This document shows, piece after piece, positions 1 through 64,000 of a stretch of 64,000 bases of DNA (position 1 is the stretch's first letter; each line of letters starts with the position of its first letter). The DNA lies in the NCBI GenBank assembly GCA_040387795.1, contig JAZKDC010000027.1:85845-149844 (forward strand), in the 5' to 3' direction. Below the pieces are notes generated by a model, which saw nothing but the letters and a program-made list of their open reading frames with translations, was not told where the DNA came from and did not search any database. This DNA comes from Verrucomicrobiota bacterium. Lineage in GTDB: Bacteria > Verrucomicrobiota > Verrucomicrobiia > Verrucomicrobiales > V1-33. The translations under genes and the position numbers were made by a program.

Positions 1-1124
1 ATCGGAACGAAGGAAAGCTGCGACGTGCCGGAAGGAACCTGCACCGGCCCTACGGCGTCCAGCACCCGGCCGTCCGCCAGCCACTGCCGCGCCTCGGCCC
101 GCAGCGCCGGGTAGACTTCGATCTCCGCCAGTTGTGGTTGATCCCCTGCCCCTCCTTCCACCCGGATCATCAGCATCCTTCCGGCAAACTCGCCCGTCCC
201 ATCCCCGGCCCGCAGCACCTCCACCGCCGGCCGGGCCTGATCCGCCGACCGCCTCGCCCGCCACCCAGCTCCACTGGATTCGGTCAGCAATGCCACCTCA
301 TACCCCTCGGGCGGAGGCACCGCACCCGGCCCCTGACGCCGCCGCACCACCACATGATCCAAGGCCGTGGTCTGGCCGAGATCCATCTGGAAAAAGCCCT
401 CTGCCACCCCTTCCAGCCGCTCCGGCTGCGACCAGGTGGCATGGAATCCATCCGTCAGATTCCGCGAAGGCAATCCTGGCTGAACCTGGCGCGAACAATA
501 CACCAGCCGCCCCAGGGCCAGATTGGTGGACCGCGGCACATCCGCCTCCACCCGGAATCCACCCAGCAAAAATCCACCATCCGGACCACGGCCGATCCGC
601 GGCATTCCCCCATCCCCGCTTTCCGGAAAAATCCGGAGCCGGAACCCCGTGATCCCATCGAATGGCACCCTTGCCCTCAACGTCAGCACCAAAGGCGTCA
701 CCCGCCGGTCCAGCACCACCGTTGGCGTCGCGGCCACCGCAAAATCAGGATCGGACACACTGGTCGTTTCAAGGATCAACGGCATCCACCGTCCCTCCAG
801 CGCCGGCACGGCATCGGTCGTCACATCCACCCCGAATCTCCCGAAATAATCCTCTGGGTCCGGCCCCGGAAACTCCAGCTCCATCAGCAACTGCCCGGCG
901 GAAACCGGGACTTCCGGCACAAACACCGCAAAGTGTTCCTGGCTCAGGGCATCGCCTCCCGGGCGCCACCCCTTCCCCGCCCGCACCGGAAGTTCCATCA
1001 CTGCCTCCAGCGGAAATCCCGGGACCGCAGCTGCGGACGCCGCCACCGGCCGCACCCGCACCGGCACCGCCCCCGCCAGCGGACAGAACCCTGTGGTCAA
1101 AAGCAGCAGCCAGCATTTCGTCAT
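1..1124 (-). CDS. Secreted hypothetical protein. It is truncated at the window start, with the C-terminus outside the window.
   Basis: Manual reverse-complement translation of the frame antisense to track ORF 132..1229 gives protein-like sequence: MTKCWLLLLTTGFCPLAGA... (signal peptide) ...QPQLAEIEVYPALRAEARQWLADGRVLDAVGPVQVPSGTSQLSFVPI. It runs from ATG at 1124 to the window edge with no stop. The minus-strand stop upstream is at 1163..1161. The track does not list edge-truncated ORFs. Track ORF 132..1229 is its antisense shadow. Confidence 0.55.
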   Translation of the reverse strand, partial: MTKCWLLLLTTGFCPLAGAVPVRVRPVAASAAAVPGFPLEAVMELPVRAGKGWRPGGDALSQEHFAVFVPEVPVSAGQLLMELEFPGPDPEDYFGRFGVDVTTDAVPALEGRWMPLILETTSVSDPDFAVAATPTVVLDRRVTPLVLTLRARVPFDGITGFRLRIFPESGDGGMPRIGRGPDGGFLLGGFRVEADVPRSTNLALGRLVYCSRQVQPGLPSRNLTDGFHATWSQPERLEGVAEGFFQMDLGQTTALDHVVVRRRQGPGAVPPPEGYEVALLTESSGAGWRARRSADQARPAVEVLRAGDGTGEFAGRMLMIRVEGGAGDQPQLAEIEVYPALRAEARQWLADGRVLDAVGPVQVPSGTSQLSFVP

Positions 1125-1236
1125 GCCGCCTTGTCCCATAAAACCCGCCACCGCGTCCAGTCAGGAGTTCACCCGCGCCCGGAAGCCCGCGCCGGCAACC
1201 CAGGAAATCCTGGCGGGATCTTCGCGTGAAATCCCG

Positions 1237-2076
1237 CTAGGCCCGGCGGACGATGGCTTCGATCTGCCCATGGGGCTCATCGGTGGGGAGGAAGACCTCC
1301 CCGGCGTTTTCCCGGCCGAAAGGAGAGAGGTCGATCGGAAGATAGTGCTTGTTGGGCAGCTTCAGGGTGAGATGGGACAGGCCCGGAACCGCTTCGAGCG
1401 CGGCTTCGCCCATCTGGAAGAGGGTGCGCTGCACGGACGGGCTCCACGTGGTGGCATAGATGCGGAGAATGGCCTCCAGCACGGCAGCATTGGCCGCCGG
1501 GCCCGCTGTGACAGGGCTGGTATGGGTCCAGCTGGCCTCAATGCTGGTGGCCATGATGCGGTCGGCGGTTTCCGGCAGGGTGGTGAAATCACACTTCGGA
1601 TAACCGGCAAAACCGGATTCGGTGGTTTTCATCACCAGCAGGCCGGTGATGCCGGAGGAAATCACCACGACATCCCGCGTGCGGTGCAACGAGACGGTAG
1701 GATGGCCCTGCCCGCGGTCCACAAAGCTGTGCGCATGGGGCTGGCCACCAATCTGCATGCGCTGCCAGACCCGCTCGGACAGGTCCACATCCACGCCGGT
1801 GACATGGGCATATTTAATCAGAAAATGCTCCGAGATCTGCAGGGCGAAGGCCTCACTGTCTTCCGTCAGGAGATCCTTGGCGAGCACGTGGATGGTGTTC
1901 TTCACGGTATCGGTCGGAACCACCGGTGAATTGTCAGGTCCATAATGCGGTGCGGCAAACTCGCCATGCAGCAGGCAGCTGACCGTGAGTTCCTTGACGG
2001 CATGCCGGTCCGGCGTGCGGAAGACTTTGAGGACGCGGACGCGTTGCTTGCCGTAACGGTTTTCTGCGAGGATCAT
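1237..2076 (-). CDS. uox: Urate oxidase (uricase), tandem T-fold.
   Basis: ILAENRYGKQRVRVLKV... matches the uricase N-terminal YGK motif region, and the ~280-aa length fits the two-T-fold uricase family. The start is taken at the internal ATG (MILAEN, 2076) rather than the ORF-track ATG at 2124. This leaves a 62-bp divergent promoter gap to the OHCU decarboxylase gene. The alternative start at 2124 is not excluded. Confidence 0.8.
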   Translation of the reverse strand: MILAENRYGKQRVRVLKVFRTPDRHAVKELTVSCLLHGEFAAPHYGPDNSPVVPTDTVKNTIHVLAKDLLTEDSEAFALQISEHFLIKYAHVTGVDVDLSERVWQRMQIGGQPHAHSFVDRGQGHPTVSLHRTRDVVVISSGITGLLVMKTTESGFAGYPKCDFTTLPETADRIMATSIEASWTHTSPVTAGPAANAAVLEAILRIYATTWSPSVQRTLFQMGEAALEAVPGLSHLTLKLPNKHYLPIDLSPFGRENAGEVFLPTDEPHGQIEAIVRRA

Positions 2077-2138
2077 AAGCTGGTAATTGCAGGGTGTGAT
2101 GCTACCATGGCACAGATTCAGCAATAGTCGCGCCGCGC

Positions 2139-2657
2139 ATGAAACGAACTCCCGCCGAACTCAACGCCCTGCCGGCTGCGGAATTCACCGCGCTGCTGGG
2201 CGGAGTGTATGAGCATTCGCCGTGGATCGCGGAAAAAGCCGCCGGCCGCCGGCCCTTTGCGGCTCTGACTGAGCTGAAGGCAGCGCTGCAGGACGTGGTG
2301 GATGCCGCGCCGGAAGAGGCCCAGCTGGCCCTGATCCGCGCCCATCCGGATCTGGCCGGGAAGCTGGCGCGCCTCGGCCAGCTGACGCCGGAATCCACCC
2401 GCGAGCAAACCGCCGCTGGCCTGGACGCGATGTCACCCGGGCAGTTGCAGGCCCTGACTTCCGCCAACCAATCCTATCACGCCAAATTCGGTTTTCCTTT
2501 CATCATCTGCGCCCGCCGGCATTCGACAGAATCCATCCTCGAAGCCATCGCGGACCGCCTCCAGCACGATGCCGCCACGGAACGGGCGGCGGCTCTGGAG
2601 GAAATCCACCACATCGCCCAACTCCGTCTCGACGACCTGATATGTCCGGAAAACTGA
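2139..2657 (+). CDS. uraD: OHCU decarboxylase (2-oxo-4-hydroxy-4-carboxy-5-ureidoimidazoline decarboxylase).
   Basis: The 172-aa protein has [13 protein letters not shown] (the family AHP motif) and SPWIAEKAA, and the size is typical of UraD. It sits divergent to uricase and upstream of HIU hydrolase. Confidence 0.8.
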
Positions 2658-2992
2658 CCACCCACGTGCTGGATACCGCCCATGGCCGCCCGGCCAACGG
2701 CATGACCATCGATCTGATCGATCTGGCCACCGGCGGATTGATCACCACCATCCTGACCAATGTGGATGGCCGGGCGGATACCCCGCTGTTGTCAGGCGAA
2801 GCCATGCAGCCCGGATGGTATGAACTGCGGTTCCATGCCGGCCTCTATTTCGCGGAGATGGGCCTGCGCCTGCCGGACCCGCCGTTCCTGGATGTGATTC
2901 CGGTGCGGTTCGGGGTCGCGGATACGGAGGGGAATTACCACGTGCCACTGCTGGTCTCGCCCTGGGCCTATTCCACCTATCGCGGCTCATGA
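2642..2992 (+). CDS. uraH: 5-hydroxyisourate hydrolase (transthyretin-like).
   Basis: The 116-aa protein carries the C-terminal YRGS signature and [11 protein letters not shown], typical of the HIU hydrolase/transthyretin family. It overlaps uraD by 16 nt. Confidence 0.85.
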
Positions 2993-4224
2993 GAAATCCT
3001 GTCATCGACTTTGCAGCCAAGGCCCGGCAACTGGCGGACCGTCTGGAGGAACTGGGCCAGGTCTCGGATGAACCCGGGCGCCTCGTGCGCACCTTTCTGT
3101 CCCCGGCCTCCCTGCGGGCCAACGCGCTGGTCGGCGGCTGGATGCGGGAGGCCGGGCTTGGGGTCCGGGAGGATGCGTTTGGCAATCTCACCGGCACCCG
3201 GCCGGGCCCGGCAGGATCGCGCACCCTGGTGATAGGATCACACCTGGACACCGTGGTGGACGCCGGGCGTTTTGATGGCCCGGCCGGGGTCCTGCTTGGC
3301 ATTGCGGTGGCGGAAGCCTTGCCGGAGCTACCGTTCACGTTGGAGGTAGCCGGGTTTTCCGACGAGGAGGGCGTGCGGTTTCAAAGCACCTATCTGGGCA
3401 GCCGGGCCTACGCCGGCCTGATCACGGAGGAGGAACTGGCCCTTCGGGATGCGGAAGGAATTTCCGTCGGGGAACTGGTGGCTGCCCGCCGGGCGGCGGG
3501 GTTTCCTGACCAGCCGGCGGCGGCTCCGGATCTCCTGGGCTATCTGGAAGTCCATATTGAGCAGGGGCCGGTGCTGGAAGCGGCCGGCCTGCCCGTGGCA
3601 GTGGTGCCGGGCATCGCGGGGCAGACCCGGATTCTGGCAGGATTCACCGGCAAGGCGGGCCATGCGGGCACCACGCCCATGGCGCTGCGCCACGATGCCC
3701 TGACCGCCGCCGCCCGCGTGGTATTGGAAGCGGAAAGACTGGCGATGAAGCAGCCCCCGCTGCTGGCCACCGTGGGGAAACTGGAAGTGAAGCCGGGAGC
3801 GGGCAATGTGATCCCCGGACAGGTGACCTTTACGTTGGACGTGCGCCACCCGGACGATACCGCCCGGGAAAGTGCTATCACGGCGCTCCATGACTATGGG
3901 GAAACGCTGGCCTTGGAGCGCGGGCTGGCATGGCATTGGGAGATCAAACAGAACCATCCCGCCATGGCCTGTGACCCTGTCCTGATTTCATTGCTGGGCG
4001 CGGCAGTGGCGGCGGGCCAGGACGAGGTGCCTGCGATTTTCAGCGGGGCGGGGCACGACGCCGCGGTGATGGCCGCGGTCTGTCCGTCAGCCATGCTCTT
4101 TATCCGGTGCCGCGGGGGACTGAGTCATCACCCTGACGAATACGCCTCGCCCGCCGATCTCGCCGCAGCCCTGGAAGCAGCGGTCCGTTTTGTGCTGTCT
4201 CTAGCCGCCCACTCCCATGTTTGA
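2989..4224 (+). CDS. allC: Allantoate amidohydrolase / N-carbamoyl-amino-acid amidohydrolase (M20/M25/M40 family).
   Basis: The 411-aa protein has M20-family metal-ligand motifs (GSHLDTV, GFSDEEG, GAGHDA) and sits in a purine-catabolism context. Its start overlaps the uraH stop (ATGA). Confidence 0.75.
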
Positions 4225-5551
4225 CCTCCTGATCCATCACGCCGACACGCCGGACGGACTCTGTGATATTGCGGTCGCGGACGGCATGATCGTGGAAACC
4301 GGCCCTGCCCTGACCGGCCGCGCCCACGAAACCATCGACGCCTCCGGCCTGATGGTTTGGCCGGGATTTATCGATGCCCATGTGCACTTCAATGAGCCCG
4401 GCCGGACGGATTGGGAAGGTCTGGCCACCGGATCACGGGCGCTGGCCGCCGGGGGAGGCACGGCGTTTTTTGATATGCCCCTGAACTCCTCGCCCCCGAC
4501 CGCCAACGTGGCGGCACTGGCGGAAAAGCGGCGCTGTGCGGAGGCGGAGTCCGTGTTGGATTTCGGGCTCTGGGGCGCCCTGATTCCCGGCAATGAGGAG
4601 GACTTGGAACCCTTGGCGGAGGCTGGTGTGATTGGCTTCAAGGCCTTTATGTCGGATAGTGGGATCGACGAATTTCCCAGCGCGGAGGCGGCGGTGCTGC
4701 GGGCGGGGATGAAGCGCGCTTCGGCCTGCGGGCGGTTGGTGGCAGTGCACGCCGAAGACCGGGAACTGACCCGTCGGCTGGCGGCGGAAGCCAGAGCGGC
4801 CGGCCGGACTTCGGTCAGGGACTATCTGGATTCCCGGCCCGTCCAGGCAGAACTGAACGCCATCATTCTGGCCTCCGAGCTGGCCGGGGAAACCGGCTGC
4901 CCCCTGCACATTGTCCATGTCAGCTCTCCGGAAGGCCTGGCCATGATTGCTTCGGCACGGGCGGCCGGAGTGGATGTGACGGCCGAGACCTGCCCTCATT
5001 ATCTGCTCTTCAATGACAAGGATGGAGAGCGGATCGGCGCCCTGGCCAAGTGTGCCCCGCCGCTGCGCGATGAGGCGAGGCGGTTGGCGATGTGGCAGGC
5101 CCTGGCCGCAGGGGCTGTGCAAACTATCGGCACCGACCATTCTCCGGCTCCGATGGAACTGAAGCAATCAGCGGACTTTTTCAACGTATGGGGCGGCATC
5201 GCGGGCTGCCAGCATGGGTTTCCGCTGACGATTGCCGCCGGCTTGCAGGACCATGGCCTGACGGCGGCGGAGCTGTCCCCGCTGCTGAGCGGGAATGTGG
5301 CGGCGCGGTTCGGTCTGGCCGGCCGCAAAGGCAGGATCGCGGTAAACCACGAAGCCGATCTGGTGTTTTTGCGAAACGGCGTGGCCGACCGGATCGTGCC
5401 GGAGGCCTTGCTGACGAGGCATCCCTTGAGCGCCTACACCGGCCTGACCAACCGTTGCCGGGTGGTCCGCACCATTCTGAGGGGCCAGACCGTCTGGCCC
5501 CTGCCGGAAGGCACCCCGGCGCGGGGCGGACGATGGCTCCGGCCGGCATGA
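4217..5551 (+). CDS. allB: Allantoinase (cyclic amidohydrolase, dihydroorotase/hydantoinase superfamily).
   Basis: The 444-aa protein has GFIDAHVHFNEPGRTDWEG (the HxH metal motif of the amidohydrolase superfamily) and sits in the purine context. It overlaps allC by 8 nt. Confidence 0.75.
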   Translation: MFDLLIHHADTPDGLCDIAVADGMIVETGPALTGRAHETIDASGLMVWPGFIDAHVHFNEPGRTDWEGLATGSRALAAGGGTAFFDMPLNSSPPTANVAALAEKRRCAEAESVLDFGLWGALIPGNEEDLEPLAEAGVIGFKAFMSDSGIDEFPSAEAAVLRAGMKRASACGRLVAVHAEDRELTRRLAAEARAAGRTSVRDYLDSRPVQAELNAIILASELAGETGCPLHIVHVSSPEGLAMIASARAAGVDVTAETCPHYLLFNDKDGERIGALAKCAPPLRDEARRLAMWQALAAGAVQTIGTDHSPAPMELKQSADFFNVWGGIAGCQHGFPLTIAAGLQDHGLTAAELSPLLSGNVAARFGLAGRKGRIAVNHEADLVFLRNGVADRIVPEALLTRHPLSAYTGLTNRCRVVRTILRGQTVWPLPEGTPARGGRWLRPA

Positions 5552-5587
5552 ATTGCGGACCTGTCACCTCAGTGGTGGCAGTGCAAA

Positions 5588-6532
5588 TCAGCTCAAGGCC
5601 CCGCCGCAACTGCTGCCGGCGCCCGCGGTGCAGCCGAGGCAGTGATTGGCGGTGAGGATGTCGCATTGACCGATGCTTTCCGGGGTGACATCCCAAAGAA
5701 ATAACTCCTTCCCATGGCGGAGCTGCATTCGCAGCATCTGGTTGAAATCGCAGTCAAAGACTTCGCCTGCCATGCCGATGCTGATGGTGCTGCGGCACAT
5801 CAGGCCATCGACCGTGGCGGGATTGAAGTTGTCCGCCAACAAATCCATGTAACTATCCCATTGTCCCGTTTCGCGCAGGTCAGCGGCAAAGCGGGCAATG
5901 GGCAGATTGGTGATGGTGAAGAGGCGCGTGAAGACGATGCCATAGCGTTTTGCCAGCTCCTCCCTGTAGTCCGCTTCGAGTTCCGCCTGATCCGGCGGCA
6001 GCCTGGGGCCAAGCGGATTATAGACCAGCGTGAGCGGCAGTTTCGTGCCGTAGCCCACCGCATTGAGCTTTTTCAGGGCGCGGATGCTGCGGCGGAAGAC
6101 ATCGTTTCCCCGCTGGGCGTCCACATTTTCCTCGAGATAACAGGGAAGCGAGGCCACCACTTCCACTTGGTGCTCCGCCAGGAATTCCGGCAGCCAGGCG
6201 TGGGACTTCGTTTCGATGATGGTGAGATTATTGCGGTCAATCACGTGGCAACCGGCGCTGCGGGCGGTCTCTACGAAATAGCGGAAGAACTCGCTGAGTT
6301 CCGGGGCACCGCCCGTGATGTCCACCGTGGCCGGACGGTATTGCCTGATCCACGCGCCCACCTTGTGCGCGGTGGATTCATCCATCATCTCCGTACGATG
6401 CGGCCCGGCATCCACATGGCAATGCGTGCAGGTCTGGTTGCACTTGCGCCCGACATTGATTTGCAGGGTTTGGAAGACCCCGCGTTTCAGCGGGACACCG
6501 TGCCTGGCGAGTTGTTCCTGGAATCGGTTCAT
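5588..6532 (-). CDS. arsS: Radical SAM / Cys-rich C-terminal domain protein (ArsS-like; rSAM-selenodomain family, Cys form).
   Basis: CNQTCTHC (CxxxCxxC radical SAM cluster motif) lies near the N-terminus. The C-terminal domain is Cys-rich: CRSTIS...CDILTANHCLGCTAGAGSSCGG. It is the last gene of the operon with the ArsM-like methyltransferase. Confidence 0.75.
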   Translation of the reverse strand: MNRFQEQLARHGVPLKRGVFQTLQINVGRKCNQTCTHCHVDAGPHRTEMMDESTAHKVGAWIRQYRPATVDITGGAPELSEFFRYFVETARSAGCHVIDRNNLTIIETKSHAWLPEFLAEHQVEVVASLPCYLEENVDAQRGNDVFRRSIRALKKLNAVGYGTKLPLTLVYNPLGPRLPPDQAELEADYREELAKRYGIVFTRLFTITNLPIARFAADLRETGQWDSYMDLLADNFNPATVDGLMCRSTISIGMAGEVFDCDFNQMLRMQLRHGKELFLWDVTPESIGQCDILTANHCLGCTAGAGSSCGGALS

Positions 6533-6567
6533 GACGGAAATGCTGGGGGATCACGGCAACCAACCAA

Positions 6568-7023
6568 TCAGATCCGTTGCTCCTCAATGTCGTAGACATC
6601 GAACCAGACATACACCGGGCGGTTTATGCGGATGAATTTGGGAATGTAACCTTCGAGGAAAAGCTGGAGTTCCGGGGGCATTTCGCAGGGGCGGGTATAA
6701 CGCATCTTATTGTTCCAGAGCACCCGTTCCGTTTCGTCGGTGATTTTCGAGTGGGAGGTGATCCATTCCGCCACTTCCCCATCGGTGGCACCGGTGGCGA
6801 CAAATTCCTGGAAGGCCCCGGAGTCGATGCCGGTGAAGTCGAAGAAGGTGCGGTCCAGCGGGCAATCGAAGTGATATTCGCCAGGGGTGCCGGCGGCGAC
6901 AGCCCGGCATTTATCGAGAGTGCGGGCCGCAGCAACGTAACCGGCGAGCATCTCCCGCGGACTGCGGGGGAAGGTGATGGTCAGATCAGGGGCGAGGAGT
7001 TGGAGTTTTTCGTGGGGTTTCAT
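6568..7023 (-). CDS. Conserved hypothetical protein (151 aa) embedded in the arsM-arsS operon.
   Basis: The sequence is protein-like with no transmembrane segment and no recognisable motif. The gaps are 35-45 bp to the flanking same-strand genes, so it is probably co-transcribed. Confidence 0.5.
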   Translation of the reverse strand: MKPHEKLQLLAPDLTITFPRSPREMLAGYVAAARTLDKCRAVAAGTPGEYHFDCPLDRTFFDFTGIDSGAFQEFVATGATDGEVAEWITSHSKITDETERVLWNNKMRYTRPCEMPPELQLFLEGYIPKFIRINRPVYVWFDVYDIEEQRI

Positions 7024-7068
7024 GGATTTGGGGAATAAGGGTTGGTTATTGATGGCTTCAGGCCCCGC

Positions 7069-8247
7069 TCAGCAGCAGTCCGCCCCCGCACCGCTGTCGC
7101 AGCAATTGGAAGCAGCGGTGGTGGCGTGGTAGTCGAGGCCCTTGGTTTCCCTGGGATGCCGCAGGCGGGTGGTGGTGCAGTCGAAGGGGACTGTGGTGTC
7201 GGCGGGGACTTCGAGGCGGGGTCCGATGAATTCGAAAAAGCTCCGGTAGGGGGCTTTGTTGTAAAGCTGGAAGGTTTTGTCGCAGACCGCGTAGCGTTTG
7301 CCGCGTTCCATGGCGTGTCCGTCGTCGTCGAGCACTTTGAGGAATGGGCCTTTGTAGATCACCGCCTGGTTGCGTTCGAAGCACGGCCCTTGTTTCCCTT
7401 TCCATGCCTGCACGGTGACACTGCGGAACTCGATGCCTTTCACGGTCTGCCATGGTGCGGCATCGCGTTTCAGGATCTCAATGCCGTAAAATCCAGCCTC
7501 CCGAAAGGCTTGCAGAAATCCATCCTCGGTGAAGGCCCCGCTGATGCAGCCACTCCAGAGGACGGGATCTTTCTGCAGGTCCATGGGAATTTCCTCATCA
7601 CTGACGATGTCCGAGATGACGGCCCGCCCGCCATCTTTAAGCACCCGGAAGATTTCCTCGAAGAGGCGGCGCTTGTGCTGCGAATCCACCAGATTGAGCA
7701 CACAATTGGACACCACCACATCCACCGAGTCCGTGGCGACCAGCGGATGTTTCATCCGCAGGTCACTGGCCAACTCATCGGCGGCCAGAAAGGAAGCGGC
7801 GTCCTTGATGGGACGTTTTTTCAATTCAGCGTCGAGGATTTCAAGATCAAGCGCCAGATCCTGGATGCGCCCCTTGCGGAACTCCACATTCGCAAACCCG
7901 GTGCGCTCCGCCACAATGGGGGCATTGCGCCGCGCCACTTCCAGCATGTCATCGGTCATGTCCACTCCAATGACTTTGCCCGCCGCGCCCACCACCTGCG
8001 CCGCGATAAAACAGATTTTCCCGGTACCGCTGCCAAGGTCGAGCACGGTCTCGCCGGGCTGGAGATACCTGGAGGGATCGCCGCAGCCATAATCTTTCTC
8101 GATGACTTCGGCCGGGATGATTTTCAGATACTGCGGATCGTAGTCCACCGGACAGCACAGGGCGGCCTCGGGTGCTTTGGCCGCGGCGGCGTAGCGCTCG
8201 CGGGTAGCGCTTTCGGCGGAAGGCGTGACAGAAGAGGAAGTGCTCAT
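7069..8247 (-). CDS. arsM: Arsenite SAM-methyltransferase-like protein (ArsM family, class I MTase).
   Basis: The SAM-binding motif VLDLGSGTGKICFIAAQVVG is present. Conserved Cys pairs are ALCCPVDYDP and DYGCGDP at the N-terminus, and a C-terminal Cys cluster NCCDSGAGADCC. The 392-aa size and the adjacency to the ArsS-like rSAM gene are typical of the arsenosugar ArsM/ArsS pair. Confidence 0.8.
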   Translation of the reverse strand: MSTSSSVTPSAESATRERYAAAAKAPEAALCCPVDYDPQYLKIIPAEVIEKDYGCGDPSRYLQPGETVLDLGSGTGKICFIAAQVVGAAGKVIGVDMTDDMLEVARRNAPIVAERTGFANVEFRKGRIQDLALDLEILDAELKKRPIKDAASFLAADELASDLRMKHPLVATDSVDVVVSNCVLNLVDSQHKRRLFEEIFRVLKDGGRAVISDIVSDEEIPMDLQKDPVLWSGCISGAFTEDGFLQAFREAGFYGIEILKRDAAPWQTVKGIEFRSVTVQAWKGKQGPCFERNQAVIYKGPFLKVLDDDGHAMERGKRYAVCDKTFQLYNKAPYRSFFEFIGPRLEVPADTTVPFDCTTTRLRHPRETKGLDYHATTAASNCCDSGAGADCC

Positions 8248-8376
8248 GGGCGGGTTGAAAAGGGAGGACGGTCTCCGGGCATGCCACCCGGAGTCATTGA
8301 TGGATTAACGGGATTTTATCCGGCTCCCAAACATTTTTGTTGCGAACCTCCGGCGGCGGCTTCGCGCGTGGATCCT

Positions 8377-9666
8377 TCACCTCCACCCCGCCAGCCGCTG
8401 GGGGGAAATACCAAAGACGTAGCCTGCGAGGATCAATTGGTGGCGCAGGAAAGTGCACAACACTCCGCGCTGCTGCCAGCGGCGTGACGAAGTGAGCGCC
8501 GCCTCGGGTGTCGTGACGATGCGGCCATGCCCCCGCAGCCTGCGGACGAAGGCCACGTCTTCCAGAATGGGCCACTCCGGGAAACCCTGCAGGGCCGAAA
8601 AGAGGGAACGGCGGAGGAACAAGCCCTGATCCCCATAGGGCAGACTGCGGATGCGGCAGCGCAGGGCGACTCCCTTTTCGATCTGGCCAGCACCCCTGAA
8701 AGGTTCCCGCAGGCGGAAGGTGAAGGCTCCGGCGGCAGTGCCGGGGCTCATCAGGGTTTTCCTGATAATGTCAGGAAACGCGGCGGGCGGGTCAGTGTCG
8801 GCATGGAGAAACAGGAGAAACTCGCCCGTGGCCGTGGCGGCGGCGGCGTTCATCTGGGCGCCGCGGCCTTTGGCGGTGCGGACATGCCGCGCCCCAAACC
8901 GGGCGGCCACGGCTGCCGTTTCGTCGGTGCTGCCGCCATCGGCGATGATGATTTCATGAGGAGCAGCGGCGTTCAATGCGGGGAGCAGGCGGGCGAGGTT
9001 CGCGGCTTCGTTGAGAGCAGGAATGATGACGGAAACCGTCCCCGCGGCGTGGAGCGCCGCTTCGGCGGCGGGCAGGTCGGCGGGTTCATCCACATCCGGC
9101 AGCGTAGCGAGCAGGGCGGGTTCGTGTCCCATGGCCCGCGCGGCATCACACGAAGCGGAAAGCACCGCCGCGGTGCTCCACGGGATGTTTTCAAAGAGGG
9201 AGACCTGCGAAGGATGGGTGAGGGCGACCAGATAATAACCGCCATCCCCGGCGGGGCCGAAGACGATACCGTGACGGTGGGTTGCCGTGAAGGCGACCGC
9301 CAACCCCTCTTCCGTCAGCGAGGGGCAATCGCTGCCGATGATGACCACCCGGCCCGCCCCGGTCGCGAACGCCCGCAAGGCCGCCCGCCGGAGACGCTGT
9401 CCCAGATCACCGTCCCCCTGCTTCACAAAATCAAGTGGCCCCAGCCATTCCCTCATCCGTGCCGCATCGCCGCCTTCAAAAGCGATCGTGAGTTTTGCCG
9501 AAGCAATGGTAGCGCAAAAGCTCCACGCCCGGCCGACGGTCACTGCCGTCATACGGCGCTGCAGTTCCGCCGCGCCCTCCGCCCCCAAGGCGGGAATGAG
9601 CCGCGTTTTGGCCTGGCCCGGCTGGGGATAGCGGGTGAATACGATGAGGGCGGAGTGGCCTGACAT
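8377..9666 (-). CDS. Fused transferase: N-terminal DUF2064/TIGR04282-like 'transferase 1' domain plus C-terminal family-2 glycosyltransferase domain (TIGR04283-like 'transferase 2').
   Basis: The N-terminal half has SALIVFTRYPQPGQAKTRL (the DUF2064 signature). The C-terminal half has VSVIIPALNEAANL...IIIADGGSTDET (GT2 nucleotide-sugar binding). The two halves are normally separate genes linked to the rSAM/Cys-rich family. The start overlaps the DedA stop (TAATG). Confidence 0.7.
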   Translation of the reverse strand: MSGHSALIVFTRYPQPGQAKTRLIPALGAEGAAELQRRMTAVTVGRAWSFCATIASAKLTIAFEGGDAARMREWLGPLDFVKQGDGDLGQRLRRAALRAFATGAGRVVIIGSDCPSLTEEGLAVAFTATHRHGIVFGPAGDGGYYLVALTHPSQVSLFENIPWSTAAVLSASCDAARAMGHEPALLATLPDVDEPADLPAAEAALHAAGTVSVIIPALNEAANLARLLPALNAAAPHEIIIADGGSTDETAAVAARFGARHVRTAKGRGAQMNAAAATATGEFLLFLHADTDPPAAFPDIIRKTLMSPGTAAGAFTFRLREPFRGAGQIEKGVALRCRIRSLPYGDQGLFLRRSLFSALQGFPEWPILEDVAFVRRLRGHGRIVTTPEAALTSSRRWQQRGVLCTFLRHQLILAGYVFGISPQRLAGWR

Positions 9667-10412
9667 TACTGGGCAGAATCAGCAGCGGCGGCAGCAGGTG
9701 CCACCGGTTTTTCCACCGGCAGCCCTTGATCCCGCATCGCTTTTTTGGCCGCCTTGGTGATGAAGACGGTGACGGCCAGGGTGGCCAGCAAACCCACTCC
9801 GTAGAGCACCCATTCGAGGGGCGACTTCTCCCCGCCGCGGGCCCCGGCGCGGGCCAGGGACCCGAGATAGACATAAGCCAGGGTGGCCGGCAGCATGGCG
9901 GCCCAGGAGGCCACGATGTAGTGCAGAAATTTCACACGGGTGAGACCGAAGGCGTAGTTCAGCAGCGAAAAGGGAAACAGCGGGGACAAACGGATCAGTC
10001 CGACCAACTTCCAGCCATCGTCCCCGAAAGCGCGGTCCAGCGCGGCAAAGGCGGGGACGGTCCTGGTTTTCGCGGCAATGGCATCCCGGGCGAGGTAGCG
10101 GGCGATGAGAAAAGCCACTGCCGCCGCGGTGGTGGAGGCCAGGGAAACAATGATGGTGCCGTAAAAAACGCCGAACAGGGCGCCCGCCGATAGGGTCAGG
10201 GCCGAGCCGGGCACCATCAGCACGGCCGCAAGGATGTACGCCAGGGCGAAGACCACCGGGCCCCACGGCCCCAGTTTTTCCACAGCCGCGATGGCGCTGT
10301 TCAGCCAGCCTTTGGGATCGCCGAAGAGGAAGGCGCAGGCCACGGCCGCCATGAAGGCAACGATGAGCATGATCCTGCGGCGGTTGCCGCAAGCGGGGGA
10401 AGAGGGGGCCAT
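9666..10412 (-). CDS. DedA / TVP38-TMEM64 family membrane protein.
   Basis: It is multi-pass hydrophobic, and the motif region GSALTLSAGALFG...LIRLSPLFPFSLLNYAFGLT is typical of SNARE-associated/DedA proteins. It is the first gene of the five-gene minus-strand operon. Confidence 0.75.
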   Translation of the reverse strand: MAPSSPACGNRRRIMLIVAFMAAVACAFLFGDPKGWLNSAIAAVEKLGPWGPVVFALAYILAAVLMVPGSALTLSAGALFGVFYGTIIVSLASTTAAAVAFLIARYLARDAIAAKTRTVPAFAALDRAFGDDGWKLVGLIRLSPLFPFSLLNYAFGLTRVKFLHYIVASWAAMLPATLAYVYLGSLARAGARGGEKSPLEWVLYGVGLLATLAVTVFITKAAKKAMRDQGLPVEKPVAPAAAAADSAQ

Positions 10413-10461
10413 TTCGGGTAGACCGGCCGCAGCCGGGGGGAAATCCGGGTCCCGGGATTCC

Positions 10462-11151
10462 TTACTTCAGTTCCTTGATCCGCAGATTCCGGAAACGATA
10501 GGTGGCTCCCTTTTCCCCGTGGTGCTGGATGGCGATGGGGCCGGTGGCGTCGCGGTCGTCGGTGATGTCGGTGGTGGTGACGCCGTTGACTTCGATTTTG
10601 ATCTTGGAGCCGTCGCAGGTGATGCGGTAAGTGTTCCAGTCGTTGCGTTTGAAGGCTCCGGCGGAGCGCTCTTTGAAGGCGGCCTCGGAGGCGGCATCGC
10701 CTTTTTTCGGGCTGATGAACCACATCCGCAGGCCCTCGTCATACAGACCACCGGACCACATGCGGGCGACATCGCCGTCCACTTCGGCTTGGTAACCGGT
10801 GACGCTGTTGGGTTTCACCCGCCCCCGGAAGATAAACCCGCTGTTGGCCTTGCCCTCGGGGAGGTGGACATCGCCTTCAAAAATGAAATTGGCGTAGGGT
10901 TTTTCCGTGCAGAGGAAAAATTTCTTCTCGGCGGTGAGGTGGATTTCGCCGTTCACGACCTCGGCCTTGCCAAAAGTGTAGGGATTGGTCCAGCCCGCGA
11001 GGGTCTTGCCATCGAAGAGGGGGCTAAAGCCATCGGCGGCGGCCTTGGCGGCAGGCGCGGGTTCCTGGGCCGATACCGGCAGGACGGCCACGAGGGGGAA
11101 CAAGGCGGCCAAGGCGGAGGGAAGCAGCAGGGAAATTCGCATAATCCCCAT
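10462..11151 (-). CDS. Secreted DUF1080 (LamG-like, 3-keto-disaccharide hydrolase family) protein.
   Basis: Signal peptide MRISLLLPSALAALFPLVAVLPVSA. The DUF1080 hallmarks FSPLFDGKTLAGW, HHGEKG and the C-terminal FRNLRIKEL are present. Confidence 0.7.
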   Translation of the reverse strand: MGIMRISLLLPSALAALFPLVAVLPVSAQEPAPAAKAAADGFSPLFDGKTLAGWTNPYTFGKAEVVNGEIHLTAEKKFFLCTEKPYANFIFEGDVHLPEGKANSGFIFRGRVKPNSVTGYQAEVDGDVARMWSGGLYDEGLRMWFISPKKGDAASEAAFKERSAGAFKRNDWNTYRITCDGSKIKIEVNGVTTTDITDDRDATGPIAIQHHGEKGATYRFRNLRIKELK

Positions 11152-11395
11152 GATTGCCAGCCCGGGGACCGGGAATCAAGCTCATTTCCAGCCCCAGAAA
11201 TTCCGCAAATCCGGTCACACAATATGGCGCCGGGCCGACGCTTCCCGGTCGCCCGGACTGCCGCGGCATGATTCCTGCACTGATTTCCCTTGTTATTTTT
11301 ACCCAATCCCCCAAAGAGGGTCTTCTCTTTCGTCGTGGTTTCCCCTAGAGTCTGCGTGAAAATAGAATGATGATCCGGTTCAGGGGCATAACCAC

Positions 11396-12310
11396 ATGAT
11401 AGAAAATGACTTAAGGCCAAGGCTAATCAGTTTGACGGATGGATCCGAAGTGATCCTACCGGAGACGGCCATTTTTGGACGCAAGTCTGACAGCACCATT
11501 CCGCTCCCGGACAACCGGGTGTCCCGCCGCCACTCGATGATCCGTCGGCAGGAGGATGATGAATTCTGGTTTTACGATCTGGGCAGCTTCAATGGGAGCT
11601 ACATCAACGACGAGCGTGTCACCACCACCCGGCAGTTGGAACCGGGGGACATCATCCGGATCTGCGATTTCGAGTTCCGTTTCGAGCTGCCCCAGGCAGG
11701 TCTCCGGCCCGGCGGCGACGCTCAGGACATGCAGGTGGTGCCCATGCTGATCCTCGTCAGCGACATCAAGGGCTTCACCCGCCTCTCCGAAGTCCTCCCC
11801 CCGGACGAACTCGCCCAGGCCATCGGTTCCTGGTATTCCTACTGCGATCAGGTGCTGACCGAACACGGCGCCGCGATCGATAAATTCATTGGCGACGCCG
11901 TCCTTGCCTACTGGACGGATGTGACGCCGAATGCCCGGCAATGGGCGCTCTCTGCGGCCCGTTATCTGAGGGAAAGCTGCAGCCTGATCCAAGAGGAAAT
12001 GAAGTGGACTTTTGAACGTTACGACGTGGAATTCAGCAGCGGGGTCGCGCTCCACATGGGCGAAGTCTCCTGGGGCCAACTCGGCCAAGGGGGGCTCACC
12101 ATGCTGGGCGATGCGGTGAATACCACTTTCCGGATCCAGGCCCTGACCCGCCAACTCGGCAGCGATATCCTCGTTTCGGCCGACTTCATGAAAGGATGGA
12201 AGGACGGGATGAAACACGTGCGTTCCCTCGGCACCCATGCGTTGAAGGGCAAAGAAAACTCGGTGGGCATCTATTCTGTGGAAAGCGCTCCTGAACTCTT
12301 CGTCCGGTGA
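11396..12310 (+). CDS. FHA-domain adenylate/guanylate cyclase (class III nucleotidyl cyclase).
   Basis: The N-terminal FHA has FGRKSD...VSRRHSMI...GSFNGSYIN. The cyclase domain has LILVSDIKGFTRLSE, KFIGDAVLAYW and GLTMLGDAVNTTFR. Confidence 0.8.
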   Translation: MIENDLRPRLISLTDGSEVILPETAIFGRKSDSTIPLPDNRVSRRHSMIRRQEDDEFWFYDLGSFNGSYINDERVTTTRQLEPGDIIRICDFEFRFELPQAGLRPGGDAQDMQVVPMLILVSDIKGFTRLSEVLPPDELAQAIGSWYSYCDQVLTEHGAAIDKFIGDAVLAYWTDVTPNARQWALSAARYLRESCSLIQEEMKWTFERYDVEFSSGVALHMGEVSWGQLGQGGLTMLGDAVNTTFRIQALTRQLGSDILVSADFMKGWKDGMKHVRSLGTHALKGKENSVGIYSVESAPELFVR

Positions 12311-14100
12311 CTGATCCCTCGCTCCACCCCAAAAAGCGGGAAGGCTGGCTCGGTTTGAGCCTGACGGTGCTGCTCTGCCTTGGTTTCCTCTTCTGGTGGT
12401 TCCGGCCAGCCCGGGAAACCTGGATTCCCCACTCCACGGCGGAACTGGTTGGCCGTGCCCTGGCGGAGCCGAATCTGGACGCCCCCTTGGACCGGCTGGT
12501 GCTCGACTTCGACCTCATGGAGACGGCCATCCTCCAAGCCCGCCTCGCCATGGTGCCGGAAAGCCTCCAGACCGCCGGTTTCATCGCGGATCCCATCGTG
12601 CAGGCCCGCACCATCCGGCAACTCGCCCAGGCCCAATTGAATCAGGACGCCAAACAATTGAGCGAATCCCTCCGCATGTGCGACCGCATCATCGACGTGC
12701 CCCTGCGCGACCAGATGAAGGAGGAAATCCTGATCCAGCTGGCCATGCTGGGATTCTCCGATGTGGTGCTGCCGGAAGCCAAAACGCCTCTGCTCCGGGC
12801 CCGCGTCGCCCGCCGCCTCGCCGAAACCGACGGGCAGGACGTGGCCCGCACTCTGCTCGCGGAACAGGAAGCGCTCCTGCCCACCCTGCCGCCGGCCGAT
12901 GTCACCGCCTTGCTCCCCGAGTTGGCGTGGACCCGGGTGCAATTGGCCATCATTGACGGGCCGCATCAAGCCTTCGAGGCCATCCGCCGGGTCCCTGCAC
13001 CCGAACAGGACGCCCTTTGGCTCGACCTTTTCCGGGTCTGCTTCGGCCGGGGAGATACCGCCGCCAGCGATTCCGCCGCAGTCTCCGGCCAGATCACCGC
13101 CCCTGCCCTGCGGCGCCAGATTGAGCTGGAAGCCCTGCAATCGAACATCCCCCTGCGGCCCGCCGAGGCCATCCTCGCAGAGATTCAGGAGAAGCTGAAA
13201 GCGACGGCCCCCGGTCCGGAGCAAGTCCGTCTCCTCCTTGAATTGGCCGATACCCACCGCCGGGCCACCGGGCCGGAAGCCGCGGCCATTCCCCTCCGTT
13301 CGGCCTTGGAAGCCGCCAAAGCCCTGCCCGATCCCGTGCAACGCGCCACTCTGCTCGCCGAACTCACCGAACTGCTTCCCGACGCGCTGCTGTTCCCGGA
13401 ATCAAAACAGGCGCTGCAGGATGCCACCGAGGCTGCCCGCGGCATCATTGCTCCCGATCAGCGGCTGCCCCTGCTGGTTGTCATCCTGCACCACGCCTTC
13501 AACGCCGGCGAAATCCAGACCGCCGCCGCCCTCGCCTCCGAAGCCTTGGAAATCGCCCCCAAAGTCAAACTGTCGCCGCCCTTGGTGACCGAACTGGCAG
13601 AATTCCTCACCCGTCTGGGCGATTGGCCCGCAGCCCTCAGCCTGCTGCCCGAAGTCGAAACGAAAGTAGCCTCACCCCCGGATGCCCAGCCTTCCAAAAC
13701 CCCGGAGTCCGGGAATCCGGTCGCGTCCTCCCTTCCGGCCACGCCCGCTGCCGCCGCGACCGCATCTCACCGCCGCGCCCTGCTTGATGCCATCGCCACC
13801 ACCGCCGCCGAGGAAGCGATTGGCTACGACCCGGCGGCCCCACCCAACCGGGGCGAGCCGCTGGACCGGATCCGCAATCGGGCCATCTCCGACGAGCCCG
13901 CCGCCGCCTCGTATCTGCCGGGGATTCCTGCCGGTTACCAACGTGCCCGCGCCACCCTCGCCATCGCCAAAGGACTGCTCCTGCCTCCTATTCCTTCAGC
14001 GGAGACCCCACTGCCGACCGACCTGTCCGGTCCCCTCGACCTCCTTCCAGGTCAAAGTCCCGATATCCCCGTCATGCCGGAAGATCCGGAAGCGAAGTAG
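12307..14100 (+). CDS. Membrane-anchored alpha-helical repeat protein (hypothetical), translationally coupled to the FHA-cyclase.
   Basis: The start ATG overlaps the cyclase stop (ATGA). It has an N-terminal transmembrane helix (WLGLSLTVLLCLGFLFWWF) followed by a ~550-aa Ala/Leu-rich helical repeat region. The competing minus-strand ORF 12271..13341 is judged antisense. Confidence 0.5.
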   Translation: MTDPSLHPKKREGWLGLSLTVLLCLGFLFWWFRPARETWIPHSTAELVGRALAEPNLDAPLDRLVLDFDLMETAILQARLAMVPESLQTAGFIADPIVQARTIRQLAQAQLNQDAKQLSESLRMCDRIIDVPLRDQMKEEILIQLAMLGFSDVVLPEAKTPLLRARVARRLAETDGQDVARTLLAEQEALLPTLPPADVTALLPELAWTRVQLAIIDGPHQAFEAIRRVPAPEQDALWLDLFRVCFGRGDTAASDSAAVSGQITAPALRRQIELEALQSNIPLRPAEAILAEIQEKLKATAPGPEQVRLLLELADTHRRATGPEAAAIPLRSALEAAKALPDPVQRATLLAELTELLPDALLFPESKQALQDATEAARGIIAPDQRLPLLVVILHHAFNAGEIQTAAALASEALEIAPKVKLSPPLVTELAEFLTRLGDWPAALSLLPEVETKVASPPDAQPSKTPESGNPVASSLPATPAAAATASHRRALLDAIATTAAEEAIGYDPAAPPNRGEPLDRIRNRAISDEPAAASYLPGIPAGYQRARATLAIAKGLLLPPIPSAETPLPTDLSGPLDLLPGQSPDIPVMPEDPEAK

Positions 14101-14143
14101 CCGCGCGCGCCGGCGGCCCCCCCAACAGCCCGCGGTCCCGGAC

Positions 14144-15097
14144 TTAAATCCCGGCCACACCATCCAGCGTGGCATCCCGGAACGAAACCGGATCCTCGAT
14201 CGGCTCCAAATGCGTCAGGACATGCAGGCGCGGCACCGCCGCCCGCAACGCCGCCTCCACTTCCTCCGCCAGATCGTGCCCCCGCTGGACGGTCCATTCA
14301 CCCGGCACCAGCAGATGCACCGACATAAACCGGCGGGCGCCCGCCTCCCGGGTGCGGAGCGCATGCCAGAGCAGCCCCTGCGCCTCGTATTCCCCCAGGA
14401 CGGCTTTGATCCCTGCCAAATCCTCCGGCGGAACTCCGGTATCCATCAGCCCCAACATCGATTGGTGCACCAGCTGCACCCCCGTGAACACGATGTGAAA
14501 GGCCAGCAGCAGCCCCAGCGCCGGGTCCAGCCATGGCCAGCCGGTCAGCTTCACCAGAATCAAGCCCGTCACCGCCGCCACCGAGGTCCACACATCCGTC
14601 ATCAGGTGCTGCCCGTCGGCCCGGAGGGCCACGCTGTGGTATCGTTGGGCCGCCCGCAGGAGCAGCCGCGCCACCACCAGATTCACCACCGAAGCCACCA
14701 CGGAGACGGAAAGCCCGGCTGAAAAACCCGTCAGGGCCACCGGGTGGAAAAAACGGTCCACCGCATTCCAACCGATTCCCACGGCCGCGACCAGGATCAA
14801 CGCCCCTTCCACCCCGCCGGCAAAATACTCCACCTTGGTGTGTCCGTAGGCATGTTCATCATCGGCCGGGCGCGCCGATACCGTGACCGAGGCCACCGCC
14901 ACGAGAGCCGCCGCCAGATTCGCCACGGATTCCAAGGCATCCGACAACAACGTCACCGACCCGGTCAACTGCCACGCCACCAGCTTCAGGACAAAGGTCA
15001 CCACCGCCGCGGCCACGGAAAGCAAGGCGAAGCGGACGACAGGGGAAGCGGGAATCATCCGGCCAGACTGCTCCGGCCCGTTTCCGGATGCAAGCAA
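14144..15097 (-). CDS. Cation diffusion facilitator (CDF) family divalent-metal efflux transporter.
   Basis: Transmembrane helices carry the typical CDF metal-site motifs (HAYGHTKVEYF, LMTDVWTSV). A C-terminal cytoplasmic domain is present. Confidence 0.8.
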   Translation of the reverse strand: MLASGNGPEQSGRMIPASPVVRFALLSVAAAVVTFVLKLVAWQLTGSVTLLSDALESVANLAAALVAVASVTVSARPADDEHAYGHTKVEYFAGGVEGALILVAAVGIGWNAVDRFFHPVALTGFSAGLSVSVVASVVNLVVARLLLRAAQRYHSVALRADGQHLMTDVWTSVAAVTGLILVKLTGWPWLDPALGLLLAFHIVFTGVQLVHQSMLGLMDTGVPPEDLAGIKAVLGEYEAQGLLWHALRTREAGARRFMSVHLLVPGEWTVQRGHDLAEEVEAALRAAVPRLHVLTHLEPIEDPVSFRDATLDGVAGI

Positions 15098-15237
15098 CTA
15101 CCGCCCACTCCCCCGGATCGAGCGCCCATCGGAGAGGGGCTAACGACATCATGTGAAGATCATCAGGTTCGGCGGGGGAAAAGGATCGTCCGGCCGCGTC
15201 GCCGCCCAGCGCTTGAACCCAGGCTGTTGTTGACCCA

Positions 15238-16392
15238 TCAGGACCGGCCCGCCGCTTGAATCGCCGCCATCCGCGTGAACAAGGCGCGGTGGGCCGACAG
15301 AATTCTGGCTTTTGCTGCCGCATCGGGTGCCGTATCCCAGTGGCCGCGTTCGTAGGTGCCGCCGAGCAGGATGCCATCAGTTCTCGGGAACATATAAAAA
15401 TCCCCGCTGATCAGATTGTACTTCACCGCCGGTTGGGGGAGCAGAAAAGTAAGCTGGCCTTTGATGGGGATCATCTCGGGGTCCCCGAAAAGCGCCCCGG
15501 CTCCCAGGCCGGTACAGTTGAAAATCACGGGCTGCGGCAAAGCCAGCACTTCTGCAGCGTCCGCAAAAGATCTGATCATGACAGCACCTCCCGCAGTGCG
15601 GAACGTTTCCGTCAGTTTCGCGAGATAGGTGGCCGGTTCGATGAACATGGAATAAAACCGCCTCGCGTAACCTTGGGAAAAGGCATGTTCGCCAGGCGCG
15701 AAATCGCGGAAATCCACCTGCATGCCGTGCAGCACTCCACCCGGTCCGCCGAGCCATCCATTCGACGGAACGGTATCACTGAGGTAATAATTGGGCAGCC
15801 AACTCACCCCCCATTCCGGTCCGGCGAACTGTTGGAAGTATTCATACGAAAACCGGGCGGCGGCGACATACTGCGCGGAAAACGCCTCGGTCCGGCGGCT
15901 GTTGTCGAATACGGAAAACGGCCACCACTGCGCCCCTGATACATTGGAGGTTGTTTCCGGCGGCAGGTGCTTTGCGTAAAGGGTCACCTTCGCCCCCTGC
16001 GATTGCAGCAGCCGGCCGAGACTCAACCCCATCACTCCCGCGCCCACGACCGCACAATCCCGGCCAGCCATCAGCGGCGCGAGATTCAGGGCCAGTTGCG
16101 CCGAGCCCCACGACAAACTCATCCCGCCACCACCATGACCGTAGTTGTGGATCAGAATTTTTCCTGACACATCTTCACGCCGGACGACAAATCCCGAAGG
16201 ACGGTAGGGCCGCAGACCCACCATGGTCCGGATCTCCAAAGATTCCTCCACCCTCACCGGCACCAGATTCTCACCTTCACGTTTCGGCTTCGGCCCGGAC
16301 GGCGTCACGACTGCGGTTTCGGGATCCTTCCGGCAGGCCGGAATTGCGGCCGCAGCTCCACAAGCCAGTCCGATTGCATCACGCCGATTCAT
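15238..16392 (-). CDS. TAT-signal FAD-dependent oxidoreductase (DAO/glycine-oxidase-like).
   Basis: Twin-arginine motif MNRRDAIGLACGAAAA. The Rossmann motif CAVVGAGVMGLS is present. The 384-aa size fits the family. Confidence 0.65.
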   Translation of the reverse strand: MNRRDAIGLACGAAAAIPACRKDPETAVVTPSGPKPKREGENLVPVRVEESLEIRTMVGLRPYRPSGFVVRREDVSGKILIHNYGHGGGGMSLSWGSAQLALNLAPLMAGRDCAVVGAGVMGLSLGRLLQSQGAKVTLYAKHLPPETTSNVSGAQWWPFSVFDNSRRTEAFSAQYVAAARFSYEYFQQFAGPEWGVSWLPNYYLSDTVPSNGWLGGPGGVLHGMQVDFRDFAPGEHAFSQGYARRFYSMFIEPATYLAKLTETFRTAGGAVMIRSFADAAEVLALPQPVIFNCTGLGAGALFGDPEMIPIKGQLTFLLPQPAVKYNLISGDFYMFPRTDGILLGGTYERGHWDTAPDAAAKARILSAHRALFTRMAAIQAAGRS

Positions 16393-16650
16393 GGTCAGGA
16401 CCTTCCCACCCCCGCGTCCGATATCAACCCCGCGAAAGGTCAGTTACCCGCGTCTCATCCAGTCCTGCTTCAATGCCTCCTGAACACCGGCTCTGTGGAA
16501 ACCAGCTCCACCCGACCTTCACCAAACCCGATGGCGTGCCTGTCTGTTCTTCCGCGTCATCGCCCCGAAACCGCCCGCCATCCGTGATTGAAATGTTGCG
16601 GAAGCAGATTCTGCTGGCGTTGCGGCCCGCAGGTCCGCCAGGGTAGTCTT

Positions 16651-18615
16651 GTGAAAAGATCGGAAAAAATCCTCCCATGGCGTCTCTGGCTGATTTTGAC
16701 AGCTCTGTTTTTCCTGATCCCAGCCGCTCGCGCCCCTGCTCTCGACCGCCTGCCCTACCACAACCCCGGCCTCGTGGTGGATCTGGGAGTCGGCCTCTGG
16801 GCGTGGCCGGTGCCCTGCGATGCCGATGGGGATGGGGATTACGATCTGATCGTCTCCTGTCCTGACAAACCCTCCAACGGGATCTGGCTGTTTGAAAATA
16901 CCACCGGCGACACAGCTAAAAACAAGTTTCTGGTGTTCAAACCGGCCCGGCGGCTCAGCAGCACTGTCCATTACGTCATGCCCAGTTGGACTGACGGGCA
17001 GCTGCGGGTGGTCTCGCCCGGCTGGGAATATCCAGATTTCACCCGCACCGGCCTTGCCACCAAAATCAAGCTGCCGGTCGACCCCAAATTCTACCAACCG
17101 CAGGGCACGGCCAAAGGCGGGCCGCGGGTCCGGCATAACCAATGGCGCTACACGGACTACGACGGCGATGGCCAGCAGGATCTCATCGTGGGCATTGAGG
17201 ACTGGAGCCACTACGGCTGGGACAATGCATGGAGTGACCGGGGCGATTGGCAAAAAGGGCCGCTGCACGGCTTCGTTTTCGTTTTCAGGAAGACCGGCGA
17301 TGGTTCCTACGCCGATCCCGTGAAAGTCGAAGCCGGAGGAAAGGCCGTAGATACGTTCGGCTGCCCTTCGCCCAATTTCCATGACTTCGATGGTGATGGC
17401 GACCTTGATCTGCTCTGCGGCGAATTCCTGGATGGCTTCACGTATTTCCAAAACACCGGCACCCGCACCGCACCGCAATATGCGTCCGGCCAGCGCCTCA
17501 AGGACCCCCGCGGAGCAGAGGTCAGGATGGAATTGGAAATGATCGTGCCGGTCGCGTTCGATTGGGACAAGGATGGTGATCAGGACCTCATCGTGGGCGA
17601 TGAGGACGGCCGGGTGGCTTTGGTGGAAAACACCGGAGCCATGGCTGCCGCAGTTCCCGTGTTCGCCCAGCCGGTCTATTTCAAACAGGAAGCCGATACC
17701 TTGAAATGCGGAGCGCTGGCCACCCCCTTCGGCGCCGACTGGGATGGGGATGGCGACATGGATATTGTGTCAGGTAATACCGCCGGATTTATCGAAATCT
17801 TTGAAAACCGGAGCGGCCCGAAAGCCGCCTCCCCAAAATGGGCCGCGCCCCGCCGTCTGGAAGTGGACGGCAAACCGTTCCGTGTCATGGCCGGACCTAA
17901 CGGCAGCATCCAGGGCCCCGCCGAAGCTAAATGGGGTTACACCACCGTGGTGTTGGCCGACTGGGATCTGGATGGCTTGCCTGACATTTTATTCAATAGC
18001 ATCCTCGGCGACGTCCAATGGCTGCCAAACACCGGCTCCCGCACCGCTCCCGCTTTCAAGGCCCCCCAGGCCATTGAGGTCGAATGGTCCGCCGCCCCGC
18101 CAGCCCTCGCCTGGGGCTGGAGGAAACCGCAGGGCAAAGCCCTCCTGACCCAATGGCGCACCACCCCGGTGGTCTTTGACTTCAACGCGGACGGCCTGCC
18201 GGATCTGGCCATGCTGGACCACGAAGGGTATCTCGCCTTCTTCGAGCGTGATAAAACCGATACCGGGCTGAGCCTGAAACCACCGCGCCGCGCCTTCCTC
18301 GATGATGCCGGGAATCCGCTGCGGCTGAATGCCAAAACCGCCGGAGCCAGCGGCCGCCGCAAACTCTGTGTCACGGATTGGGACGGCGACGGAAAATTCG
18401 ATTTCCTGCTCAACTCTTCCAACGCAGATTTCCTCCAACAGACGGGAACCAAGGACGGCTCCTGGGTTTTCCGGAATGCCGGAACCCTCGCCAAAAAGAA
18501 TATCGAAGGCCACGACGTCAGCCCGGCCGTGGTGGACTTTGATGGCAATGGAGTGCCGGACTTCCTCGGCGGGGCGGAGGATGGCCGCTTCTATCTGCTC
18601 CAGAACCCCCGCTGA
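16651..18615 (+). CDS. Secreted FG-GAP/VCBS-repeat beta-propeller protein.
   Basis: It has multiple DxDGDGxxD calcium-binding FG-GAP repeats (CDADGDGDYDLIV, DYDGDGQQDLIV, FDGDGDLDLL, DWDKDGDQDLIV, DWDGDGDMDIV, DFDGNGVPD). A signal peptide (WRLWLILTALFFLIPAARA) is reached from an in-frame GTG at 16651. The ORF-track ATG at 16588 lies upstream of the signal peptide. Confidence 0.7.
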   Translation: MKRSEKILPWRLWLILTALFFLIPAARAPALDRLPYHNPGLVVDLGVGLWAWPVPCDADGDGDYDLIVSCPDKPSNGIWLFENTTGDTAKNKFLVFKPARRLSSTVHYVMPSWTDGQLRVVSPGWEYPDFTRTGLATKIKLPVDPKFYQPQGTAKGGPRVRHNQWRYTDYDGDGQQDLIVGIEDWSHYGWDNAWSDRGDWQKGPLHGFVFVFRKTGDGSYADPVKVEAGGKAVDTFGCPSPNFHDFDGDGDLDLLCGEFLDGFTYFQNTGTRTAPQYASGQRLKDPRGAEVRMELEMIVPVAFDWDKDGDQDLIVGDEDGRVALVENTGAMAAAVPVFAQPVYFKQEADTLKCGALATPFGADWDGDGDMDIVSGNTAGFIEIFENRSGPKAASPKWAAPRRLEVDGKPFRVMAGPNGSIQGPAEAKWGYTTVVLADWDLDGLPDILFNSILGDVQWLPNTGSRTAPAFKAPQAIEVEWSAAPPALAWGWRKPQGKALLTQWRTTPVVFDFNADGLPDLAMLDHEGYLAFFERDKTDTGLSLKPPRRAFLDDAGNPLRLNAKTAGASGRRKLCVTDWDGDGKFDFLLNSSNADFLQQTGTKDGSWVFRNAGTLAKKNIEGHDVSPAVVDFDGNGVPDFLGGAEDGRFYLLQNPR

Positions 18616-18622
18616 TCCTCAC

Positions 18623-19876
18623 ATGAACGAACAATCCTCCCCCGCCTTCGCCCGTACCGCATGGCTGATGGTCCTGCTGCTGGTGCCGGTCGCCCTGCTG
18701 AACTATCTCGACCGCCAGATGCTGGCCGCCATGAAGGCCTCCATGGTGGCCGATATTCCTGACATCCAGAACAAAGCCGCCTGGGGCATCGTGCTCGGTT
18801 CCTTTAAATGGGTGTATGCCATCCTGAGTCCGGTCGGCGGTTACTTCGCGGACCGCCTGAGCAAACGCCACGTCATCTGCGCCAGCCTCTTTGTCTGGTC
18901 CGCCGTAACATGGTGGACCGGACATGTCAGCACCTATCATGAATTGCTGTGGGCGCGCGCCCTGATGGGGATCAGCGAGGCTTTCTACATCCCGGCCGCC
19001 CTCGCCCTGATCACGGAATTCCATCTGGGGGCCACCCGCTCCCGCGCCGTCGGCTTCCATCAAATGGGCATTTATGCCGGGATCATCCTGGGAGGATTTT
19101 CCGGTTATGTGGCCGATGCGCCGGACTTCGGCTGGCGCTTCGCCTTCAGCGCCTGCGGCCTGATCGGGATCGCTTATGCCCTGCCCCTGTTTGCCCTGCT
19201 GCGGAATCCCGCGCCTCCCGCCATCGCACCGGAACCGGTTTCACTGCCCGGCGCCACCGGCGAGCTATTCCGCAACAGAAATTTCATCCTGCTGGTGATC
19301 TACTTCACCCTGCCCGCCCTCGCGGGTTGGGTGGTGAAGGACTGGATGCCGGATATTCTGCGGGAAAAATTCCACCTCGGCCAGGGCAAGGCCGGGGTCT
19401 CCGCGGTGTTGTATGTCCAGATCGCTTCCCTGATCGGCGTCGGCCTCGGCGGCTGGCTGGCGGACCGTTGGATGCGTAAAAATATCCGCGGCCGGATTTT
19501 TGTCAGTGCCCTCGGCATGATCCTGTTCCTGCCGTCCCTTTTCGGCGTGGGCAATGCCGGCACGCTCGGCATGGCGGTGTGTTTTCTCATGATGTTCGGC
19601 CTGGGCTGGGGGTTCTTTGATTGCAATAACATGCCCATCCTCTGCCAGATCGTCCGTCCTCAATTGCGGGCCACCGGTTACGGTTTCATGAATCTGGTCA
19701 GTATCAGCTGCGGCGGATTTGCCGATTGGGGATTCGGCGCCCTGCGCGACCGGCACGTGCCCTTGAATCTGATCTTCGGGGCCTTCGCGGGGATTGCCCT
19801 GCTCAGCGCCGTGGTGGTGCTTCTCATCAAACCCCGGACCGATCCTGCCAGCATGTCTCCCCCCTCTGTCTCGTGA
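18623..19876 (+). CDS. MFS transporter.
   Basis: There are 12 predicted hydrophobic segments and the MFS signature LNYLDRQMLAAM / GYFADRLSKR. The ATG lies 7 bp after the FG-GAP gene stop. The track ORF start at 18329 overlaps the upstream gene. Confidence 0.8.
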   Translation: MNEQSSPAFARTAWLMVLLLVPVALLNYLDRQMLAAMKASMVADIPDIQNKAAWGIVLGSFKWVYAILSPVGGYFADRLSKRHVICASLFVWSAVTWWTGHVSTYHELLWARALMGISEAFYIPAALALITEFHLGATRSRAVGFHQMGIYAGIILGGFSGYVADAPDFGWRFAFSACGLIGIAYALPLFALLRNPAPPAIAPEPVSLPGATGELFRNRNFILLVIYFTLPALAGWVVKDWMPDILREKFHLGQGKAGVSAVLYVQIASLIGVGLGGWLADRWMRKNIRGRIFVSALGMILFLPSLFGVGNAGTLGMAVCFLMMFGLGWGFFDCNNMPILCQIVRPQLRATGYGFMNLVSISCGGFADWGFGALRDRHVPLNLIFGAFAGIALLSAVVVLLIKPRTDPASMSPPSVS

Positions 19877-19985
19877 AGCCGGTTTGACCCGTCTGCCTGC
19901 CCGGGAATGTACCGGAAAACCCAGGCCCGGAAAACCCGCAGAATTTTCTGGTCACAAACCCGGCCCGGCGGGCCATTATTCCTTG

Positions 19986-21494
19986 ATGATGACGAGCGAT
20001 CAGGAATTACTGAGGGCCTATGTGACCGGCACCCACGGCGCGTTCCGTGAGCTGGTGGAGCGTCATGCCGGCATGATTTTTGGAGCAGCATGGCGGGTCA
20101 CCGGCGACCGGACCATGGCCGAAGAGGTAGTGCAGGATGTGTTTTGCCTGCTGGCCCGGAAATCGGCCGCCTTGTCAGGGCATCCCAGTGTCGCGGGCTG
20201 GCTGCATCGGACCGCGATCAATGCTGCCCGCAGCCAACGGCGCGCCCGGGTCCATCATGAGCAGAAGCTGGCCCGGTTTGCTTCGGAATCCCGGGAATCC
20301 GGCCAGGAGGAAGCAGCGCCAGCCGGGGATGCGGAAATCGATTCCGCAATCGACCGGCTGCCCTCGGAGGAGCGGGAGGCGGTCGTGCTGCGGTTTTATC
20401 AGGATCAGGACTACGCCCAGATCAGTTCCCAGCTGGGGGTTTCTGAAATGGCGGTCCGCAAGCGGGTCTCCCGTGGTCTGCAACGCCTCCAACGGATCCT
20501 CGGCCCGTCGGCCGCCGCGGGATTCAGTCCAGCCTGCCTGGCCGGACCCGCCCCGGCCGGGGTCATGCAATCGGTGATCGCCGCCGCTCCGGCAATCCCC
20601 CCGGCGTTCGGTTTCCTCACTACCTTATTTCTTATGAACACCAAACCAGCCCTCGGCATCGCCGCCGCCACCCTGCTCACCGGAAGCCTCACCTGGTGGG
20701 GCACCAGCCTTTCCTCGGAAAACCAGCGCCTCGGCACCGAATTGGCCACGCTGCGCGCCAGCCTTTCCGATCCAGCCCAGCCCTCGGCCAACAAGGGGTC
20801 AGGGAAGACTACGGCATTGGACGCCTCATCTCCTGCCCCGGGCGTGGCAGACCTGCAGGCCGCTCTGGAGGCCGAGCGCGAAAAACGCCTCGCCGCCGAA
20901 CGCGATGCCAAATCGGTGCGCGACCAAATCGCCCAACTGCAGGGCGAGGTGGTGGTCTCCTATGGCAAAGTCACTCAGATCGGATCCACCCTTGGTTCCG
21001 TTTTCACAGAAGCCCTCGCCTTGGTCGAATGGGAGAAAAATGGCAAACTCGCGACCCCGGAGGGGGAGACCCGCTTTGGCAAATTCCTCGAACAGGCAGG
21101 CTCCATTTCCGGGCTGTCCAAGGAGATCATCAACTTCGAGGATGTGCCTGAGGAGGGCAGCCGTTTCATCGCCTCGGCCTATGGTGCCGCCTTCGGATTG
21201 GATGAGGCCGGTCAGGAAAAAATCGCCAGCTTCTTTTCCAAACGGCTGGAAGAGGCGGGCGCGAAAAAGTTTACCCTCGCCAATCTTCCGGCGCGCGGTT
21301 CCGCGGAGTTCCACCCGTGGCTGGAACAACGCTGGGCTTTCTTTGAGGAAAGCCGCGGTCAGCTCCGCGAACTCATCCCGGAGGCCAAACAATCCGACTT
21401 TGATCAGATGATCGAAAAAGGGGGCTACGGCTTTAAAAATCTGACCGTTAAAGGAATGCCGTTGATGTTCTCCCTGGGAGGGGATCCGCGCTGA
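19986..21494 (+). CDS. ECF-type sigma-70 factor (regions 2 and 4) fused to a C-terminal transmembrane/coiled-coil/extracytoplasmic extension.
   Basis: The N-terminal ~190 aa has sigma region 2 (ELLRAYVTGTHGAFRELVERHAGMIFGAAW...) and region 4 (EREAVVLRFYQDQDYAQISSQLGVSEMAVRKRVSRGLQRL). A TM helix MNTKPALGIAAATLLTGSLTWWG and a coiled-coil domain follow in the same reading frame with no stop. A paralogous protein lies at 57811..59343. Confidence 0.7.
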   Translation: MMTSDQELLRAYVTGTHGAFRELVERHAGMIFGAAWRVTGDRTMAEEVVQDVFCLLARKSAALSGHPSVAGWLHRTAINAARSQRRARVHHEQKLARFASESRESGQEEAAPAGDAEIDSAIDRLPSEEREAVVLRFYQDQDYAQISSQLGVSEMAVRKRVSRGLQRLQRILGPSAAAGFSPACLAGPAPAGVMQSVIAAAPAIPPAFGFLTTLFLMNTKPALGIAAATLLTGSLTWWGTSLSSENQRLGTELATLRASLSDPAQPSANKGSGKTTALDASSPAPGVADLQAALEAEREKRLAAERDAKSVRDQIAQLQGEVVVSYGKVTQIGSTLGSVFTEALALVEWEKNGKLATPEGETRFGKFLEQAGSISGLSKEIINFEDVPEEGSRFIASAYGAAFGLDEAGQEKIASFFSKRLEEAGAKKFTLANLPARGSAEFHPWLEQRWAFFEESRGQLRELIPEAKQSDFDQMIEKGGYGFKNLTVKGMPLMFSLGGDPR

Positions 21495-21537
21495 GGCCTT
21501 TTCCTCGTTTTCGAACCCTTTCCAACCATCCAACATC

Positions 21538-21768
21538 ATGAATCAGGCCGAAAAACAGAAAATGCTGCGCACCAACACCCTGCTCTGGCTGGCGGCCATG
21601 GTCCTGCCGGGCGTACTTCATATCGCCTTCTCCTCCACACGCTTTCCGTGGCCGGTGATTATGCCCTTTTTGTTGTTCGGGGCTCTGCTGGCTTCAAATC
21701 AAATGCTGGCCAGGGCCATCGGAAAACCGACCGATGAACAGGAACCGGACATCAAGCCCGGGGACTGA
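21538..21768 (+). CDS. Small hypothetical membrane protein (76 aa).
   Basis: It has two hydrophobic segments and lies downstream of the sigma-fusion gene. Support is weak. Confidence 0.3.
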   Translation: MNQAEKQKMLRTNTLLWLAAMVLPGVLHIAFSSTRFPWPVIMPFLLFGALLASNQMLARAIGKPTDEQEPDIKPGD

Positions 21769-21772
21769 TTCA

Positions 21773-23182
21773 TCAAGGCCAGGTCACCGCTGCCGGGACG
21801 CGCTGCCCCTTGCCCCTGGTTTTAGTCAGGGTGTCACCCAGTTCTTCCCGGGCGGCCTGGGCCAGCGCTGACAGTTGCTGCAGAGCGGCGGGCTCGGTGG
21901 CGGCCAGGTCCTTGGTTTCACCCGGATCTTTTTCCAGATCATACAACTCCAGCCCGGTCGTGGCGCGACCGTGTTTTCCGGTCAGCCCATCGGCCCCGGT
22001 CTTTTCGATGGTCCGGTAGGCATGAGGAAGAATCAGCTTCCATTTGCCACTGCGCAGGGCCTGCAGCTCGTGGTTGCCATAATAAAACACGAGGGATTCA
22101 TGCGGTGACTTCGCCCCGGCTTCCCCACGCAGCAGCGGGCCGATGTCCTTGCCGTCGATCGCTTTTTCCGGCAGCGCCGCCCCCGTCAGGGCCGCCAGAG
22201 TCGGGAGGATATCAATCGTTCCCGCCACCTCCCGGCACACCGTCCCGGCGGGGATTTTACCGGGCCAGCGCATCAGGCACGGCACCCGGATGCCACCTTC
22301 CCAACAGGTCCCCTTGGACTCGCGGAAGGGTCCGGCGCTGCCCGCGTGGTTGCCGTAAATCGACCACGGGCCATTGTCGCTGGTGAAAATCACGAGGGTG
22401 TTTTCATCCAGCCCCTGGGTCTTCAGAGCCGTCAGGATTTCACCCACCGCCCAGTCGATTTCCTGGATCACATCCCCATACAGGCCCTGGGCCGATTTCC
22501 CTTTGAACTTGTCACTGACATAAAGCGGCACGTGCGGCATGGAAGGCGCGACATAGAGGAAAAACGGCTTGGTTTTGTGTTCAGTGATGAACTTCACGGC
22601 ACGCTCCGCATACCGTGTGGTCAGGGTCGCCTGATCTTCGGCAGACACTTCCGGATCGGCCGCGGCGGCATTTTCCATCAAAGGCAGCGGGGGATAACTC
22701 CCCGTTTTAGCATTCGGATTCTCCGGCCACATGTCGTTCGAATAAGGCAGGCCAAGATACTCATCAAACCCCTGCTTCACCGGCAGCAGATCGGGATGGT
22801 CCCCCAAATGCCATTTCCCGAACATCCCCGTGGCATAACCTTTCGCCTTCATCACTTCCGCGAGGGTGGTTTCCTCAGGATTCAACCCGGTCCGGCTCTT
22901 TGGCCCCAAGGCCCCATTGATCCCCACCCGCGCCGGATAACAACCCGTCAGCAAAGCCGCCCGCGACGCCGAGCACACCGGCGCCGCCACGTAGAAGTCG
23001 GTAAAACGCATCCCCTCCGCAGCCATCCGGTCGAGGTTGGGCGTGCTGTAACCCTTCGCTCCCTGCACTCCGATATCCCCGTAGCCCTGGTCGTCGGTAT
23101 AAATCATCACCACATTGGGAGCGGCCGCCCACAGGGAAGTGGCGGTCAAGCTAAGCAGGAGTAATTGAAGGACGCGGGTCAT
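21773..23182 (-). CDS. Sulfatase (formylglycine-dependent arylsulfatase family).
   Basis: Signal peptide present. The motif region PVCSASRAALLTG (a CxAxR variant of the FGly motif) together with GKWHLG is typical of sulfatases. Confidence 0.85.
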   Translation of the reverse strand: MTRVLQLLLLSLTATSLWAAAPNVVMIYTDDQGYGDIGVQGAKGYSTPNLDRMAAEGMRFTDFYVAAPVCSASRAALLTGCYPARVGINGALGPKSRTGLNPEETTLAEVMKAKGYATGMFGKWHLGDHPDLLPVKQGFDEYLGLPYSNDMWPENPNAKTGSYPPLPLMENAAAADPEVSAEDQATLTTRYAERAVKFITEHKTKPFFLYVAPSMPHVPLYVSDKFKGKSAQGLYGDVIQEIDWAVGEILTALKTQGLDENTLVIFTSDNGPWSIYGNHAGSAGPFRESKGTCWEGGIRVPCLMRWPGKIPAGTVCREVAGTIDILPTLAALTGAALPEKAIDGKDIGPLLRGEAGAKSPHESLVFYYGNHELQALRSGKWKLILPHAYRTIEKTGADGLTGKHGRATTGLELYDLEKDPGETKDLAATEPAALQQLSALAQAAREELGDTLTKTRGKGQRVPAAVTWP

Positions 23183-23334
23183 GGGGATAATTTACGCAGC
23201 CAGAGGAAGCTCCTGCACGATAAAAATGACCGCGTTTCCGTCAATCCGGTCCCATGGCCGGGCGAATACAAACATGCCGCCCGGATTATACTCGACTTTC
23301 TCCTGACAAAACGTAAGTAGCACCCCTCAACCGT

Positions 23335-24048
23335 ATGAACACCGATCCATCCTCTCCCGCCGCCGATTCCCAGCCTGACCCCTCCTCCCCTCCGCCGCAG
23401 GAGTTGGTCCTCGTGCCTGTGGACAGCCCGTCGGAGCAGGATCCCCGCGAAGCCCTGGCAGCGGCGATTGTAAACCGCCACGTCCTCTGGTCCCTCGGTG
23501 CCGGGCTGATTCCGGTGCCCCTCGCCGATATCGCGGCGGTCACCGCCATCCAGATGGATGCCCTGCAGCAACTGGCCAAACTCTACCAGGTGGACTTCGC
23601 GGCGGATCAGGGGAAACGTTTCGTCACCAGTCTGACCGGCAGCACCGTGGCCCGCACCGGCGCCAGTCTGGTCAAAGCCATTCCCGGTATCGGCACCATG
23701 CTCGGTGGAGTCAGTATGTCCGCCCTTTCCGGCGCTTCGACCTATGCCGTGTGTCAGGTGGCGATCCGCCACTTCCGCTCCCAGGGCACTTTTTTCAATC
23801 TGCCGATCGACCGTGCCCGGGATCTCTACCAGGAAGCCCTCGCCAAGGGCCGCGAATTTGTGAAATCCTTCCAGTCCAGCGATGTGGCCAAAGCGACCCA
23901 GGAAGCGAGCGAAAGTATCGAGAACCTGCATCAACTCAAAAGCCGCGACCTCCTGACCGAAGAGGAATACGAAGCCAAGAAGGCCCTGACGCTGGCAAAA
24001 TTGAGCGCCGCCGTCGAGGTCAAATCCTCTGCAGCAGGCCCGGTCTGA
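23335..24048 (+). CDS. DUF697-domain protein with a C-terminal SHOCT-like motif.
   Basis: LGAGLIPVPLADIAAVTAIQMDALQQLAKLY resembles the DUF697 (YcjF-like) core. The C-terminal LKSRDLLTEEEYEAKKALTLAKL resembles the SHOCT motif. The minus-strand ORF 23179..24060 is judged antisense. Confidence 0.5.
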   Translation: MNTDPSSPAADSQPDPSSPPPQELVLVPVDSPSEQDPREALAAAIVNRHVLWSLGAGLIPVPLADIAAVTAIQMDALQQLAKLYQVDFAADQGKRFVTSLTGSTVARTGASLVKAIPGIGTMLGGVSMSALSGASTYAVCQVAIRHFRSQGTFFNLPIDRARDLYQEALAKGREFVKSFQSSDVAKATQEASESIENLHQLKSRDLLTEEEYEAKKALTLAKLSAAVEVKSSAAGPV

Positions 24049-24066
24049 CCGGTCCTGCACGGCCGG

Positions 24067-25467
24067 TCAGATTTGCACGGCAGCAGGCAGCACGCGCCCG
24101 ATTTCCTCCACCCTCATGCCAAAGCCGGGACCATGGATGGTTTCCAAGTCCACCCGGCCATTCCGGCGTTGGTAAAGGCCGGGGTGGACCACTGCTTCGG
24201 CGGCGGAGGCTGCGGGGTAAAACTGCATGCTGTTGGTCTCCACGCCGGCAATGGTCGGGGCGTGCGCTGCGAGCAGGCAATGAGGGATCTGGGCGAGCAT
24301 CGGATTGGTCAGGTCCTGCACCATCAGCGTCATCCCATGAGCCTGGGCCCAGCACAGGCTGAGCAGGGCTCCGGTCTGGGTCTTGCAGGTTTTCAAAGCT
24401 ACCCCGGTCCAGCCAAGCGAGCGGCCCAGCCGGACGTGCTGCCAGTCGTGGGCGCTTTCATCAAGAAAGAGCGGACGGCGGGCACTCACGGACTGCACCG
24501 GAATGGGATGCGTCTCCAGCTCATAAGGGAAAGGCTGCTCCACGTATAACAGCAGGGCGAAAATGCGGGGTTCATCGTCACGGAGACGGTCGAGGATTTC
24601 GGTGACGTAGTCAGGGTCGGTGACGGTGCAGTTGAAGTCAGCCGTGAGCCAAAGAACCTCCTGCGCCAGGGCACAACGGCCCACCCGGACCATCCGGTCG
24701 TAATCCCATGCGGCATCATTCCCCCGCAGCTTGATCTTGAGCGCCTGCAAGCCATCGCGCCGGATCCAGTCGGCGAGCAGCACCGGATGGCCATCGTCCG
24801 GCTCCCCGCCCGTCAAATCAGCGGCATCAATGGCATCAAGCCCGCCCACCAGATGCCAGGCCATGAGTTGCTCCCAGCGCTGCGGGCGCAGGAAATCAGC
24901 CGGGTATTTTCCCGCGAACGACAGACTGCCCGCACGGTCTCCGGCCGGCGTCAGAAAATCCGCCAGATCCCGGCTCATCCACGGGGAGCGGTAGGTTTCG
25001 TAAACCGGCACTTCGTTCACCCGGCCGTAGGCATCGTGAACTGCCAAGTCAAACAACGAGGCACAAACCAAGGCCGCCAGCCAGGGCAATGCCTCTGCCG
25101 CGGGACGGCCTGCATTCCAAACGGTCCACTCCTCCCGCAGAGTATGGCTGATGAAATCCTGCCCGCACTCCAAGGCATGCCCGGACACCCCGCAAGCCGG
25201 CCAGGCCTTCGCCAGCCTGACACAAAAATCCTGCAAAGCGTCCTGACGCTTCGCATAAGGCAACACCGAAGGCCAGACCCACTGCACGCTGAGCGGCGTC
25301 TCACCCCATCCCTCCGCCTCCCGCCCATCCTTCCGCCGCACCCGCAGCCGCGCCCGCGCACAGGTGACTTCCGTCAGGGTTTCGGTACCGAACTTCAGCG
25401 GCACCCGCGTGATGACCGGCAGAAAATAAAGCGCAGCGCCGATGACGGTGATGTCGGTGGGGAGCAT
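24067..25467 (-). CDS. Enolase-superfamily enzyme (mandelate racemase / muconate lactonizing enzyme-like).
   Basis: It has the LKIKLRG KxK catalytic motif and a capping-domain N-terminus (GWGETP). It is probably co-transcribed with the upstream MFS gene. Confidence 0.65.
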   Translation of the reverse strand: MLPTDITVIGAALYFLPVITRVPLKFGTETLTEVTCARARLRVRRKDGREAEGWGETPLSVQWVWPSVLPYAKRQDALQDFCVRLAKAWPACGVSGHALECGQDFISHTLREEWTVWNAGRPAAEALPWLAALVCASLFDLAVHDAYGRVNEVPVYETYRSPWMSRDLADFLTPAGDRAGSLSFAGKYPADFLRPQRWEQLMAWHLVGGLDAIDAADLTGGEPDDGHPVLLADWIRRDGLQALKIKLRGNDAAWDYDRMVRVGRCALAQEVLWLTADFNCTVTDPDYVTEILDRLRDDEPRIFALLLYVEQPFPYELETHPIPVQSVSARRPLFLDESAHDWQHVRLGRSLGWTGVALKTCKTQTGALLSLCWAQAHGMTLMVQDLTNPMLAQIPHCLLAAHAPTIAGVETNSMQFYPAASAAEAVVHPGLYQRRNGRVDLETIHGPGFGMRVEEIGRVLPAAVQI

Positions 25468-25542
25468 GAGGACAGGGGTATCAGGGACCTGGGATCAGTT
25501 TCAGAATGGCGCGGTTAGAGTTTGGGAATCCATCCTGTTTTC

Positions 25543-26805
25543 CTACTCCGGCAACGGCCGGCCGTTGGTTTCCGGGGCGAACCGGATGGCGATGATGCCG
25601 ATCAGATAGACGAGAGTGACCATGGCCCCCATCTGGGCATACCCGCCGTAAAACTGCACGAGGGCCCCACTGGTCAGCGCCCCCGCCGCGGCGATGATGC
25701 GTCCGGAATTATAACAAAGCCCCTGTCCGGTGGCGCGCACCCGGGTGGGGAACAGTTCGGGCAGATAAAGCGGGAACCAGCCGTAGAAGGCGGCGGTGCA
25801 GGCCCCCGCGCCAAAGACCATCAACAGGAATTGGGTGGTGTAGGCAGATTGGGTCCGGAAGAGCAATCCGCAGACCAGCAACGAGAGCACGCACAGGATG
25901 GTATAACTGGTGCGGCGGTTGATCCGGCCCAGCAGGACCGGCGCCAGCAGACTGCCCACCATGGCCCCGAGCGAGGAAATCATATGCGCATTGGCCTTGG
26001 CTCCCGGCACGGTCCCGGCGGTCAATTGATCCACCCACAACGGAATCCACTGCACCGAACCCCACGTGCCGATCAGGGCGATCGAAGACAGCACGATGCC
26101 GATCAGGGTACGGCCCCGCAGGGTTTTTCCCAACACCTCGCGCACCGGCGATACCCGGTGGCCGCCCAGCTGCCGGGTCTGTTCCCAGCGCTCCGATTCC
26201 GGGACAAACAGGCGGATCAAAAAAGTAAGCAGCGCCGGCGAGGCACCGACCAGAAACATCCAGCGCCACGAATCCTGGGTCACCGGCACCAGCGCCGCCA
26301 CCACGCCTACCAGAACCATCCCCAGATTGGCCGCAGCGCCGATGGCCCCGGCCAGCCACGGGCGATGGCGTTCCGGCCAGACCTCCATCACCAGCGCCAC
26401 TCCGAGCGCCCATTCTCCTCCCATGCCCAGAGCGGCAACGAACCGGAATCCCGCCAGATGCCATGGCACCTCCGCGAAATAAGCGGCCCCGCTGAACAAG
26501 GAATAGCACAAAATACTCAACGACATCGCCTTCACCCTCCCGATGCGGTCGCCCAGCCAGCCAAAGGCCACCCCGCCCAGCGCCGCCCCCAGTAAAAACG
26601 TCGCGGTGATGATGCCCATCCAGCTGCCCACTTGCCCTTCCCCGCCGGGTCCCAGCATGGAGAGCAGGGCCGGACGCGCCACCACGGGGAACAAGCCGAT
26701 TTCAAATCCATCAAACAACCAGCCGAGCACCGCCGCCACGAGCGCGAGTTTGGCCCCGCGGCTGATCCCGGGAGGGGGCGAAGTGTCAGGAGCAGAGGGC
26801 GGCAT
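25543..26805 (-). CDS. MFS transporter (sugar/organic-acid type).
   Basis: There are 12 hydrophobic segments and the MFS motif GWLGDRIGRVK. Confidence 0.8.
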   Translation of the reverse strand: MPPSAPDTSPPPGISRGAKLALVAAVLGWLFDGFEIGLFPVVARPALLSMLGPGGEGQVGSWMGIITATFLLGAALGGVAFGWLGDRIGRVKAMSLSILCYSLFSGAAYFAEVPWHLAGFRFVAALGMGGEWALGVALVMEVWPERHRPWLAGAIGAAANLGMVLVGVVAALVPVTQDSWRWMFLVGASPALLTFLIRLFVPESERWEQTRQLGGHRVSPVREVLGKTLRGRTLIGIVLSSIALIGTWGSVQWIPLWVDQLTAGTVPGAKANAHMISSLGAMVGSLLAPVLLGRINRRTSYTILCVLSLLVCGLLFRTQSAYTTQFLLMVFGAGACTAAFYGWFPLYLPELFPTRVRATGQGLCYNSGRIIAAAGALTSGALVQFYGGYAQMGAMVTLVYLIGIIAIRFAPETNGRPLPE

Positions 26806-26937
26806 GGAATGGATGGGCAGTTTTTAAAGCGGCGATCACGGCCTGTTGGCCGGATTATTCTCCCCAGCCCTACCGGGAAACCCGCCGCAACGCACGGACA
26901 AATGCAGCTCAACGCGCCTTTCCGGAAAACTTCCCGG

Positions 26938-29403
26938 TCACGCGCCCGCCGGTTCCAAGGTGCCGAGCGTCACACCCAGTTTTGACTGCGCCTTCAGACT
27001 GCGCCAAAGATCGGCCCCCTCCGCCCGGCCTTCCAGCAGGGCGCGGTAGGTGTGCAGCACGCGGCGCACCCCGGCCGGGTCCTCTTCCAGCAATTCAATC
27101 CGGCAGCGGCGCAACCCAGCGGCGTGAAGCTGCGCGTAATATTGGGCCCCGGTCTGGGCCTGGGCATTGAATAACGTATTCCGGCAGCCGACATCGGCCT
27201 TCAGGGGATGTTCCATGCCGACGCGGTCGCGCAGTTTGACGGAATGTTTTTCACAGGGCCGGCCGCAATCGAGGAAAGTTTTTCCCTGGGACATGAAGGC
27301 CGCAAAAACGCAATGCTCCATGTGAAACATCGGCATGTGCTGGTGCAGCGTCAGTTCGAACCACGATGGCGGAGCGCCCGCCAGCAAACCGAGCACCTGG
27401 GTGATATTCAGATCGTAGGAAACCGTCAGGACATCCAGCCCCTCCTCCTTGAAAAACGCCGCCGTCAGGGGATTGGCGACATTCAGGGAAAAGTCGCCCA
27501 CCGTTTCCAGCCCACGCTTCGTGAACCACGGCACGGCGCCCAGATTCCTCACCAGCACCCCATGCGGATTGGCGCGTTCGATCAGTTTGAAAAAGCCCTG
27601 CTCCCCGGGTTTTTGAATGCGGGGCGTCGCCAGCAGCAGCCGCATCGCGGAGGTGTCGCGGACCCGCTGCACCGCTTCCGCATAACCGCGCACGTCCTCG
27701 AAATCCGCATAGGCCACCGCGATCCCTTCCGCCGCGCAGACCTCCACTTGCTCCAGGGTCCGGCAGAGCACGGAGAGTTCCATCTCGGCAGCGGGAGGTG
27801 GTGCCGGACGGTTCCGGACCGCTTCCAGGAACGGTCCAACCTCCACCACCGGCCGGGTTTCCGCCAGAGTGTCAGGCTTTCCGGAAGACACCGCATCCAG
27901 CCGTTCCACCAACTCCCGGCGCATCCGGTTCAGCTCGCTGACCGGCAGCATCAGGTCGCCGGTGACCCGGTAGTCCACGGCCCCCAAAGCGTAAGCCGTG
28001 CCGCCCAGCCGGCCGAGTTGATCCCGCAGCGTCTCTTCCGTGAGCGGCCGCTTCAGCGCCGGCACCAGCGGCATGGTGGAAACCACTTTGATCTCCCCGC
28101 AGACCAACTCCAGCGGGCTGCCTTCGTTTCCGCCGACCACCACATTCAAGGCCTGCACCGGCTGCCATCCGGCCTCTTTTTCAAAAGTTGCCCGCAGCCT
28201 TTTGTCCAGGGCCGGATCGCTGGTTTTCCAAACCCGGTCGCCCGGCTGAAGCCTGGAAAAATCGACCTTGCCGCGCGCAAACGTCAGACGGTTGCCTATC
28301 ACTTCAAAAACCCGCCCGCCCTGCTCATCATTGGTGTCGCCGCCGGTATCAAAAACCACGCCATCCCCCGCTTTGAGATTGGCTCCCACCGATTCCAGTT
28401 CCACCCAGTCGCGCCCGGCCTGACGGACCCGGCCCACCATGGCGCCCCGTTTTTTGCCGTAACGGGCTCCCACCAATTGCTGGTGGTTCACGCCATGCAT
28501 CCACCCGCTGAACAAGCCCCGGCTGAACGTCATCTCCAAAGCATACCGGTCTTCGGCGGTGGCCATCGGGCCATCCGTTTTTCCGGCGAGGGCGGCATCA
28601 ATAGCCTTGCGGTAAACCGCCGTCACCGCCGCGACGTATTCCGGAGATTTCAGACGGCCTTCGATTTTGAAACTGCGCACGCCCCGCGCCAGCAGGGCCG
28701 GGATTTCCTCCACCGCCGAGAGGTCCTGCGGGGACAACAGATACCGTTTGTCCCCCAGATCCGTCAGCTCGCCATCCACTATCAATTCATAAGGCATCCG
28801 GCAAGCCTGGGCGCACTCGCCGCGGTTGGCGCTGCGTTGCCCGAGACTTTCGCTGGTCAGGCATTGGCCGGAATAGGCCACACACAACGCCCCATGCACA
28901 AAAACCTCCAACGGCACCGTGGTTTCCCGGAAACGCTCCAGCTCGCGCAGCGACAACTCCCGCGCCAGCACGGCCCGGTCCAGCCGGAGCCGGTCGTGCA
29001 TGAAAGCGAGGCCTTCCGGAGAAGTGAGGGTCATCTGCGTGCTGGCATGCAGGGCCAGCTTTGGCGCCACCGCCCGGGCCAGCCGCGCCAGACCGATATC
29101 CTGGACAATGATGGCATCCACCCCCGCCGCTTCGAGGGTGCGGAGCTGCTCCGCGGCGTCCGCCAGCTCGCTGGTGAAAATCAGGGTATTCATCGTCACC
29201 AGACCCCGCACCCCGTGCCCGTGCAGGTATTCCATCAGCCTGGGCAGGTCCTCCTCCGTGAAATTGTCCGCCCTCATCCGGGCATTGAAGCGCGGCATCC
29301 CGAAAAAGATCGCATCCGCCCCATTCGCCACCGCCGCCCGGGCGCACTCCCAGTTCCCCGCCGGGGAAAGGAGTTCCGGAGCCATGTTGTCCTGCATTGT
29401 CAT
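26938..29403 (-). CDS. Peptidase U32 family protein (long, DUF3656-containing form).
   Basis: The N-terminus has ELLSPAGNWECARAAVANGADAIFFG and the Cys-rich CxxC region, as in YegQ/RlhA-like U32 proteins. The length is 822 aa. The start is placed at MTMQDN, which aligns with the duplicated fragment at 30888. Confidence 0.8.
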   Translation of the reverse strand: MTMQDNMAPELLSPAGNWECARAAVANGADAIFFGMPRFNARMRADNFTEEDLPRLMEYLHGHGVRGLVTMNTLIFTSELADAAEQLRTLEAAGVDAIIVQDIGLARLARAVAPKLALHASTQMTLTSPEGLAFMHDRLRLDRAVLARELSLRELERFRETTVPLEVFVHGALCVAYSGQCLTSESLGQRSANRGECAQACRMPYELIVDGELTDLGDKRYLLSPQDLSAVEEIPALLARGVRSFKIEGRLKSPEYVAAVTAVYRKAIDAALAGKTDGPMATAEDRYALEMTFSRGLFSGWMHGVNHQQLVGARYGKKRGAMVGRVRQAGRDWVELESVGANLKAGDGVVFDTGGDTNDEQGGRVFEVIGNRLTFARGKVDFSRLQPGDRVWKTSDPALDKRLRATFEKEAGWQPVQALNVVVGGNEGSPLELVCGEIKVVSTMPLVPALKRPLTEETLRDQLGRLGGTAYALGAVDYRVTGDLMLPVSELNRMRRELVERLDAVSSGKPDTLAETRPVVEVGPFLEAVRNRPAPPPAAEMELSVLCRTLEQVEVCAAEGIAVAYADFEDVRGYAEAVQRVRDTSAMRLLLATPRIQKPGEQGFFKLIERANPHGVLVRNLGAVPWFTKRGLETVGDFSLNVANPLTAAFFKEEGLDVLTVSYDLNITQVLGLLAGAPPSWFELTLHQHMPMFHMEHCVFAAFMSQGKTFLDCGRPCEKHSVKLRDRVGMEHPLKADVGCRNTLFNAQAQTGAQYYAQLHAAGLRRCRIELLEEDPAGVRRVLHTYRALLEGRAEGADLWRSLKAQSKLGVTLGTLEPAGA

Positions 29404-29440
29404 CGGAACCTGTCCCCTGTTTTGGGGGCCCGCGCAACCC
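29226..29440. repeat. Left copy of a ~215-bp direct repeat (U32 promoter plus first ~57 codons). Its partner is at 30710-30925.
   Basis: Direct comparison of the two copies shows ~92-93% identity. The repeats bracket the low-GC segment 29445-30709. Confidence 0.8.
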
Positions 29441-29646
29441 ATTGAAGTCCAAGTGGGCGGCGCGCCTTGGCGTAGAACTCATCGCCAGCACACGACGCTG
29501 CTTGGCAAGCGTTGGAGTCATCAAGGCCGCGAACCACCACGAACGACGGCAACATCGTGGAATCTCCTTCGTAATTTGCATCGCAAATTGAATCTCCAAA
29601 TTGAATCTCTCGCAAATGGATTCAAATTGCTGCTGTAATGTCCCGG

Positions 29647-30567
29647 CTAATTCTCGTAGTTGAGGCTCGTGTTCGACCCGTCGGCACTTTTAGGAAGAGA
29701 TGCGACGTTGTTAAACAGCGCCTCATACCTCGAATCATTTCCCCTGCCCAAAATCCTGGAGGAGTTGACTTTAATTTTCGAGGAAAATGTAATTCCATCT
29801 TTTACAAAAGAATTCTCGTCAGGATCAGCTTCTCGGCTTCTGATTTCGGAATCCACTCTGAGACGGTTTTCACCATTCATTCCTGTTTCATAAGCCAAGC
29901 GAACTTCGGACCCTATGGATTTGAGCATGCCATCGTATCCTGCCAAGTCGCCGACGAATTTAGCTGTAGTGGGATCAAACGACTTTTCGATCTTCTTTTT
30001 GAAATCGGACATCAGTTGCCCCGGATCAAACGGTTTGATGACAATCTCCTCATCCCCGGACGCATTCGAATTCACATAGGCATTTTTCACCTCCTCCGAT
30101 TTAACCGCCGAGACGAAATCATTTACTTCCTTCCTAAGAATTTCCGCGTGTGCAGCATCGAGTTCCAACAACGCAATCACTGCCTCATTAAGACTCAGGT
30201 CCTCCGCGCCAAGCAGGTTCAAATGGGAGCCTCTCGCTATCGATGACCACCTTCGGTATTTGGCTTCTTCCAAGGTATTGTCCAAGGGTTTCACAGCACC
30301 GCTATCAGCGACACGGAAATCATGAGACCTTGGGGGGGATTGGGTGGAGGCCGGGGGCGCCGTTTTCTGATCGTGGCCGGGCTTCGTCTGAGCCACGGAT
30401 GAAAGCGGATTAGCGTTGGAAGGGACTGCGGAGAAAACTTGCTGGTCAGCGAGGTGAGTTAACTCATCTGGCGGAGCCTTGAGTTTGGACGTCACCCACA
30501 ATCCAAGAACCAAAATCAGTACCCCTGCCATTATGAGGCGGTGGACTGGCGTCGTTCGTTGCATCAT
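29647..30567 (-). CDS. Hypothetical membrane-anchored protein (306 aa) encoded on a low-GC insertion.
   Basis: It has an N-terminal TM helix (LIMAGVLILVLGLWV) followed by a hydrophilic Lys/Glu/Ser-rich domain. Local GC is clearly below the surroundings. The gene is flanked by ~215-bp direct repeats. Confidence 0.5.
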   Translation of the reverse strand: MMQRTTPVHRLIMAGVLILVLGLWVTSKLKAPPDELTHLADQQVFSAVPSNANPLSSVAQTKPGHDQKTAPPASTQSPPRSHDFRVADSGAVKPLDNTLEEAKYRRWSSIARGSHLNLLGAEDLSLNEAVIALLELDAAHAEILRKEVNDFVSAVKSEEVKNAYVNSNASGDEEIVIKPFDPGQLMSDFKKKIEKSFDPTTAKFVGDLAGYDGMLKSIGSEVRLAYETGMNGENRLRVDSEIRSREADPDENSFVKDGITFSSKIKVNSSRILGRGNDSRYEALFNNVASLPKSADGSNTSLNYEN

Positions 30568-30681
30568 TTGGAGAGAATGAAATCCTGAAGGAAGAATTTA
30601 AGCAATCACAATTCGCGTCAATTTTGTGATGTGAGTGCCGGGACTTCCTCCAAGGCAGGAAATCCGGTAAAATTCAATTTT

Positions 30682-30888
30682 TCACGCAAATAAGGAGGAA
30701 AGTGGAAAGTGGTATTCCATCAGCCTGGGCAGGTCCTCTTCCGTAAAATTGTCCGCCCGCATCCGGGCATTAAAGCGCGGCATCCCGAAAAAGATCGCAT
30801 CCGCCCCATTCGCCACCGCCGCCCGGGCGCACTCCCAGTTCCCCGCCGGGGAAAGGAGTTCCGGAGCCAAGTTTTCCTGCTTTATCAT
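30682..30888 (-). pseudogene. Duplicated 5' fragment of the U32 peptidase gene (first ~57 codons), truncated.
   Basis: MIKQENLAPELLSPAGNWECARAAVANGADAIFFGMPRFNARMRADNFTEEDLPRLMEY is near-identical to the N-terminus of the U32 gene at 29403. Nucleotide identity is ~93% over ~215 bp and includes upstream non-coding sequence. Homology ends abruptly at 30710. Confidence 0.65.
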
Positions 30889-30982
30889 CGGGACCTGTCC
30901 CCTGCTTTGACGGCCAGTGCAACCCGCGCCATGGCCTGCGGCGGACGAATCCGCCGCAGGCTGGTTGATCGGGTCCGGCGGA

Positions 30983-33019
30983 TTACGCGGCCTTTTTGAG
31001 CTCCGGTTTTTCTTCCTGCACCTGCTGGGTGGCCTGCCAGGTGGTCAGCACGCTCATCAGCGTTTGGAAGAGACTGGTCTGCGGGCTGGCGTTGCCTTCG
31101 CCCTGACCGCCGAGAATGACGAGGCGCTCCGGCACCAGCGGCTGGACGCTCTGGGCCAGTTGGGTCGCCATCAGGTTCATGGCGTAGAGCCGCGGGTCAC
31201 CCAGTGCTTCGACTTTCAATTCACTGACGCGGGCTTCGGCTTCACCGACCTGGGCAATGCGGGAGGCTTCCCCCTGACCGATCAGCACGGCGGCGCGGCC
31301 CTGCCCTTCCGCCAGGGTCACTTCGCGGCGCGCGAGGTTTTCCGCTTCGGCGAGCTGGGCCGCACCCCGGTTGCTGGCGATTTCAATTTCAATCTTGGTC
31401 TGGGTCAGGTGCGTCTGGCGTTCGGCCTGGGCCTGGGCTTCATTCAGTTGTTTCAGCTGGACCGCGGCTTCCTGCTGCTTGCCGAAGGTTTCCTTTTGTT
31501 CCTCGACCAGACGGCGCTGGCGCAACTGGTCGAAGAGGCGCTCGATCGGATCTTCCGTTTGGGTATTGCGGGGATCCGACTCGGGCCGGCCAATCAGGAC
31601 CGCCACGCAGTTGATATCATATTCGAGGAACCGCCGGCCCAGCTCCGCGGTGGCCCGCTTCTGAATATCCTCACGGTGGGTGAGCAGCTCCAGCATGCTG
31701 CTTGATTGCGCCACGTCACGGAAGTAGGCCGTCAGGATCGGATCCAGCGTCTGGCTGATGAGGCGCTTCACATCGCCGAACCGCTGCACCACGCGGGGGG
31801 CCTTTTCGTAATCGATGTGCAGCACGAGGGACAGCGGCAGCAAAGGTTCGTAGGCGTCGGCGGTGATGATGGGAATGCTGGCCAGTTGTTCATCGTAACG
31901 ATGGGTTTCCGTCTGCCCGCTGACCCAGCGCAGGACAAAGTTGACTGTGGGCACCAGTTCAATTTTCAAGGCGTAGGGATTGAGCGCATACTTGCCCGGA
32001 GCGAGGGCCTGCTTCCACACCCCGCGGCTGCCGGAGTTCACCTGCTCGCCATAGCGGAATTGGTTGCCGGTGACGTCCTCGCCGCTTTGGCCGTAGTAGC
32101 TGATGATAACCCCGACGTAACCGATGGGGATCAGGGTCTTCGGTTTCAGATCCACCGTGGCGAACCAGCGGTTGATGAAATAGGTGCCGTCCGTCAGCAC
32201 CTGCAACTGCCGGCCGCGGCGGCCGTTGAGGGACAGGAATTCCTCGATGTCCTGGAAATAATTGTGCCCGCTGTGACCGGCCTCGGCACTGCCGACCTGG
32301 GGGGCGATGAATTCACCTGGATCAAGCGTGGGGCCATCCTGCACGGTGACGATGCCGAGGTTATCCTGCATCGCCAAACCGTTTTCCTGGGCGATCGGGC
32401 TGCGCTCGTCGCGGACCACCGTGGCGGCATCATACCCCACGCGGACAGGGCTGAAACCGCCTCCGCCCATCAACTCCTTCTGCCAGTGCTCGAACTGCGC
32501 CAGTTCCTCCTTCCGGGAAATGCCGGCATAAACGTTCTGCTCACTGATCACGACAAATAACGCCGTATTGATGGCATAGACCCCTTCACGCAAAATGGCA
32601 CGTTGCCGGCCGCGCTGCCCACCTCCGGTGAGAAAGGTGGCGGCGTCCTGGAAGGCATTGCAGGGCACGCTGCGGGCGAGGGTTTGCACTTGCTCCAGCG
32701 GGGCTCCGTCACGGGCATACACGTAGCCGATCCGTCCTTCACCGATGGTGACGAGCGGCACCGTGTGGATGCTGTATTGCCAGAGCGGATAGCCAAAATG
32801 CAGCCCGCCGCGCAGCGGAGTCGCCTGCAGTCCGGCCTCGCCGTTCAGGGCGATGATCCGGCCCTCTTCCAGCGATCCCTTGCCGGACCATAGCTTTTCG
32901 ATGATGCCCACCCGGCTGTGCGGAATATAACGCACGCCAAGGATGAGGTGGATGATGAGCCAGAGCGCCAGAGGCGTGGCCACGATGAACCCGAGCCAGA
33001 ACAGAGTTTGTCCGGTCAT
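30983..33019 (-). CDS. SPFH/band-7 (flotillin / YqiK-like) membrane protein.
   Basis: The start is taken at MTGQTLFWLGFIVATPLALWLII (TM anchor). The SPFH domain is followed by a long EA/Q-rich coiled coil (EAQAQAERQTHLTQTKIEIEIA...), as in flotillins. The 123 codons upstream in the track ORF have leader-like composition. Confidence 0.7.
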   Translation of the reverse strand: MTGQTLFWLGFIVATPLALWLIIHLILGVRYIPHSRVGIIEKLWSGKGSLEEGRIIALNGEAGLQATPLRGGLHFGYPLWQYSIHTVPLVTIGEGRIGYVYARDGAPLEQVQTLARSVPCNAFQDAATFLTGGGQRGRQRAILREGVYAINTALFVVISEQNVYAGISRKEELAQFEHWQKELMGGGGFSPVRVGYDAATVVRDERSPIAQENGLAMQDNLGIVTVQDGPTLDPGEFIAPQVGSAEAGHSGHNYFQDIEEFLSLNGRRGRQLQVLTDGTYFINRWFATVDLKPKTLIPIGYVGVIISYYGQSGEDVTGNQFRYGEQVNSGSRGVWKQALAPGKYALNPYALKIELVPTVNFVLRWVSGQTETHRYDEQLASIPIITADAYEPLLPLSLVLHIDYEKAPRVVQRFGDVKRLISQTLDPILTAYFRDVAQSSSMLELLTHREDIQKRATAELGRRFLEYDINCVAVLIGRPESDPRNTQTEDPIERLFDQLRQRRLVEEQKETFGKQQEAAVQLKQLNEAQAQAERQTHLTQTKIEIEIASNRGAAQLAEAENLARREVTLAEGQGRAAVLIGQGEASRIAQVGEAEARVSELKVEALGDPRLYAMNLMATQLAQSVQPLVPERLVILGGQGEGNASPQTSLFQTLMSVLTTWQATQQVQEEKPELKKAA

Positions 33020-33509
33020 ATGTTGTGTTTTCTCCTGTTTTTTGTGGTGATGGCCCGAACCCCGCACTGCGGAGTGTGGATCAGGCGATGACGTTCCCTG
33101 GAGGAAAAGAGGCGCTACAGCGCTTCCGGGTTTCCTCCGGTTGGACAGGAGGGAGAACGGGGCGTCGCGGAGTCTCTCAGTGATGCTGACGGAGTTAGCT
33201 GTCGGGCTGGAGCCACTAAGTGCCCCCGACGCCGCAGGCGTCGTTCGCCCCAAGTTGCCGCCGGCAAATGAGCTGGCGGAACGGGATTTGGGTCCCCCGT
33301 GGTCCCGGCGGCGAAGCCGGAACCTTAAGCTGACAAAGAACTGCCCAAGGATAGGGCCGGTTTTTGAAAATGCAAATGAGGTCCGCACAAGTCCCTCAAC
33401 ATGAACGCCAAACTCCTGAACAATAGTCAGCTTTCCAAGCCGGAACCTACGCCAAAAGCATCATTACGGAATGGCGTTGAGGTATCGGCGTCCAACCAGG
33501 CGGGACAGT

Positions 33510-34517
33510 TCATCTCACTGGGACCAGCGGTGTGACAGAGGCCGTGGCGGCAATGGCTTGACGCAGTTCTGCGAGCATCTTTGGGATTTCGACGAACGAA
33601 TCATAGCCCTTCCGTTTCATCGACAGGGTCTCGATGGGCACATACCCGCGGTAGCCGGACTGGCGGATGAGTGTGACCAGCTTTTTCATGTCCGTGAGGG
33701 GGGAATCTGTGGAGCTGCCGGTGGTTTCCTTGATCTGCCAGTTCACGGCATACGGGGCCACCTGGGCAATGTCGGCGTAGGGATCGGTTGTCAGGTATTT
33801 GCCAGTATCCACGAGCGCGGCGCACCATTCGTGGTCGACGCGGTTCAGCAGGCTGAGGTGTTCCGCACCGGTATTGATGAAGTCGCCATGGTTTTGCACC
33901 CCTACGATGACGCCAAATTTCTTGCCGTGATCCGCGCACCCTCGCAGATCATCGGCCAGCCAGGCTTCCACCTCCGCCCGCAGGGCATTGCCGCTGGCCT
34001 GCTGCCAGTTTTTGAACGGCGGCTGGGAATCAGCAAAGGCCCGGATCACGGGAGCTCCCAGTTTGGCAGCGACTTCGATCCAGGTCTTGAGGCGCTGCAC
34101 CCCTTCGGCGCGGACAGATTTGTCGGCGGTGGTGAAGTCGTTGCGGACGCCGGTGCCGCTGATTTCCAGACCGAGATTGAAGGCGTGGCGCTTCAGCTTG
34201 TAGAGATAGGCATCATCAGGGGCCTTCGGGTAGCCGGGGAAAAAGTAGCCGGTGAAGTCCACTGCCTCAAAATCATGTTTGGCGCAGAAGTCGCAGACCT
34301 GGAACAAATCCACTCCTTTGGCAGGGTCCTTGTCGTTGGCATTGAGCAGCTCCAGAAAGGAGTAGGCGTTCAGGGAGGTCTTCAACAAAGCGCCTCCCGT
34401 GCGGGAAACCGGAGCGAGCGCGGCCGGGGCCGTCACGACCGGAAAGCCGGCACCGGCAGCCATGGGCAGCAGGGCGGCGTGCTTGAGAAAGGAGCGGCGG
34501 GTGGCGGGAAAGGACAT
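33510..34517 (-). CDS. TAT-exported sugar phosphate isomerase/epimerase (xylose-isomerase-like TIM barrel).
   Basis: Twin-arginine signal MSFPATRRSFLKHAALLPMAAGAG. A TIM-barrel motif pattern follows (GVQNHGDF..., IETLSMK...). Confidence 0.65.
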   Translation of the reverse strand: MSFPATRRSFLKHAALLPMAAGAGFPVVTAPAALAPVSRTGGALLKTSLNAYSFLELLNANDKDPAKGVDLFQVCDFCAKHDFEAVDFTGYFFPGYPKAPDDAYLYKLKRHAFNLGLEISGTGVRNDFTTADKSVRAEGVQRLKTWIEVAAKLGAPVIRAFADSQPPFKNWQQASGNALRAEVEAWLADDLRGCADHGKKFGVIVGVQNHGDFINTGAEHLSLLNRVDHEWCAALVDTGKYLTTDPYADIAQVAPYAVNWQIKETTGSSTDSPLTDMKKLVTLIRQSGYRGYVPIETLSMKRKGYDSFVEIPKMLAELRQAIAATASVTPLVPVR

Positions 34518-34524
34518 GGGAAGT

Positions 34525-36033
34525 TCAGGGAAGGAGGTGACGATAGCTGACGAAGGCGATTTTGGTGCTGTCAGGTGACCAGGAGGGAACATTCAGGGTG
34601 CCCTGCCCGCCGAAGAGGGTGGCGATGACCTTGGGTTTGCCACCGGTTGCGGGCATGAGGCGGAGCACCACGTTTTTATCGGAGGGATGGCCTTTCACGC
34701 TTTGATCGAAGGATACAAACACGATCCATTTTCCGTCCGGGGAAGGATGGGGAAACCAGTCGGCGTAGGCTTCGTCGGAAGTGATCTGTTCCTGGCCGGT
34801 GCCATCCGGTTTCATGCGCCAGAGTTTGGCAGGACCGTGACGCTCGGAGTGGAAGAAAATGGTTTGCCCATCCGGGCTGTATTCCGGGCCATCGTCGAGT
34901 CCGGCGGCATCGGTGAGACGGGTTTCGGGGCCGCCGGCGGAGGGAATGGTGTAGACGTCGTAGTTCTCGTGGCGCTTCGCACAATAAGTCAGGGTTTTCC
35001 CATCCGGAGACCAGCCGTGCCAGTAGGAAGGGCCGGTGGGCGTGATCTCCCGGGCTTCCCCGCCGGTGGCTGGCACGATGTAAATCTGCGATCCGTTTTC
35101 CCCGGATCCGGAACTGATCGCCAGCCATTTTCCGTCAGAGGAAAGGCCATGGTCATTGTTATTCTTCACGGCCACTCCGGTATCCAGTTTGGCAGGCTCC
35201 CCGCCGGCCACAGGAATCGTCCAGATGCTGCCGGTCCGGTTGAAATAAAACAGCTTGCCGTCCGGAGACCAGTTGGGGGCTTCAAACAGGCTGCGGTCGC
35301 GGTAAACGATTTTGCGTTCTGATGTCGCGATGGCGAGCGTCTCCAAGGTCGTTTCTCTTACCCTCTTTTCACCGTTCGCGGCGACCCGGTGGGTGAGCTG
35401 GACATTGGAAATCAGTGCCGTTTCCAGGTTGGCCGCATTGTGGGCTCCGACGGCAATGCCCACATAAACCGGATCCGGCATCGCCAGGGAAACCGCGCCG
35501 ATGGGTTGAAAGGGACCGCCATCCTTGGACACTGACGCCGTGAAGACGTCGCCATCGCGCTCCAGTTTTACGGTGGCCGGAGCCTGCACCGGGGTGCGGG
35601 CGGCGAGGGTGGTGGCGCCTTTTGCCATGCGGTATTGCATCTCGATCAATCCGTCGCCATGCACCGCCACGTCGACATAAGGAGAGTCGGGGTCCATGCT
35701 TTGACGGACCATGGCGCAGGCCTTGCGGTGCGGTTCCTTGCCCGCGGCCTCCCAGCCGGTGTCCATGCTGAAGACGAGGTCTCCCGACATGGTTTTGGAA
35801 AGAAACTGGAAGGCATCCTCGGCGAACCAGATGTTTTTGCCGCTGCCGGTGATGCGATACTGATTTTTGTCAGGAAGGAAAGCGGACGACCCCTTCAAAT
35901 CAATTTTGCCAATGTCGGCCGCGCTTTCAAAAATGCCGATGGCCTGCGCAGGGGCGGAGTGGGCGGCTGACACAAGGCCGAAGCCAAGGGCGAACTTGGC
36001 CATGGGGATCATTGAGCTGGAAAGAAATTTCAT
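34525..36033 (-). CDS. Secreted PD40/TolB-like beta-propeller repeat protein.
   Basis: Signal peptide present. Repeated WSPDGK / YSPDGQ / PSPDGKW / WSPDSTK motifs are typical of PD40 (WD40-like beta-propeller) repeats. It is separated by 7 bp from the downstream isomerase gene. Confidence 0.65.
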   Translation of the reverse strand: MKFLSSSMIPMAKFALGFGLVSAAHSAPAQAIGIFESAADIGKIDLKGSSAFLPDKNQYRITGSGKNIWFAEDAFQFLSKTMSGDLVFSMDTGWEAAGKEPHRKACAMVRQSMDPDSPYVDVAVHGDGLIEMQYRMAKGATTLAARTPVQAPATVKLERDGDVFTASVSKDGGPFQPIGAVSLAMPDPVYVGIAVGAHNAANLETALISNVQLTHRVAANGEKRVRETTLETLAIATSERKIVYRDRSLFEAPNWSPDGKLFYFNRTGSIWTIPVAGGEPAKLDTGVAVKNNNDHGLSSDGKWLAISSGSGENGSQIYIVPATGGEAREITPTGPSYWHGWSPDGKTLTYCAKRHENYDVYTIPSAGGPETRLTDAAGLDDGPEYSPDGQTIFFHSERHGPAKLWRMKPDGTGQEQITSDEAYADWFPHPSPDGKWIVFVSFDQSVKGHPSDKNVVLRLMPATGGKPKVIATLFGGQGTLNVPSWSPDSTKIAFVSYRHLLP

Positions 36034-36560
36034 GGCAAGGGATGCAGAGTCTGGTCTGAAGGATCAAAAGGATATGGATTCCCGGAGTTTGCCAAGCTAA
36101 TACCGGCCGGACGGAACCTATCTTTTGCCGGGGTTGGAAGCAGCGGGCGGCAGTGCACTCATGCTGATGGTTCTTCCTTGGTTGCCCTCGAAAACGACCT
36201 TGGTGGGTTGGGTTCTTTTGACCACAGCCCGCAGCTGCACCCGCAGCCCCGGCCAGCATCAATCACCACGCCGAATCACCCCGGAAAACCACCCCATCAG
36301 GGGCAGTTTTAATTGTCGTGGCACATCCGGGCCCGGCACTTCTTTTCCATACCCTCCTCATGGCGCCCTCCCCCCACCCGGAATCGACCTTCGGCCGCGC
36401 CAGCGGGGACGCTGCCTATTGACACCTCCGGTAAATTTTTGAGAGAATCACTTCCTCTCGCCCGAAAACCCTCCTGAAGCGCATCTTTCGGATACCAAGG
36501 GAGTCACCTCCCCCCACATGCCAGCATTCTCCCCCCGCTTTTGGTCCTGATCGGCCCATC

Positions 36561-36600
36561 CTGCCCCACCCTGCCCCACCCTGCCCCACCCTGCCCCCGC
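36561..36600. repeat. Tandem decamer repeat (ctgccccacc x3 plus a degenerate copy) in the 5' leader of the giant LTD/CotH gene.
   Basis: This is read directly from the sequence. It lies ~60-100 bp upstream of the ATG at 36662. Confidence 0.8.
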
Positions 36601-36661
36601 CTCCTGCCGGGCTGACTCAACTTTACCCCCCGCGCCAAGTTCCGGCGCGATCAAGCACCCC

Positions 36662-39600
36662 ATGTCCAGAAAATTTCCGTTCAATTTTGCTGCCCGCTGG
36701 ATCGGTCTGTCTTTGGCCTCGTGCTTGGGGGGCCCTTTTCAGGCAGCGGCCGCCCCCATCATCACCGAATTCATGGCCTCAAACGAGGGAACCCTGCTCG
36801 ACGAGGATGGCGAATCCCCGGACTGGCTGGAAATTTACAATCCCGACGCCACCGTTGCAGACCTCTCGGGCTGGCACCTCACCGACAACGCCGCCAATCC
36901 GACCAAATGGACTTTTCCCGCCGGCGTGTCGCTGGGCCCCCGTGAATTCCTCGTGGTCTGGGCCTCCAGCAAAAACCGCACGACCGATCCTGCGAAACTA
37001 CACACGAATTTTTCCCTCAATGCGGATGGGGAATACCTTGCCCTCGTCGCTCCGGATGGAGCCACGCGGCCGGGCGAATTCGCCCCAACCTTCCCCTCGC
37101 AGGAGCCCGACGAATCCTTCGGAGTGCCGTTTTCCACCACAAACCTTCTGTCCGCGGGCGCAGCGTCCAGCGCGCTGGTGCCTCCGGATGGCTCGCTCGG
37201 GCAAAGTTGGACCCAGCCCGGCTTCGTGCCTGGGGCGGGCTGGATCCACGGCCCGACCCATCTGGGATTCGGCGTGCCGACGCCGGGCTTCTTCATTGAG
37301 GAAAAACTCTCCCCGACCGCCCTCACTTCCATCAGCACCGCGGAGACGCTCCTCAACAATATCAGTGCCCTTGGCCTGCTCACTGGCGTGACCCCCGCGG
37401 TCAATTTCACCGGAGACACCGGAGGGGACGGCCGCTTTGGCGACGGTCTCCCGGTCCTGCACGGGGGAGATCAGTCGAATTTCGCCATGCGGGCAACCGC
37501 CACCCTGGTGATCCCGACGGGGGGCGCGTGGACCTTTTGCGTGAACTCGGATGAAGGGTTCCGGCTGCTCATCGACAACATTTCGGTCTCTTCAGTCGCA
37601 GGCCTGCGGGCGCCGGCCGATTCGCTGGTCACCCGCAGCCTGACCGCGGGCAACCACACCATTGTGCTGACCTATTTTGAGAATACGGGAGGCGATGAAG
37701 TCGAGCTGTCCGCCGCCCAGGGCACCCACACCAGTTTTTCCAGTCTTTTCAAGCTGGTCGGGGACACCGCCAACGGCGGACTGCCCGTCCTCACCCCCAC
37801 TGGCAGCGGGCAACCCATCGTCGCCACCGATCTGGGCGCGGTCATGATGAACGTCAATGCTTCCGCCTACCTGCGGGTCCCCTTCACCGTAGCCAATCCG
37901 GCCGGGCTGGACACCCTGGACCTCACGATGACCTACAACGATGGTTTCATCGCTTATCTGAATGGCACGGAAGTGGCACGGCAAAACGCCCCGGCGGCCG
38001 CGGGCTTCAATGCCGCCGCCACGGCCGCGCGCCCGATCCTGACTTCCCTGCAGCCCGTCCGGATCAGCCTGTCGGAATTCCTGCCGGCCCTTCCCGCCGG
38101 CACCAACCTCCTGGCGATTCATGGGCTGAACACCAGCGCCGCCGACAATTCCTTTCTGGTAGCTCCGCAAATCAGCGCCAGCATCCGGCTGCCGGGCCCG
38201 GACCGGTATTTCCGGAAGGCCACCCCCGGCAGCCCTAACACCACCTCCGGTTTTCTTGGCCATGTGGGGGATACCAGCTTCTCTCCCAGGCGCGGCGTCT
38301 ACACCGCCCCGGTTTCCGTCGCCATCACCACCGCCACCAGTGGCGCGACCATCCGATACACCACCAACGGCAGTACGCCCACAGAGTTGAACGGCACCAT
38401 CTACCAAGGTCCCATCCTCGTGGACAAGACCATGGTGCTGCGGGCGGCAGCGTTCCGTGACGGCTACGAACCGACCAACGTGGACACCCATACCTATCTT
38501 TTCTTCAACGACGTGATGCTCCAGGGCGGACCGGTCTCGCCGTTCCACGCCAAGCCGGGTCCGGAATGGCCCAACCATGGGACCATCGGCGGGCAGATCA
38601 TCGACTATGGGATGGACCGGACCATCGTGAACCACACCAACGCCACTCTGGGCGGTCAAGCCGCGTTGAGCACGGCGCTCGCGGCCCTGCCCTCAGTTTG
38701 CCTGACCACCGATGTGCCCAACCTTTTCCACACCACCACGGGCATCTACACCCACGCCTCCAGCCATGGATCCACCTGGGAGCGTCCCGCCTCCGTGGAA
38801 ATGATCGGCGATCCCAACACTCCGGAAGGCGGATTCCACTCAAGCTGCGGCATCCGGATCCGGGGCGGTTACAGCCGCTCCGGAGACAATCCCAAACACT
38901 CCTTCCGCGTCTTCTTCCGCAGCAACTACGGCCCCTCCAAGCTGGAATACCCGATCTATGGCACCGCTGGCGCCAGCGAGTTCGACACCTTCGATATCCA
39001 ATGCTCGCAGAACTATTCATGGTCCTTTGGCGGTGATGCCTCCCACAATGCCCTGCGGGAAATCTGGAGCCGGGACACCCAGTTGGCGGTGGGACAACTC
39101 GCCTCCCACGGACGGTTCGTGCACCTGTATCTGAATGGCGTCTATTGGGGCCTGTATCAAATCGAGGAACGCAAGGAAGCGGCCTTCGGGGCCACTTATC
39201 TCGGAGGCAGCAAGGACGACTATGACGTCATCAAACATACCGGCAGCTCGGGCGGCTACACCACGGAGGCGACGGATGGGGATTTTGTCACTACCACGGC
39301 GGGCACGGACAGTGCCTGGAAAAAACTCTGGACCGCCTCCCGCGCCGCTTATTTCATCAACAAAGACAAGAACCCGGCCAATCCCGCGACGTCCCTGGTC
39401 TCCACCCCGGAGCAGAAATTGGCGGCCTACTACAAGCTGGCCGGCCTGCAGGCGGACGGCAAGACCCCGACCGGTGGCCCGGCCCTCCTTGATATCGGCA
39501 ATTTGATCGACTACATCATCATCCTGTTCTTCACCAAAAACACGGACTCCGGCATCTCCGCCTTCCTCAGCAACGCCCAGCCCAACAACTTCTACGCGCT

Positions 39601-41833
39601 CCGCGACCGGACCGGCAACCTCGGATTTATGTCCTTGCTTCACGATGCCGAGCATTCGCTGAACGCAGGTTCCGCCGGGGACCGCTGGGGGCCATGGCAG
39701 ACCGACACCAGTTCCTTCTGGAACGGTATCAACTACAGCAACCCGCAGTACTTCCACCAGGACCTGACCGCCAGCCCCGAATACAGGCTGCGCTTTGCTG
39801 ACCACCTTTACCGGCATTTTTTCAACAACGGCCCGATGACCGCCGCCAACAACCAGGCCAGACTCGACCTCCGCTCCCGTCAGGTCGAACCAGCCATCAT
39901 CGCTGAATCCGCCCGCTGGGGGGATGCCAAAACCTCTCCGGCACGCAACGCCTCCAACTGGCGCACCGCCCGGACCGACACCCGCAATTGGTTCACCAAC
40001 CGCAGCACCCAATTCATCTCCGAAGCCCGCACGCGCGGCTTCTATCCAACAATTGAACCACCCGCTTTCAACCAGCGCGGCGGTGCAGTGCCTCCCGGCT
40101 TCAATGTGATCCTCACAAATCCAAACGCTGCGGGCGGCACGATTTATTACACCACGGACGGCTCGGATCCACGGATGGCCGGGGGTGGCTTTACCCCATC
40201 AGTCCTCATCCCTGAATTCTCCAACGCCTCCTACTTCGTGCCGTCTGAGACCAACGGCGGCAGCACCATGGCCATCGCCTCGTGGACCGGTCCCGCGGCA
40301 CCGTCCAACGAGGCCAGTTGGCTCAGCGGACAGATGGGGTTCGGATTCAATCCCATCAACCGGCCGGCCACCACCAACTTCACCCCCTTCATCAAAACCA
40401 ACGTCCTCCAGGCCATGCAACCCTCCGGAGGCACTCCCAACGGCACCCTCTACGTCCGGCTGCCCTTCACCCTGGCTCAGACCCAAATCGATTCGTTTGA
40501 ATCGTTCCGCCTGCGCGTCCGTTATGACGATGCCTTCATCGCTTACCTGAATGGCCAGGAAATCGTCCGGAAAACCGTCAATGCTGGTTTCGTGCCCCTG
40601 TGGAACTCCTCCAGCCTCGTGAGCCACGCTGACACCGCGGGAGTGATCGAGGAGGAAATCCTGGTCCCCAACTTCAAAAACCGTCTCGTGGCGGGGTCCA
40701 ACCTCCTCGCTTTCCATGTGATGAACCAGTCGGCCACGGAGACCGACCTTCTTTTCAGTCCCCAGGTCCTGGCAGACTCCTTCACGGGCACCTCCGGAAA
40801 GGTCTACACCGGCCCCATCACCCTGACAGCCGGGGCCGTTATCAAGTCGCGCGTCCTCACCGGCATGACCTGGTCGGCGCTTCAGGAGGCCACCTTCTAT
40901 ACCGACACCGTTCCCGCCAGCGCCGCCAATCTGGTGGTCTCGGAGTTTTCCTATAACCCATCCGGCCCGCAGACCGCCGGTGAATCAGCCTACGCCTCCA
41001 GTGACTTTGAGTTCATTGAACTGCAAAATATCAGCCAAGCCCGGGTGGACCTCTTCAATGTGGTCCTCGGCGGAGCCGTGAGCCGGGTGCTTGGCACCTC
41101 CGTCCAGCAATGGGTGCTGGAGCCGGGCGGCCGCCTCATCGTCGCCGCCAACCCCGCCGCTTTCACCCAGCGCTACGGACTCCTGCAGCCTGTGATGGGA
41201 CCCTTCGACGGCAGCATGGATAATTCCGGGGAAACCATCCGCATCACTGCCGCCAACGGTTTGGTGATCAAAGAGTTCTCCTACGCATCCACCGGCCCGT
41301 GGCCCAAAGCCGCGGATGGGGATGGCTTCTCCCTCGTCCTGCTGAATCCCACGGCCAATCCCCCGCACGGCGATCCCGCCAGCTGGCGTTCCAGCGCGGC
41401 CCAACATGGCAATCCTGCCGCGCCCAAGGGCACCACCTACACCGCATGGAAAGCTCTTGAAGGGGATCCGGGAGACGAAGCGGACCCGGATAGCGACGGC
41501 CTCAACACCTTTGTCGAATACGCCCTCGGGGGAAGACCTGCCCTGCCCGATCCGCAGGCCCTGCCCGTGGCGGGAATCGCTTCCTTCACCGTGGGTGGAA
41601 CCACCGCCGACTACCTGACCCTCACCTTCCGCCGCCGGCTCATGGCAGACGACATCGTCTACGGCGTGGAATCCTCATCGGATCTGTCCAGCGGGAATTG
41701 GACCGCGGGCGGGGTCACTCCAGCCAGTGAAACCAATCACGGGGATGGCACCGCTACCATGGTGCTGCGCTCCCTCCAGCCTTTCACCAGCGCCCAGCGC
41801 CTTTATCTCCGCCTGCGGCTCACCACCAGATGA
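36662..41833 (+). CDS. Giant secreted multidomain protein (1723 aa): lamin-tail domain, PA14-like domain, chitobiase-type Ig, CotH kinase-like domain, second lamin-tail domain, and a C-terminal D-x-D-x-DG module.
   Basis: Signal peptide MSRKFPFNFAARWIGLSLASCLGG. The LTD has IITEFMASN...DWLEIYNP...LSGWHLTD...REFLVVWAS. The CotH region has WERPASVEMI...HSFRVFF...VHLYLNGVYWGLYQIEERKE. The second LTD has VVSEFSYNP...DFEFIELQN...RLIVAAN. The C-terminus has DPDSDGLNTFVEYALGG. Confidence 0.8.
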   Translation: MSRKFPFNFAARWIGLSLASCLGGPFQAAAAPIITEFMASNEGTLLDEDGESPDWLEIYNPDATVADLSGWHLTDNAANPTKWTFPAGVSLGPREFLVVWASSKNRTTDPAKLHTNFSLNADGEYLALVAPDGATRPGEFAPTFPSQEPDESFGVPFSTTNLLSAGAASSALVPPDGSLGQSWTQPGFVPGAGWIHGPTHLGFGVPTPGFFIEEKLSPTALTSISTAETLLNNISALGLLTGVTPAVNFTGDTGGDGRFGDGLPVLHGGDQSNFAMRATATLVIPTGGAWTFCVNSDEGFRLLIDNISVSSVAGLRAPADSLVTRSLTAGNHTIVLTYFENTGGDEVELSAAQGTHTSFSSLFKLVGDTANGGLPVLTPTGSGQPIVATDLGAVMMNVNASAYLRVPFTVANPAGLDTLDLTMTYNDGFIAYLNGTEVARQNAPAAAGFNAAATAARPILTSLQPVRISLSEFLPALPAGTNLLAIHGLNTSAADNSFLVAPQISASIRLPGPDRYFRKATPGSPNTTSGFLGHVGDTSFSPRRGVYTAPVSVAITTATSGATIRYTTNGSTPTELNGTIYQGPILVDKTMVLRAAAFRDGYEPTNVDTHTYLFFNDVMLQGGPVSPFHAKPGPEWPNHGTIGGQIIDYGMDRTIVNHTNATLGGQAALSTALAALPSVCLTTDVPNLFHTTTGIYTHASSHGSTWERPASVEMIGDPNTPEGGFHSSCGIRIRGGYSRSGDNPKHSFRVFFRSNYGPSKLEYPIYGTAGASEFDTFDIQCSQNYSWSFGGDASHNALREIWSRDTQLAVGQLASHGRFVHLYLNGVYWGLYQIEERKEAAFGATYLGGSKDDYDVIKHTGSSGGYTTEATDGDFVTTTAGTDSAWKKLWTASRAAYFINKDKNPANPATSLVSTPEQKLAAYYKLAGLQADGKTPTGGPALLDIGNLIDYIIILFFTKNTDSGISAFLSNAQPNNFYALRDRTGNLGFMSLLHDAEHSLNAGSAGDRWGPWQTDTSSFWNGINYSNPQYFHQDLTASPEYRLRFADHLYRHFFNNGPMTAANNQARLDLRSRQVEPAIIAESARWGDAKTSPARNASNWRTARTDTRNWFTNRSTQFISEARTRGFYPTIEPPAFNQRGGAVPPGFNVILTNPNAAGGTIYYTTDGSDPRMAGGGFTPSVLIPEFSNASYFVPSETNGGSTMAIASWTGPAAPSNEASWLSGQMGFGFNPINRPATTNFTPFIKTNVLQAMQPSGGTPNGTLYVRLPFTLAQTQIDSFESFRLRVRYDDAFIAYLNGQEIVRKTVNAGFVPLWNSSSLVSHADTAGVIEEEILVPNFKNRLVAGSNLLAFHVMNQSATETDLLFSPQVLADSFTGTSGKVYTGPITLTAGAVIKSRVLTGMTWSALQEATFYTDTVPASAANLVVSEFSYNPSGPQTAGESAYASSDFEFIELQNISQARVDLFNVVLGGAVSRVLGTSVQQWVLEPGGRLIVAANPAAFTQRYGLLQPVMGPFDGSMDNSGETIRITAANGLVIKEFSYASTGPWPKAADGDGFSLVLLNPTANPPHGDPASWRSSAAQHGNPAAPKGTTYTAWKALEGDPGDEADPDSDGLNTFVEYALGGRPALPDPQALPVAGIASFTVGGTTADYLTLTFRRRLMADDIVYGVESSSDLSSGNWTAGGVTPASETNHGDGTATMVLRSLQPFTSAQRLYLRLRLTTR

Positions 41834-42171
41834 CCCTTCCGGCTCCAGCGGGGGGATCATGGCAAGCCAAAGTTCAGCCTCAGACACCCTGAGCTGCCGG
41901 GAAAGAGCCTGACCTCAGCGGGATGTATTTCAGCCCCGGGGAGGGGCCCGGATAGCAAGTTTCGGTATTTTTAAGTTATTTGCACAGGGCGGTGACGGCG
42001 CCGTCAGGGCCGGGGTTGGCCTGGCAGTGCCGTTCAACGCCAAGGTGACCGTTGGTGCGGTCGGGGTGCGGTTGATGCTGGTATCGATGAGGCCGCGCAC
42101 GAAGCTGAAGGCGTCGTCAGCCGCCGGATTCACCCCCCGCTTGCACCTCCCCTGATCCGTGGCCATTTGGC

Positions 42172-43599
42172 GTGATGAGTTTCATCCCCAACGTCCTCGC
42201 TGAACGCTACGCCTCGCCCGCCATCACCGGCATCTGGTCCCCGGAAGGGAAAGTCCGCCTCGAACGCGAGCTTTGGATCGCGGTGATGAAGGCCCAGCGG
42301 GAACTAGGCCTCGATATCCCGGCCGACGCCATCGCTGATTACCAGCGCGTCCGCGACAGCATCGACATCGCCGCCATCATGCGCCGCGAGCGGGCCACCC
42401 GCCACGATGTCAAAGCGCGGATCGATGAATTCTGCGAACTGGCCGGCCATGAGCACATCCACAAAGGCATGACCAGCCGTGACCTCACGGAAAATGTCGA
42501 GCAGCTCCAGATCTTCCGGTCCCTCCACGTCATCCTTGTCAAAGGCGTCGCCACCTTGAACGCCCTTACAGACCGCGCCCGGGAAAACAAGGACATCATC
42601 CTGACCGCCCGCACCCATAACGTCGCTGCCCAGCCCACCACGCTGGGCAAACGTCTCGCCATGTTTGCCGAGGAATTGATCGGCAGCCTCACCAGTCTGG
42701 AGCAACTGCTCCACAGCTACCCGGTCCGCGGGCTCAAAGGCGCCACCGGCACCCAGTTGGACCAGATCAATCTGTTCGGCGGCGACCTCGCCAAAGTCGC
42801 CTCCCTAGAAAACAAAGTCGCCCACCACCTCGGCCTGCCTTCCGCTTTCACTGCCGTCGGACAGGTGTATCCCCGCAGCCTCGACGCCCGCGTCGTCTGT
42901 GCCCTCTGCGATCTCGCCAGCGGCCCCTCCAGCTTCGCCAAAACAATGCGTCTCATGGCCGGACATGAATTGGCCAGTGAAGGATTCGCTCCGGGCCAGA
43001 CCGGCTCCAGTGCCATGCCCCACAAGATGAACAGCCGCTCCTGCGAACGCATCAACGGCTTCCACACCATCCTGAAAGGGCACGTCACCATGGCCCACGG
43101 TCTCGCCGGCGACCAATGGAACGAAGGCGATGTCTCGTGCTCCGTGGTCCGGCGCATCGTCCTGCCGGACGCCTTCTTCGCCATCGACGGCGTGCTGGAA
43201 ACCACCCTCACGGTGCTCAAGCAGATGGAAGTCTTCCCCGCCGTGATCGCCCGCGAAACCGAGCGTTACCTGCCCTTCCTGCTGACCACCACCTTCCTCA
43301 TGGAAGCCGTCAAAGCCGGGGTCGGCCGCGAAACCGCGCACGAAGCCATCAAGGAGCATGCCGTCGCCACCGTGCGCGATCTCCGCGACGGCAAAACCAC
43401 CGTCAACAATCTGCTCGACCGCCTCGCCCAGGACAGCCGTCTGAAAACCACGCGCGCCCGCCTCGACGAACTCTTCGAAGCCGGCTCCCACAAAACCGGA
43501 GCTGCCGCTGCCCAGGTCGAAGCCATCGCCGCCACCGCCGCCGCCTGGCTCAAGAAATACCCTGCAGCCGCCAAAGTGCAGCCGGGCGAGATTTTGTAA
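42172..43599 (+). CDS. purB: Adenylosuccinate lyase.
   Basis: It carries the fumarate-lyase signature GSSAMPHKMN and the typical PurB N-terminus (RYASPAITGIWSPEGKVRLEREL...). The length is 475 aa. Confidence 0.9.
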   Translation: MMSFIPNVLAERYASPAITGIWSPEGKVRLERELWIAVMKAQRELGLDIPADAIADYQRVRDSIDIAAIMRRERATRHDVKARIDEFCELAGHEHIHKGMTSRDLTENVEQLQIFRSLHVILVKGVATLNALTDRARENKDIILTARTHNVAAQPTTLGKRLAMFAEELIGSLTSLEQLLHSYPVRGLKGATGTQLDQINLFGGDLAKVASLENKVAHHLGLPSAFTAVGQVYPRSLDARVVCALCDLASGPSSFAKTMRLMAGHELASEGFAPGQTGSSAMPHKMNSRSCERINGFHTILKGHVTMAHGLAGDQWNEGDVSCSVVRRIVLPDAFFAIDGVLETTLTVLKQMEVFPAVIARETERYLPFLLTTTFLMEAVKAGVGRETAHEAIKEHAVATVRDLRDGKTTVNNLLDRLAQDSRLKTTRARLDELFEAGSHKTGAAAAQVEAIAATAAAWLKKYPAAAKVQPGEIL

Positions 43600-43763
43600 G
43601 GGCCGGTTCCTGTATGGAATTTCCTTGATGGCGAAGGGTCCTACCACGATCCCCATCCCCTCGGCGCCTCGAGTGATTTATGTCGGCTGGGGTCGGTTCC
43701 CGTCCTCCCGCTCTGATTACAAATTTTTCTCGACCCCTCACGGAAATACGGACAGATTTCCCC

Positions 43764-45367
43764 ATGCTGTCCCCCCTCGCCCAGCGTCGCGCCACCCTTC
43801 TCCTGATCGGGGCGGGTCTGTATGGGTTCGGCTGGTGGCATCATCACCTGCTGCACCCCGGGGTTCCCGTGCCTCAGGCCGCGCCTAACACTTTTCAGGC
43901 CGGGGCCCGTCCCCGCCTCCCCGCTCCTGCAGCGGAGGCGTTTGCCGGATTGCCGGAAAAGCTCCCGCGGGGGCAGCAACTTCCCGACATCGCCTCCAAG
44001 GCAGAGCGCGATCCCGGAGCTGCCTTCCGCGCGCTCATGGCCGACCCCCTCCTGCAGACCGCCGACAATGCCCGCGCCCTCTTCCTTGTCCTTGGCAAAA
44101 ACGATCCCGCCGAGGGCTTTACCCTGCTCTCTCAAATTCCCGCAGTCCCATGGAAGCGGGACGCCATTCGGGGCCTGGCCACCGGTTGGACCCAACGCGA
44201 TCCCTCTGCCGCCGCCGCGGCCGGCCTTGCCTTGCCCTCCGGGGTGCCCCGGGCGGATTTTCTCGCTGCTACCTTCGCTCAGTGGATCCTCCAGGACCTC
44301 ACCGCAGCCACCAAGTGGGTGTCCTCCCTCCCCAGGAATCACGCAGCGCGATCATTTCCAAACTGGAAGCTTTCGAAGTCCAAGTCCGGAACGCAGAGGA
44401 AATGGCCGCTCTTCTGGCCTTGGCTCCGGATATTTCATCGAACGCCGTGCTCACCAATCCTTTCTACCGCTGGGCGGAAAGCACTCCGGATGCCGCCTTG
44501 GAATGGGTTTTGACACTCCCGCCGGATGAGGAAGGCGAGGTCTATGCTTCCCAATTTCTTTCCTTGGCCTTGCGGCAGCTGGCATCGGATCCCGCCCGGG
44601 TTCTCCCCCTGCTCCAACAATTAGAGGATCCCACAGCACGCGAAAGCCTGGTCTCCTCAGCGGGTGCCGCCTGGGCTGGACGTGATCCTGCGGCCGCATG
44701 GACATGGGCTGAACAACTGACCGATCCGGACCTCCGCGAAAGCTTTGAAGCCAGTCTGGCTTCAGAGTGGGCCCGCCTTGATGCCGATACTGCCATCCCG
44801 TGGCTTTGGAAAAATAAAACCTCTGCCATCGGGAACCTGGATTCGGAAAACCTGCGCGTTTGGGACTCGGCGAGCCCGGAGACCGCACTGGAAATGATCC
44901 GCAACTTCCCGCCAGACCTCTCCAGCAACGAAGTGGCCGGCGGTCTCATGGCCGGAATCGCCCCGACAAAACCGGTGGAAACCCTCAGCCATTTGGATCT
45001 GATCAAGGAGAGTGATCACCGGGCTTACGTGATTTCCTGTTCCCTTGCGAGGTGGAGCCGCAGCGACATTACCGCAGCCTCCGCCTACACCGACGCCCTG
45101 CCGCCTGGCAAGGACCGCCAATCCGCCATCAAGGGCATCCTCGGTGCCGCCTTTGAACAGGAGCCTGAAAGCGCCCTGACATGGGCCGTGACCTTGGAGG
45201 ATCCGGAAAGAAAAAACGAGGAAATCAGCCGGTATTTTCAAAAGTGGCAGAAAACCAACCCTTCTGCCGCCCACGCATGGCTATCCGGGGCGGCGCTGGA
45301 TGATGACCTGAGACACAAACTCGCATCCTACCCACCCCAAGGCGGTGGGACCGGCGGCAACGAATGA
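43764..45367 (+). pseudogene. Membrane-anchored repeat protein gene interrupted by a -1 frame change near 44332-44335 (a C4 homopolymer). It may instead be intact with a sequencing error.
   Basis: Track ORFs 43680..44513 (frame 0) and 44150..45367 (frame 2) both encode the same ~30-aa repeat family (DP.AA..W...LP.../TPDAALEWVLTLPPDEE). Protein-like sequence switches frame between KWVSSLP (frame 0, ends ~44336) and QESRSAIISKLEAFEV (frame 2). One extra C in ctcccc would join them. The N-terminus has a TM helix RRATLLLIGAGLYGFGWW. Confidence 0.5.
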
Positions 45368-45425
45368 TTTCCTGACCGGGTTCCGGCAGAAAGCCTGACC
45401 AACCCAAACAGTTAGGCGGACGGAT

Positions 45426-48400
45426 TCAGGGCTGGGTGACCATGACGCGGAAGAAGCGCGGCAGTTGGGGCGTGGCGGGGCTGGCTGGCATTTCCCAATG
45501 GGTCGAGGCCTGCCCATCTGCTCCGAAGCGGATGCCCTGATTCACCGGCGCGGGCACCGCGGCGGCCCAGCTGCTGAGGTTGGTGCTGCTTTGAATGTCC
45601 ACCCGGTATCCGTCGGCATTCAGCCCGACCGGGATTTCGAAGCGGAGCACCGGGGAGAAACCTGGCACCGGAGGATCGGCGGAAACCGTCAGGGCCCGGC
45701 TGGAGCCCGCGTCCGCCGGATTGGTTCCGAAGGCATATTCAGCGAGATTGGGCACCCCATCCCCGTCATCATCCGCATCCGCCACGAGGGTAAACGGCAG
45801 GCTGCCTGCCGTTCCAGGGTCGCCTCCTGACGAGGGACCCGGCCGCCAGTTGGAACCCAGGGAAGGTTCCGGCGCCGGCTGCAGGGCGGCATTGGTCAGG
45901 ATGATGCTGCGGCCCCCCTCGTTGATGAGCGGCCAGGGCGATTGTTCGTCATAGGCAAAACTCCACAGCGTGGCCCCGTTGCCATCCAGCAGGGTGATCA
46001 TTTCACCAGCGTTATTCAGGTTTCCCGTGAAGGCACCGGCGACCCGGGCCCCGTTCCCATAACGGGCGCGGAAGGCACTGAGTTTGCCGCAGACGATCAC
46101 CCTTCCGCCCGGCAAAAGCGTCAGAGCGGCGGCATCGCCATTGGTGAAGTTGAACTCCTGCACCGCTCCGCTGAGCCTCACCCCCGTGAGATCCAGGGGG
46201 GTGGCACCTGTATTCAGGAGCTCGATGAACTCAAAATCGCTGGCCTCGATGGCGCCGGCCGTGATCTCCGCCGCGGTGGGCGGCAGCGGCGCATAATTGA
46301 TCTCGGAAACCACCAGCGTCGCCCGGGTGGGTGGTTCGGCGGCGACAATGTAATTGGAACTCGCCAAGGGTCCCCAGAGCCCGGTTCCTGGCACAAAAAG
46401 CCGGGCCTTCACCACCGCAGACGAGGAAAGAACCAGCGGGGAACTATAGACCGGCGAGGTGATAGCGGGCGCATTGAGGCCCGTCGGTTTCACCCCCAGA
46501 CTGCCGGTGAGGCTTGGCACGCAGAGCAGATCCGTATCTGCCGCAGTCTTGTTGAGGGCGAGGACCGCCAGAATGTTAGTTCCAGTTTGCAGATTGCCCA
46601 GCACGTGGGAGATATCGACGGTGACACCGGTGACTCCCAGAGTATCCGTGAAGGTCCCGGGCGTGGCATCCGCCGTGGCATTCCACACCGCCGGGCTGGC
46701 CGGAAGGATGTTCTGCCGGGCCGCTTCGACACCATTCACAAACAGCACAAACCCATCGTCATACCGGACCTTGGCCTTGAGGCTGACCAGCCGGTTCCGC
46801 TGATCCTCCGTGACCGTGAACGGCACCCGCACCATCAGGGCGGAGTTGTTGTCCAGCAGGGCGGTTTGCACGTTGCCCGTTCCCCCTGTCCAAGTGTTGT
46901 CATTCAGGTGCGCCCCACCGACATGATAGAGCGTCGGGTTGGTGGTCGAGGAGACCCCGGTGTCGAATCCAAAACCCAGCTGGCCCGCGGTCCACGATGC
47001 GGCATTGGGAGGATCGGTGATCCCGGTCCAGTCGGTGAGGGCGAGGGTGGAGCCGCCATTGGCCACCGTCGGAACAAACCAGCTGCCCTGGCCATATTCG
47101 GTCAGGAAAGTCATACTCTGCACCGCCCCGGGCAGGCCATACCCGGATGGCCGCGGATCGGTGCCATCGGTCGTATAACGGATCTCCGCATCGGGAAACC
47201 GGAAGCCGGGCTGCACCTGGCTGAAAGGCGCTAGGGAGACCTGCACGGAATTGTTGCCGGCATTGACACTGGTCAGGACCGGCGGGCGCATTGCCGTGCT
47301 CCCGAGGAGGAATTGGTTGTCGGCCCACGCCAACCGGTCGGTGATCCACTGCTTCAGATGGGCCACTTCTGCCTGGAAGGTGGTGCGGGTGCTGGCATCG
47401 GCCGGATTGGGCCAATGGCGGATGCCCAGCAGGGCATGCCGGCGGAACTGCCGCATCGCCGGGCTTTGCGCACTCAAGGGAGTGGAACTGGTCACAGGCG
47501 TGGGATTGCCGTCGCGCAGGAGTTCGGACACCGCCTCGATCCGCGCCTGGATGGCGGCAGTGCTCCATACGGAATTCCGCAACTGCCAGTAGCGGTCGAA
47601 CGTGGCCACGCGGTAGTTGGGGTCCCGGTGCAGCTGTGGGAACCACAGGCTTCCATTCAGCGGGGCCACCCGGGAGGCGTCATAATCCCAGCCGGTGGGG
47701 AATTCCCCTTCGGCGTAGTCGGCATTCCCGAGGGAGATGTTGAAATCCCAGAGCGGTCCCGCCTTCATTTTGCCTCCGCGGTCCTTGTGAAAGTAAGTGC
47801 TGAAGACATAACCATCGATCTGCTTGGAGATCTCCACCGCCCACTGCCAGTCGATGAAGCTGGGCACGTCGATCCACTTGGCATAACCCGTGGCAGGATT
47901 GGTGGAGGAAGCCCCGTAGAGCGCAGTTTCAAAGGAGTTGATATACCCCTGGAGATAATTCCGCTGGCCCGTGGATAACGCTTCGGGATCAGCGCTCTGG
48001 ATGGAGATCCCCTGGCTGGCGGTGGTCCATGCCGTGGACCCAGGGCTGGCCTTGTCCTTTTTAAAGATGTAGCCGCCCTGGATCAGCAGAGGGTCGGTCA
48101 CGAGCGGATTGGTTTTCTCCAGGCCAAGCCGGCTGGAGGAACTCTTGATCTTTTCCACCAGAAGGTAGACCCCACGGTAGTCGGAATAACTGACCGGCTG
48201 ATTGGCTTCCTGATTGAAGAACACTTCCACAAATTTCACCCGCGGCGCGAACCAGTCCTGATGCATCTCCCCGAAGGTCGAATAGACCAGGTAATTCCGC
48301 ATCATGGATTTGTCGGACCAGGGTCCATGCAGCGCCCAGTCCGATTCCGCAGGCAGACCCAGAACCGATTCATCCTTGTCCTGATTTTCGTTGTTCCAGA

Positions 48401-50219
48401 TTTCCCACGCGTAGGATTTCTGACCAAAACCCGACGAACTTTCGCCGCGCACATGCGTGCCGCAGCGGCCTTGGAAGTCCGGCAGGGCATCCAGCCGGGT
48501 GCGGCCGGTGGTGCCATCCGGCGCCAGCATAACTGAATAGCCCGGACGGAAAGGACGGGCTCCCGCAGGATCGGTGGTGCTGTCCACCGCCACCCCGAAG
48601 CTGTCCATCACCAGCACCGGCAGGTTGGACGTGAATACGGATCCGGAGCTGTTGTAGTTGGTCAGGGTGGGATCCAGCTTGAGGAAGGTCCGGCTGCTCA
48701 CCGGGCCGGGCAGCCGCCCTGGCAGGAAGACCCGGGCCCGGACGGTGGTGCTGGCCGTAATGGAAAAGGGGGCGGTATACACCGGCGAGATTTCCGTGGG
48801 AATGCTCTGCCCCAACGTATAACGCACCACCGCGCCGGGAGCCACGGGCGGCAGGATCGACAGCACCGCGGGAGTGGTGTTGGCCAGCAGGCCACCTTCA
48901 CGGGAGAAGACCACGTCTTCCGCCGGGGGACCGGCATCCATCAGGCTGATGTTTTTCTTGCCCGGCGTGGCGACTTCCAAATACCCCCGCTGCCGGGCCG
49001 CGCCCAGTTCCCCATACGGCACATCCTCGTGCTGCTGGCCATAGGTATACTCCGAAGCCACTGTCAGATCAGGCCGCACCAAGGCCAGGTAACCGCCGGT
49101 TTTGGGCAGCGTGAAGGTCGTATGCCATTGCCCGGCGGCGACCGCCCGGTTTTTCGCGGAGGCGAAGACCACCCGGTATTGGTTCGCCCCCAGGGTGACG
49201 GCGGGCAGCGCCCATTTGTTGGGCAGGGCGGGATCATCGGTCAGGAACCAACCGGTCAGGGACACCCCGGCCGCGGAGCCGTTGAACAACTCGATCCAGT
49301 CAGGGCTTTCGAGATCCTCGTCCTCATACGAATCCTTGTTCTCCGCCACAAACTCGGTGATCACCGGTCCACCGGTCGCGATATTTGCCAAGGGGGTCGT
49401 CAGGACCTGGAGGTTGTCGATGCTGATCTCCTGGGTCGCCACTGGCCCGGTGCGGGCCGAGAACGCCACGGTATCCCCGACGCGCGGGGCGAAGCCCGGC
49501 ACGGCCAGATTCAGGAAAACGTCCGTGTTGTTCCAGCGCACATCCACTCCCTGAGCATCCCAACGCACCGTCACCGGCCGGAAGGTGGCATCATTGGTAA
49601 AGGTCATCGGCGCACGTGCAATGACCACCCGGTTTGCGTAGACCACGATTTCCCCCTCCACTTCGCTGATGGCAGGATCATCATAGGTCTTCCACCCGAC
49701 GACCAGACCATTGGCCAGCGCCCAGCCGAGCTCCCCATCGCCATCGCTGGGTGGAATGTCCCCGAAATTCACCGCAAACCCCTCGCCGGCGGTTCCGGTG
49801 GCAGACAGCTTCAGATTGAAATTAACCGTCAGGGCGGAGACATCCAGACCGACGTCGATCTCCGGCAGCTTGAAGGAAGTGATCGTATCCGGAATGCCGT
49901 TGGCAGTGAGGCGGAGCGCACTGCTCTGCACCGAAGCCACCGGAACGGGCGGCGTTCCCGTGAGGGTGCTGTTCAACGCGGTGCCGTCATTCCAGGTGAT
50001 CCCGCCGGGCACGGTGCCATTGGTGTAGGTAAAACCCTGCGTGCCCGCCACCGCCGGATAGGTGCCCGCGACCGCTGGCAGCCCCTTCCCTGCGCAAAAG
50101 GCCACTAGCAGGGTCCGGGTAAGACGGAGAAGAAGGGGGGCACGGCCGGGACCGTTCCTTTTGGGCCGGCAGGGGGGAGTGCCGTTAGCCTGACGGCAGG
50201 CAAATTGGGTTTTGAACAT
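45426..50219 (-). CDS. Giant secreted multidomain protein (~1600 aa), a paralog of the 36662..41833 product: lamin-tail domain, CotH kinase-like domain, second lamin-tail domain, and a C-terminal D-x-D-x-DG module.
   Basis: LTD: PVITEFVAEN...DWIELFNGS...LTGWFLTDD...YRVVFAS. CotH-like: YAWEIWNNENQ...VKFVEVFFNQ. Second LTD: LVVSEINYAP...DFEFIELLN...RVIVCG. C-terminus: DADDDGDGVPNLAEYAFGTNP. The start is placed at MFKTQF..., just before the hydrophobic signal LLLRLTRTLLVAFCAG. The track ATG at 50321 is also possible. Confidence 0.75.
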   Translation of the reverse strand: MFKTQFACRQANGTPPCRPKRNGPGRAPLLLRLTRTLLVAFCAGKGLPAVAGTYPAVAGTQGFTYTNGTVPGGITWNDGTALNSTLTGTPPVPVASVQSSALRLTANGIPDTITSFKLPEIDVGLDVSALTVNFNLKLSATGTAGEGFAVNFGDIPPSDGDGELGWALANGLVVGWKTYDDPAISEVEGEIVVYANRVVIARAPMTFTNDATFRPVTVRWDAQGVDVRWNNTDVFLNLAVPGFAPRVGDTVAFSARTGPVATQEISIDNLQVLTTPLANIATGGPVITEFVAENKDSYEDEDLESPDWIELFNGSAAGVSLTGWFLTDDPALPNKWALPAVTLGANQYRVVFASAKNRAVAAGQWHTTFTLPKTGGYLALVRPDLTVASEYTYGQQHEDVPYGELGAARQRGYLEVATPGKKNISLMDAGPPAEDVVFSREGGLLANTTPAVLSILPPVAPGAVVRYTLGQSIPTEISPVYTAPFSITASTTVRARVFLPGRLPGPVSSRTFLKLDPTLTNYNSSGSVFTSNLPVLVMDSFGVAVDSTTDPAGARPFRPGYSVMLAPDGTTGRTRLDALPDFQGRCGTHVRGESSSGFGQKSYAWEIWNNENQDKDESVLGLPAESDWALHGPWSDKSMMRNYLVYSTFGEMHQDWFAPRVKFVEVFFNQEANQPVSYSDYRGVYLLVEKIKSSSSRLGLEKTNPLVTDPLLIQGGYIFKKDKASPGSTAWTTASQGISIQSADPEALSTGQRNYLQGYINSFETALYGASSTNPATGYAKWIDVPSFIDWQWAVEISKQIDGYVFSTYFHKDRGGKMKAGPLWDFNISLGNADYAEGEFPTGWDYDASRVAPLNGSLWFPQLHRDPNYRVATFDRYWQLRNSVWSTAAIQARIEAVSELLRDGNPTPVTSSTPLSAQSPAMRQFRRHALLGIRHWPNPADASTRTTFQAEVAHLKQWITDRLAWADNQFLLGSTAMRPPVLTSVNAGNNSVQVSLAPFSQVQPGFRFPDAEIRYTTDGTDPRPSGYGLPGAVQSMTFLTEYGQGSWFVPTVANGGSTLALTDWTGITDPPNAASWTAGQLGFGFDTGVSSTTNPTLYHVGGAHLNDNTWTGGTGNVQTALLDNNSALMVRVPFTVTEDQRNRLVSLKAKVRYDDGFVLFVNGVEAARQNILPASPAVWNATADATPGTFTDTLGVTGVTVDISHVLGNLQTGTNILAVLALNKTAADTDLLCVPSLTGSLGVKPTGLNAPAITSPVYSSPLVLSSSAVVKARLFVPGTGLWGPLASSNYIVAAEPPTRATLVVSEINYAPLPPTAAEITAGAIEASDFEFIELLNTGATPLDLTGVRLSGAVQEFNFTNGDAAALTLLPGGRVIVCGKLSAFRARYGNGARVAGAFTGNLNNAGEMITLLDGNGATLWSFAYDEQSPWPLINEGGRSIILTNAALQPAPEPSLGSNWRPGPSSGGDPGTAGSLPFTLVADADDDGDGVPNLAEYAFGTNPADAGSSRALTVSADPPVPGFSPVLRFEIPVGLNADGYRVDIQSSTNLSSWAAAVPAPVNQGIRFGADGQASTHWEMPASPATPQLPRFFRVMVTQP

Positions 50220-50364
50220 AACAGGGATTAAACGGGGGGATAGCGGCGCGTGCCGGACTGCCGCACGGACAGCCAGCGGCACCAACACCCCCGGTTTTCG
50301 GAAATACGCCGCAAAAGTCAATGTTCTTCCCCAACCTCAGTTTGTCCGTCGCGGGTGCCGCGGG

Positions 50365-50976
50365 TTATTCTCCAAACATCCTGGAAATGTCTGGTTCATC
50401 GTATCCCAGAATCCAAGCACGATGCCGCCGGTAGATCGGTTCCAATTCATCCTTGCCCACCGCCACCACATCAAGGCCCCGGTCATCGTAAAGATGGAAC
50501 GCAACGGTGCGGCGGGGATTCAATAAATAACAATTCCCTTCCCATCCTGCTCCAAAATCCGAATACAGCATCAGTTCCAGGATTTTGCCCCAGTCGGCAT
50601 CGGCTTTCCTCACTGTCACGGTGGCCCGGTTCCAGTGCTGTTTACGCCTCTGGAGATTGCGCGCTTCGACATCCCGCCGCTTCGAAAATTGGATTGGTGT
50701 CATCCCCGCTTCTGAAGCCAGGGCGAGCAGAGGATGCGTCAGCGGGATTTTCTTCCGTCCAGCTGAAAACTGCTGCAGCACCAGAATCACCGCGGCTTCA
50801 TTCTCAAATACGCTTTCAAAAAGAGTAATCGCCCTGCGGCGTGCCTCTTCGAAGTAAGGGGGATTGAGTGCCCGGCCTGGCTTGAGCGCCTCGATTTCCG
50901 GTGGGCCGGTTTCGAAACGAAGCCCAGAGGCGTGCTTGTAGAAAAGGGCTGGTTCGAGGCAACTGATGATGTCCAT
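50365..50976 (-). CDS. Hypothetical protein (~203 aa).
   Basis: The sequence is protein-like from MDIISCLEPALFYKH.... The upstream part of the track ORF overlaps the VIT gene and has GC-shadow composition. Confidence 0.4.
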   Translation of the reverse strand: MDIISCLEPALFYKHASGLRFETGPPEIEALKPGRALNPPYFEEARRRAITLFESVFENEAAVILVLQQFSAGRKKIPLTHPLLALASEAGMTPIQFSKRRDVEARNLQRRKQHWNRATVTVRKADADWGKILELMLYSDFGAGWEGNCYLLNPRRTVAFHLYDDRGLDVVAVGKDELEPIYRRHRAWILGYDEPDISRMFGE

Positions 50977-50996
50977 ACGCCTACCGGAAGCCGCGC

Positions 50997-51731
50997 TCAC
51001 CCCACCGCCCCGAACAACGCTCCCGCCCCGGCGGTGAGGGCCATGGCCAGCGCTCCCCAGAAGGTGACGCGCGCGGTGGCCCGCCAGATGGGAGAGCCGC
51101 CCGCCCAGGCCGCGAGGCCGCCGAGCAGGGCGAGGAAAACGAGCGAGCACAGTGAAACCGTCCAGACCAGCGAAGCCGATGGGACGATCAGCACCAGCAC
51201 CAGGGGCAGCGCCGCCCCCACTGCGAAGGTGCCCGCCGAAGCGAGCGCGGCCTGCACCGGGCGGGCGCTCAGACTTTCGGAAATGCCCAGCTCATCGCGG
51301 GCATGCGTGCCGTGGGCGTCATGGGCGGTCAATTGCCGGGCCACCTCACTGGCCAGTCCAGCCTCCAGTCCTCGCGCCACATAGATGGCGGTCAGCTCGG
51401 CCAGTTCCTTTTCAGGCTCGGTAGCCAGCTCCAGCCGCTCCCGTTGGAGGTCGGCCTGCTCAGTATCAGCCTGGGAACTGACGGAAACATATTCCCCCGC
51501 CGCCATCGACATCGCGCCTGCCACCAGTCCGGCAATGCCCGTGACCAGCACGTTGCCATGGCTGGCATCGGCCGCAGCCACCCCGACGATCAAACTGGCT
51601 GTGGAGACAATCCCGTCATTCGCGCCCAGGACTGCCGCCCGGAGCCAGCCGATGCGGTGCGTGCGGTGGTTTTCATCGTGTCGCATCATCCGGTTACGAA
51701 ACGCAGCAACCCTCCTGTCACAAGCCTTCAA
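50997..51731 (-). CDS. VIT1/CCC1 family iron/manganese transporter.
   Basis: AAVLGANDGIVSTASLIVGVA is the family signature. A cytoplasmic acidic helix region lies between the TM blocks. Confidence 0.75.
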   Translation of the reverse strand: MKACDRRVAAFRNRMMRHDENHRTHRIGWLRAAVLGANDGIVSTASLIVGVAAADASHGNVLVTGIAGLVAGAMSMAAGEYVSVSSQADTEQADLQRERLELATEPEKELAELTAIYVARGLEAGLASEVARQLTAHDAHGTHARDELGISESLSARPVQAALASAGTFAVGAALPLVLVLIVPSASLVWTVSLCSLVFLALLGGLAAWAGGSPIWRATARVTFWGALAMALTAGAGALFGAVG

Positions 51732-51770
51732 CCCAAGCCACCAGGGAGGAGCCCGACCCGCCCGCGGAAT

Positions 51771-52799
51771 TCATTTTCTCAAGTTCTCGTCGAACCAATC
51801 CGCGAATTGCCGCACATCCCACATCATGGTCAGCCAGCCATGATTTCCCCCCGGATGGATGATGAGTTCGACGCGGCGGCCCAGCTCCTTGGCCCGGGCC
51901 TGAAAGCGTTGAGATTGATCAAGGGGCACCAGGGTGTCGGCGTCGCCGTGGAAGATCAGCGTCGGGGGCAAGGCCGACGTAACATAAAAGATGGGCGACA
52001 TGGCGCGGCCGGTGATCTGCCAGGCGGGCAGGTCCTGCGGGTCCTGGGCAAAGGCCTTGAGGAAGCTTTTGGGCGCGCCGCCATCGTGCAGGTTCTCCGT
52101 GGAAGCCCCGAGGTTCAGCAGATCCGTCACCGGGTAGAAAATCGCCACCGCCTGCACCGCACTGGATTCGCGGTCCACCGGGTCCGGGGCGTCCGCCGGC
52201 CCGGGGCCGCCGCGGGTGGCCAGCATCAGGCTGAGGTGCCCCCCGGCACTGCCTCCACTCACGCCCAGCCGCGCCGGGTCCACGCCGTAGTCCCGCGCCC
52301 GATGACGAATGAACCGCACCGCCCGGTTCACGTCGTCGACCGTCTCCATCACCGTGGCGGTTGGCTGCGAAACGTGGCAGACCGGGAAGGTCGTATAACC
52401 CCGCCGCAGGAGCGGCGCGATGGTCCACGGCTTGAAGGAATCCACCCCTGATCTCCAGCCACCACTCACCACAAAAATCACGCCCAGACCATTGGGCTTG
52501 GCCGGCCGCACCACCTCAAACGTCAGATCCTGCCCATGGCGCTGGCCGTACACGATCCGGGGCGAGCGCTCGAAGGTGGGATGAAAATACAGCCAGCCGG
52601 AGCCGATGATCACCAAGGCCAGCAGGATAAGCGCGGCGAGAGTCCGCAGCAGGAGACGTAAGGGTCGGGGGCATTTCACGACGGCAGCCTGACGGGAAAT
52701 CAGCCCCGCCGAAAGCCTGATTTTCAGGGGAAGACAGTTTGCCCTAAAAAAGACGCTGACGGGCCACAGCCGGAGCGGAGCGGAGACAGCCGAAGGCAA
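51771..52799 (-). CDS. Alpha/beta-hydrolase fold esterase/lipase.
   Basis: It has the GVSGGSAGGHLS nucleophile elbow (GxSxG) and an N-terminal TM/signal segment LRLLLRTLAALILLALVIIG. Confidence 0.75.
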   Translation of the reverse strand: MPSAVSAPLRLWPVSVFFRANCLPLKIRLSAGLISRQAAVVKCPRPLRLLLRTLAALILLALVIIGSGWLYFHPTFERSPRIVYGQRHGQDLTFEVVRPAKPNGLGVIFVVSGGWRSGVDSFKPWTIAPLLRRGYTTFPVCHVSQPTATVMETVDDVNRAVRFIRHRARDYGVDPARLGVSGGSAGGHLSLMLATRGGPGPADAPDPVDRESSAVQAVAIFYPVTDLLNLGASTENLHDGGAPKSFLKAFAQDPQDLPAWQITGRAMSPIFYVTSALPPTLIFHGDADTLVPLDQSQRFQARAKELGRRVELIIHPGGNHGWLTMMWDVRQFADWFDENLRK

Positions 52800-52813
52800 A
52801 TGGCACGAATAGA

Positions 52814-52896
52814 ACTGATAATCACGGATTTATGAAGAACGTCCCATTCACCCTCAAAGTGAAATCACAATTTTGCGTATATCCGTGATTATCAGT
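52814..52896. repeat. 16-bp perfect inverted repeat (actgataatcacggat / atccgtgattatcagt) with a 51-bp AT-rich spacer.
   Basis: This is read directly from the sequence. It lies between the start of the hydrolase gene (52799) and the end of the 52955..53356 gene. Confidence 0.8.
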
Positions 52897-52954
52897 ATCA
52901 TCGGTGTTGTCCGGGGCCCGCTACTTTCCCATTTAGGCTTACTCCCCTGCCCCT

Positions 52955-53356
52955 TCACCGCCGCGACCGGTAGAGCAGCCCCAGCAGAAGAACCGCCCCG
53001 GCGATGAACCCGATGGCTCCAGACAAGGAAACGCCGGACACATAATCGCTATCGCTGGCTTTCGTCATCACCAGAAACGTCACTTCATCCAGGATCAGGC
53101 CACTGCCGCAACCCAGGACCAGCCGCGCGAGGATCGCCGACCACCGGTGCCGCGTCCCAAAAGCGAGGACAAAGGCCGCAGGAATCACCAGCAACACCCC
53201 CGTGAACAAATGGTGCACCAGGTATCCCCCGGGATAGACATGCTGCACGCGCACCAGATGCAGCCAGAGCCGCAGGCCGAGGACAATGCCCACCAGCGGC
53301 AGCAGAATCAAAAGCAGGGTCTGCTTCGGCGTTAAGGGCTGACTGGGATCATTCAT
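52955..53356 (-). CDS. Small hypothetical membrane protein (133 aa).
   Basis: Four hydrophobic segments. It sits in a lower-GC neighbourhood. Confidence 0.35.
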   Translation of the reverse strand: MNDPSQPLTPKQTLLLILLPLVGIVLGLRLWLHLVRVQHVYPGGYLVHHLFTGVLLVIPAAFVLAFGTRHRWSAILARLVLGCGSGLILDEVTFLVMTKASDSDYVSGVSLSGAIGFIAGAVLLLGLLYRSRR

Positions 53357-53514
53357 GGGCTTGGGGGAAACTATCAGGAACGAGCCTGATCAAGGCTCCA
53401 CTGAAGCGAAGCCAGGGTGACCAAAAGGCGTGAATTTAAAGCGTGAAAAACCAACGAAGCATGATCCCACCGATTAACAGCTGAGCTTTTAGGCATTGGA
53501 AGAATTCCCTAAGG

Positions 53515-54180
53515 CTAATAACCATCGCGACCCCAACAGAAATAGAGAAGCTGTTGTTGCGGATCCAGAATGAAATTGCACCAGCGGCCGCCATCGTCGG
53601 TGGCACTGCAGCTGGGAAGAACTGCTCCGAAGCTATAATCACCGAGCACCTTATAGGCGTTGCTTGACACCCAAAGCGGCAGAGGACCATCCGACCCCGC
53701 AAACCTCAAGGCTAGTGATGGTGCCATTTCGTGGATTTTCGAACCCGGGAGCACCCGAAGCACGCACTCAAAGCTCATCCTATCCTGCTTCCAACGGCAC
53801 TCATAAAACCCAACAACCGGCTGGAGATCATCTGGAAGTTCCCGACAACCCGCAAGAAGGGCGGTCATGGATAAGCGGCGGCGGACATGGACATCACTGG
53901 CTACAGCCTCAAAGCCGTCCCGACCAAACAAGACTCTCTCAAGGAATGCGGCTGGGAGCAGCGGGATGACCGATACACTTGATGCGTTGAATAATTTATT
54001 CCGTGCTCGTCCAAACCAATGACCCGCCTCAGGCGCCCAACTGCCAGCCAAGAGATCGCCACGACAGACCATCACGCCACCGAACCAGCGACAGGCGATG
54101 TAAATACCGAAATACACCACCAGACAGGCCAGGGATATCTTGATTGTTTTCGAACGCATCGGGATGACTGGTCCGCCCAA
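53515..54180 (-). CDS. Hypothetical membrane-anchored protein (221 aa), lower-GC region.
   Basis: N-terminal TM segment (ISLACLVVYFGIYIACRWF). It is Cys-rich, with no recognisable motif. Confidence 0.35.
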   Translation of the reverse strand: MGGPVIPMRSKTIKISLACLVVYFGIYIACRWFGGVMVCRGDLLAGSWAPEAGHWFGRARNKLFNASSVSVIPLLPAAFLERVLFGRDGFEAVASDVHVRRRLSMTALLAGCRELPDDLQPVVGFYECRWKQDRMSFECVLRVLPGSKIHEMAPSLALRFAGSDGPLPLWVSSNAYKVLGDYSFGAVLPSCSATDDGGRWCNFILDPQQQLLYFCWGRDGY

Positions 54181-54704
54181 GCAATACCGATCGTCGGAGA
54201 GAGGACAAGTGATGAGACGCTCGACCGGTACCCAGTTACTGAAGATTCACCCCAATCCAATTCCCAGCTAACCTGATTTGATCCGGCCGGTTTGAGTGTG
54301 GGGAGCTGAATCAACGAGGAGCGAAGGCAACGAGGCTCAGCAGCCCCGGCACGCCAGCCGCAAAAGACAGTCCGGTACCGATCCATGTTTGCCTTGGTGA
54401 ACTTGCGCGGAGCAAGCCGTAGAGGGAGAACAGCAGGGAAACCAGAAAGCCCGGCCAGAGGTCAGGAAAGGGCGACATGGTGATGCCCGTCAACAGCAGG
54501 ACGAGAAGCCCTGTGGCAAAGAACAGCCCGCCCCCGGATTTCCGGCCGCGCCAAGTTGTGGGACTTGGATCTGGAGGGCTGGCAGGCGGGGCAGGTGGTC
54601 TCACCACGAACGATGTCAGGATTTGCTGCTTCGCTGATTTCAGAGGTCAGAAAAGGGACAGCATCCCCGGCGGAATCCGCGTCAGAGCTACCTTCCCGTC
54701 GCCG

Positions 54705-56462
54705 CTACTTCGCCGCCGTTTTGGCCGGCTCGGGATCATCCGCCGCTTCGAAGAAGCCGATGAACATCTCATCCCAACTTTGTTCGCCGAAGACGACGCG
54801 TTTGCCGGGAGCGGGGTTGGCGGGGTTGAGCGCCGAGTTGTCAAACGCGCCCGACACCATCAACCAGGAGCCGGCCGGCACGTGGCGCGGTTGTTCGAGG
54901 TAATAACTGAGCTGCCACTGGAAATCATAACGCGGCACGTGGAGCAGGGTCTCGCGTTTGCCGTCAGGGAGCAGGAGTTCATAGCGCATCCATTTTCCCC
55001 GGAAGTGCATGTGCGGGAAGAGGCCATAGATGGTGGCAGATTTGGTGAAGGCGTAGGTCGCGGTCTGCCGGGCCTCGGCAACCCCGGGCGGGATGTTGAG
55101 GTTGAGCTCAATGGCCTGCCGGGTTTCCGCCGAACGCTCCGGCGGCTCCGCGGCGCGGTAGAGGGCGACCTCGCTCTGATCCGTCTCTTCGGAACCGTTG
55201 GTGGTGTAGTGCAACTCCAGCGTCAGCTCTGCATTGCCGGGCAGCTTTTTCGCCACGCCGGGGGGATATTTCATGGCAGTGGAACCGGGTGCCCAGCCGA
55301 TAAAAAACACCCCCTTGCTGCTGCCGCTGTCCGGCGCGCCGGGCCACTTGGCGTAGAGGATCACGTGGTGCACCACCTTGCGGTTGCCGGCCTTCACGTC
55401 GAGGGCGCTCAACCAGACGTCTTCCTTGAAGGGGTTGGCCACCTTGATGTGACGGTAATCGAGCACTCCGGTGGCGGGGATCTTCTGCACTTCGGCCACC
55501 TTGAGCACCGCGTCGGGTTTCCCCAGCGGCCACTCGGGCAGTGCGGCCAACGGGGCCTCCAAGGGGTCGGCGCCCTCCCCGCGCGGCGCCCCGGCTTCCA
55601 CCCACCGGAGGAGGGTCTGCGTTTCTTCGAGCGACAGCGCATGCGGGTCGAGGAACTTGCCGTAGTCCGGATGCGGGTCCCACGGCGGCATGCGGCGGGT
55701 CAGCAGCACCTCCTCGATCATTTCAGCCTTGTTGGCCACGCGGCCGTGTTTGTTCATGCTGAAGGGTCCGATCCCGTCGGCGCGATGGCACGCCACACAA
55801 TGCCGCTGCAACAATGGCGCGATTTGCGTGGCGTAGTCGGGCACGGCGCCGGCTTCGGCGACTTTGGCATAACTGATCCGGCAACCGCGCGCCGGGGTCT
55901 TCGGGGTGGCGATTTCCTTGCCAGCCAAAAAGGCGGTCAGGGCCTGTTCGAGATACTTTTCCGTCGCCGCCGGCTTCTCCGCCCCTTCCGCCAATTGATC
56001 GTCGATCGCTCCCCGGTAAAAAATGCTCCAGTCCTTGGTGTCGATGGCCACCACTTCCGCGGTGCGCTCCACCTGCAGGGCCAGCGCCAGGCTCTGCTTG
56101 CTATCCAGCAGACAGGTCATGCTCCACAAACCCAGTTTCTGGCATTCCTTGCGCACGTCTTTTTTCGAGTCGTCCGCATAGGCGTTCACCAGCCAGAAAT
56201 TCATGCCCTCGCTTTCGAAGCGGTCCTTCAAGTCGCGGAATTTCAACGCGTTCTTGCGGACGATGGGGCAGCCGGTGCCGGTGAACATCAAGACCACCAC
56301 CCGGCCCGGGGTGCGGTGCAGTTCGTGATTGGCGTCGTCCAGGTCGAGCAATGAAAAATTGGGCACGGTGGACCGGTCCCCGGCACGGGCCGGCAGGTGG
56401 GACAGCAGCAGCGCCGCCAGCAGGATCAGCGCGTGGGGAAAGAACTTGGAGTGCGGAGTCAT
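54705..56462 (-). CDS. Secreted multidomain redox protein: redoxin (AhpC/TSA-like) domain, c-type heme-binding site, and a C-terminal DBH/PHM-like domain.
   Basis: Signal peptide present. Redoxin motif: VVLMFTGTGCPIVRKN. Heme motif: CVACH (CxxCH). His-rich C-terminal domain: HHVILYA, HMHFRGK. Confidence 0.55.
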   Translation of the reverse strand: MTPHSKFFPHALILLAALLLSHLPARAGDRSTVPNFSLLDLDDANHELHRTPGRVVVLMFTGTGCPIVRKNALKFRDLKDRFESEGMNFWLVNAYADDSKKDVRKECQKLGLWSMTCLLDSKQSLALALQVERTAEVVAIDTKDWSIFYRGAIDDQLAEGAEKPAATEKYLEQALTAFLAGKEIATPKTPARGCRISYAKVAEAGAVPDYATQIAPLLQRHCVACHRADGIGPFSMNKHGRVANKAEMIEEVLLTRRMPPWDPHPDYGKFLDPHALSLEETQTLLRWVEAGAPRGEGADPLEAPLAALPEWPLGKPDAVLKVAEVQKIPATGVLDYRHIKVANPFKEDVWLSALDVKAGNRKVVHHVILYAKWPGAPDSGSSKGVFFIGWAPGSTAMKYPPGVAKKLPGNAELTLELHYTTNGSEETDQSEVALYRAAEPPERSAETRQAIELNLNIPPGVAEARQTATYAFTKSATIYGLFPHMHFRGKWMRYELLLPDGKRETLLHVPRYDFQWQLSYYLEQPRHVPAGSWLMVSGAFDNSALNPANPAPGKRVVFGEQSWDEMFIGFFEAADDPEPAKTAAK

Positions 56463-56674
56463 GATCGTTCAAACGGTTATCAGGCCGGCCTGGCTGCCAG
56501 CAAATTGCTGTCAGGCCCCGCCGGCAAGGAGAGAAGGTGCCTCGTGGGGCGCGCAAACCATAGGGGTCTGCCGGATCAATGTCCACCGCAGAGAGGCCCT
56601 GCAGCGCACTGACAGCGCCATCATGGTCCCGCCAACCGCCGCCGCTGGCCGCACCCGGGTGTCTTCCTTTCCGC

Positions 56675-57535
56675 TTACTCGATGATGAGTTCCATCCCCT
56701 CCCGGGCGAGGATGGTGTTGGGAAATCTTCCCTGACAGAGTTTTTCCATGTGCAGCAGGAATTCGTCGTCATGCTCGGGATCGTGGTGGGTCAGGACGAG
56801 ACGTTTCACCCCGGCCAGTTCCGCGAACTTCATGGCCTGATCATAACTGCTGTGTCCCCAGCCACGCCGCTTCGCCATTTCCTCCGCGGTGAACTGCGCG
56901 TCATGCACCAGCACATCCGCGCCCCGGGCCAGCTCCACCAGCTCCGGGTCCATCACCTCCAGATGCTCGACATCCGTGCAGATCACCAGCACCTTCCCTT
57001 CCCGCTCGATCCGGAAGCTATTCGCGCCGCCCGGATGATTCTGCTGCCGGGTCGTGACCTTGGTTTGCACCCCATTGACTCCGGTGAAGTGTTCACTGGC
57101 CTGGGAGATGGCGAGGAACTCGAACTCCGCCCCCATCTGATCCAGCTGCACCGGGAAATATTCCGTCCGCATCTGGACCTCAAAAATCTTCCGCAGTCCG
57201 CTGCTGGTCTGGTCCTTGCCAATCGTCAGGATCGTGATTTTCTGACCAGGCACATAGGCCGGGCCAAAGAAGGGGAACCCCTGGATATGATCCCAGTGGA
57301 AATGGGTGAAGGCCATCACGATCTGCTCCTGCTGGTGGCCGATCGCGAGCAGATCCTTCCCCAGATTCCGGATTCCGGTGCCCGCGTCGATGATCGCGAT
57401 GCGGTTGGTGTCCGTGAACGTGAGTTGCAGGCAGGTGGTATTGCCGCCGAACTGTTGGAATCCGGCATCACAGACGGGGATGGAGCCCCGGGTTCCATAG
57501 AATTTAAGCTTCATACTGGAGGAAATGGATTCCAT
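56675..57535 (-). CDS. MBL-fold metallo-hydrolase.
   Basis: It carries the HxHxDH motif THFHWDHIQG and downstream His/Asp ligands. The likely start is MKLKFYGTRGS (57514). Confidence 0.75.
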   Translation of the reverse strand: MESISSSMKLKFYGTRGSIPVCDAGFQQFGGNTTCLQLTFTDTNRIAIIDAGTGIRNLGKDLLAIGHQQEQIVMAFTHFHWDHIQGFPFFGPAYVPGQKITILTIGKDQTSSGLRKIFEVQMRTEYFPVQLDQMGAEFEFLAISQASEHFTGVNGVQTKVTTRQQNHPGGANSFRIEREGKVLVICTDVEHLEVMDPELVELARGADVLVHDAQFTAEEMAKRRGWGHSSYDQAMKFAELAGVKRLVLTHHDPEHDDEFLLHMEKLCQGRFPNTILAREGMELIIE

Positions 57536-57810
57536 TCAGGGGAGGCCCATGGCCGGGGCACGGCAAGTTCAGGATTCCGGCGGCCAGGCTCATGGATTTT
57601 AGCAGGGTGCTGCCGTTTCTTAGTGGGAAATCCCAAGGCTGTAAAATCCAATCTGCCAAAACCCGCCCGGACGTCTGCCGGACAGTCAAGGCCGGGGTGG
57701 ACGAGGCTCCGGCCGAGTCGCATAGCATTGGTAACCAAAGCCTCCGGAAAGCCATCCAGCCGGAACCCGGCAGGAGCCTCGTCCACCCCGGGGCCCTTCA
57801 TGGGCCGGGC

Positions 57811-59343
57811 TCAGCCACCGGTTCCGCGTCCGAAGGGGTTCCCGGCCTGCTGGTAGAGGGCCATTTGCTCCGGTGTCAGAATGGCCTTGAGAGCGTCCTG
57901 ACGGTCAGCCCAGCGGGCGGCCACGGCCTCCTGGATGGCATCCGCCTCTTTGGCAGGATCCAGGACGGGCAGCATGGACTCTCTGGACGCAATTTCCGAA
58001 AAGGCGGCAAAGGCCTGGTCCTTTTGCTCCGGGGAGAGGGTCGTCATGGACTGCAGGTTGGAGAGCTCGCGGTTCGCGACCGCTTCCAGGGCATTGGCCT
58101 TTTCTTCCGCAAGGAAGGACTCGTATTCCTCCTGCTGACCGGCGGTGAGGGAAGCGCTGATGGCGTCGTCCATTCTCTTAACATCTTCCGGAGTCGCCTT
58201 CGTTACCATGACATTGGGTGGGGAAACCTTCATTTTGGATTGCCCGTATTCGAGCGCTTGGGCGATCCTGGTCTCCTGCTCCGGCGTGAGGGAGAGGCGC
58301 TTTCCCAGAACGGCGAGCTTTTCCTTCACTTTTCCGCGGTTCAGGGCATCAAAGTCCATGGGGCTGCCTTTATCCATCATCGGGCCGGAGCTGCTGGAGG
58401 ATTCCGCCGGAGGGGCCTCCGGCAAGTCCTGGAGTTTGGCAGGAACGGCATCTGCAGAGCCCCTTTCCCCGGCAAAGACAGCGACAGGAGTCTTTTTCGG
58501 GGCGGGAACGGACGCCCTTTGCTGCAGGGACTGGTTTTCCTCCTGCAGGGCGGCGATCCGCTGCTGCTGGTAGACCATCGGGGCGGCGGCGGCGATGACG
58601 AGGGCGGCAGCGAGGGCGACTTTCGTTTTTGTGGTCATGACGGAGGTAGCTAGGGCGGTGGAGGCGGCACCGGTGGCGGTGGGGACCTGGGTGGCGGAGA
58701 TGATTTTCAGGACTGTGGCGGCGGGCAGATCGCGGGGGACGGTGCCTGCCAGCACGGCGGAGAGGGCCCCGGCGGTGCTGGTGATGCCGCGCCGGGCGAG
58801 GATGCGGCGCAGGCGCTCCAGCGCGCGGTTCATGCGCTTTTGCGCGGCATCATCGCTCAATCCGAAAGTCCTTCCGATGCTGCGCCAGTTCTGCTGCTGC
58901 CAGAAGCGCATAAGGAGCAGCTGACTGTCCTGCGGCGGGAGTTTGCTGAGGGCCCCATCGATTTCCGGAGTCAGTTCGTGTCCGCCGTCCCCGGCGTCCG
59001 GTGCAGCAGGTTCTGGCGTGTCCATCATGAGATGTTGCGAAGTTTCCTCCCGGCGCCGCCGGCGCGCCTCATGCCGCAGGGCATCCAGGGTAAGACCCGT
59101 GGCCGCGGCGTGCAGCCATGCCCCGAGCGCGCGGGCGTCCTTCACCTTTTCGGGCGCAGCGGCGAGACGTGAGAAAACGGTCTGCGTGATGTCCTCCGCC
59201 AGCGCATCCTGACCACGGGCGATGCGCAAGGCCGTGGCGTAGACCATGCCGGTCCAGCCCGTCACCAGTTCCCGGAACGCGGTCCCGCAACGGGTGGCCG
59301 CGTAGGCGCGCAGGAGTTCGTGGGACCGTTCGGGAGAGATCAT
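57811..59343 (-). CDS. ECF-type sigma-70 factor fused to a C-terminal transmembrane/coiled-coil/extracytoplasmic extension (paralog of 19986..21494).
   Basis: Region 2: ELLRAYAATRCGTAFRELVTGWTGMVYATALRIA. Region 4: QLLLMRFWQQQNWRSIGRTFGLSDDAAQKRMNRALERL. A TM helix MTTKTKVALAAALVIAAAAPMVY and a coiled coil (RIAALQEENQSLQQR) follow in the same ORF. Confidence 0.7.
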   Translation of the reverse strand: MISPERSHELLRAYAATRCGTAFRELVTGWTGMVYATALRIARGQDALAEDITQTVFSRLAAAPEKVKDARALGAWLHAAATGLTLDALRHEARRRRREETSQHLMMDTPEPAAPDAGDGGHELTPEIDGALSKLPPQDSQLLLMRFWQQQNWRSIGRTFGLSDDAAQKRMNRALERLRRILARRGITSTAGALSAVLAGTVPRDLPAATVLKIISATQVPTATGAASTALATSVMTTKTKVALAAALVIAAAAPMVYQQQRIAALQEENQSLQQRASVPAPKKTPVAVFAGERGSADAVPAKLQDLPEAPPAESSSSSGPMMDKGSPMDFDALNRGKVKEKLAVLGKRLSLTPEQETRIAQALEYGQSKMKVSPPNVMVTKATPEDVKRMDDAISASLTAGQQEEYESFLAEEKANALEAVANRELSNLQSMTTLSPEQKDQAFAAFSEIASRESMLPVLDPAKEADAIQEAVAARWADRQDALKAILTPEQMALYQQAGNPFGRGTGG

Positions 59344-59612
59344 ACTTCGCTTTTCCTATAGTCGGCACGGCGGCGGCCCTTCCGACAAAAAAGTTCACGG
59401 GAGAGCTTAACCCGTTACGGGCGGAAGGCCAAGGGCAGCACCAGCCCGGCCGGACCGCGGATGAGCGCCCAGGAGCTTTTCCCGGTGACGGCAAGGCGTC
59501 ACACTCGTTACCCTGGATCTGACCCGCCACCCCGGGGAAGGCGGCCCGCGAATCGTTCAACCACCGTTATCATCGGGGCTGCGCCCGACGATCACCATGG
59601 TCATTAGGCGCT

Positions 59613-59921
59613 TTATTCATCTTTCAGGAAAGACTTGGTGAGAACAAATGCCTCAGTCTCGCTTCCGCAAACAATCGAACTGCGCGCTTCGCTCCAACTG
59701 GGGTAAGCCCACTGAGGATCTCCATCTTTTTTCTTCAGAAACTCCAAGACAAAGTGGGCACTCTTCTTCTTTACGACGCAGAGGTGGTCGCCTTCGCGCA
59801 CGATACCGACAATTTCCGGATGCGCGCTCAGGTCCTTGGCATCCCAGAAGATCGCACCATCAAGCAGTCCGTCTTTGGGGTAATCGGTGAACATTTTCTT
59901 ACGACTAACGTTCAAGCACAC
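59613..59921 (-). CDS. Small hypothetical protein, low-GC islet.
   Basis: ~93-102 aa with protein-like composition. It is in a low-GC segment. Confidence 0.35.
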   Translation of the reverse strand: MCLNVSRKKMFTDYPKDGLLDGAIFWDAKDLSAHPEIVGIVREGDHLCVVKKKSAHFVLEFLKKKDGDPQWAYPSWSEARSSIVCGSETEAFVLTKSFLKDE

Positions 59922-60038
59922 CCACCCTCTGGGCGGGGAGGCGCGTCGAACGCAGAGTGAGGGTTGGAGTTAGAAAAAGGCAAGTGTGACACATCAGCCC
60001 AGAAGGTTGGGTGCCGCGGTTTGTCCGCCTTCGTTGGG

Positions 60039-60446
60039 TTACTGATTGCTGCCTTCGTCATACTTGTTGTTCCACCAGTTCACGGCATCAACGTGCTGAT
60101 CCAGAGAAATCCAAGTGATGTTCTGCGAGCTGGTCGGGTCGCCTCCAAAGATGAGGGGCTGAATATACCACTTCACTTGCCCTCGAATCTTTGGGTCGGG
60201 TTGTATCGCGGTCAGATCGATGTCAAAGGCAGTCTGACGAAGGTGCGTTGGGCGGGCGGGCACGGTAGGCAGGGTGAAGATTGTCCCGTCTGAGTCGCGG
60301 ACGATAAAATCATCCCAACTACAGAGTCCAATAATGGTGTATCCGGGCAAACGCCGATCCAACATGTATCTCTGAGTGATGCGCATGGCTTCCAACTGCT
60401 CATCGAACAGAATGAAATAGTCCTCGTTGTGCCAACCTTCGATCAT
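60039..60446 (-). CDS. Small hypothetical protein (135 aa), possibly SUKH/SMI1-KNR4-like immunity-type.
   Basis: Low-GC segment. The weak resemblance to SUKH-type immunity proteins (LPGYTIIGLCSWDDFIVRDSDGTIFTL...) is a low-confidence inference. Confidence 0.35.
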   Translation of the reverse strand: MIEGWHNEDYFILFDEQLEAMRITQRYMLDRRLPGYTIIGLCSWDDFIVRDSDGTIFTLPTVPARPTHLRQTAFDIDLTAIQPDPKIRGQVKWYIQPLIFGGDPTSSQNITWISLDQHVDAVNWWNNKYDEGSNQ

Positions 60447-60615
60447 GAGTTCTGCGAGCGGTGCGTTGAGTTCAACTAACGACCAAGCTCAGCGACCGCC
60501 GCCGGAAACGCCCGGTCGGCTGCAACAATCGCGAGCAAATTATCCGAACCGTCAAACTGCCCAGCGGGGCGGCGGTTAGCTGCAGCGTTCTGGTTCGGCC
60601 ACGTCATCGTCATAC

Positions 60616-61059
60616 TCACTTTTTTTCTACCGGGCCGACATCCATACCGTCATAGGACTCCAACTCAAACTTCTCTGCGAGCTTGTAGAATTCGGAGTTG
60701 CGGGCATGCAATGTCTGTGGTGTGTGCTTTTCAACTCGCTCGACATGGAGAAAGTGGGTGCTCTTGTCTTCCGTCTCAAAAAGTCTGACGAAACGATAGC
60801 CACCGTTCGTGAGTGGCTCGACTACACGCTCCAACTTCTTCGGGTCAGAATCCGTGAAGAAATAACCCCACAGCATCTCACCATCAACGTCCCACTTCGA
60901 CGTGGTGCGCATGTTGCTGAACATGTCCTCGATGGATTGCAGGGTAATTACAGTCTTCTGTTTTTGGTGTGTGGGCTGGGTTGGCGCTGGCTGCTTGCTG
61001 CATCCGCCGAAAAGAAATGAGAGTAATCCCATAATCACGATGAAGTGTCTTAGTGACAT
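60616..61059 (-). CDS. Small lipoprotein (147 aa), weak RraB-like/DUF695 resemblance.
   Basis: Lipobox LLSFLFGGCS. Low-GC segment. Confidence 0.4.
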   Translation of the reverse strand: MSLRHFIVIMGLLSFLFGGCSKQPAPTQPTHQKQKTVITLQSIEDMFSNMRTTSKWDVDGEMLWGYFFTDSDPKKLERVVEPLTNGGYRFVRLFETEDKSTHFLHVERVEKHTPQTLHARNSEFYKLAEKFELESYDGMDVGPVEKK

Positions 61060-61323
61060 GAGCGCGTGGAGTGGCCTAACTACTGATTCACCGACAGGAT
61101 TGCAGGAGAGTGCTCAACCTTATCTCCAGCAGGAATGTCGGGGGAATACGGAATCATGGGCTTGCGGGTGGAAATGGGTGCTGGATTTCCTGCATGGTGA
61201 GGGCAATGCCGCAAAGATGCCAGAAAAACCTCCAAAGACGGCAGAAACCGGGATGTCGATTTTCACCAAGGCGTCGGGTGCCGGGGCCGGTGGGGGTGAA
61301 GCTGGAGGATCGGCTTAGGGGAA

Positions 61324-61550
61324 CCCCTTTGGACTGCGGGCAGCCTTGCTGCCGCTTTCCGCAGGCAGCCTTGCTGCCGTAGAGCGTGGCTATGCTTCCT
61401 GCTGGTTTGGATCTTTGGCATAGTCCATCTTTGACACGGTGCCGGATGGCTTCCTCCGGGGCCCGGCGTGAGGGGAAGGTCTGCCCTGGTCCGACGCCAG
61501 CAGGGCTGGCTGGAGAAAGCGGCAGCAAGGCTGCCCGCAGTCCAAAGGGG
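61324..61550. repeat. 36-bp perfect inverted repeat pair (61324-61359 / 61515-61550) flanking a 155-bp spacer. It may be a MITE-like element or a structured RNA.
   Basis: cccctttggactgcgggcagccttgctgccgctttc is exactly reverse-complemented as gaaagcggcagcaaggctgcccgcagtccaaagggg. The spacer begins with a second direct copy of cagccttgctgccg. Each arm contains a small internal palindrome gcagc-ctt-gctgc. Confidence 0.85.
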
Positions 61551-61933
61551 CAGTGCCCCGGAAGCTCTCCCCCCGGCCACCCGGGCTCTTTGCTGAAAAT
61601 GAAAACCCCGCCGCCATGAGCACCAGGCGACGGGCCCACGCTCGCCAGCGCCCTGTCAGTGACTGCCATATCACGGATAGGAGCACCGGAACGCCGTGCG
61701 GGACCTGCTGTTAAAAATGTTGCCCCATTTGGTGCCGGCGTTCATCAAGTGGAGGCCTCCCTGTGGTCAACAGGTTGGGTCCAAGTGATCACGGGAGCCC
61801 GCCTGTTGATCACGAAAAGGCGGACTCTTGATGAAGAGGAGGTCAACTCGTGGTCACGAAATGGGATAATACGGGGCCACTTTTTCCAGTTTGGTCGAAT
61901 CTGGTCAGGAAGGATGCGGCATTCCATCAGGGC

Positions 61934-62299
61934 TCATGCAAGCTCTGGCGGCCACTGCCGGAACACGACACATACTCCGGTCCGGTCCAGCAGGGAGAAT
62001 TCCAAAGCGCCCCAGGGGCGCTTGGTGACCCGGGGGAGGTTGGGGTGGAGCAGGTCGGGCCGCCGGGTGGAGATGTCCTGGTGGATCCCGTCGATGTTGT
62101 CGGTCTCGATGGCGATCTCCGGCCGGTCCTTGGCGGCATCCTCCGGACTTTCCATGACGTAGGCCTTCGCGCCATCCCGGCCCACGACGGCCAAGGTGGC
62201 GTCCTGGTGGAGCACGGTGAAGCCCAGGCCATTCACGAAGAGGTCGAGTCCTTCCTCCATGTAGTTGAAGAAGATCTTGGGAATAAGTCGGAGCATCAT
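61934..62299 (-). CDS. VOC (glyoxalase/bleomycin-resistance) family protein.
   Basis: 121 aa. The beta-alpha-beta-beta-beta pattern and a family-like motif (FTVLHQD...) are present. It sits divergent to the ABC ATPase gene. Confidence 0.55.
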   Translation of the reverse strand: MMLRLIPKIFFNYMEEGLDLFVNGLGFTVLHQDATLAVVGRDGAKAYVMESPEDAAKDRPEIAIETDNIDGIHQDISTRRPDLLHPNLPRVTKRPWGALEFSLLDRTGVCVVFRQWPPELA

Positions 62300-62462
62300 A
62301 CGGGCGGTATTATGATTTTGATATGCGGCATCCCTGGCAGGGCTGCAAGAAAAACCTCAACGACTGGCGGGAAACGGGGGCGGGGCCGGACCGGTGATTT
62401 CGGGTGCCTGCCCGCTGGCGGGGGAGGGAAAGCCGTGTCTTCTTCCGGATCTGATTTCCGCC

Positions 62463-63263
62463 ATGCCCGCCCCTGCCCTGCTCCAAGTCGATCACCTGAC
62501 GATTTCCTTTCCGGTGATGCGGGGATGGTTCTTCCGGCGGGAGGAGCGGCGGGTGACGGCAGTGGATGATGTCTCTTTCACGGTGCCGGAGGGGAAAACG
62601 GTAGGACTGGTGGGGGAAAGCGGGTCGGGGAAAACGACGATTGCACGGGCGCTGGTGAAACTGCAAACGGCGACGGCGGGGCGGATGCTCTACCGGGGGC
62701 AGGATATCGTGCCGATGTGGGAGCATGACTTCCTGCCGCTGCGGAAGGAGATCCAGATGGTGTTCCAGGACCCGTTTGGCTCGCTGAATCCGCGCCTGAC
62801 GATCGGGCAGACGCTGGCGGAGCCGATGGAGATCCATTTCCCGGGGCGGACGGCGGCGGACCGGAGGGAGCGGGCGGCGGCGCTGCTGCAGAAGGTAGGG
62901 CTGAATCCTGACTACCTGGGGCGCCGGCCCCGGGAATTCAGCGGCGGGCAGCGGCAGCGGATCGGGATCGCGCGGGCGCTGGCGGTGGAGCCGCGGTTCA
63001 TCATCTGCGATGAGGCGGTGAGCGCGCTGGACGTGAGCATCCAGGCGCAAATCATCAATCTGCTCCAAGACCTGCAGGAGGAGCTGGGATTGACGTATTT
63101 ATTCATCGGCCACGATCTGGCGGTGGTGGAGCACATCAGCGATGAGATCCTGGTGCTGCATCACGGGAAGCTGGTGGAAAGCGGGCCGGCGGAGCAGGTG
63201 TGCCAAGCGCCGCAGCACGACTACACGAAGCGGCTGCTGGCAGCGGTGCCCACTCTGGGGTAG
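62463..63263 (+). CDS. ABC transporter ATP-binding protein (oligopeptide/dipeptide DppF/OppF type).
   Basis: Walker [13 protein letters not shown] signature [15 protein letters not shown], and Walker [13 protein letters not shown] are all present. The start is taken at [12 protein letters not shown]. The track start at 62394 adds 23 non-conserved residues. Confidence 0.85.
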
Positions 63264-63294
63264 CGAGCGCTTGCAGGAGCGGGGCAGTTAAGGG

Positions 63295-64000
63295 ATGATG
63301 GCGGCCGATCCACGCTCCGTGACCCCGCTTTTCCGCAAATTCCTAGGCCTGCACTGGATCCTCTTTGCCGCCATGGTCGTCATGGTCGCGATGGGGATCT
63401 ACTCCGTTTACGCGGCGGTGCATTTCCGCCCGGAGCCGGCCTTTTCCTCCCGGTGGAATGATCAGATCCGCTGGGTGCTGATCGGTTCGGTGTTCTTTTT
63501 CGGGGCCAGCCTGATCGACTACAAGTGGGTGCGCTGGGCTTCGGTGCCGCTCTATTTGGTGGGGCTGGGGCTGCTGGTGCTGCAAGGGCTGAAGGGCAAG
63601 GACGTCTACGGGCAGACGCTGTCGCTGACGATTGGCGGGGTGAGTTTTCAGGCAGCTCAGTTCGCCATCACGGCGACGATCATGCTGTTGGCGGTGATGC
63701 TGGGGGAAGGCCATAAATACATTCCGTGGCTGAAGCACTACATGGTGCGCTTTCTGTTGGGCGGGTTGATTTTTGCGGGACCGTTTTTGCTGGTGGTGAA
63801 GCAGGGGGATCTCGGGTCGGCCATGGTGCTGGTGCCGATCGTGGCGGCCATGCTGCTGGTGGGGAATATCCCGTTCCGCTGCCTGATCGCGGTGGCCCTG
63901 ATCGGACTGACGGTGCTGCCGCCGGTGTATTTTTTCGCGCTGAAGGACTACCAGCGGGCCCGGATCCAGGTCACCATCGACCTGCTGATGAACCGGCCGG
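63295..64000 (+). CDS. rodA: RodA/FtsW (SEDS family) peptidoglycan polymerase, C-terminus outside the window.
   Basis: Manual translation gives MMAADPRSVTPLFRKFLGLHWILFAAMVV...GDLGSAMVLVPIV... with no stop before the window end. It is multi-pass and SEDS-like. It is not listed on the ORF track because it is edge-truncated. Confidence 0.8.
   Translation, partial: MMAADPRSVTPLFRKFLGLHWILFAAMVVMVAMGIYSVYAAVHFRPEPAFSSRWNDQIRWVLIGSVFFFGASLIDYKWVRWASVPLYLVGLGLLVLQGLKGKDVYGQTLSLTIGGVSFQAAQFAITATIMLLAVMLGEGHKYIPWLKHYMVRFLLGGLIFAGPFLLVVKQGDLGSAMVLVPIVAAMLLVGNIPFRCLIAVALIGLTVLPPVYFFALKDYQRARIQVTIDLLMNRP

Follow-up and report, generated by a model that had tools for sequence, protein, structure and literature searches.

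The block of genes on the minus strand at positions 5588-10412 of the window (the whole stretch of 64,000 nt that was analysed) was confirmed as a real five-gene operon, probably for an arsenosugar-type compound, in a non-photosynthetic Verrucomicrobium. The fuller reading, in which this heterotrophic organism would form an arsenosugar-type organoarsenical through the five-step scheme detailed below, is given a probability of roughly 0.7. The original prediction had proposed five minus-strand genes with gaps of 1-130 bp, a TAATG overlap and an arsenosugar-type interpretation; the interpretation is supported overall, neither of its two computational refutation tests having gone against it, and the ORF listing returned five ORFs with exactly the coordinates it gave. 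The features are as follows, in the order of transcription.

9666..10412, minus strand: DedA/VTT-domain (TVP38/TMEM64-type) membrane protein, 248 aa, first in the block (PF09335)
9664..9668, minus strand: TAATG overlap between the DedA stop and the start of the fused transferase, which couples the two translationally (sequence read directly)
8377..9666, minus strand: fused transferase, entire gene, 429 aa (single ORF)
9073..9648, minus strand: TIGR04282/DUF2064 domain, residues 7-198 of the fusion (TIGR04282 match and PDB 3CGX)
8386..9036, minus strand: TIGR04283 GT2 glycosyltransferase domain, residues 211-427 of the fusion (TIGR04283 match)
8248..8376, minus strand: intergenic gap of 129 nt, the widest of the block (ORF listing and sequence)
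7069..8247, minus strand: BgArsM-type As(III) SAM-methyltransferase homologue, 392 aa (NF040538 below cut-off; PDB; cysteines)
6568..7023, minus strand: DUF5069 protein, 151 aa (PF16798)
5588..6532, minus strand: ArsS radical-SAM enzyme, 314 aa, Cys form rather than Sec form (TIGR04167)

The DedA stop codon (9666-9668) and the transferase ATG (9664-9666) have one base in common, in the junction ...CAG TAA TG TCA..., and the remaining gaps measure 129, 45 and 35 nt, as anticipated. With 59-67% GC, the block is in line with its flanks. Contigs of at least four metagenome assemblies, independent of one another and derived from this species or a sister species, show identical gene order and spacing, and the arrangement is therefore not an assembly accident. 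The 129-nt gap may hold an internal promoter or a regulatory site, and might divide the five genes between two transcription units. An Rfam scan of positions 4500-12000 (E<=1) matched nothing, a sigma-70 promoter scan returned 0 sites and terminator-like matches occurred only at background level; no riboswitch, promoter or terminator is therefore proposed. A DUF1080 gene located 49 nt upstream on the same strand (10462-11151) was considered as a sixth member and rejected, as it is not a recurrent ArsS neighbour: the family accounts for only two of the 150 nearest ArsS neighbours and formed no recurrent cluster.

The radical-SAM protein, described beforehand as a CxxxCxxC radical-SAM enzyme with a Cys-rich C-terminus, falls inside TIGR04167 at equivalog level, with 429 bits for a cut-off of 300 over model positions 2-303 of 303. 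It carries the Pfam domains PF04055 and PF12345 (175 bits), the latter corresponding to the Cys-rich DUF3641 C-terminus, and the cysteines of its CX3CX2C motif (C31/C35/C38), together with C246, C261, C298, C301 and C309, are all invariant in 22 homologues. The chemistry of ArsS is established in the literature, adenosylation of DMAs(III) to DDMAA having been demonstrated for the Synechocystis enzyme only (reportedly by Cheng 2021), and the same reaction is predicted here from homology. The non-cyanobacterial setting that had been emphasized holds insofar as the host belongs to the Verrucomicrobiota, but it is nothing special, ArsS homologues being found in at least 599 GTDB species from many non-cyanobacterial phyla.

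The fusion of a DUF2064-type with a GT2-type transferase was likewise recovered, each half scoring above the cut-off of its family. The TIGR04282 half (193.8 bits, cut-off 134) also displays a weaker match to CofC and 114 bits with PF09837, and resembles PDB 3CGX (E 5.6e-22), a MobA/CofC-like nucleotidyltransferase-type GT-A fold. Residues K19-T20-R21-L22, G110-x-D112-x-P114, D140-G141-G142 and D190-x-D192 of this half are conserved in 20 ArsS-linked homologues. The TIGR04283 half (232.4 bits, cut-off 182) has glucosyl- and mannosyl-3-phosphoglycerate synthases and dolichol-P-mannose synthase as its nearest solved structures, and its conserved residues D243, R268, H288-A289-D290, G345-D346 and E369-D370 include the GT-A acidic motifs. 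Catalytic motifs are thus retained by both halves. The same TIGR04282-TIGR04283 fusion was found in a Planctomycetaceae locus and the reverse order in a Granulosicoccaceae locus; the occurrence of both orders in different phyla argues for a coupled function of the two transferases. The membrane protein encoded by the first gene matches the PF09335 VTT domain with 88.6 bits (gathering score 33.9), and neither an NCBIfam model nor a PDB relative was found for it. No assay of TIGR04282 or TIGR04283 in arsenosugar formation, of this DedA or of DUF5069 was found in the searchable literature, most subscription journals lying outside of it.

The genomic context of ArsS was surveyed in 80 species-level loci from Verrucomicrobiota, Planctomycetota, Acidobacteriota, Nitrospirota, Binatia and Proteobacteria. 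An ArsM-like methyltransferase occurs at a distance of up to 3 kb from ArsS in 30 of the 80 loci, a TIGR04282/3 transferase in 24 and a DedA in 16; 22 loci display none of these partners at that distance. As to transporters relevant to arsenic, PHO4 is found near ArsS in about 10 of the 80, and at one locus a MIP aquaglyceroporin is inserted between the methyltransferase and ArsS. The DedA genes near ArsS are usually fused to or located beside a Pyr_redox_2 disulfide oxidoreductase; neither this partner nor PHO4 was found across the window. ArsS neighbourhoods are modular, with ArsM, both transferases, PHO4 and DedA, the last mostly accompanied by its disulfide reductase, combined in varying ways. 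No nucleosidase/phosphorylase, ArsR, ArsC or Acr3 was recurrent among the 150 nearest ArsS neighbours.

A rival explanation is that of two merely adjacent modules, where ArsM-DUF5069-ArsS would produce DDMAA or methylated arsenic and DedA with the fusion would serve an unrelated cofactor-type or envelope-glycoconjugate pathway. The 129-nt gap does separate these two halves, TIGR04282 and TIGR04283 resemble the cofactor-pathway enzymes CofC and MftF, the methyltransferase, transferase and DedA are jointly present within 10 kb in only 4 of the 80 ArsS loci, and a metagenome contig of 5.2 kb bears DUF5069, Pyr_redox, TIGR04283 and DedA without ArsS. However, in 18 of the 80 loci, which belong to unrelated phyla and often lack a methyltransferase, ArsS has a transferase at no more than 500 bp, all five genes share one strand with no terminator-like site in the gap, and NCBIfam curators link both transferase families to ArsS. 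The separation into unrelated modules is accordingly regarded as rather improbable.

The methyltransferase scores below the cut-offs of all three curated ArsM models, which comprise one equivalog, one subfamily and one exception model: NF040538 (343 bits, cut-off 500), PRK11873 (210, cut-off 263) and NF038099 (139, cut-off 400). It is therefore classed as ArsM-like, of the BgArsM subtype, and as a member of none of the three curated models; PGAP labels it only as a 'methyltransferase domain-containing protein'. Its best five PDB matches are nevertheless all arsenic methyltransferases (E 1.5e-35), and the catalytic cysteines expected of an ArsM are present on alignment. With CmArsM C44, C72, C174 and C224 as reference, Cys55, Cys182 and Cys234 align with Cys72, Cys174 and Cys224, and the fourth cysteine (Cys31/32) occupies the position of BgArsM Cys30, so that positions 31-32/55/182/234 are colinear with BgArsM 30/54/181/233. 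These four positions and a terminal CC are invariant in 36 of 36 ArsS-linked methyltransferases from many phyla. The protein also possesses a 37-aa insert and ends in a CC...CC tail.

This likeness to BgArsM raises the question of the order of the reactions, which might be reversed as in arsinothricin synthesis, with ArsS adenosylating As(III) or MAs(III) before the BgArsM-type enzyme methylates a bulky adenosyl-arsenical. BgArsM indeed methylates an arsenical whose C-As bond was formed in a radical-SAM step, and the window protein, colinear with it, scores 343 bits with the arsinothricin ArsM model and 139 with the cyanobacterial arsenosugar model. The characterised ArsS, however, uses DMAs(III). 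Moreover, ArsM enzymes in general accept both inorganic and organic trivalent arsenicals (PMC8552651), and the methyltransferase subtype therefore does not fix the reaction order. A reversed order is considered quite unlikely, and methylation prior to adenosylation is retained in the preferred scheme. A pathway for a metalloid other than arsenic (Se, Sb or Te), leading for example to a Se- or Sb-containing ribosyl compound, is the most remote alternative: TIGR04167 was originally defined by frequent selenocysteine and 'selenodomain' partners, its name retains '(seleno)protein' and no arsR, arsC, acr3 or other resistance gene lies within about 10 kb of the operon, but the Sec/Cys belongs to the enzyme itself and is no evidence for a Se substrate, DMAs(III) is to our knowledge the sole biochemically demonstrated substrate of ArsS, the methyltransferase carries the As(III)-binding cysteine set of ArsM, and both PHO4 and a MIP channel are encountered repeatedly in the vicinity of ArsS.

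The 151-aa protein, listed as unknown in the original prediction, belongs to DUF5069 (PF16798, above the Pfam gathering score) and adopts the fold of PDB 3OMD from Leptospirillum rubarum, to which it is 34-36% identical; 3OMD has Ala at the position of Cys39. DUF5069 directly follows the methyltransferase ortholog, with or without ArsS, in the closest clade only. Outside of this clade it adjoins AhpC/TSA redoxins, which suggests a role as thiol-redox helper; a further locus displays the order MT...redoxin-DUF5069-ArsS. Of 80 metagenome DUF5069 loci, 75 show no arsenic-related neighbour, so that the role of the protein in the operon may be incidental. An As(III)-binding triad formed by Cys39, Cys54 and Cys113 was set aside: among 90 members of the clade, position 113 is Cys in only 29 and Ser in 48, and Cys39 and Cys54 are conserved irrespective of arsenic context.

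The preferred scheme can be summarized as follows. The BgArsM-type methyltransferase would bind As(III) via its four cysteines and convert it to dimethylarsenite with SAM, as its conserved catalytic residues suggest. ArsS would then reductively cleave SAM at the [4Fe-4S] cluster of its CX3CX2C motif in order to adenosylate the arsenical, in line with its equivalog-level homology to the Synechocystis enzyme. The fusion might subsequently turn the ribosyl unit into a glycoside, to judge from gene neighbourhood and fold only. For this re-glycosylation, adenine would be removed by a housekeeping MTA phosphorylase or nucleosidase, because DDMAA is an analogue of MTA; the CofC/MobA-like domain would make an NDP-activated intermediate and the GT2 domain would transfer it to an acceptor of the glycerol-, glycerate- or lipid-phosphate type. 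More tentatively, the DedA/VTT protein may flip a lipid-linked intermediate or move substrate or product across the membrane. DUF5069 may similarly act through Cys39/Cys54 as an accessory thiol-redox helper of the methyltransferase, for example by re-reducing its catalytic disulfide or by handing over As(III), rather than as a core pathway enzyme. The pathway cannot be called complete, although this had been suggested, since no nucleosidase/phosphorylase for adenine removal is present in the operon. A more specific joint reading, in which DUF5069 is a hitherto unrecognised Cys39/Cys54 dithiol protein that cooperates with redoxins and, in this clade, serves the BgArsM-type enzyme as disulfide reductant, As(III) donor or arsenate reductase, and in which the fusion and DedA turn DDMAA into an arsenosugar or arsenosugar lipid associated with the membrane, is considered unlikely.

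The operon can be compared with several known systems. In Synechocystis sp. PCC 6803, the arsenosugar genes arsM and arsS are reportedly co-transcribed (Xue 2019; Cheng 2021). The likeness consists of an ArsM-type methyltransferase accompanying a TIGR04167 ArsS, with As(III) -> DMAs(III) -> DDMAA as the expected route. In contrast to Synechocystis, the host of the window is a non-phototrophic Verrucomicrobium, DUF5069 separates the methyltransferase from ArsS, the transferases and DedA belong to the same operon, and the methyltransferase is BgArsM-like with its insert and reaches only 139 bits (cut-off 400) with the cyanobacterial AsSugarArsM model. The NCBIfam 'arsenosugar biosynthesis' set (TIGR04167, TIGR04282 and TIGR04283) is represented by all three members above cut-off, as neighbours, as in many genomes; the transferases are here fused, and the arsenosugar assignment of both families is by association. 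The two families were formerly named 'rSAM/selenodomain-associated transferases 1 and 2'. The arsQML arsinothricin cluster of Burkholderia gladioli shares the methyltransferase subtype, NF040538 being the best NCBIfam match, and the pairing of ArsM with a radical-SAM C-As bond-forming enzyme; however, the radical-SAM enzyme of the window is ArsS (5'-dA transfer) and not the Dph2-like ArsL (ACP transfer), the ArsQ permease is absent, and the arsinothricin model is matched below its cut-off. Finally, an ArsSM fusion protein has reportedly been described in a paddy-soil sulfate reducer (Yang et al. 2024, ES&T), a case of ArsS-ArsM coupling outside cyanobacteria; in the window, ArsS and the methyltransferase are not fused, and the DUF5069 gene separates them.

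The locus is not new, as its core genes are already recognised by public annotation. NCBI contains all five proteins, encoded on a MAG contig of Verrucomicrobiota, and two of them already carry 'arsenosugar biosynthesis' in their PGAP names: the fused transferase (MES2470002.1, 'TIGR04283 family arsenosugar biosynthesis glycosyltransferase') and ArsS (MES2469999.1, 'arsenosugar biosynthesis radical SAM (seleno)protein ArsS'), DedA being listed as a 'TVP38/TMEM64 family protein' (MES2470003.1). The value of the locus therefore resides in a testable gene set rather than in a discovery. The route from DDMAA to arsenosugars and arsenosugar lipids has so far been described only in outline, and the operon gathers the two known enzymes and the best downstream candidates, one fused transferase and one membrane protein, in 4.8 kb. 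With only these two downstream candidates, the construct lends itself to reconstitution in a heterologous host. The spread of ArsS over many non-phototrophic phyla bears on the identity of the makers of arsenosugars in soils, freshwater and food webs. If the joint reading were true, heterotrophic Verrucomicrobia would be an unrecognised environmental source of arsenosugars, and the missing enzymes acting after DDMAA would be supplied.

The five minus-strand genes put forward as an organoarsenical operon are all found as open reading frames, and their coordinates match exactly those claimed:

9666-10412, minus strand: gene 1, DedA/VTT protein, 248 aa
8377-9666, minus strand: gene 2, TIGR04282-TIGR04283 fusion, 429 aa
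7069-8247, minus strand: gene 3, ArsM-like methyltransferase, 392 aa
6568-7023, minus strand: gene 4, DUF5069 protein, 151 aa
5588-6532, minus strand: gene 5, ArsS, 314 aa

The TAATG overlap is likewise read directly in the sequence: the junction between genes 1 and 2 is '...CAG TAA TG TCA GGC...', so that the stop codon of the first and the ATG of the second have one base in common. The other intergenic gaps measure 129, 45 and 35 nt and the GC content of the block matches that of its flanks. Contigs of the same or a sister species, from four independent metagenome assemblies, show the same gene order and spacing (L081-L084; L-numbers denote loci or contigs from other genomes or metagenomes used for comparison). 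The block is a genuine, conserved and tightly packed set. The locus belongs to a known kind with existing annotation: the five proteins already carry consecutive NCBI accessions (MES2469999.1 to MES2470003.1), assigned to a Verrucomicrobiota MAG contig of 171,786 bp, and are named in order ArsS; DUF5069 domain-containing protein; methyltransferase domain-containing protein; TIGR04283 family arsenosugar biosynthesis glycosyltransferase; and TVP38/TMEM64 family protein.

No arsenic resistance genes were found in the flanks of the block, which contain a CDF transporter gene beyond DedA and the following features:

1237-2124, minus strand: uricase, of a purine-catabolism set adjoining the block on the ArsS side
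2989-4224, plus strand: M20 allantoate-amidohydrolase-like gene of the purine-catabolism set, beyond ArsS
4217-5551, plus strand: allantoinase-like amidohydrolase of the purine-catabolism set, converging on ArsS
10462-11151, minus strand: secreted DUF1080 / 3-keto-disaccharide hydrolase, 49 nt upstream of DedA on the same strand
11396-12310, plus strand: FHA-domain adenylate/guanylate cyclase, beyond DedA
12307-14100, plus strand: 597-aa protein without Pfam match, directly after the FHA cyclase

An imperfect hairpin that lacks a T-run, CTGCCACC-ACTGA-GGTGACAG, occupies part of the 36-nt gap between the allantoinase-like gene and ArsS. The DUF1080 gene may be co-transcribed with the block; its family accounts for only 2 of the 150 nearest ArsS neighbours elsewhere. 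Its position upstream of DedA is kept in the sister contigs L081-84, where the pair formed by the FHA cyclase and the 597-aa protein also adjoins the operon.

The ArsS-like radical SAM protein was searched against TIGR04167 and scored 429 bits, above the cut-off of 300, with further matches to PF04055 and PF12345. By homology, gene 5 is ArsS at the equivalog level, as had been claimed. The CX3CX2C motif is formed by Cys31/35/38 and five more cysteines are invariant among 22 homologues. Homologues with E<=1e-10 comprise 8000 candidate proteins, the best 120 of which are all at least 76% identical, and at least 599 GTDB species, spread over Verrucomicrobiota, Planctomycetota, Acidobacteriota, Nitrospirota, Binatia and several proteobacterial classes, match two peptide patterns. 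Non-cyanobacterial ArsS is therefore the rule and not the exception; the Verrucomicrobiota setting of the original prediction stands, but not as anything exceptional. ArsS is also annotated in strains of Luteolibacter and Haloferula. A fusion of ArsS and ArsM has reportedly been published from a sulfate reducer.

The five best PDB matches of the methyltransferase are all arsenic methyltransferases (E 1.5e-35), and the PDB alignments place its Cys55, Cys182 and Cys234 on Cys72, Cys174 and Cys224 of the reference enzyme CmArsM. The catalytic cysteines of BgArsM, the arsinothricin enzyme of Burkholderia gladioli, are 30, 54, 181 and 233 (PMC8552651); the corresponding positions here are 31-32, 55, 182 and 234, and the protein is therefore colinear with BgArsM. 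Both enzymes carry a 37-aa insert, whereas classical ArsMs do not. All 36 methyltransferases compared from ArsS-adjoining positions in other genomes retain the catalytic cysteines and end in a C-terminal 'CC'. Among them, the insert occurs in the versions from Verrucomicrobiota, Planctomycetota, Acidobacteriota and Binatia and is missing in those from Nitrospirota and proteobacteria. The predicted conserved cysteines are thus borne out, but every curated ArsM cut-off is missed: 343 bits against NF040538 (cut-off 500), 210 against PRK11873 (263) and 139 against NF038099 (400). With these scores, and a PGAP name that reads only 'methyltransferase domain-containing protein', the protein is filed on homology as ArsM-like, of the BgArsM subtype and outside the curated equivalogs. 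ArsS-linked methyltransferases also display a conserved Cys-rich C-terminal tail, ...CC-x6-8-CC (window 7069-7110), whose terminal CC (36/36) lies outside the four catalytic cysteines given for ArsM (PMC8552651); C289, C322 and C357 of the C-terminal domain are widely conserved as well.

Searches with the two arsenosugar-associated transferase families confirmed the fusion, both halves of gene 2 scoring above cut-off: 193.8 bits for TIGR04282 (DUF2064; cut-off 134) in the N-terminal part and 232.4 bits for TIGR04283 (GT2; cut-off 182) in the C-terminal part. The former resembles CofC/MobA-type nucleotidyltransferases and PDB 3CGX and retains the K-T-R-L, GxDxP, DGG and DxD motifs. The latter retains the GT-A acidic motifs; among solved structures it comes closest to glucosyl- and mannosyl-3-phosphoglycerate synthases and to dolichol-P-mannose synthase. 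The two families are mostly encoded by separate genes in ArsS loci. They are fused in the present order in the window (8377-9666, Verrucomicrobiota) and in a Planctomycetaceae locus (L025:10932-12266), and in the reverse order in a Granulosicoccaceae MAG (L072:1520-2860); that fusion came about independently, and in either order, argues for the two domains working together. No assay of either family in arsenosugar formation was found in the literature searched.

HMMs built from the window proteins were run on 80 species-level ArsS loci. Within 3 kb of ArsS, an ArsM-like methyltransferase was found in 30 loci, TIGR04282 or TIGR04283 in 24 (18 within 500 bp), DedA in 16 and DUF5069 in 2, while 22 had no such partner. 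Only four loci bring the methyltransferase, a transferase and DedA together within 10 kb (L023, Bythopirellula; L056, from a betaproteobacterium; L070; and L080, Methylotetracoccus). Arsenic-relevant transporters occur in ArsS, ArsM and DUF5069 neighbourhoods (L002:9177-9983; L085:7478-8590; L046:9977-11089; L172:7478-8638): about 10 of the 80 loci have a PHO4 phosphate/arsenate-type transporter adjoining ArsS or DUF5069, and an Akkermansiaceae MAG places a MIP aquaglyceroporin between methyltransferase and ArsS (L002). Neither a nucleosidase or phosphorylase nor ArsR, ArsC or Acr3 recurs among the 150 nearest ArsS neighbours. The ArsS neighbourhood is modular and arsenic-consistent, and the window version is unusually complete and compact.

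The arsenosugar-type interpretation is supported. [quoted passage not shown] The fused transferase would then process the ribosyl moiety of DDMAA, a tentative proposal with somewhat less than an even chance, suggested by recurrent adjacency, the two-order fusions and the curators' naming. Adenine would be taken off by housekeeping MTA enzymes, the CofC-like domain would provide NDP activation, and the acceptor of the GT2 transfer would be glycerol, glycerate or a lipid phosphate. The operon itself encodes no adenine-removing enzyme, so the pathway is not demonstrably complete. Two adjacent yet separate modules would fit the gap of 129 nt and the scarcity of loci with all partners, but transferases adjoin ArsS across phyla and this division is unlikely. 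A reversed order of steps, as in arsinothricin synthesis, would suit a BgArsM-type methyltransferase; characterised ArsS uses DMAs(III), however, and such an order is improbable. A non-arsenic metalloid as substrate is more improbable still.

Within the arsenosugar-type pathway, the roles of DedA and DUF5069 are drawn from gene context and are doubtful. Gene 1 has a VTT/DedA domain as its sole domain match, and neither an NCBIfam model nor a PDB relative was matched. At ArsS loci, DedA is mostly fused to, or directly before, a class-I pyridine-nucleotide disulfide oxidoreductase with Pyr_redox_2 and dimerisation domains (L011:11000-13314, L070:10735-13098; also L055, L056, L059 and L061), a partner absent from the whole window.

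The 'unknown 151-aa protein' is a real ORF of a known family, DUF5069 (PF16798, 125.6 bits). In the closest clade, DUF5069 lies directly 3' of the orthologous methyltransferase and is followed by ArsS (window, L081-84), by PHO4 and ArsS (L085/86) or by DoxX without ArsS (L087/88); L092/93 also have it directly after the methyltransferase. An 80%-identical protein has an unrelated context (L171), and only 5 of 80 metagenome loci (53-78% identity) have an arsenic-module neighbour. Outside arsenic contexts, an AhpC/TSA redoxin recurs directly upstream of DUF5069, in about 10 of the 80, and a VTT(DedA)-rhodanese fusion nearby in 5 (redoxin or VTT-rhodanese neighbours: L099:967-1686, L173:5988-6953, L172:5847-6563; L165:2187-3152). 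The redoxin is HEAT-fused in L172 and L173, the latter uniting the arsenic-linked and the redoxin contexts in the order methyltransferase...HEAT-AhpC/TSA redoxin-DUF5069-ArsS. The redoxin and rhodanese neighbours hint that the family may act in thiol or sulfur redox chemistry. Of 90 clade members, 88 retain Cys39 and Cys54 and only 29 retain Cys113. The ArsM catalytic cycle reportedly forms a disulfide needing re-reduction (the 'disulfide-bond cascade'). DUF5069 might, as a weak suggestion, be a general dithiol/redox-type helper recruited beside ArsM in this clade. A second, divergent paralogue (L087:2695-3159, 30% identity) lacks Cys39 and Cys54 and is found 4 kb away from the copy linked to the methyltransferase, and a cyanobacterial protein (P0157, L089:3353-4103) carries tandem DUF5069 domains beside an HxlR regulator.

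No paper describing the DUF5069-ArsM link or the redoxin association was found in the literature searched. Both the clade-specific link and the association are worth pursuing, and the compact operon is a handy test construct for post-DDMAA chemistry.

Follow-up and report, generated by a model that had tools for sequence, protein, structure and literature searches.

How does the 5' end of a housekeeping gene come to stand twice on the same strand, once at the head of the intact gene and once as an orphan fragment, with unrelated DNA in between? This question is raised by a U32 peptidase locus within a stretch of 64,000 nucleotides from a Verrucomicrobiota bacterium (the window, to which all positions refer). 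A reading made from this DNA without database searches (the sequence-only reading) had proposed integration by site-specific or homologous recombination of a circular intermediate into the U32 5' region. We followed up that proposal through the anatomy of the locus, the gene carried in the insert and related contigs.

Results

Repeat pair and intact gene

The locus contains a direct repeat of 215 nt with 201 matching positions (93%; 14 mismatches, 0 gaps) and a spacing of 1485 nt, a similarity far beyond chance (Table 1). The DNA bracketed by the copies is 1270 bp long and carries one 306-aa gene (X), and all genes at the locus lie on the minus strand. The U32 ORF runs on unbroken from the left copy (26938..29403/29442, 821-834 aa depending on the choice of start, the ATG at 29403 being the probable one) and has full-length orthologs in 80 genomes. 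The ORF of the right copy (30682..30888, 68 aa) exits the U32 frame after ...LMEY and continues for nine unrelated codons. ORFs and Pfam domains thus bear out the sequence-only reading, which had described direct repeats of about 215 bp and about 93% identity, the left one continuous with an intact U32 gene and the right one truncated; its judgment that such repeats are too long for a transposon target duplication also stands, as they are far too long. Its estimate of 57 codons plus 50 bp was near, since with the ATG at 29403 the repeat comprises 59 codons and a 37 nt leader. The second U32 promoter copy that it placed upstream of the insert is not supported: only the 37 nt of leader are duplicated, and no sigma-70-like site or other promoter-like motif was found in them. 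Between the two window copies 4-5 changes are present in 159 coding nt, all of them synonymous, versus 9-10 in 56 leader nt, a pattern expected of two functional alleles diverging in separate genomes.

Table 1. Positions of the features at the U32 locus.
Feature	Position	Strand	Basis and remarks
U32 peptidase gene, intact	26938..29403	-	821 aa from ATG 29403; Pfam Peptidase_U32 8e-88 and DUF3656
u5, left repeat copy: U32 leader and first 59 codons of the intact gene	29226..29440	-	repeat search and alignment
t, GC-rich 118-bp spacer between M_down and the intact U32 leader	29441..29558	-	86% identical in L094, found nowhere else
M_down, inner-facing inverted M copy, GGAATCTCCTTCGTAATTTGCATCGCAAATTGAAT	29559..29593	+	inverted-repeat search, nhmmer; conserved in L094 2494-2544
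Slot cargo of this genome: X promoter region, X gene and 3' hairpin region	29594..30671	-	1078 bp, 49% GC; unalignable to L094
X body and 33 nt past the stop	29614..30357	-	88% nt identical to a gene in L082 in another genomic context
X, 306-aa membrane-anchored protein of an uncharacterized family	29647..30567	-	sole long ORF inside the insert
X head: 58 nt upstream and first 58 codons (signal anchor)	30392..30625	-	89% nt identity to L083-L089
M_up, outer inverted repeat, ACTTTCCACTTTCCTCCTTATTTGCGTGAAAAATTGAAT	30672..30710	-	inverted-repeat search; nhmmer with a 9-copy M model, E 1e-6; abuts the stub directly
u5', right repeat copy: orphan U32 stub, 37 nt leader and 59 codons	30711..30925	-	repeat search, alignment, relatives
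i, spacer between F and the U32 leader	30926..30982	-	12-bp GC-rich hairpin at about 30929-30964
F, SPFH/Band 7 membrane protein gene	30983..32989	-	668 aa from the probable start MTGQTLFW; Pfam Band_7 1.9e-13; upstream of the stub

A collapsed or chimeric repeat, which the sequence-only reading had kept as an alternative, has nothing in its favor beyond the general risk of artefacts in metagenome-assembled genomes. The copies differ at 14 positions, Logan contig L081 (SRR26324620), which may share the window's sample, is 100% identical to window 30802..29355 across both inner junctions, and the same junctions are present in L093 and L094, independent ENA assemblies of other samples. The independent contigs refute this alternative, to which we attach a negligible probability.

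Anatomy of the slot

The cargo is framed by two copies, in inverted orientation, of a repeat of about 40 nt with a 17-bp palindrome (M). M_down contains this palindrome in perfect 7-3-7 form (AATTTGC ATC GCAAATT), M_up copies are degenerate according to nhmmer, and the two window copies are about 76% complementary to each other; the pair is also present in L094. The two sides of the insert differ in kind. On the left, homology is continuous from 29440 into U32, while on the right the stub ends at the exact outer end of M_up in an abrupt join at 30710/30711. On the gene side the spacer t intervenes between M_down and the 215-nt repeat. It matched nothing in Rfam, its reading frames change non-conservatively between window and L094, and it has no counterpart in spacer i, in F or elsewhere in the locus; its lack of homology to i or F fits DNA derived from upstream of U32 in a donor. 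GC content is 44-50% over about 29550-30300 and 49% in the cargo, compared with 62% in the whole window, so that the earlier description of a low-GC insert applies to most of the 1270 bp, but not to t, which lies next to the left copy and has 59% GC.

Although M_up and M_down are placed like the terminal inverted repeats of an insertion sequence or transposon, only X and no transposase lies between them. Outside M there is no short target-site duplication, the flanks ...GGAATACC and CCACGATG... (gene orientation) sharing no short repeat. An integron gene cassette was also considered and rejected: no integrase is present among the scanned genes, and M, with its length of about 40 nt and 17-bp palindrome, is not an attC.

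Upstream of the stub lies F, with thousands of homologs labeled YqiK/SPFH by their sources. The hairpin of spacer i folds at -33.3 kcal/mol as RNA (z -3.46), and the spacer is conserved at 89-95% in L083-L089, L093 and L094. In the uninterrupted arrangement described below the U32 leader begins 8 nt past this GC-rich hairpin of the SPFH gene.

X and its family

That one 306-aa membrane-anchored protein is encoded inside the insert was confirmed, X being the only long ORF there and having a transmembrane helix predicted by a model at its N-terminus; presumably the protein faces outward. Its family comprises four clusters by word search and 77 cluster representatives by profile search. Profiles of Pfam, PHROG (E<=0.1), PADLOC (E<=1) and NCBIfam did not match X, no fold match was obtained, and tblastn against phage and plasmid collections gave no match either. 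The search of phage and defense databases suggested by the sequence-only reading therefore assigned X to no PADLOC or PHROGs family, and the cargo of L094 likewise had no PADLOC match (E<=1).

Values of dN/dS of 0.15-0.19 (0.19 against L082) establish, from codon substitutions, that X is under purifying selection. Alignments further indicate that head and body of X have different histories. The head shows a dS of 0.30 to the relatives of the L084 type, which is similar to that of U32. The counterpart of the body in L082 has a different N-terminus, and the Xr-type and Xw-type genes of L082 are tandem paralogs. Three family members that we checked are low in GC in their hosts too (a 43% gene in 58% GC contigs); low GC is thus a trait of the members checked elsewhere, and the GC content of the insert does not date its import. 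In another genome (L098) three M copies lie upstream of an X-family gene and a 3' remnant of a paralog lies downstream of it. The presence of M beside an X-family gene there indicates that M moves together with X and is not a part of U32.

Shared junction and different cargo in related lineages

Two independent metagenome contigs, L093 and L094, have a stub/M junction identical to that of the window (...GGAATACC|ACTTTCC...) at a dS of 0.17-0.20 from it, from which it follows that the event is old. The stub is frameshifted in both (+1 nt in L093, +7 nt in L094) with the same end point as in the window. L094 has the order SPFH gene, spacer, U32 stub, M, cargo, M, 118-bp t and intact U32, and can be aligned to window 31384..30672 and 29593..28562, but not between. 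Its cargo consists of two AT-rich (43% GC) minus-strand genes without recombinase domains. The first encodes a 249-aa, very divergent member of the X family (8e-14 against the X-family HMM; hhalign E 6e-4) on the strand opposite to that of the window X, and the second another exported protein; these proteins gave two weak PHROG matches only, with E 0.002 and 0.035. Compared in both orientations, the inner flanks of the two cargos were without homology, and the opposite orientation of X-family genes is seen between lineages only, where the cargo sequence is unrelated. The borders of the cargo coincide exactly with the inner M ends, a hint of a site-specific process that speaks against the origin proposed below; cargo borders at M are not needed for plain homologous recombination in the flanks.

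A further type, represented by L084, has the SPFH 3' end, spacer and U32 5' end uninterrupted at codon 59, with U32 about 94% identical at the nucleotide level, and thereby shows the ancestral adjacency and an unbroken codon 59 site. It is without M_down and t. The same X head (89% nt identical to that of the window) is here fused to a paralogous body (36% aa identity between bodies) 464 bp further upstream, inside the 3' end of the SPFH gene. The comparison with an empty site suggested by the sequence-only reading therefore gave a divided result, with codon 59 uninterrupted in this type but an X module present upstream; no fully empty F-U32 allele was found among the retrieved relatives. The X head at this SPFH-internal junction would require a second event and in this respect runs counter to a single insertion. 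In L084 a Y1_Tnp-like N-terminus lies 40 nt from M, a weak match (E 0.075 on a 60-aa fragment), and several contigs break inside the Y1-like gene, as expected of a repeated gene. IS481-like and Y1-like genes were seen only in L087 and L084, outside the M-X unit.

In a more distant lineage (L095) an independent U32 stub is broken 13 nt away, a coincidence biased by its discovery, as the first 59 residues were the search query. The stubs of three lineages differ less than predicted under neutrality (8-13 observed vs 24-28 expected), and the u5 copies, over all lineages, are arranged as a star whose branches are similar in length, without donor and recipient clades and without donor-specific substitutions; both observations weigh against the proposed origin. 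Gene conversion or later recombination has evidently blurred the history of the repeat. The strict M pattern was absent from JGI metagenome contigs and IMG/VR, and three lineages only are known. Judged from these contigs, the locus is an old strain-variable slot before U32, common to at least three related Verrucomicrobiales lineages. An old tandem duplication, to which a shared arrangement of uniform GC in relatives would have pointed according to the sequence-only reading, agrees with half of what was found: relatives do share the arrangement, but GC is not uniform and the cargo differs. As a simple event it is ruled out by these two facts and by the unrelated DNA between the copies.

Discussion

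In our estimation there is about an even chance that the repeats are the scar of one old homology-assisted insertion that carried its own U32 5' end and was followed by turnover of the cargo. Foreign DNA would have been joined into U32 just after codon 59 in an ancestor of this Verrucomicrobiales lineage. The incoming DNA may have consisted of a module bounded by inverted repeats of about 40 bp (M...M) with an X-family gene, then t, then the U32 leader and 59 codons. Since this 5' end would have been fused in frame to the body of the resident gene, U32 would have stayed intact, and the resident 5' end would have remained next to the SPFH gene as a defunct stub. On the most economical view, U32 homology anchors one side and the other is joined illegitimately, in accordance with the one homologous junction, the one abrupt join and the foreign DNA between them. 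We infer as route homology-facilitated illegitimate recombination (HFIR) of linear DNA, for which displaced gene fragments are a documented outcome (PMC3240628; PMC5361080), or, to the same effect, one crossover with a U32-bearing circle. The donor was possibly a related strain with an M-X module already upstream of U32; this hypothetical donor arrangement (M-X-M-t-U32 without the stub) was absent from all collections searched. Later the content between the M repeats was probably replaced, giving one X gene in the window and a divergent X-family gene with a second exported protein in the sister lineage, either through ordinary homologous exchange within the conserved flanks or through an activity at M. 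The recombination into the U32 5' region proposed in the sequence-only reading is thus retained in so far as DNA appears to have been inserted, a second 5' end to have kept the gene whole and U32 homology to give the best model; the event is, however, neither recent nor private, as its junction recurs in L093 and L094, and the cargo of L094 points to a slot and not to one element.

The same topology could be attributed to the decay of a site-specific integrative element, an island or prophage-like unit of small size, that used a tyrosine or serine recombinase, brought a replacement U32 5' end, as a mirror image of e14 and phage 21 at the 3' end of icd, and had M as an arm or end site; the locus would then retain its att-bounded remains with leftovers that vary. 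Such an element would suit the direct repeats, which restore the target gene and whose copies diverge synonymously as alleles do, the inverted repeats near either end and the low-GC cargo, and also the L095 stub were it not for the bias of the 59-residue query. We nevertheless regard it as unlikely, because neither the cargos of the window and L094 nor the predicted genes scanned within about 15 kb yielded an integrase or other recombinase, X has no PHROG, phage or plasmid homology, the L094 cargo has only its two weak PHROG matches and the M pattern is missing from IMG/VR. Moreover, the cargo differs up to the inner M edge in both alleles, unlike what differential decay would leave, and the L084-type copy sits at a different junction. 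Quite unlikely in our view is an origin in situ without any donor U32, either by tandem duplication of the U32 5' end and subsequent landing of M-X or by a 215-bp target duplication during repair. Such an origin would account for an arrangement common to relatives and for the star of u5 copies, but t, with its 118 bp and no counterpart in the locus, stands between the copies on the gene side, the stub ends exactly at the outer M end, no relative has adjacent copies, and synonymous-only coding changes beside a heavily diverged leader are unexpected for a pseudogene since duplication.

The coincidence of cargo boundaries with inner M ends in two alleles raises another explanation, namely that the slot is active, M being the site at which a trans-acting system (e.g. 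a Y1 IS200-like gene or an unlinked invertase) swaps or inverts X cassettes, and the U32 duplication incidental. The opposite X-family gene in L094, the 7-3-7 palindrome, the three M copies beside an X gene in another genome and the Y1_Tnp-like N-terminus near M, with contigs breaking inside it, are in accordance with this. Against it, the Y1 assignment is weak and no such gene is present in the window, the inner cargo flanks share no homology in either orientation, M_up copies are degenerate, and the strict M pattern is absent from JGI metagenome contigs and IMG/VR, with only three lineages known; we consider this explanation very unlikely. Taken further, M may be the site of an undescribed cassette-exchange or inversion system for fast-diversifying exported X proteins, perhaps driven by Y1/HUH in trans, with the U32 stub as what would be the record of one cassette landing, an idea that we regard as a long shot.

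Under the homology-assisted insertion that we favor, the locus would be a clean natural case in which foreign DNA entered a housekeeping gene at its 5' end and the gene survived through the spare 5' end brought in. Elements targeting tRNA genes and icd are well known to replace the 3' end, while 5' replacement without any recombinase is, to our knowledge, rarely documented. Newly defined here are the X family, a small group of membrane-anchored proteins that lacked annotation and form 77 sequence clusters, the conserved repeat M of about 40 nt that accompanies one X subfamily, and, in uncultured Verrucomicrobiales of freshwater or soil, a slot whose content varies by strain and for which three alleles have been seen so far. 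If M is a recombination site, this would be a new cassette system and a new route of envelope-protein variation in Verrucomicrobia; if it is not, the slot would be an ordinary, though useful, case of an envelope-protein locus varied by recombination.

Comparison with known systems

pdif (Xer) modules of Acinetobacter plasmids and invertible segments are bounded by short inverted repeats, and the XerC/XerD site has 28 bp (11-6-11). The slot resembles them as a discrete module between short inverted repeats, with the same borders and different cargo by strain, but the M palindrome is 7-3-7 and not a 28-bp XerC/XerD site, and no invertase was found nearby. In Campbell-type single crossover, as with suicide plasmids, the inserted DNA ends up between two copies of the cloned homology, which is exactly the topology of the U32 locus. 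Here, however, the homology ends at the conservation edge upstream of U32 and at the M edge, and no replicon or circle is known.

Both e14 and phage 21 integrate in icd of Escherichia coli (site: PMC12803456). As in their case, two diverged copies of a gene end flank the insert, the incoming one being the replacement and the original one a stub, and the U32 ORF, whose end the flanking repeats copy, is intact with full Pfam domains. The icd substitute 3' end is about 165 bp long, with mostly silent differences. At the U32 locus it is the 5' end that is replaced, neither the window cargo (X only) nor that of L094 has an integrase, no phage genes are present in any allele, and the insert of only 1.1-1.8 kb varies in content between lineages.

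HFIR is thought to create arrays of "displaced orphans" in T6SS effector-immunity and Rhs loci (PMC3240628; PMC5361080). The U32 locus differs from these in having no toxin/immunity signature and in that the remnant belongs to the neighboring housekeeping U32 and not to the variable gene. It resembles them in its one homologous and one illegitimate side, in the remnants of a former allele beside the new one, and in a constant gene head with a variable body, as in the X heads and bodies of the window and the L084 type and in the 3' remnant of a paralog in L098.

Structure of the U32 locus and its direct repeat

The DNA examined derives from an uncultured Verrucomicrobiales genome, and the genes of the region are all encoded on the minus strand. 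Repeat search and alignment confirmed the direct repeat which the sequence-only reading had described, 215 nt long and 93% identical with 14 mismatches and no gaps, and also that its right copy is a truncated stub of the U32 peptidase gene. Given that U32 probably starts at ATG 29403, the repeat contains 37 nt of leader and 59 codons; this start is preferred since the in-frame ATG of the alternative N-terminus 'MGCAG...', which we rejected, is missing from the stub and from the related contig L084 (see below). The second copy of the U32 promoter that had been proposed is not supported: the duplicated leader is short and no sigma-70-like site was found, though Verrucomicrobial promoters may differ. 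The AT-rich insert with a single gene was found as expected: the cargo has 49% GC compared with 62% overall, and only X, the gene of a 306-aa membrane-anchored protein, is present in it.

Coordinates of features at the U32 locus and of transposase-like genes in contigs of relatives
Feature	Sequence	Coordinates	Strand	Remarks
F (SPFH/Band 7 gene)	window	32989..30983	-
Spacer i (between F and U32)	window	30982..30926	-	57 nt, strong GC hairpin
Right repeat copy u5' (U32 stub)	window	30925..30711	-
Unique DNA between repeat copies	window	30710..29441	-	1270 bp
M_up (inverted repeat)	window	30672-30710
M_down (inverted repeat)	window	29559-29593		perfect 7-3-7 palindrome
Spacer t	window	29441-29558		between M_down and intact U32 leader
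Left repeat copy u5	window	29440..29226	-	runs on into U32
U32 gene	window	to 26938	-	intact
MFS transporter and enolase-superfamily gene	window			downstream of U32
Y1_Tnp-like gene start	L084	2-181	-	about 40 nt from M
IS481-like DDE transposase gene	L087	260-1573	-	437 aa; NCBIfam E 4e-5, below cut-off

An assembly artefact is excluded. Both inner junctions are reproduced at 100% identity by a Logan contig (L081), and the junctions are also present in two ENA contigs from other samples (L093 and L094). Just 3' of the stop codon of F lies a 12-bp perfect GC-rich hairpin (30929-30964, minus strand, z -3.5), which possesses no T-run and is kept in all relatives; in the uninterrupted arrangement the U32 leader begins 8 nt past it. 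The Rfam search over 29000-31300 gave no match below E 0.2. On the other side of F, an unusually long gap of about 520 bp (32990-33510) separates its probable start (MTGQTLFW) from an upstream xylose-isomerase-like TIM-barrel gene, and the mechanical ORF of F reaches 133 codons upstream of that likely start.

Arrangements in related genomes

Among GTDB representative genomes the best relative of the U32 peptidase is 80% identical in amino acids and has a different upstream gene, and is therefore uninformative on the site. Closer relatives, whose U32 is about 94% identical, were found in eight contigs (L083-L089 and one without DNA sequence) and carry another arrangement, here called the L084 type. 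Directly in front of the same U32-MFS-enolase block they encode a protein (P0004) 36% identical to X in amino acids. Over the promoter region and the first 58 codons, its gene has 89% nucleotide identity to the head of the window X (30625..30392), with dS of 0.30, similar to that of U32 (0.28); the gene body is unrelated to that of the window at the nucleotide level. The X stop is followed by 58 bp, the last 191 nt of F, spacer i and an uninterrupted U32, which shows the unbroken site at codon 59 and proves the ancestral adjacency of F and U32. The module of these relatives lies 464 bp further upstream and has truncated F; a single M copy precedes its X gene, and M_down and t are absent. In L090/L091 (JGI, Logan) an 86% nucleotide-identical F is followed by two amidohydrolase genes instead of U32, so the adjacency is confined to close relatives of the window genome. 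A 224-aa gene of L090 was considered as a candidate for the upstream neighbor of X in relatives and was rejected, since it encodes SecG.

To the left of the L084-type module begins a gene with a weak match to Y1 (IS200-like) transposases (E 0.075 over 60 aa). Contigs L083 and L084 and a 17-kb contig of ERZ1426736 all begin or end inside this gene, which suggests that it is multi-copy. In L087 the IS481-like gene has inserted between M and the promoter of X; L083, L085 and L086 retain no more than its first 26 codons at this position, and L084 has none of it. A 633-bp ENA contig encodes a 113-aa product (P0126) with an L084-type U32 N-terminus (MTKQDNM...) that leaves U32 after residue ~87, which hints at a possible longer, 87-codon stub in this lineage.

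The heptamer CTGATGG is found at 30720-30726, 8 nt before the stub/M junction, and again at 31167-31173, exactly where the L084-type insertion joins F (with the join immediately ahead of TGATGGCGACC); its presence at both junctions may be a coincidence, for which a rough post hoc calculation gives about 2%. In a more distant lineage (L095 1867-2202), with 83% nucleotide identity over this stretch, there is an independent 5' stub of U32 that breaks off after ...EEDLPE, 13 nt short of the window breakpoint; it has no M and different neighbors, a TPR protein upstream and an outer-membrane efflux gene downstream. Downstream synteny between the window and L083/L084 is broken at 19500-23200, in the vicinity of a sulfatase gene and of an ORF resembling ECF sigma factors; at the place of the L084 sulfatase gene L083 has a 356-aa minus-strand gene, and short patchy matches are all that is left around 20529-21867.

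A slot with differing cargo

The stub ends at the identical base, ...GGAATACC/ACTTTCC... (slash at the junction), in the window, in L093 (F 99% identical in amino acids, dS 0.17) and in L094 (U32 dS 0.20), which means that the junction either is older than the divergence of these lineages or was spread among them by recombination. It is not private to the window genome. A recent insertion is not supported, and the reading of the stub as a functional allele captured not long ago, which would prove such an insertion, is weakened. The L093 and L094 stubs are frameshifted, by +1 and +7 nt respectively, and have non-synonymous changes as well; the window stub has no indel and its coding differences are synonymous only.

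L094 can be aligned to the window at 31384..30672 and 29593..28562 with 92.5-93.6% identity, and nothing aligns between. These conserved borders stop at the inner edges of M, an inverted repeat of about 40 nt with the core TTCGTAATTTGC-N3-GCAAATTGAAT. In the window, X is the only gene in the 1078 bp between the M copies; the corresponding 1778 bp of L094 (43% GC) contain two genes of the opposite strand, each encoding an N-terminal hydrophobic segment. An HMM built from 79 X-family members matches the 249-aa protein of L094 at 8e-14, which indicates that this slot again holds an X-family gene, extremely diverged and inverted relative to the window X. The locus is therefore a slot with differing cargo, and the idea of a single element is not supported. 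Inversion of a homologous module between the M repeats was rejected because the inner flanks of the two cargos have no detectable similarity in either orientation.

The spacer t is 86% conserved in L094, does not behave as coding sequence, has no Rfam match, and is unrelated to spacer i, to F and to any other sequence fetched. It is not a remnant of the Y1-like gene, since only M is common to both and local alignment of the remainder is at shuffle level. Just after the X stop (29594-29646) the sequence GATTCAATTTG has two tandem copies and a third, inverted one (29584-29629 region), next to M_down; the RNA hairpins predicted there do not exceed shuffles in stability (z 0.0).

The X family

A word-based search of 5.8 billion proteins gave four X clusters and a profile search of 1.84 billion representatives gave 77. 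Retrieved members have ~250-340 aa, and those inspected share a hydrophobic segment at the start and a conserved core. X had no match in Pfam, NCBIfam, PHROG or PADLOC, nor by tblastn in phage or plasmid collections; its AlphaFold model is confident for residues ~100-240 only, and the structure search with it gave no convincing neighbor. The dN/dS of 0.15-0.19 shows that purifying selection acts on X. Checked members were low in GC everywhere examined (43% in the 58% GC contigs L098 and L108), so the low GC is probably a family trait that gives no date for import, and less weight should be put on it than was done previously.

In another organism (L082 1-1689; L098-L107) genes of the L084 type and of the window type are tandem paralogues beside a glycosyltransferase-25 gene, with bodies 85% and 88% identical in nucleotides to those of L084 and the window, respectively, and with different N-termini. 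In L098 (6590-8000) the second paralogue is reduced to a 3' remnant (7882-7982), and the first X gene is preceded by three M copies, a tandem pair on one strand and a single copy on the opposite strand, so M travels with this X subfamily. The window X is a mosaic, with a head as in L084 and the body of the other paralogue type; either the body was replaced or a deletion occurred between tandem paralogues.

Probable origin of the repeat

The repeat most likely arose by recombination anchored in U32 homology, which would yield exactly the topology present: the stub, an abrupt join, foreign DNA and a second 5' end running seamlessly into U32. The earlier view that these repeats are no transposon target duplication and imply recombination using homology was correct. 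The donor would be a strain with an M-X module upstream of U32. Linear DNA might have entered by homology-facilitated illegitimate recombination (PMC3240628), a process to which the displaced modules of T6SS and Rhs loci have been attributed (PMC5361080); alternatively, a circle with the U32 piece on it might have integrated by a single crossover. Such a donor fits the stub end, which coincides exactly with the outer end of M, and t, which looks like donor-derived upstream DNA. It also fits the two window copies, which differ in the manner of two functional alleles (4-5 changes in 159 coding nt, all of them synonymous, against 9-10 in the 56 nt of leader). Against certainty stand the failure to find the donor strain or arrangement in the collections searched, the six u5 sequences, which form a star and not two clades, and the differences between stubs, 8-13 where ~24-28 were expected from dS, fewer than neutral. 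Some of the history has been erased by gene conversion or by recombination at a later time.

The star phylogeny agrees with duplication in situ, which leaves t and the coincidence of the stub end with M unexplained and is quite unlikely. A decayed integrase-type element at the U32 5' end would explain gene-end replacement and would mirror e14 and phage 21 at icd. No allele with a recombinase was found, neither did the predicted genes scanned within ~15 kb include one, and nothing is phage-like except two weak PHROG matches of the L094 cargo proteins, which makes this origin unlikely. An active M-dependent cassette system is weakly suggested by cargo that ends where M begins on either side, by the reversed X-family gene of L094, by the palindrome in M and by the Y1-like neighbor gene, and is quite unlikely too. 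The strict M pattern had no match in IMG/VR or in JGI metagenome contigs, and in the latter the U32-leader 22-mer had none either.

From these results we can conclude that the structure is a real and well-defined old recombination scar, by which a slot was made that varies between strains and serves an uncharacterised family of exported proteins. It is the M repeat and the X family that merit further study. The event itself is of known kinds, replacement of a gene end by an insertion and capture of foreign DNA with the help of homology, and on present evidence it is not a new system.

Follow-up and report, generated by a model that had tools for sequence, protein, structure and literature searches.

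A palindromic element in a Verrucomicrobiota genome is very probably a REPIN of a RAYT-associated repeat family

Near the end of the window analyzed here (the whole 64-kb stretch of DNA), two 36-nt arms, located at 61324-61359 on the plus strand and at 61515-61550 on the minus strand with 155 nt between them, are perfect inverted copies of each other, which raises the question of what kind of element they delimit. The earlier note had reported these perfect inverted repeats and their spacing, a mini-palindrome within each arm, a second tandem copy of the hairpin unit and a surrounding non-coding stretch of about 0.9 kb. All of these were confirmed, with the tandem copy found as a direct repeat at 61361-61379 and the non-coding gap measuring approximately 0.87 kb (61060-61933). 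Exactly two matches to the 36-mer CCCCTTTGGACTGCGGGCAGCCTTGCTGCCGCTTTC are present in the 64-kb window, with no others even when three mismatches were allowed, and its inverted match was reproduced in none of 100 dinucleotide shuffles. Complementarity was observed to run further inward, giving 57-nt arms (61324-61380 and 61494-61550) at 91%, and the inclusion of the outer hairpins GGGGAACCCC and GGGGCAGTGCCCC extends the element to 61318-61559. Depending on these outer hairpins, the non-coding element has a size of 227-242 bp. The hairpin unit GC(R)GGCAGCCTTGCTGCCG is found three times, at 61336 and 61361 and, inverted, at 61520. The parts of the element are as follows, with hairpins assigned from the fold of single-stranded DNA (ssDNA).

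61318-61559, no strand assigned: whole element, read here as REPIN-type (REP doublet plus outer hairpins), 242 bp, sub-part coordinates checked
61318-61327, plus strand: left outer hairpin GGGG-AA-CCCC (ssDNA fold)
61328-61335, plus strand: left single-stranded tag TTTGGACT, between the outer and main hairpins
61336-61355, plus strand: left main REP hairpin GCGG(G)CAGC-CTT-GCTGCCGC, also written GCGGGCAGC-CTT-GCTGCCGC (ssDNA fold)
61361-61380, plus strand: left inner hairpin GGCAGC-CTT-GCTGCC, a direct repeat and the "second tandem copy" of the earlier note
61381-61493, no strand assigned: core or spacer, 113 bp, with no similarity to cores elsewhere in the family
61494-61513, minus strand: right inner hairpin GCCAGC-CCT-GCTGGC, as read on the minus strand (ssDNA fold)
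61519-61538, minus strand: right main REP hairpin (ssDNA fold)
61539-61546, minus strand: right tag, AGTCCAAA on the plus strand and TTTGGACT on the minus strand (coordinates checked)
61547-61559, minus strand: right outer hairpin GGGGC-AGT-GCCCC (ssDNA fold)

In the ssDNA fold each arm forms a three-hairpin module, composed of an outer hairpin, a single-stranded tag, a main hairpin and an inner hairpin. The left outer hairpin position is occupied in relatives by GGGC-GCA-GCCC or GCGGC-GCA-GCCGC, and the right one by GGGGC-TGC-GCCCC in L013, a more distant MAG that also carries the element. Across the family, the tag has the consensus TTGGA[G/C]T, conserved in 153 arms, and in a 34-arm alignment the columns TGGA.TGC were invariant. 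The main hairpin of the family has a GCGGCAGC/GCTGCCGC stem and a C(Y)TG-type loop. Between the left and right inner hairpins there is a compensated difference (GGCAGC/GCTGCC versus GCCAGC/GCTGGC), by which the local inner stems are kept while the long helix between the arms is broken. Judged from the sequences, the preserved structure is that of the local hairpins and not of one long hairpin.

The same alignment, for which part of the 34 arms were hand-picked, was used to follow covariation in the stems. In the main stem all cells were paired, with compensatory changes in four of the seven pairs and variants that included GCTACAGC/GCTGTAGC, GCGGGAGC/GCTCCCGC and GCGACAGC/GCTGTCGC. The diversity sampled for this stem is biased because the pattern used in the metagenome search fixed most of it. 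The inner stem showed changes on both sides in six of seven pairs, and the 161 unique arms contained 50 different inner hairpins, many with a CTTG or CCTG apex. All five pairs of the outer helix showed compensatory changes, yet just 58% of its cells were paired. The observed covariation scores were matched by none of 500 shuffles, and slid registers scored lower. On this alignment, covariation supports local hairpins inside each arm and not a single long RNA fold.

Additional copies were found at other loci in other genomes, while the window holds one doublet only, as a PVC-specific arm HMM run with filters off detected no degenerate extra copies in its 64 kb. The genome collection was scanned with the 19-nt hairpin as the query. 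A copy with 94% identity is present in L026 (OW818657.1), a syntenic relative at approximately 95% identity, a further copy was recovered in L013, and Haloferula sp. BvORR071 has at least four dispersed loci, with six arms on four contigs (L012, L031, L040 and L057). An Acidoferrum MAG (L045) and an uncultured Haloferula (L071) gave arm matches as well. In Haloferula sp. BvORR071 two elements are complete (L012 and L057); these and L071 have the same arms with cores unrelated to that of the window, as is also the case for the core of L213, and L012 and L057 have one core type in common. The architecture of the whole element, a REP doublet with outer hairpins, was additionally recognized in L013, L026, L012, L057, L071, L213 and L215-L217.

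A metagenome scan with a tag-plus-hairpin pattern gave at least 120 loci, and seven contigs of a viral collection matched the same pattern. With the arm HMM, at least 292 arms were counted in at least 193 loci, and the hosts of the family are Verrucomicrobiota, Planctomycetota and Acidobacteriota genomes and metagenomes. Most loci are inverted doublets, and their cores are unrelated. Amongst 99 adjacent arm pairs, 67 were inverted with the tags outward, and the other orientations accounted for 19, 7 and 6 pairs. Doublets vary in length between about 80 and 260 bp across the family, with acidobacterial doublets mostly at 110-145 bp, those of the window, L013 and L026 at about 225 bp, and those of Haloferula at about 260 bp.

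The element occupies a homologous site in all three genomes that have its core type (the window, L026 and L013), where it is conserved together with about 100 nt on each side; L026 retains the flanks, and L013 retains them in part. When the window was compared with L013, the arms were 100% and 96.5% identical, the core 82.3% and the adjoining flanks 68-79%, and in the comparison with L026 the arms were 98-100% and the core 88.5% identical. Because the identity of the arms exceeds that of the core and flanks, the arms are under constraint or homogenized, and the core is no different in this respect from the DNA around it. The neighboring ABC-ATPase gene, whose named relatives belong to Verrucomicrobiota/Verrucomicrobiales, was used to find close relatives (L218-L222), amongst which no clean empty site or insertion polymorphism was seen: L218 is missing a whole 4.3-kb segment and not the element alone, and L219-L222 are not syntenic upstream.

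Clustering of the ORFs from 134 family loci identified Y1 transposases as the sole recurrent neighbor. At L096, two family doublets enclose a 195-aa ORF, which matches the NCBIfam model NF047646 ("REP-associated tyrosine transposase") with 83.1 bits against a cutoff of 80. This RAYT has 2883 homologues with source names from Terriglobia, and a related clade seeded from L165 comprises 490, named as from Planctomycetes and Verrucomicrobia. In addition to L096 and L165, the neighborhoods of six further members were retrieved, and all eight RAYT loci examined (L096, L209-211, L202-208, L212, L213/214, L215, L216/217 and L165) were flanked by family units. The L213/214 locus is from Verrucomicrobia and has doublets of about 210 bp with the architecture of the window. 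The arrangements recorded for individual RAYTs were as follows.

P0009: doublets on both sides
P0078: single units with the outer hairpin, tags toward the gene
P0106: two units downstream
P0185 (Verrucomicrobia MAG): doublets of about 210 bp with exactly the architecture of the window
P0202: covarying GCTACAGC stem in a flanking unit
P0129 (Planctomycetaceae): flanked by family units

Such an arrangement, the REPtron, has been described for REP/RAYT systems (PMC6006769; PMC3733652). The HUH motif of these RAYTs has the form H-Y-H (NHYHF) and is accompanied by the tyrosine motif YVHxNAVHH, and both are conserved in seven of the eight. The verrucomicrobial RAYT of L165 has H-Y-P instead of H-U-H and falls below the NCBIfam cutoff; by its sequence this copy looks degenerate and may be inactive. 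In the 64-kb window itself, tblastn with the eight RAYTs found no credible RAYT, and the best match (24211-24657, E = 0.028), which runs antisense to a 466-aa ORF (24067-25467), was judged spurious.

Three other Y1 transposases were considered as family enzymes and rejected, that of L129 because a different repeat is found at its ends, and those of L130 and L093 because no family arm lies next to the gene. As a separate observation, the end of the L096 RAYT ORF (...LDCGSLLPL) is encoded by the REP arm. Some called RAYT ORFs run into the flanking REP (L096 725-753; L212 at about 330-350), and REP units can therefore contribute terminal ORF residues and give rise to spurious small ORFs.

Amongst known systems, the REPIN or BIME elements with their RAYT (TnpA-REP) of Pseudomonas fluorescens SBW25 and Escherichia coli are like the present element in being inverted doublets of short GC-rich palindromic units around a non-conserved spacer. 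They are dispersed and intergenic, which for the present family was observed in Haloferula sp. BvORR071, and, like this family, they have no target-site duplication and include a single Y1/HUH transposase gene flanked by the same units (the REPtron). The family differs from them in its tag, which is TTGGA(G/C)T and not GT[AG]G, in units with up to three hairpins (outer, main and inner), and in the length of its doublets in Verrucomicrobiota (175-260 bp). Classical REP families are mostly species- or genus-specific, whereas the unit sequence of this family is common to three phyla.

The terms REPIN and REP follow published definitions (PMC6006769; PMC3733652). The 5' GT[AG]G tetranucleotide that serves as a criterion there is lacking in this family, where the conserved unpaired tag is TTGGA(G/C)T, which places the family outside both the GTAG and the CGTC superfamily (PMC3733652). 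GTAG-tagged REP families have been reported in Opitutus terrae, also of Verrucomicrobia, and in Rhodopirellula baltica (Di Nocera et al. 2013, PMC3733652). These resemble the present family in their hosts (the PVC superphylum), in occurring as monomers and dimers, and in lying in some cases beside RAYT genes, but their sequences differ and their tag is GTGG/GTAG. The O. terrae REP-encoded peptides VGPALAAG, GTGVPPV and HGRHARAT (PMC3733652 supplement) have no correspondence to the unit described here, and GCGGCAGC, GCTGCCGC and TTGGAGT were all absent from the supplementary files of PMC3733652.

With regard to the transposase, the motifs suggest that the RAYT resembles the H-Y-H subclass 2.8 and not class 3 of Planctomycetes and Acidobacteria. 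TnpA-Y1 subclass 2.8 (Quentin et al. 2018, PMC6006769) likewise has an HUH motif with a central tyrosine (NHYH), a tyrosine motif of the YIHxNP/YVHxNA type and a REPtron-like arrangement; it was described as cyanobacterial and with canonical GT[AG]G REPs (PMC6006769). Class 3, found in Planctomycetes and Acidobacteria, is characterized by NHVH, a Y....Q motif and a CnGA foot (PMC6006769), which do not fit the RAYT of this family. A search of the full-text literature with the arm sequence returned no relevant paper, and no description of a TTGGA(G/C)T-tagged family was found in the literature on REP/RAYT in these phyla. The family appears to be undescribed and unusually widespread across phyla.

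Altogether, we consider it very probable that the element is a REPIN, that is, two inverted REP units with their tags outward and a non-conserved spacer between them, from a RAYT-associated family whose RAYT would be encoded elsewhere and act on ssDNA hairpins. The repetition, the doublets, the covariation of the hairpins, the lack of target-site duplications and the REPtron association in relatives were all observed directly. By analogy with the E. coli TnpA-REP and the IS200/IS605 transposases, from which the mechanism is taken, the element is probably mobilized or maintained through its ssDNA hairpins. A RAYT from elsewhere in the genome would recognize the hairpins and the tag on single-stranded DNA, for example at a replication fork, and would cleave and rejoin there, by which the doublet could be copied or maintained. 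Such copying or maintenance would explain why the arms stay identical while the core and flanks drift. A secondary effect, which does not exclude this one, may follow if the element is transcribed, as very stable hairpins would then lie between a 121-aa gene and an RraB-family gene and, as with other REPs, could block read-through or exonucleases.

The latter effect leads to the explanation that competes best, according to which the element is a host-co-opted bidirectional terminator, insulator or mRNA-stabilizing hairpin between two co-directional genes. We regard this as unlikely, and it is compatible with a REPIN origin. The element does lie between the 121-aa gene (61934-62299, minus strand) and the RraB-family gene (60616-61059, minus strand), transcription entering from outside meets a GC-rich hairpin followed by TTT at each arm, and REPs reportedly are found mostly downstream of genes and act as RNA elements (PMC3733652). 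Nevertheless, the stems are followed by just three to four T (TTTC), which in neither arm gives the GC stem-loop with at least five U of an intrinsic terminator. The promoter and terminator scan was silent on the arms; its single call was a weak terminator-like site beyond the element, and promoter-like sites were absent from its output. Additionally, a better minus-strand terminator-like hairpin with a T-run at 61594-61634 precedes the element in the direction of transcription, and the conserved TTGGA(G/C)T tag plays no part in termination. A co-opted RNA role is possible but weakly indicated, because the stems have only TTT behind them and the hairpin at 61594-61634 is the better terminator candidate.

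The earlier note had alternatively proposed a structured RNA, and a structured non-coding RNA gene or cis-regulatory RNA with its function in the long hairpin or the 113-nt core would be consistent with several observations. Both strands are far more stable than shuffled controls (RNA minimum free energy of one strand -182.9 kcal/mol, z = -9.2; z = -8.6 for the other), conservation in L026 and L013 covers the element with about 100 nt to either side, and there are a conserved promoter-like motif upstream on the plus strand and the weak terminator-like site after the element (61572-61585). We nevertheless judge this reading to be very improbable and the proposal to be unsupported. The Rfam check with covariance models produced no match at the gathering thresholds, and Rfam 15 searched at E<=10 returned chance generic hairpins only (MIR820, gntR-DTE and others), far below threshold, with MIR820 reaching 40.9 bits against a gathering cutoff of 196. 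The core, where such a function could reside, shows lower conservation than the arms, and other members of the family have unrelated cores. The compensated differences between the inner hairpins keep the local stems and break the long inter-arm helix, the covariation being local only, and the two-fold symmetry leaves no preference for either strand.

The other proposal of the earlier note, a miniature inverted-repeat element, holds in the broad sense, as copies exist elsewhere and a transposase is associated with the family. It fails for a classical MITE, meaning a deletion derivative of an insertion sequence with a DDE transposase that was mobilized in trans by way of its terminal inverted repeats and left target-site duplications, and we give this explanation a very small chance. 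Bacterial MITEs such as Correia/NEMIS, ERIC, RUP and Nezha are of similar size, have terminal inverted repeats, are non-coding and would form a long hairpin if transcribed, and the element shares with them its perfect 36-nt terminal inverted repeats, its 227-242 bp, its non-coding nature and its multiple copies in other genomes. Their termini, however, are plain inverted repeats that match a DDE-type insertion sequence, and target-site duplications accompany them; neither was seen here, where the arms are stacks of covarying REP hairpins. Direct repeats beside the maximal inverted repeat of the window copy measured 0 nt, and amongst 37 doublets the value was 0 nt in 24, 1 nt in 11 and 2 nt in 2. 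The only transposase seen flanked by the arms is the RAYT, of the Y1/HUH and not the DDE type, and the 134 family loci, a limited sample, had Y1 transposases as their only recurrent neighbors and yielded amongst their ORFs no full-length insertion sequence with these termini and a DDE transposase. Finally, a fortuitous palindrome without relatives, which would agree with the single occurrence in the window and with nothing else, has practically no chance of being correct, given that 0/100 shuffles matched it and hundreds of related arms occur elsewhere.

The surroundings of the REPIN differ between relatives. At L218 873-1232, this relative (Ga0502761_0006107, about 94% identical) is without window positions 57615-61937, approximately 4.3 kb that contain, in the window, an ECF-sigma-like gene, a low-GC islet, a leader block and the REPIN, and has about 300 nt of unrelated DNA instead. 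A truncated REP arm, CCCCTTTGGACTGCAGGCAGCCTG (L218 921-945), is located exactly at the left junction of the missing segment, which suggests that REP units mark rearrangement borders. The low-GC islet (59606-61071) differs in its small genes, of which the window has three, L026 two and L013 one. In all three it is bracketed by common conserved non-coding sequences, an arrangement reminiscent of a cassette slot whose leader and tail are fixed. The bracket positions are as follows.

Window: 59558-59603 and 61072-61284
L026: 1328-1540 and about 2687-2820
L013: 897-942 and 1446-1656

The islet gene at 60616-61059 (minus strand) belongs to the RraB family (Pfam, 45.1 bits), and the other islet genes had no Pfam match. 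Nothing convincing was found in the islet in the way of attC-like or other repeats.

Beyond the assignment of this copy as a REPIN, we tentatively raise the possibility that it belongs to an undescribed REPIN superfamily that crosses the phyla Verrucomicrobiota, Planctomycetota and Acidobacteriota. The defining features would be a TTGGA(G/C)T tag between two hairpins and a C(Y)TG-looped GCGGCAGC stem, and the superfamily would travel with an H-Y-H RAYT clade and have actively maintained arms and a role in local rearrangement. If this is true, arms that stay identical despite approximately 20% divergence of their neighborhood would reflect active maintenance by the RAYT or the host and not neutral decay, and the position of units at the borders of strain-variable cassettes suggests the role in local genome rearrangement. 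In practical terms, an odd 227-bp palindrome is assigned to a familiar class, REP/REPIN with RAYT, whose annotation and masking is feasible in the genomes of verrucomicrobia, planctomycetes and acidobacteria, in which repeats of this sort create spurious small ORFs and break assemblies. The kind of element is an ordinary one and opens no new kind of biology. For the study of REPIN-RAYT systems, it offers a non-canonical tag, three-hairpin units and one unit sequence over three phyla, the arms being much better conserved than what surrounds them, which constitute a natural data set for the question of whether selection or RAYT activity maintains REPINs.

Several minor features of the region were also recorded. 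The gene at 61934-62299 (minus strand, 121 aa), which the earlier note took for a VOC gene, had no significant Pfam match (best CppA_N, E = 0.23), and an exact protein look-up of its product returned no record; VOC is a putative label. About 300 nt downstream of this gene and just upstream of the REPIN lies the terminator-like hairpin at 61594-61634 on the minus strand (CCCGTCGCC-loop-GGCGGCGGG followed by GTTTTCATTTTC), which is conserved in L026 and was missed by the terminator scan because its loop is 10 nt long. A motif of about 60 nt, GC(C/A)AGAAAAACCTC(C)AA(A)GAC(T)GGC..AAAC.GGG...GGGGCCGG, is present twice on the plus strand, just before the REPIN (61219-61290) and just before the ABC-ATPase gene (62345-62400), and also in L013 and L026. 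It could be a promoter or a regulator site, with an orientation that is inconsistent relative to the neighboring genes. Further away in the window, a c-di-AMP riboswitch (ydaO/yuaA leader, RF00379) was identified at 33169-33341 on the minus strand, with 53.8 bits against a gathering threshold of 38.
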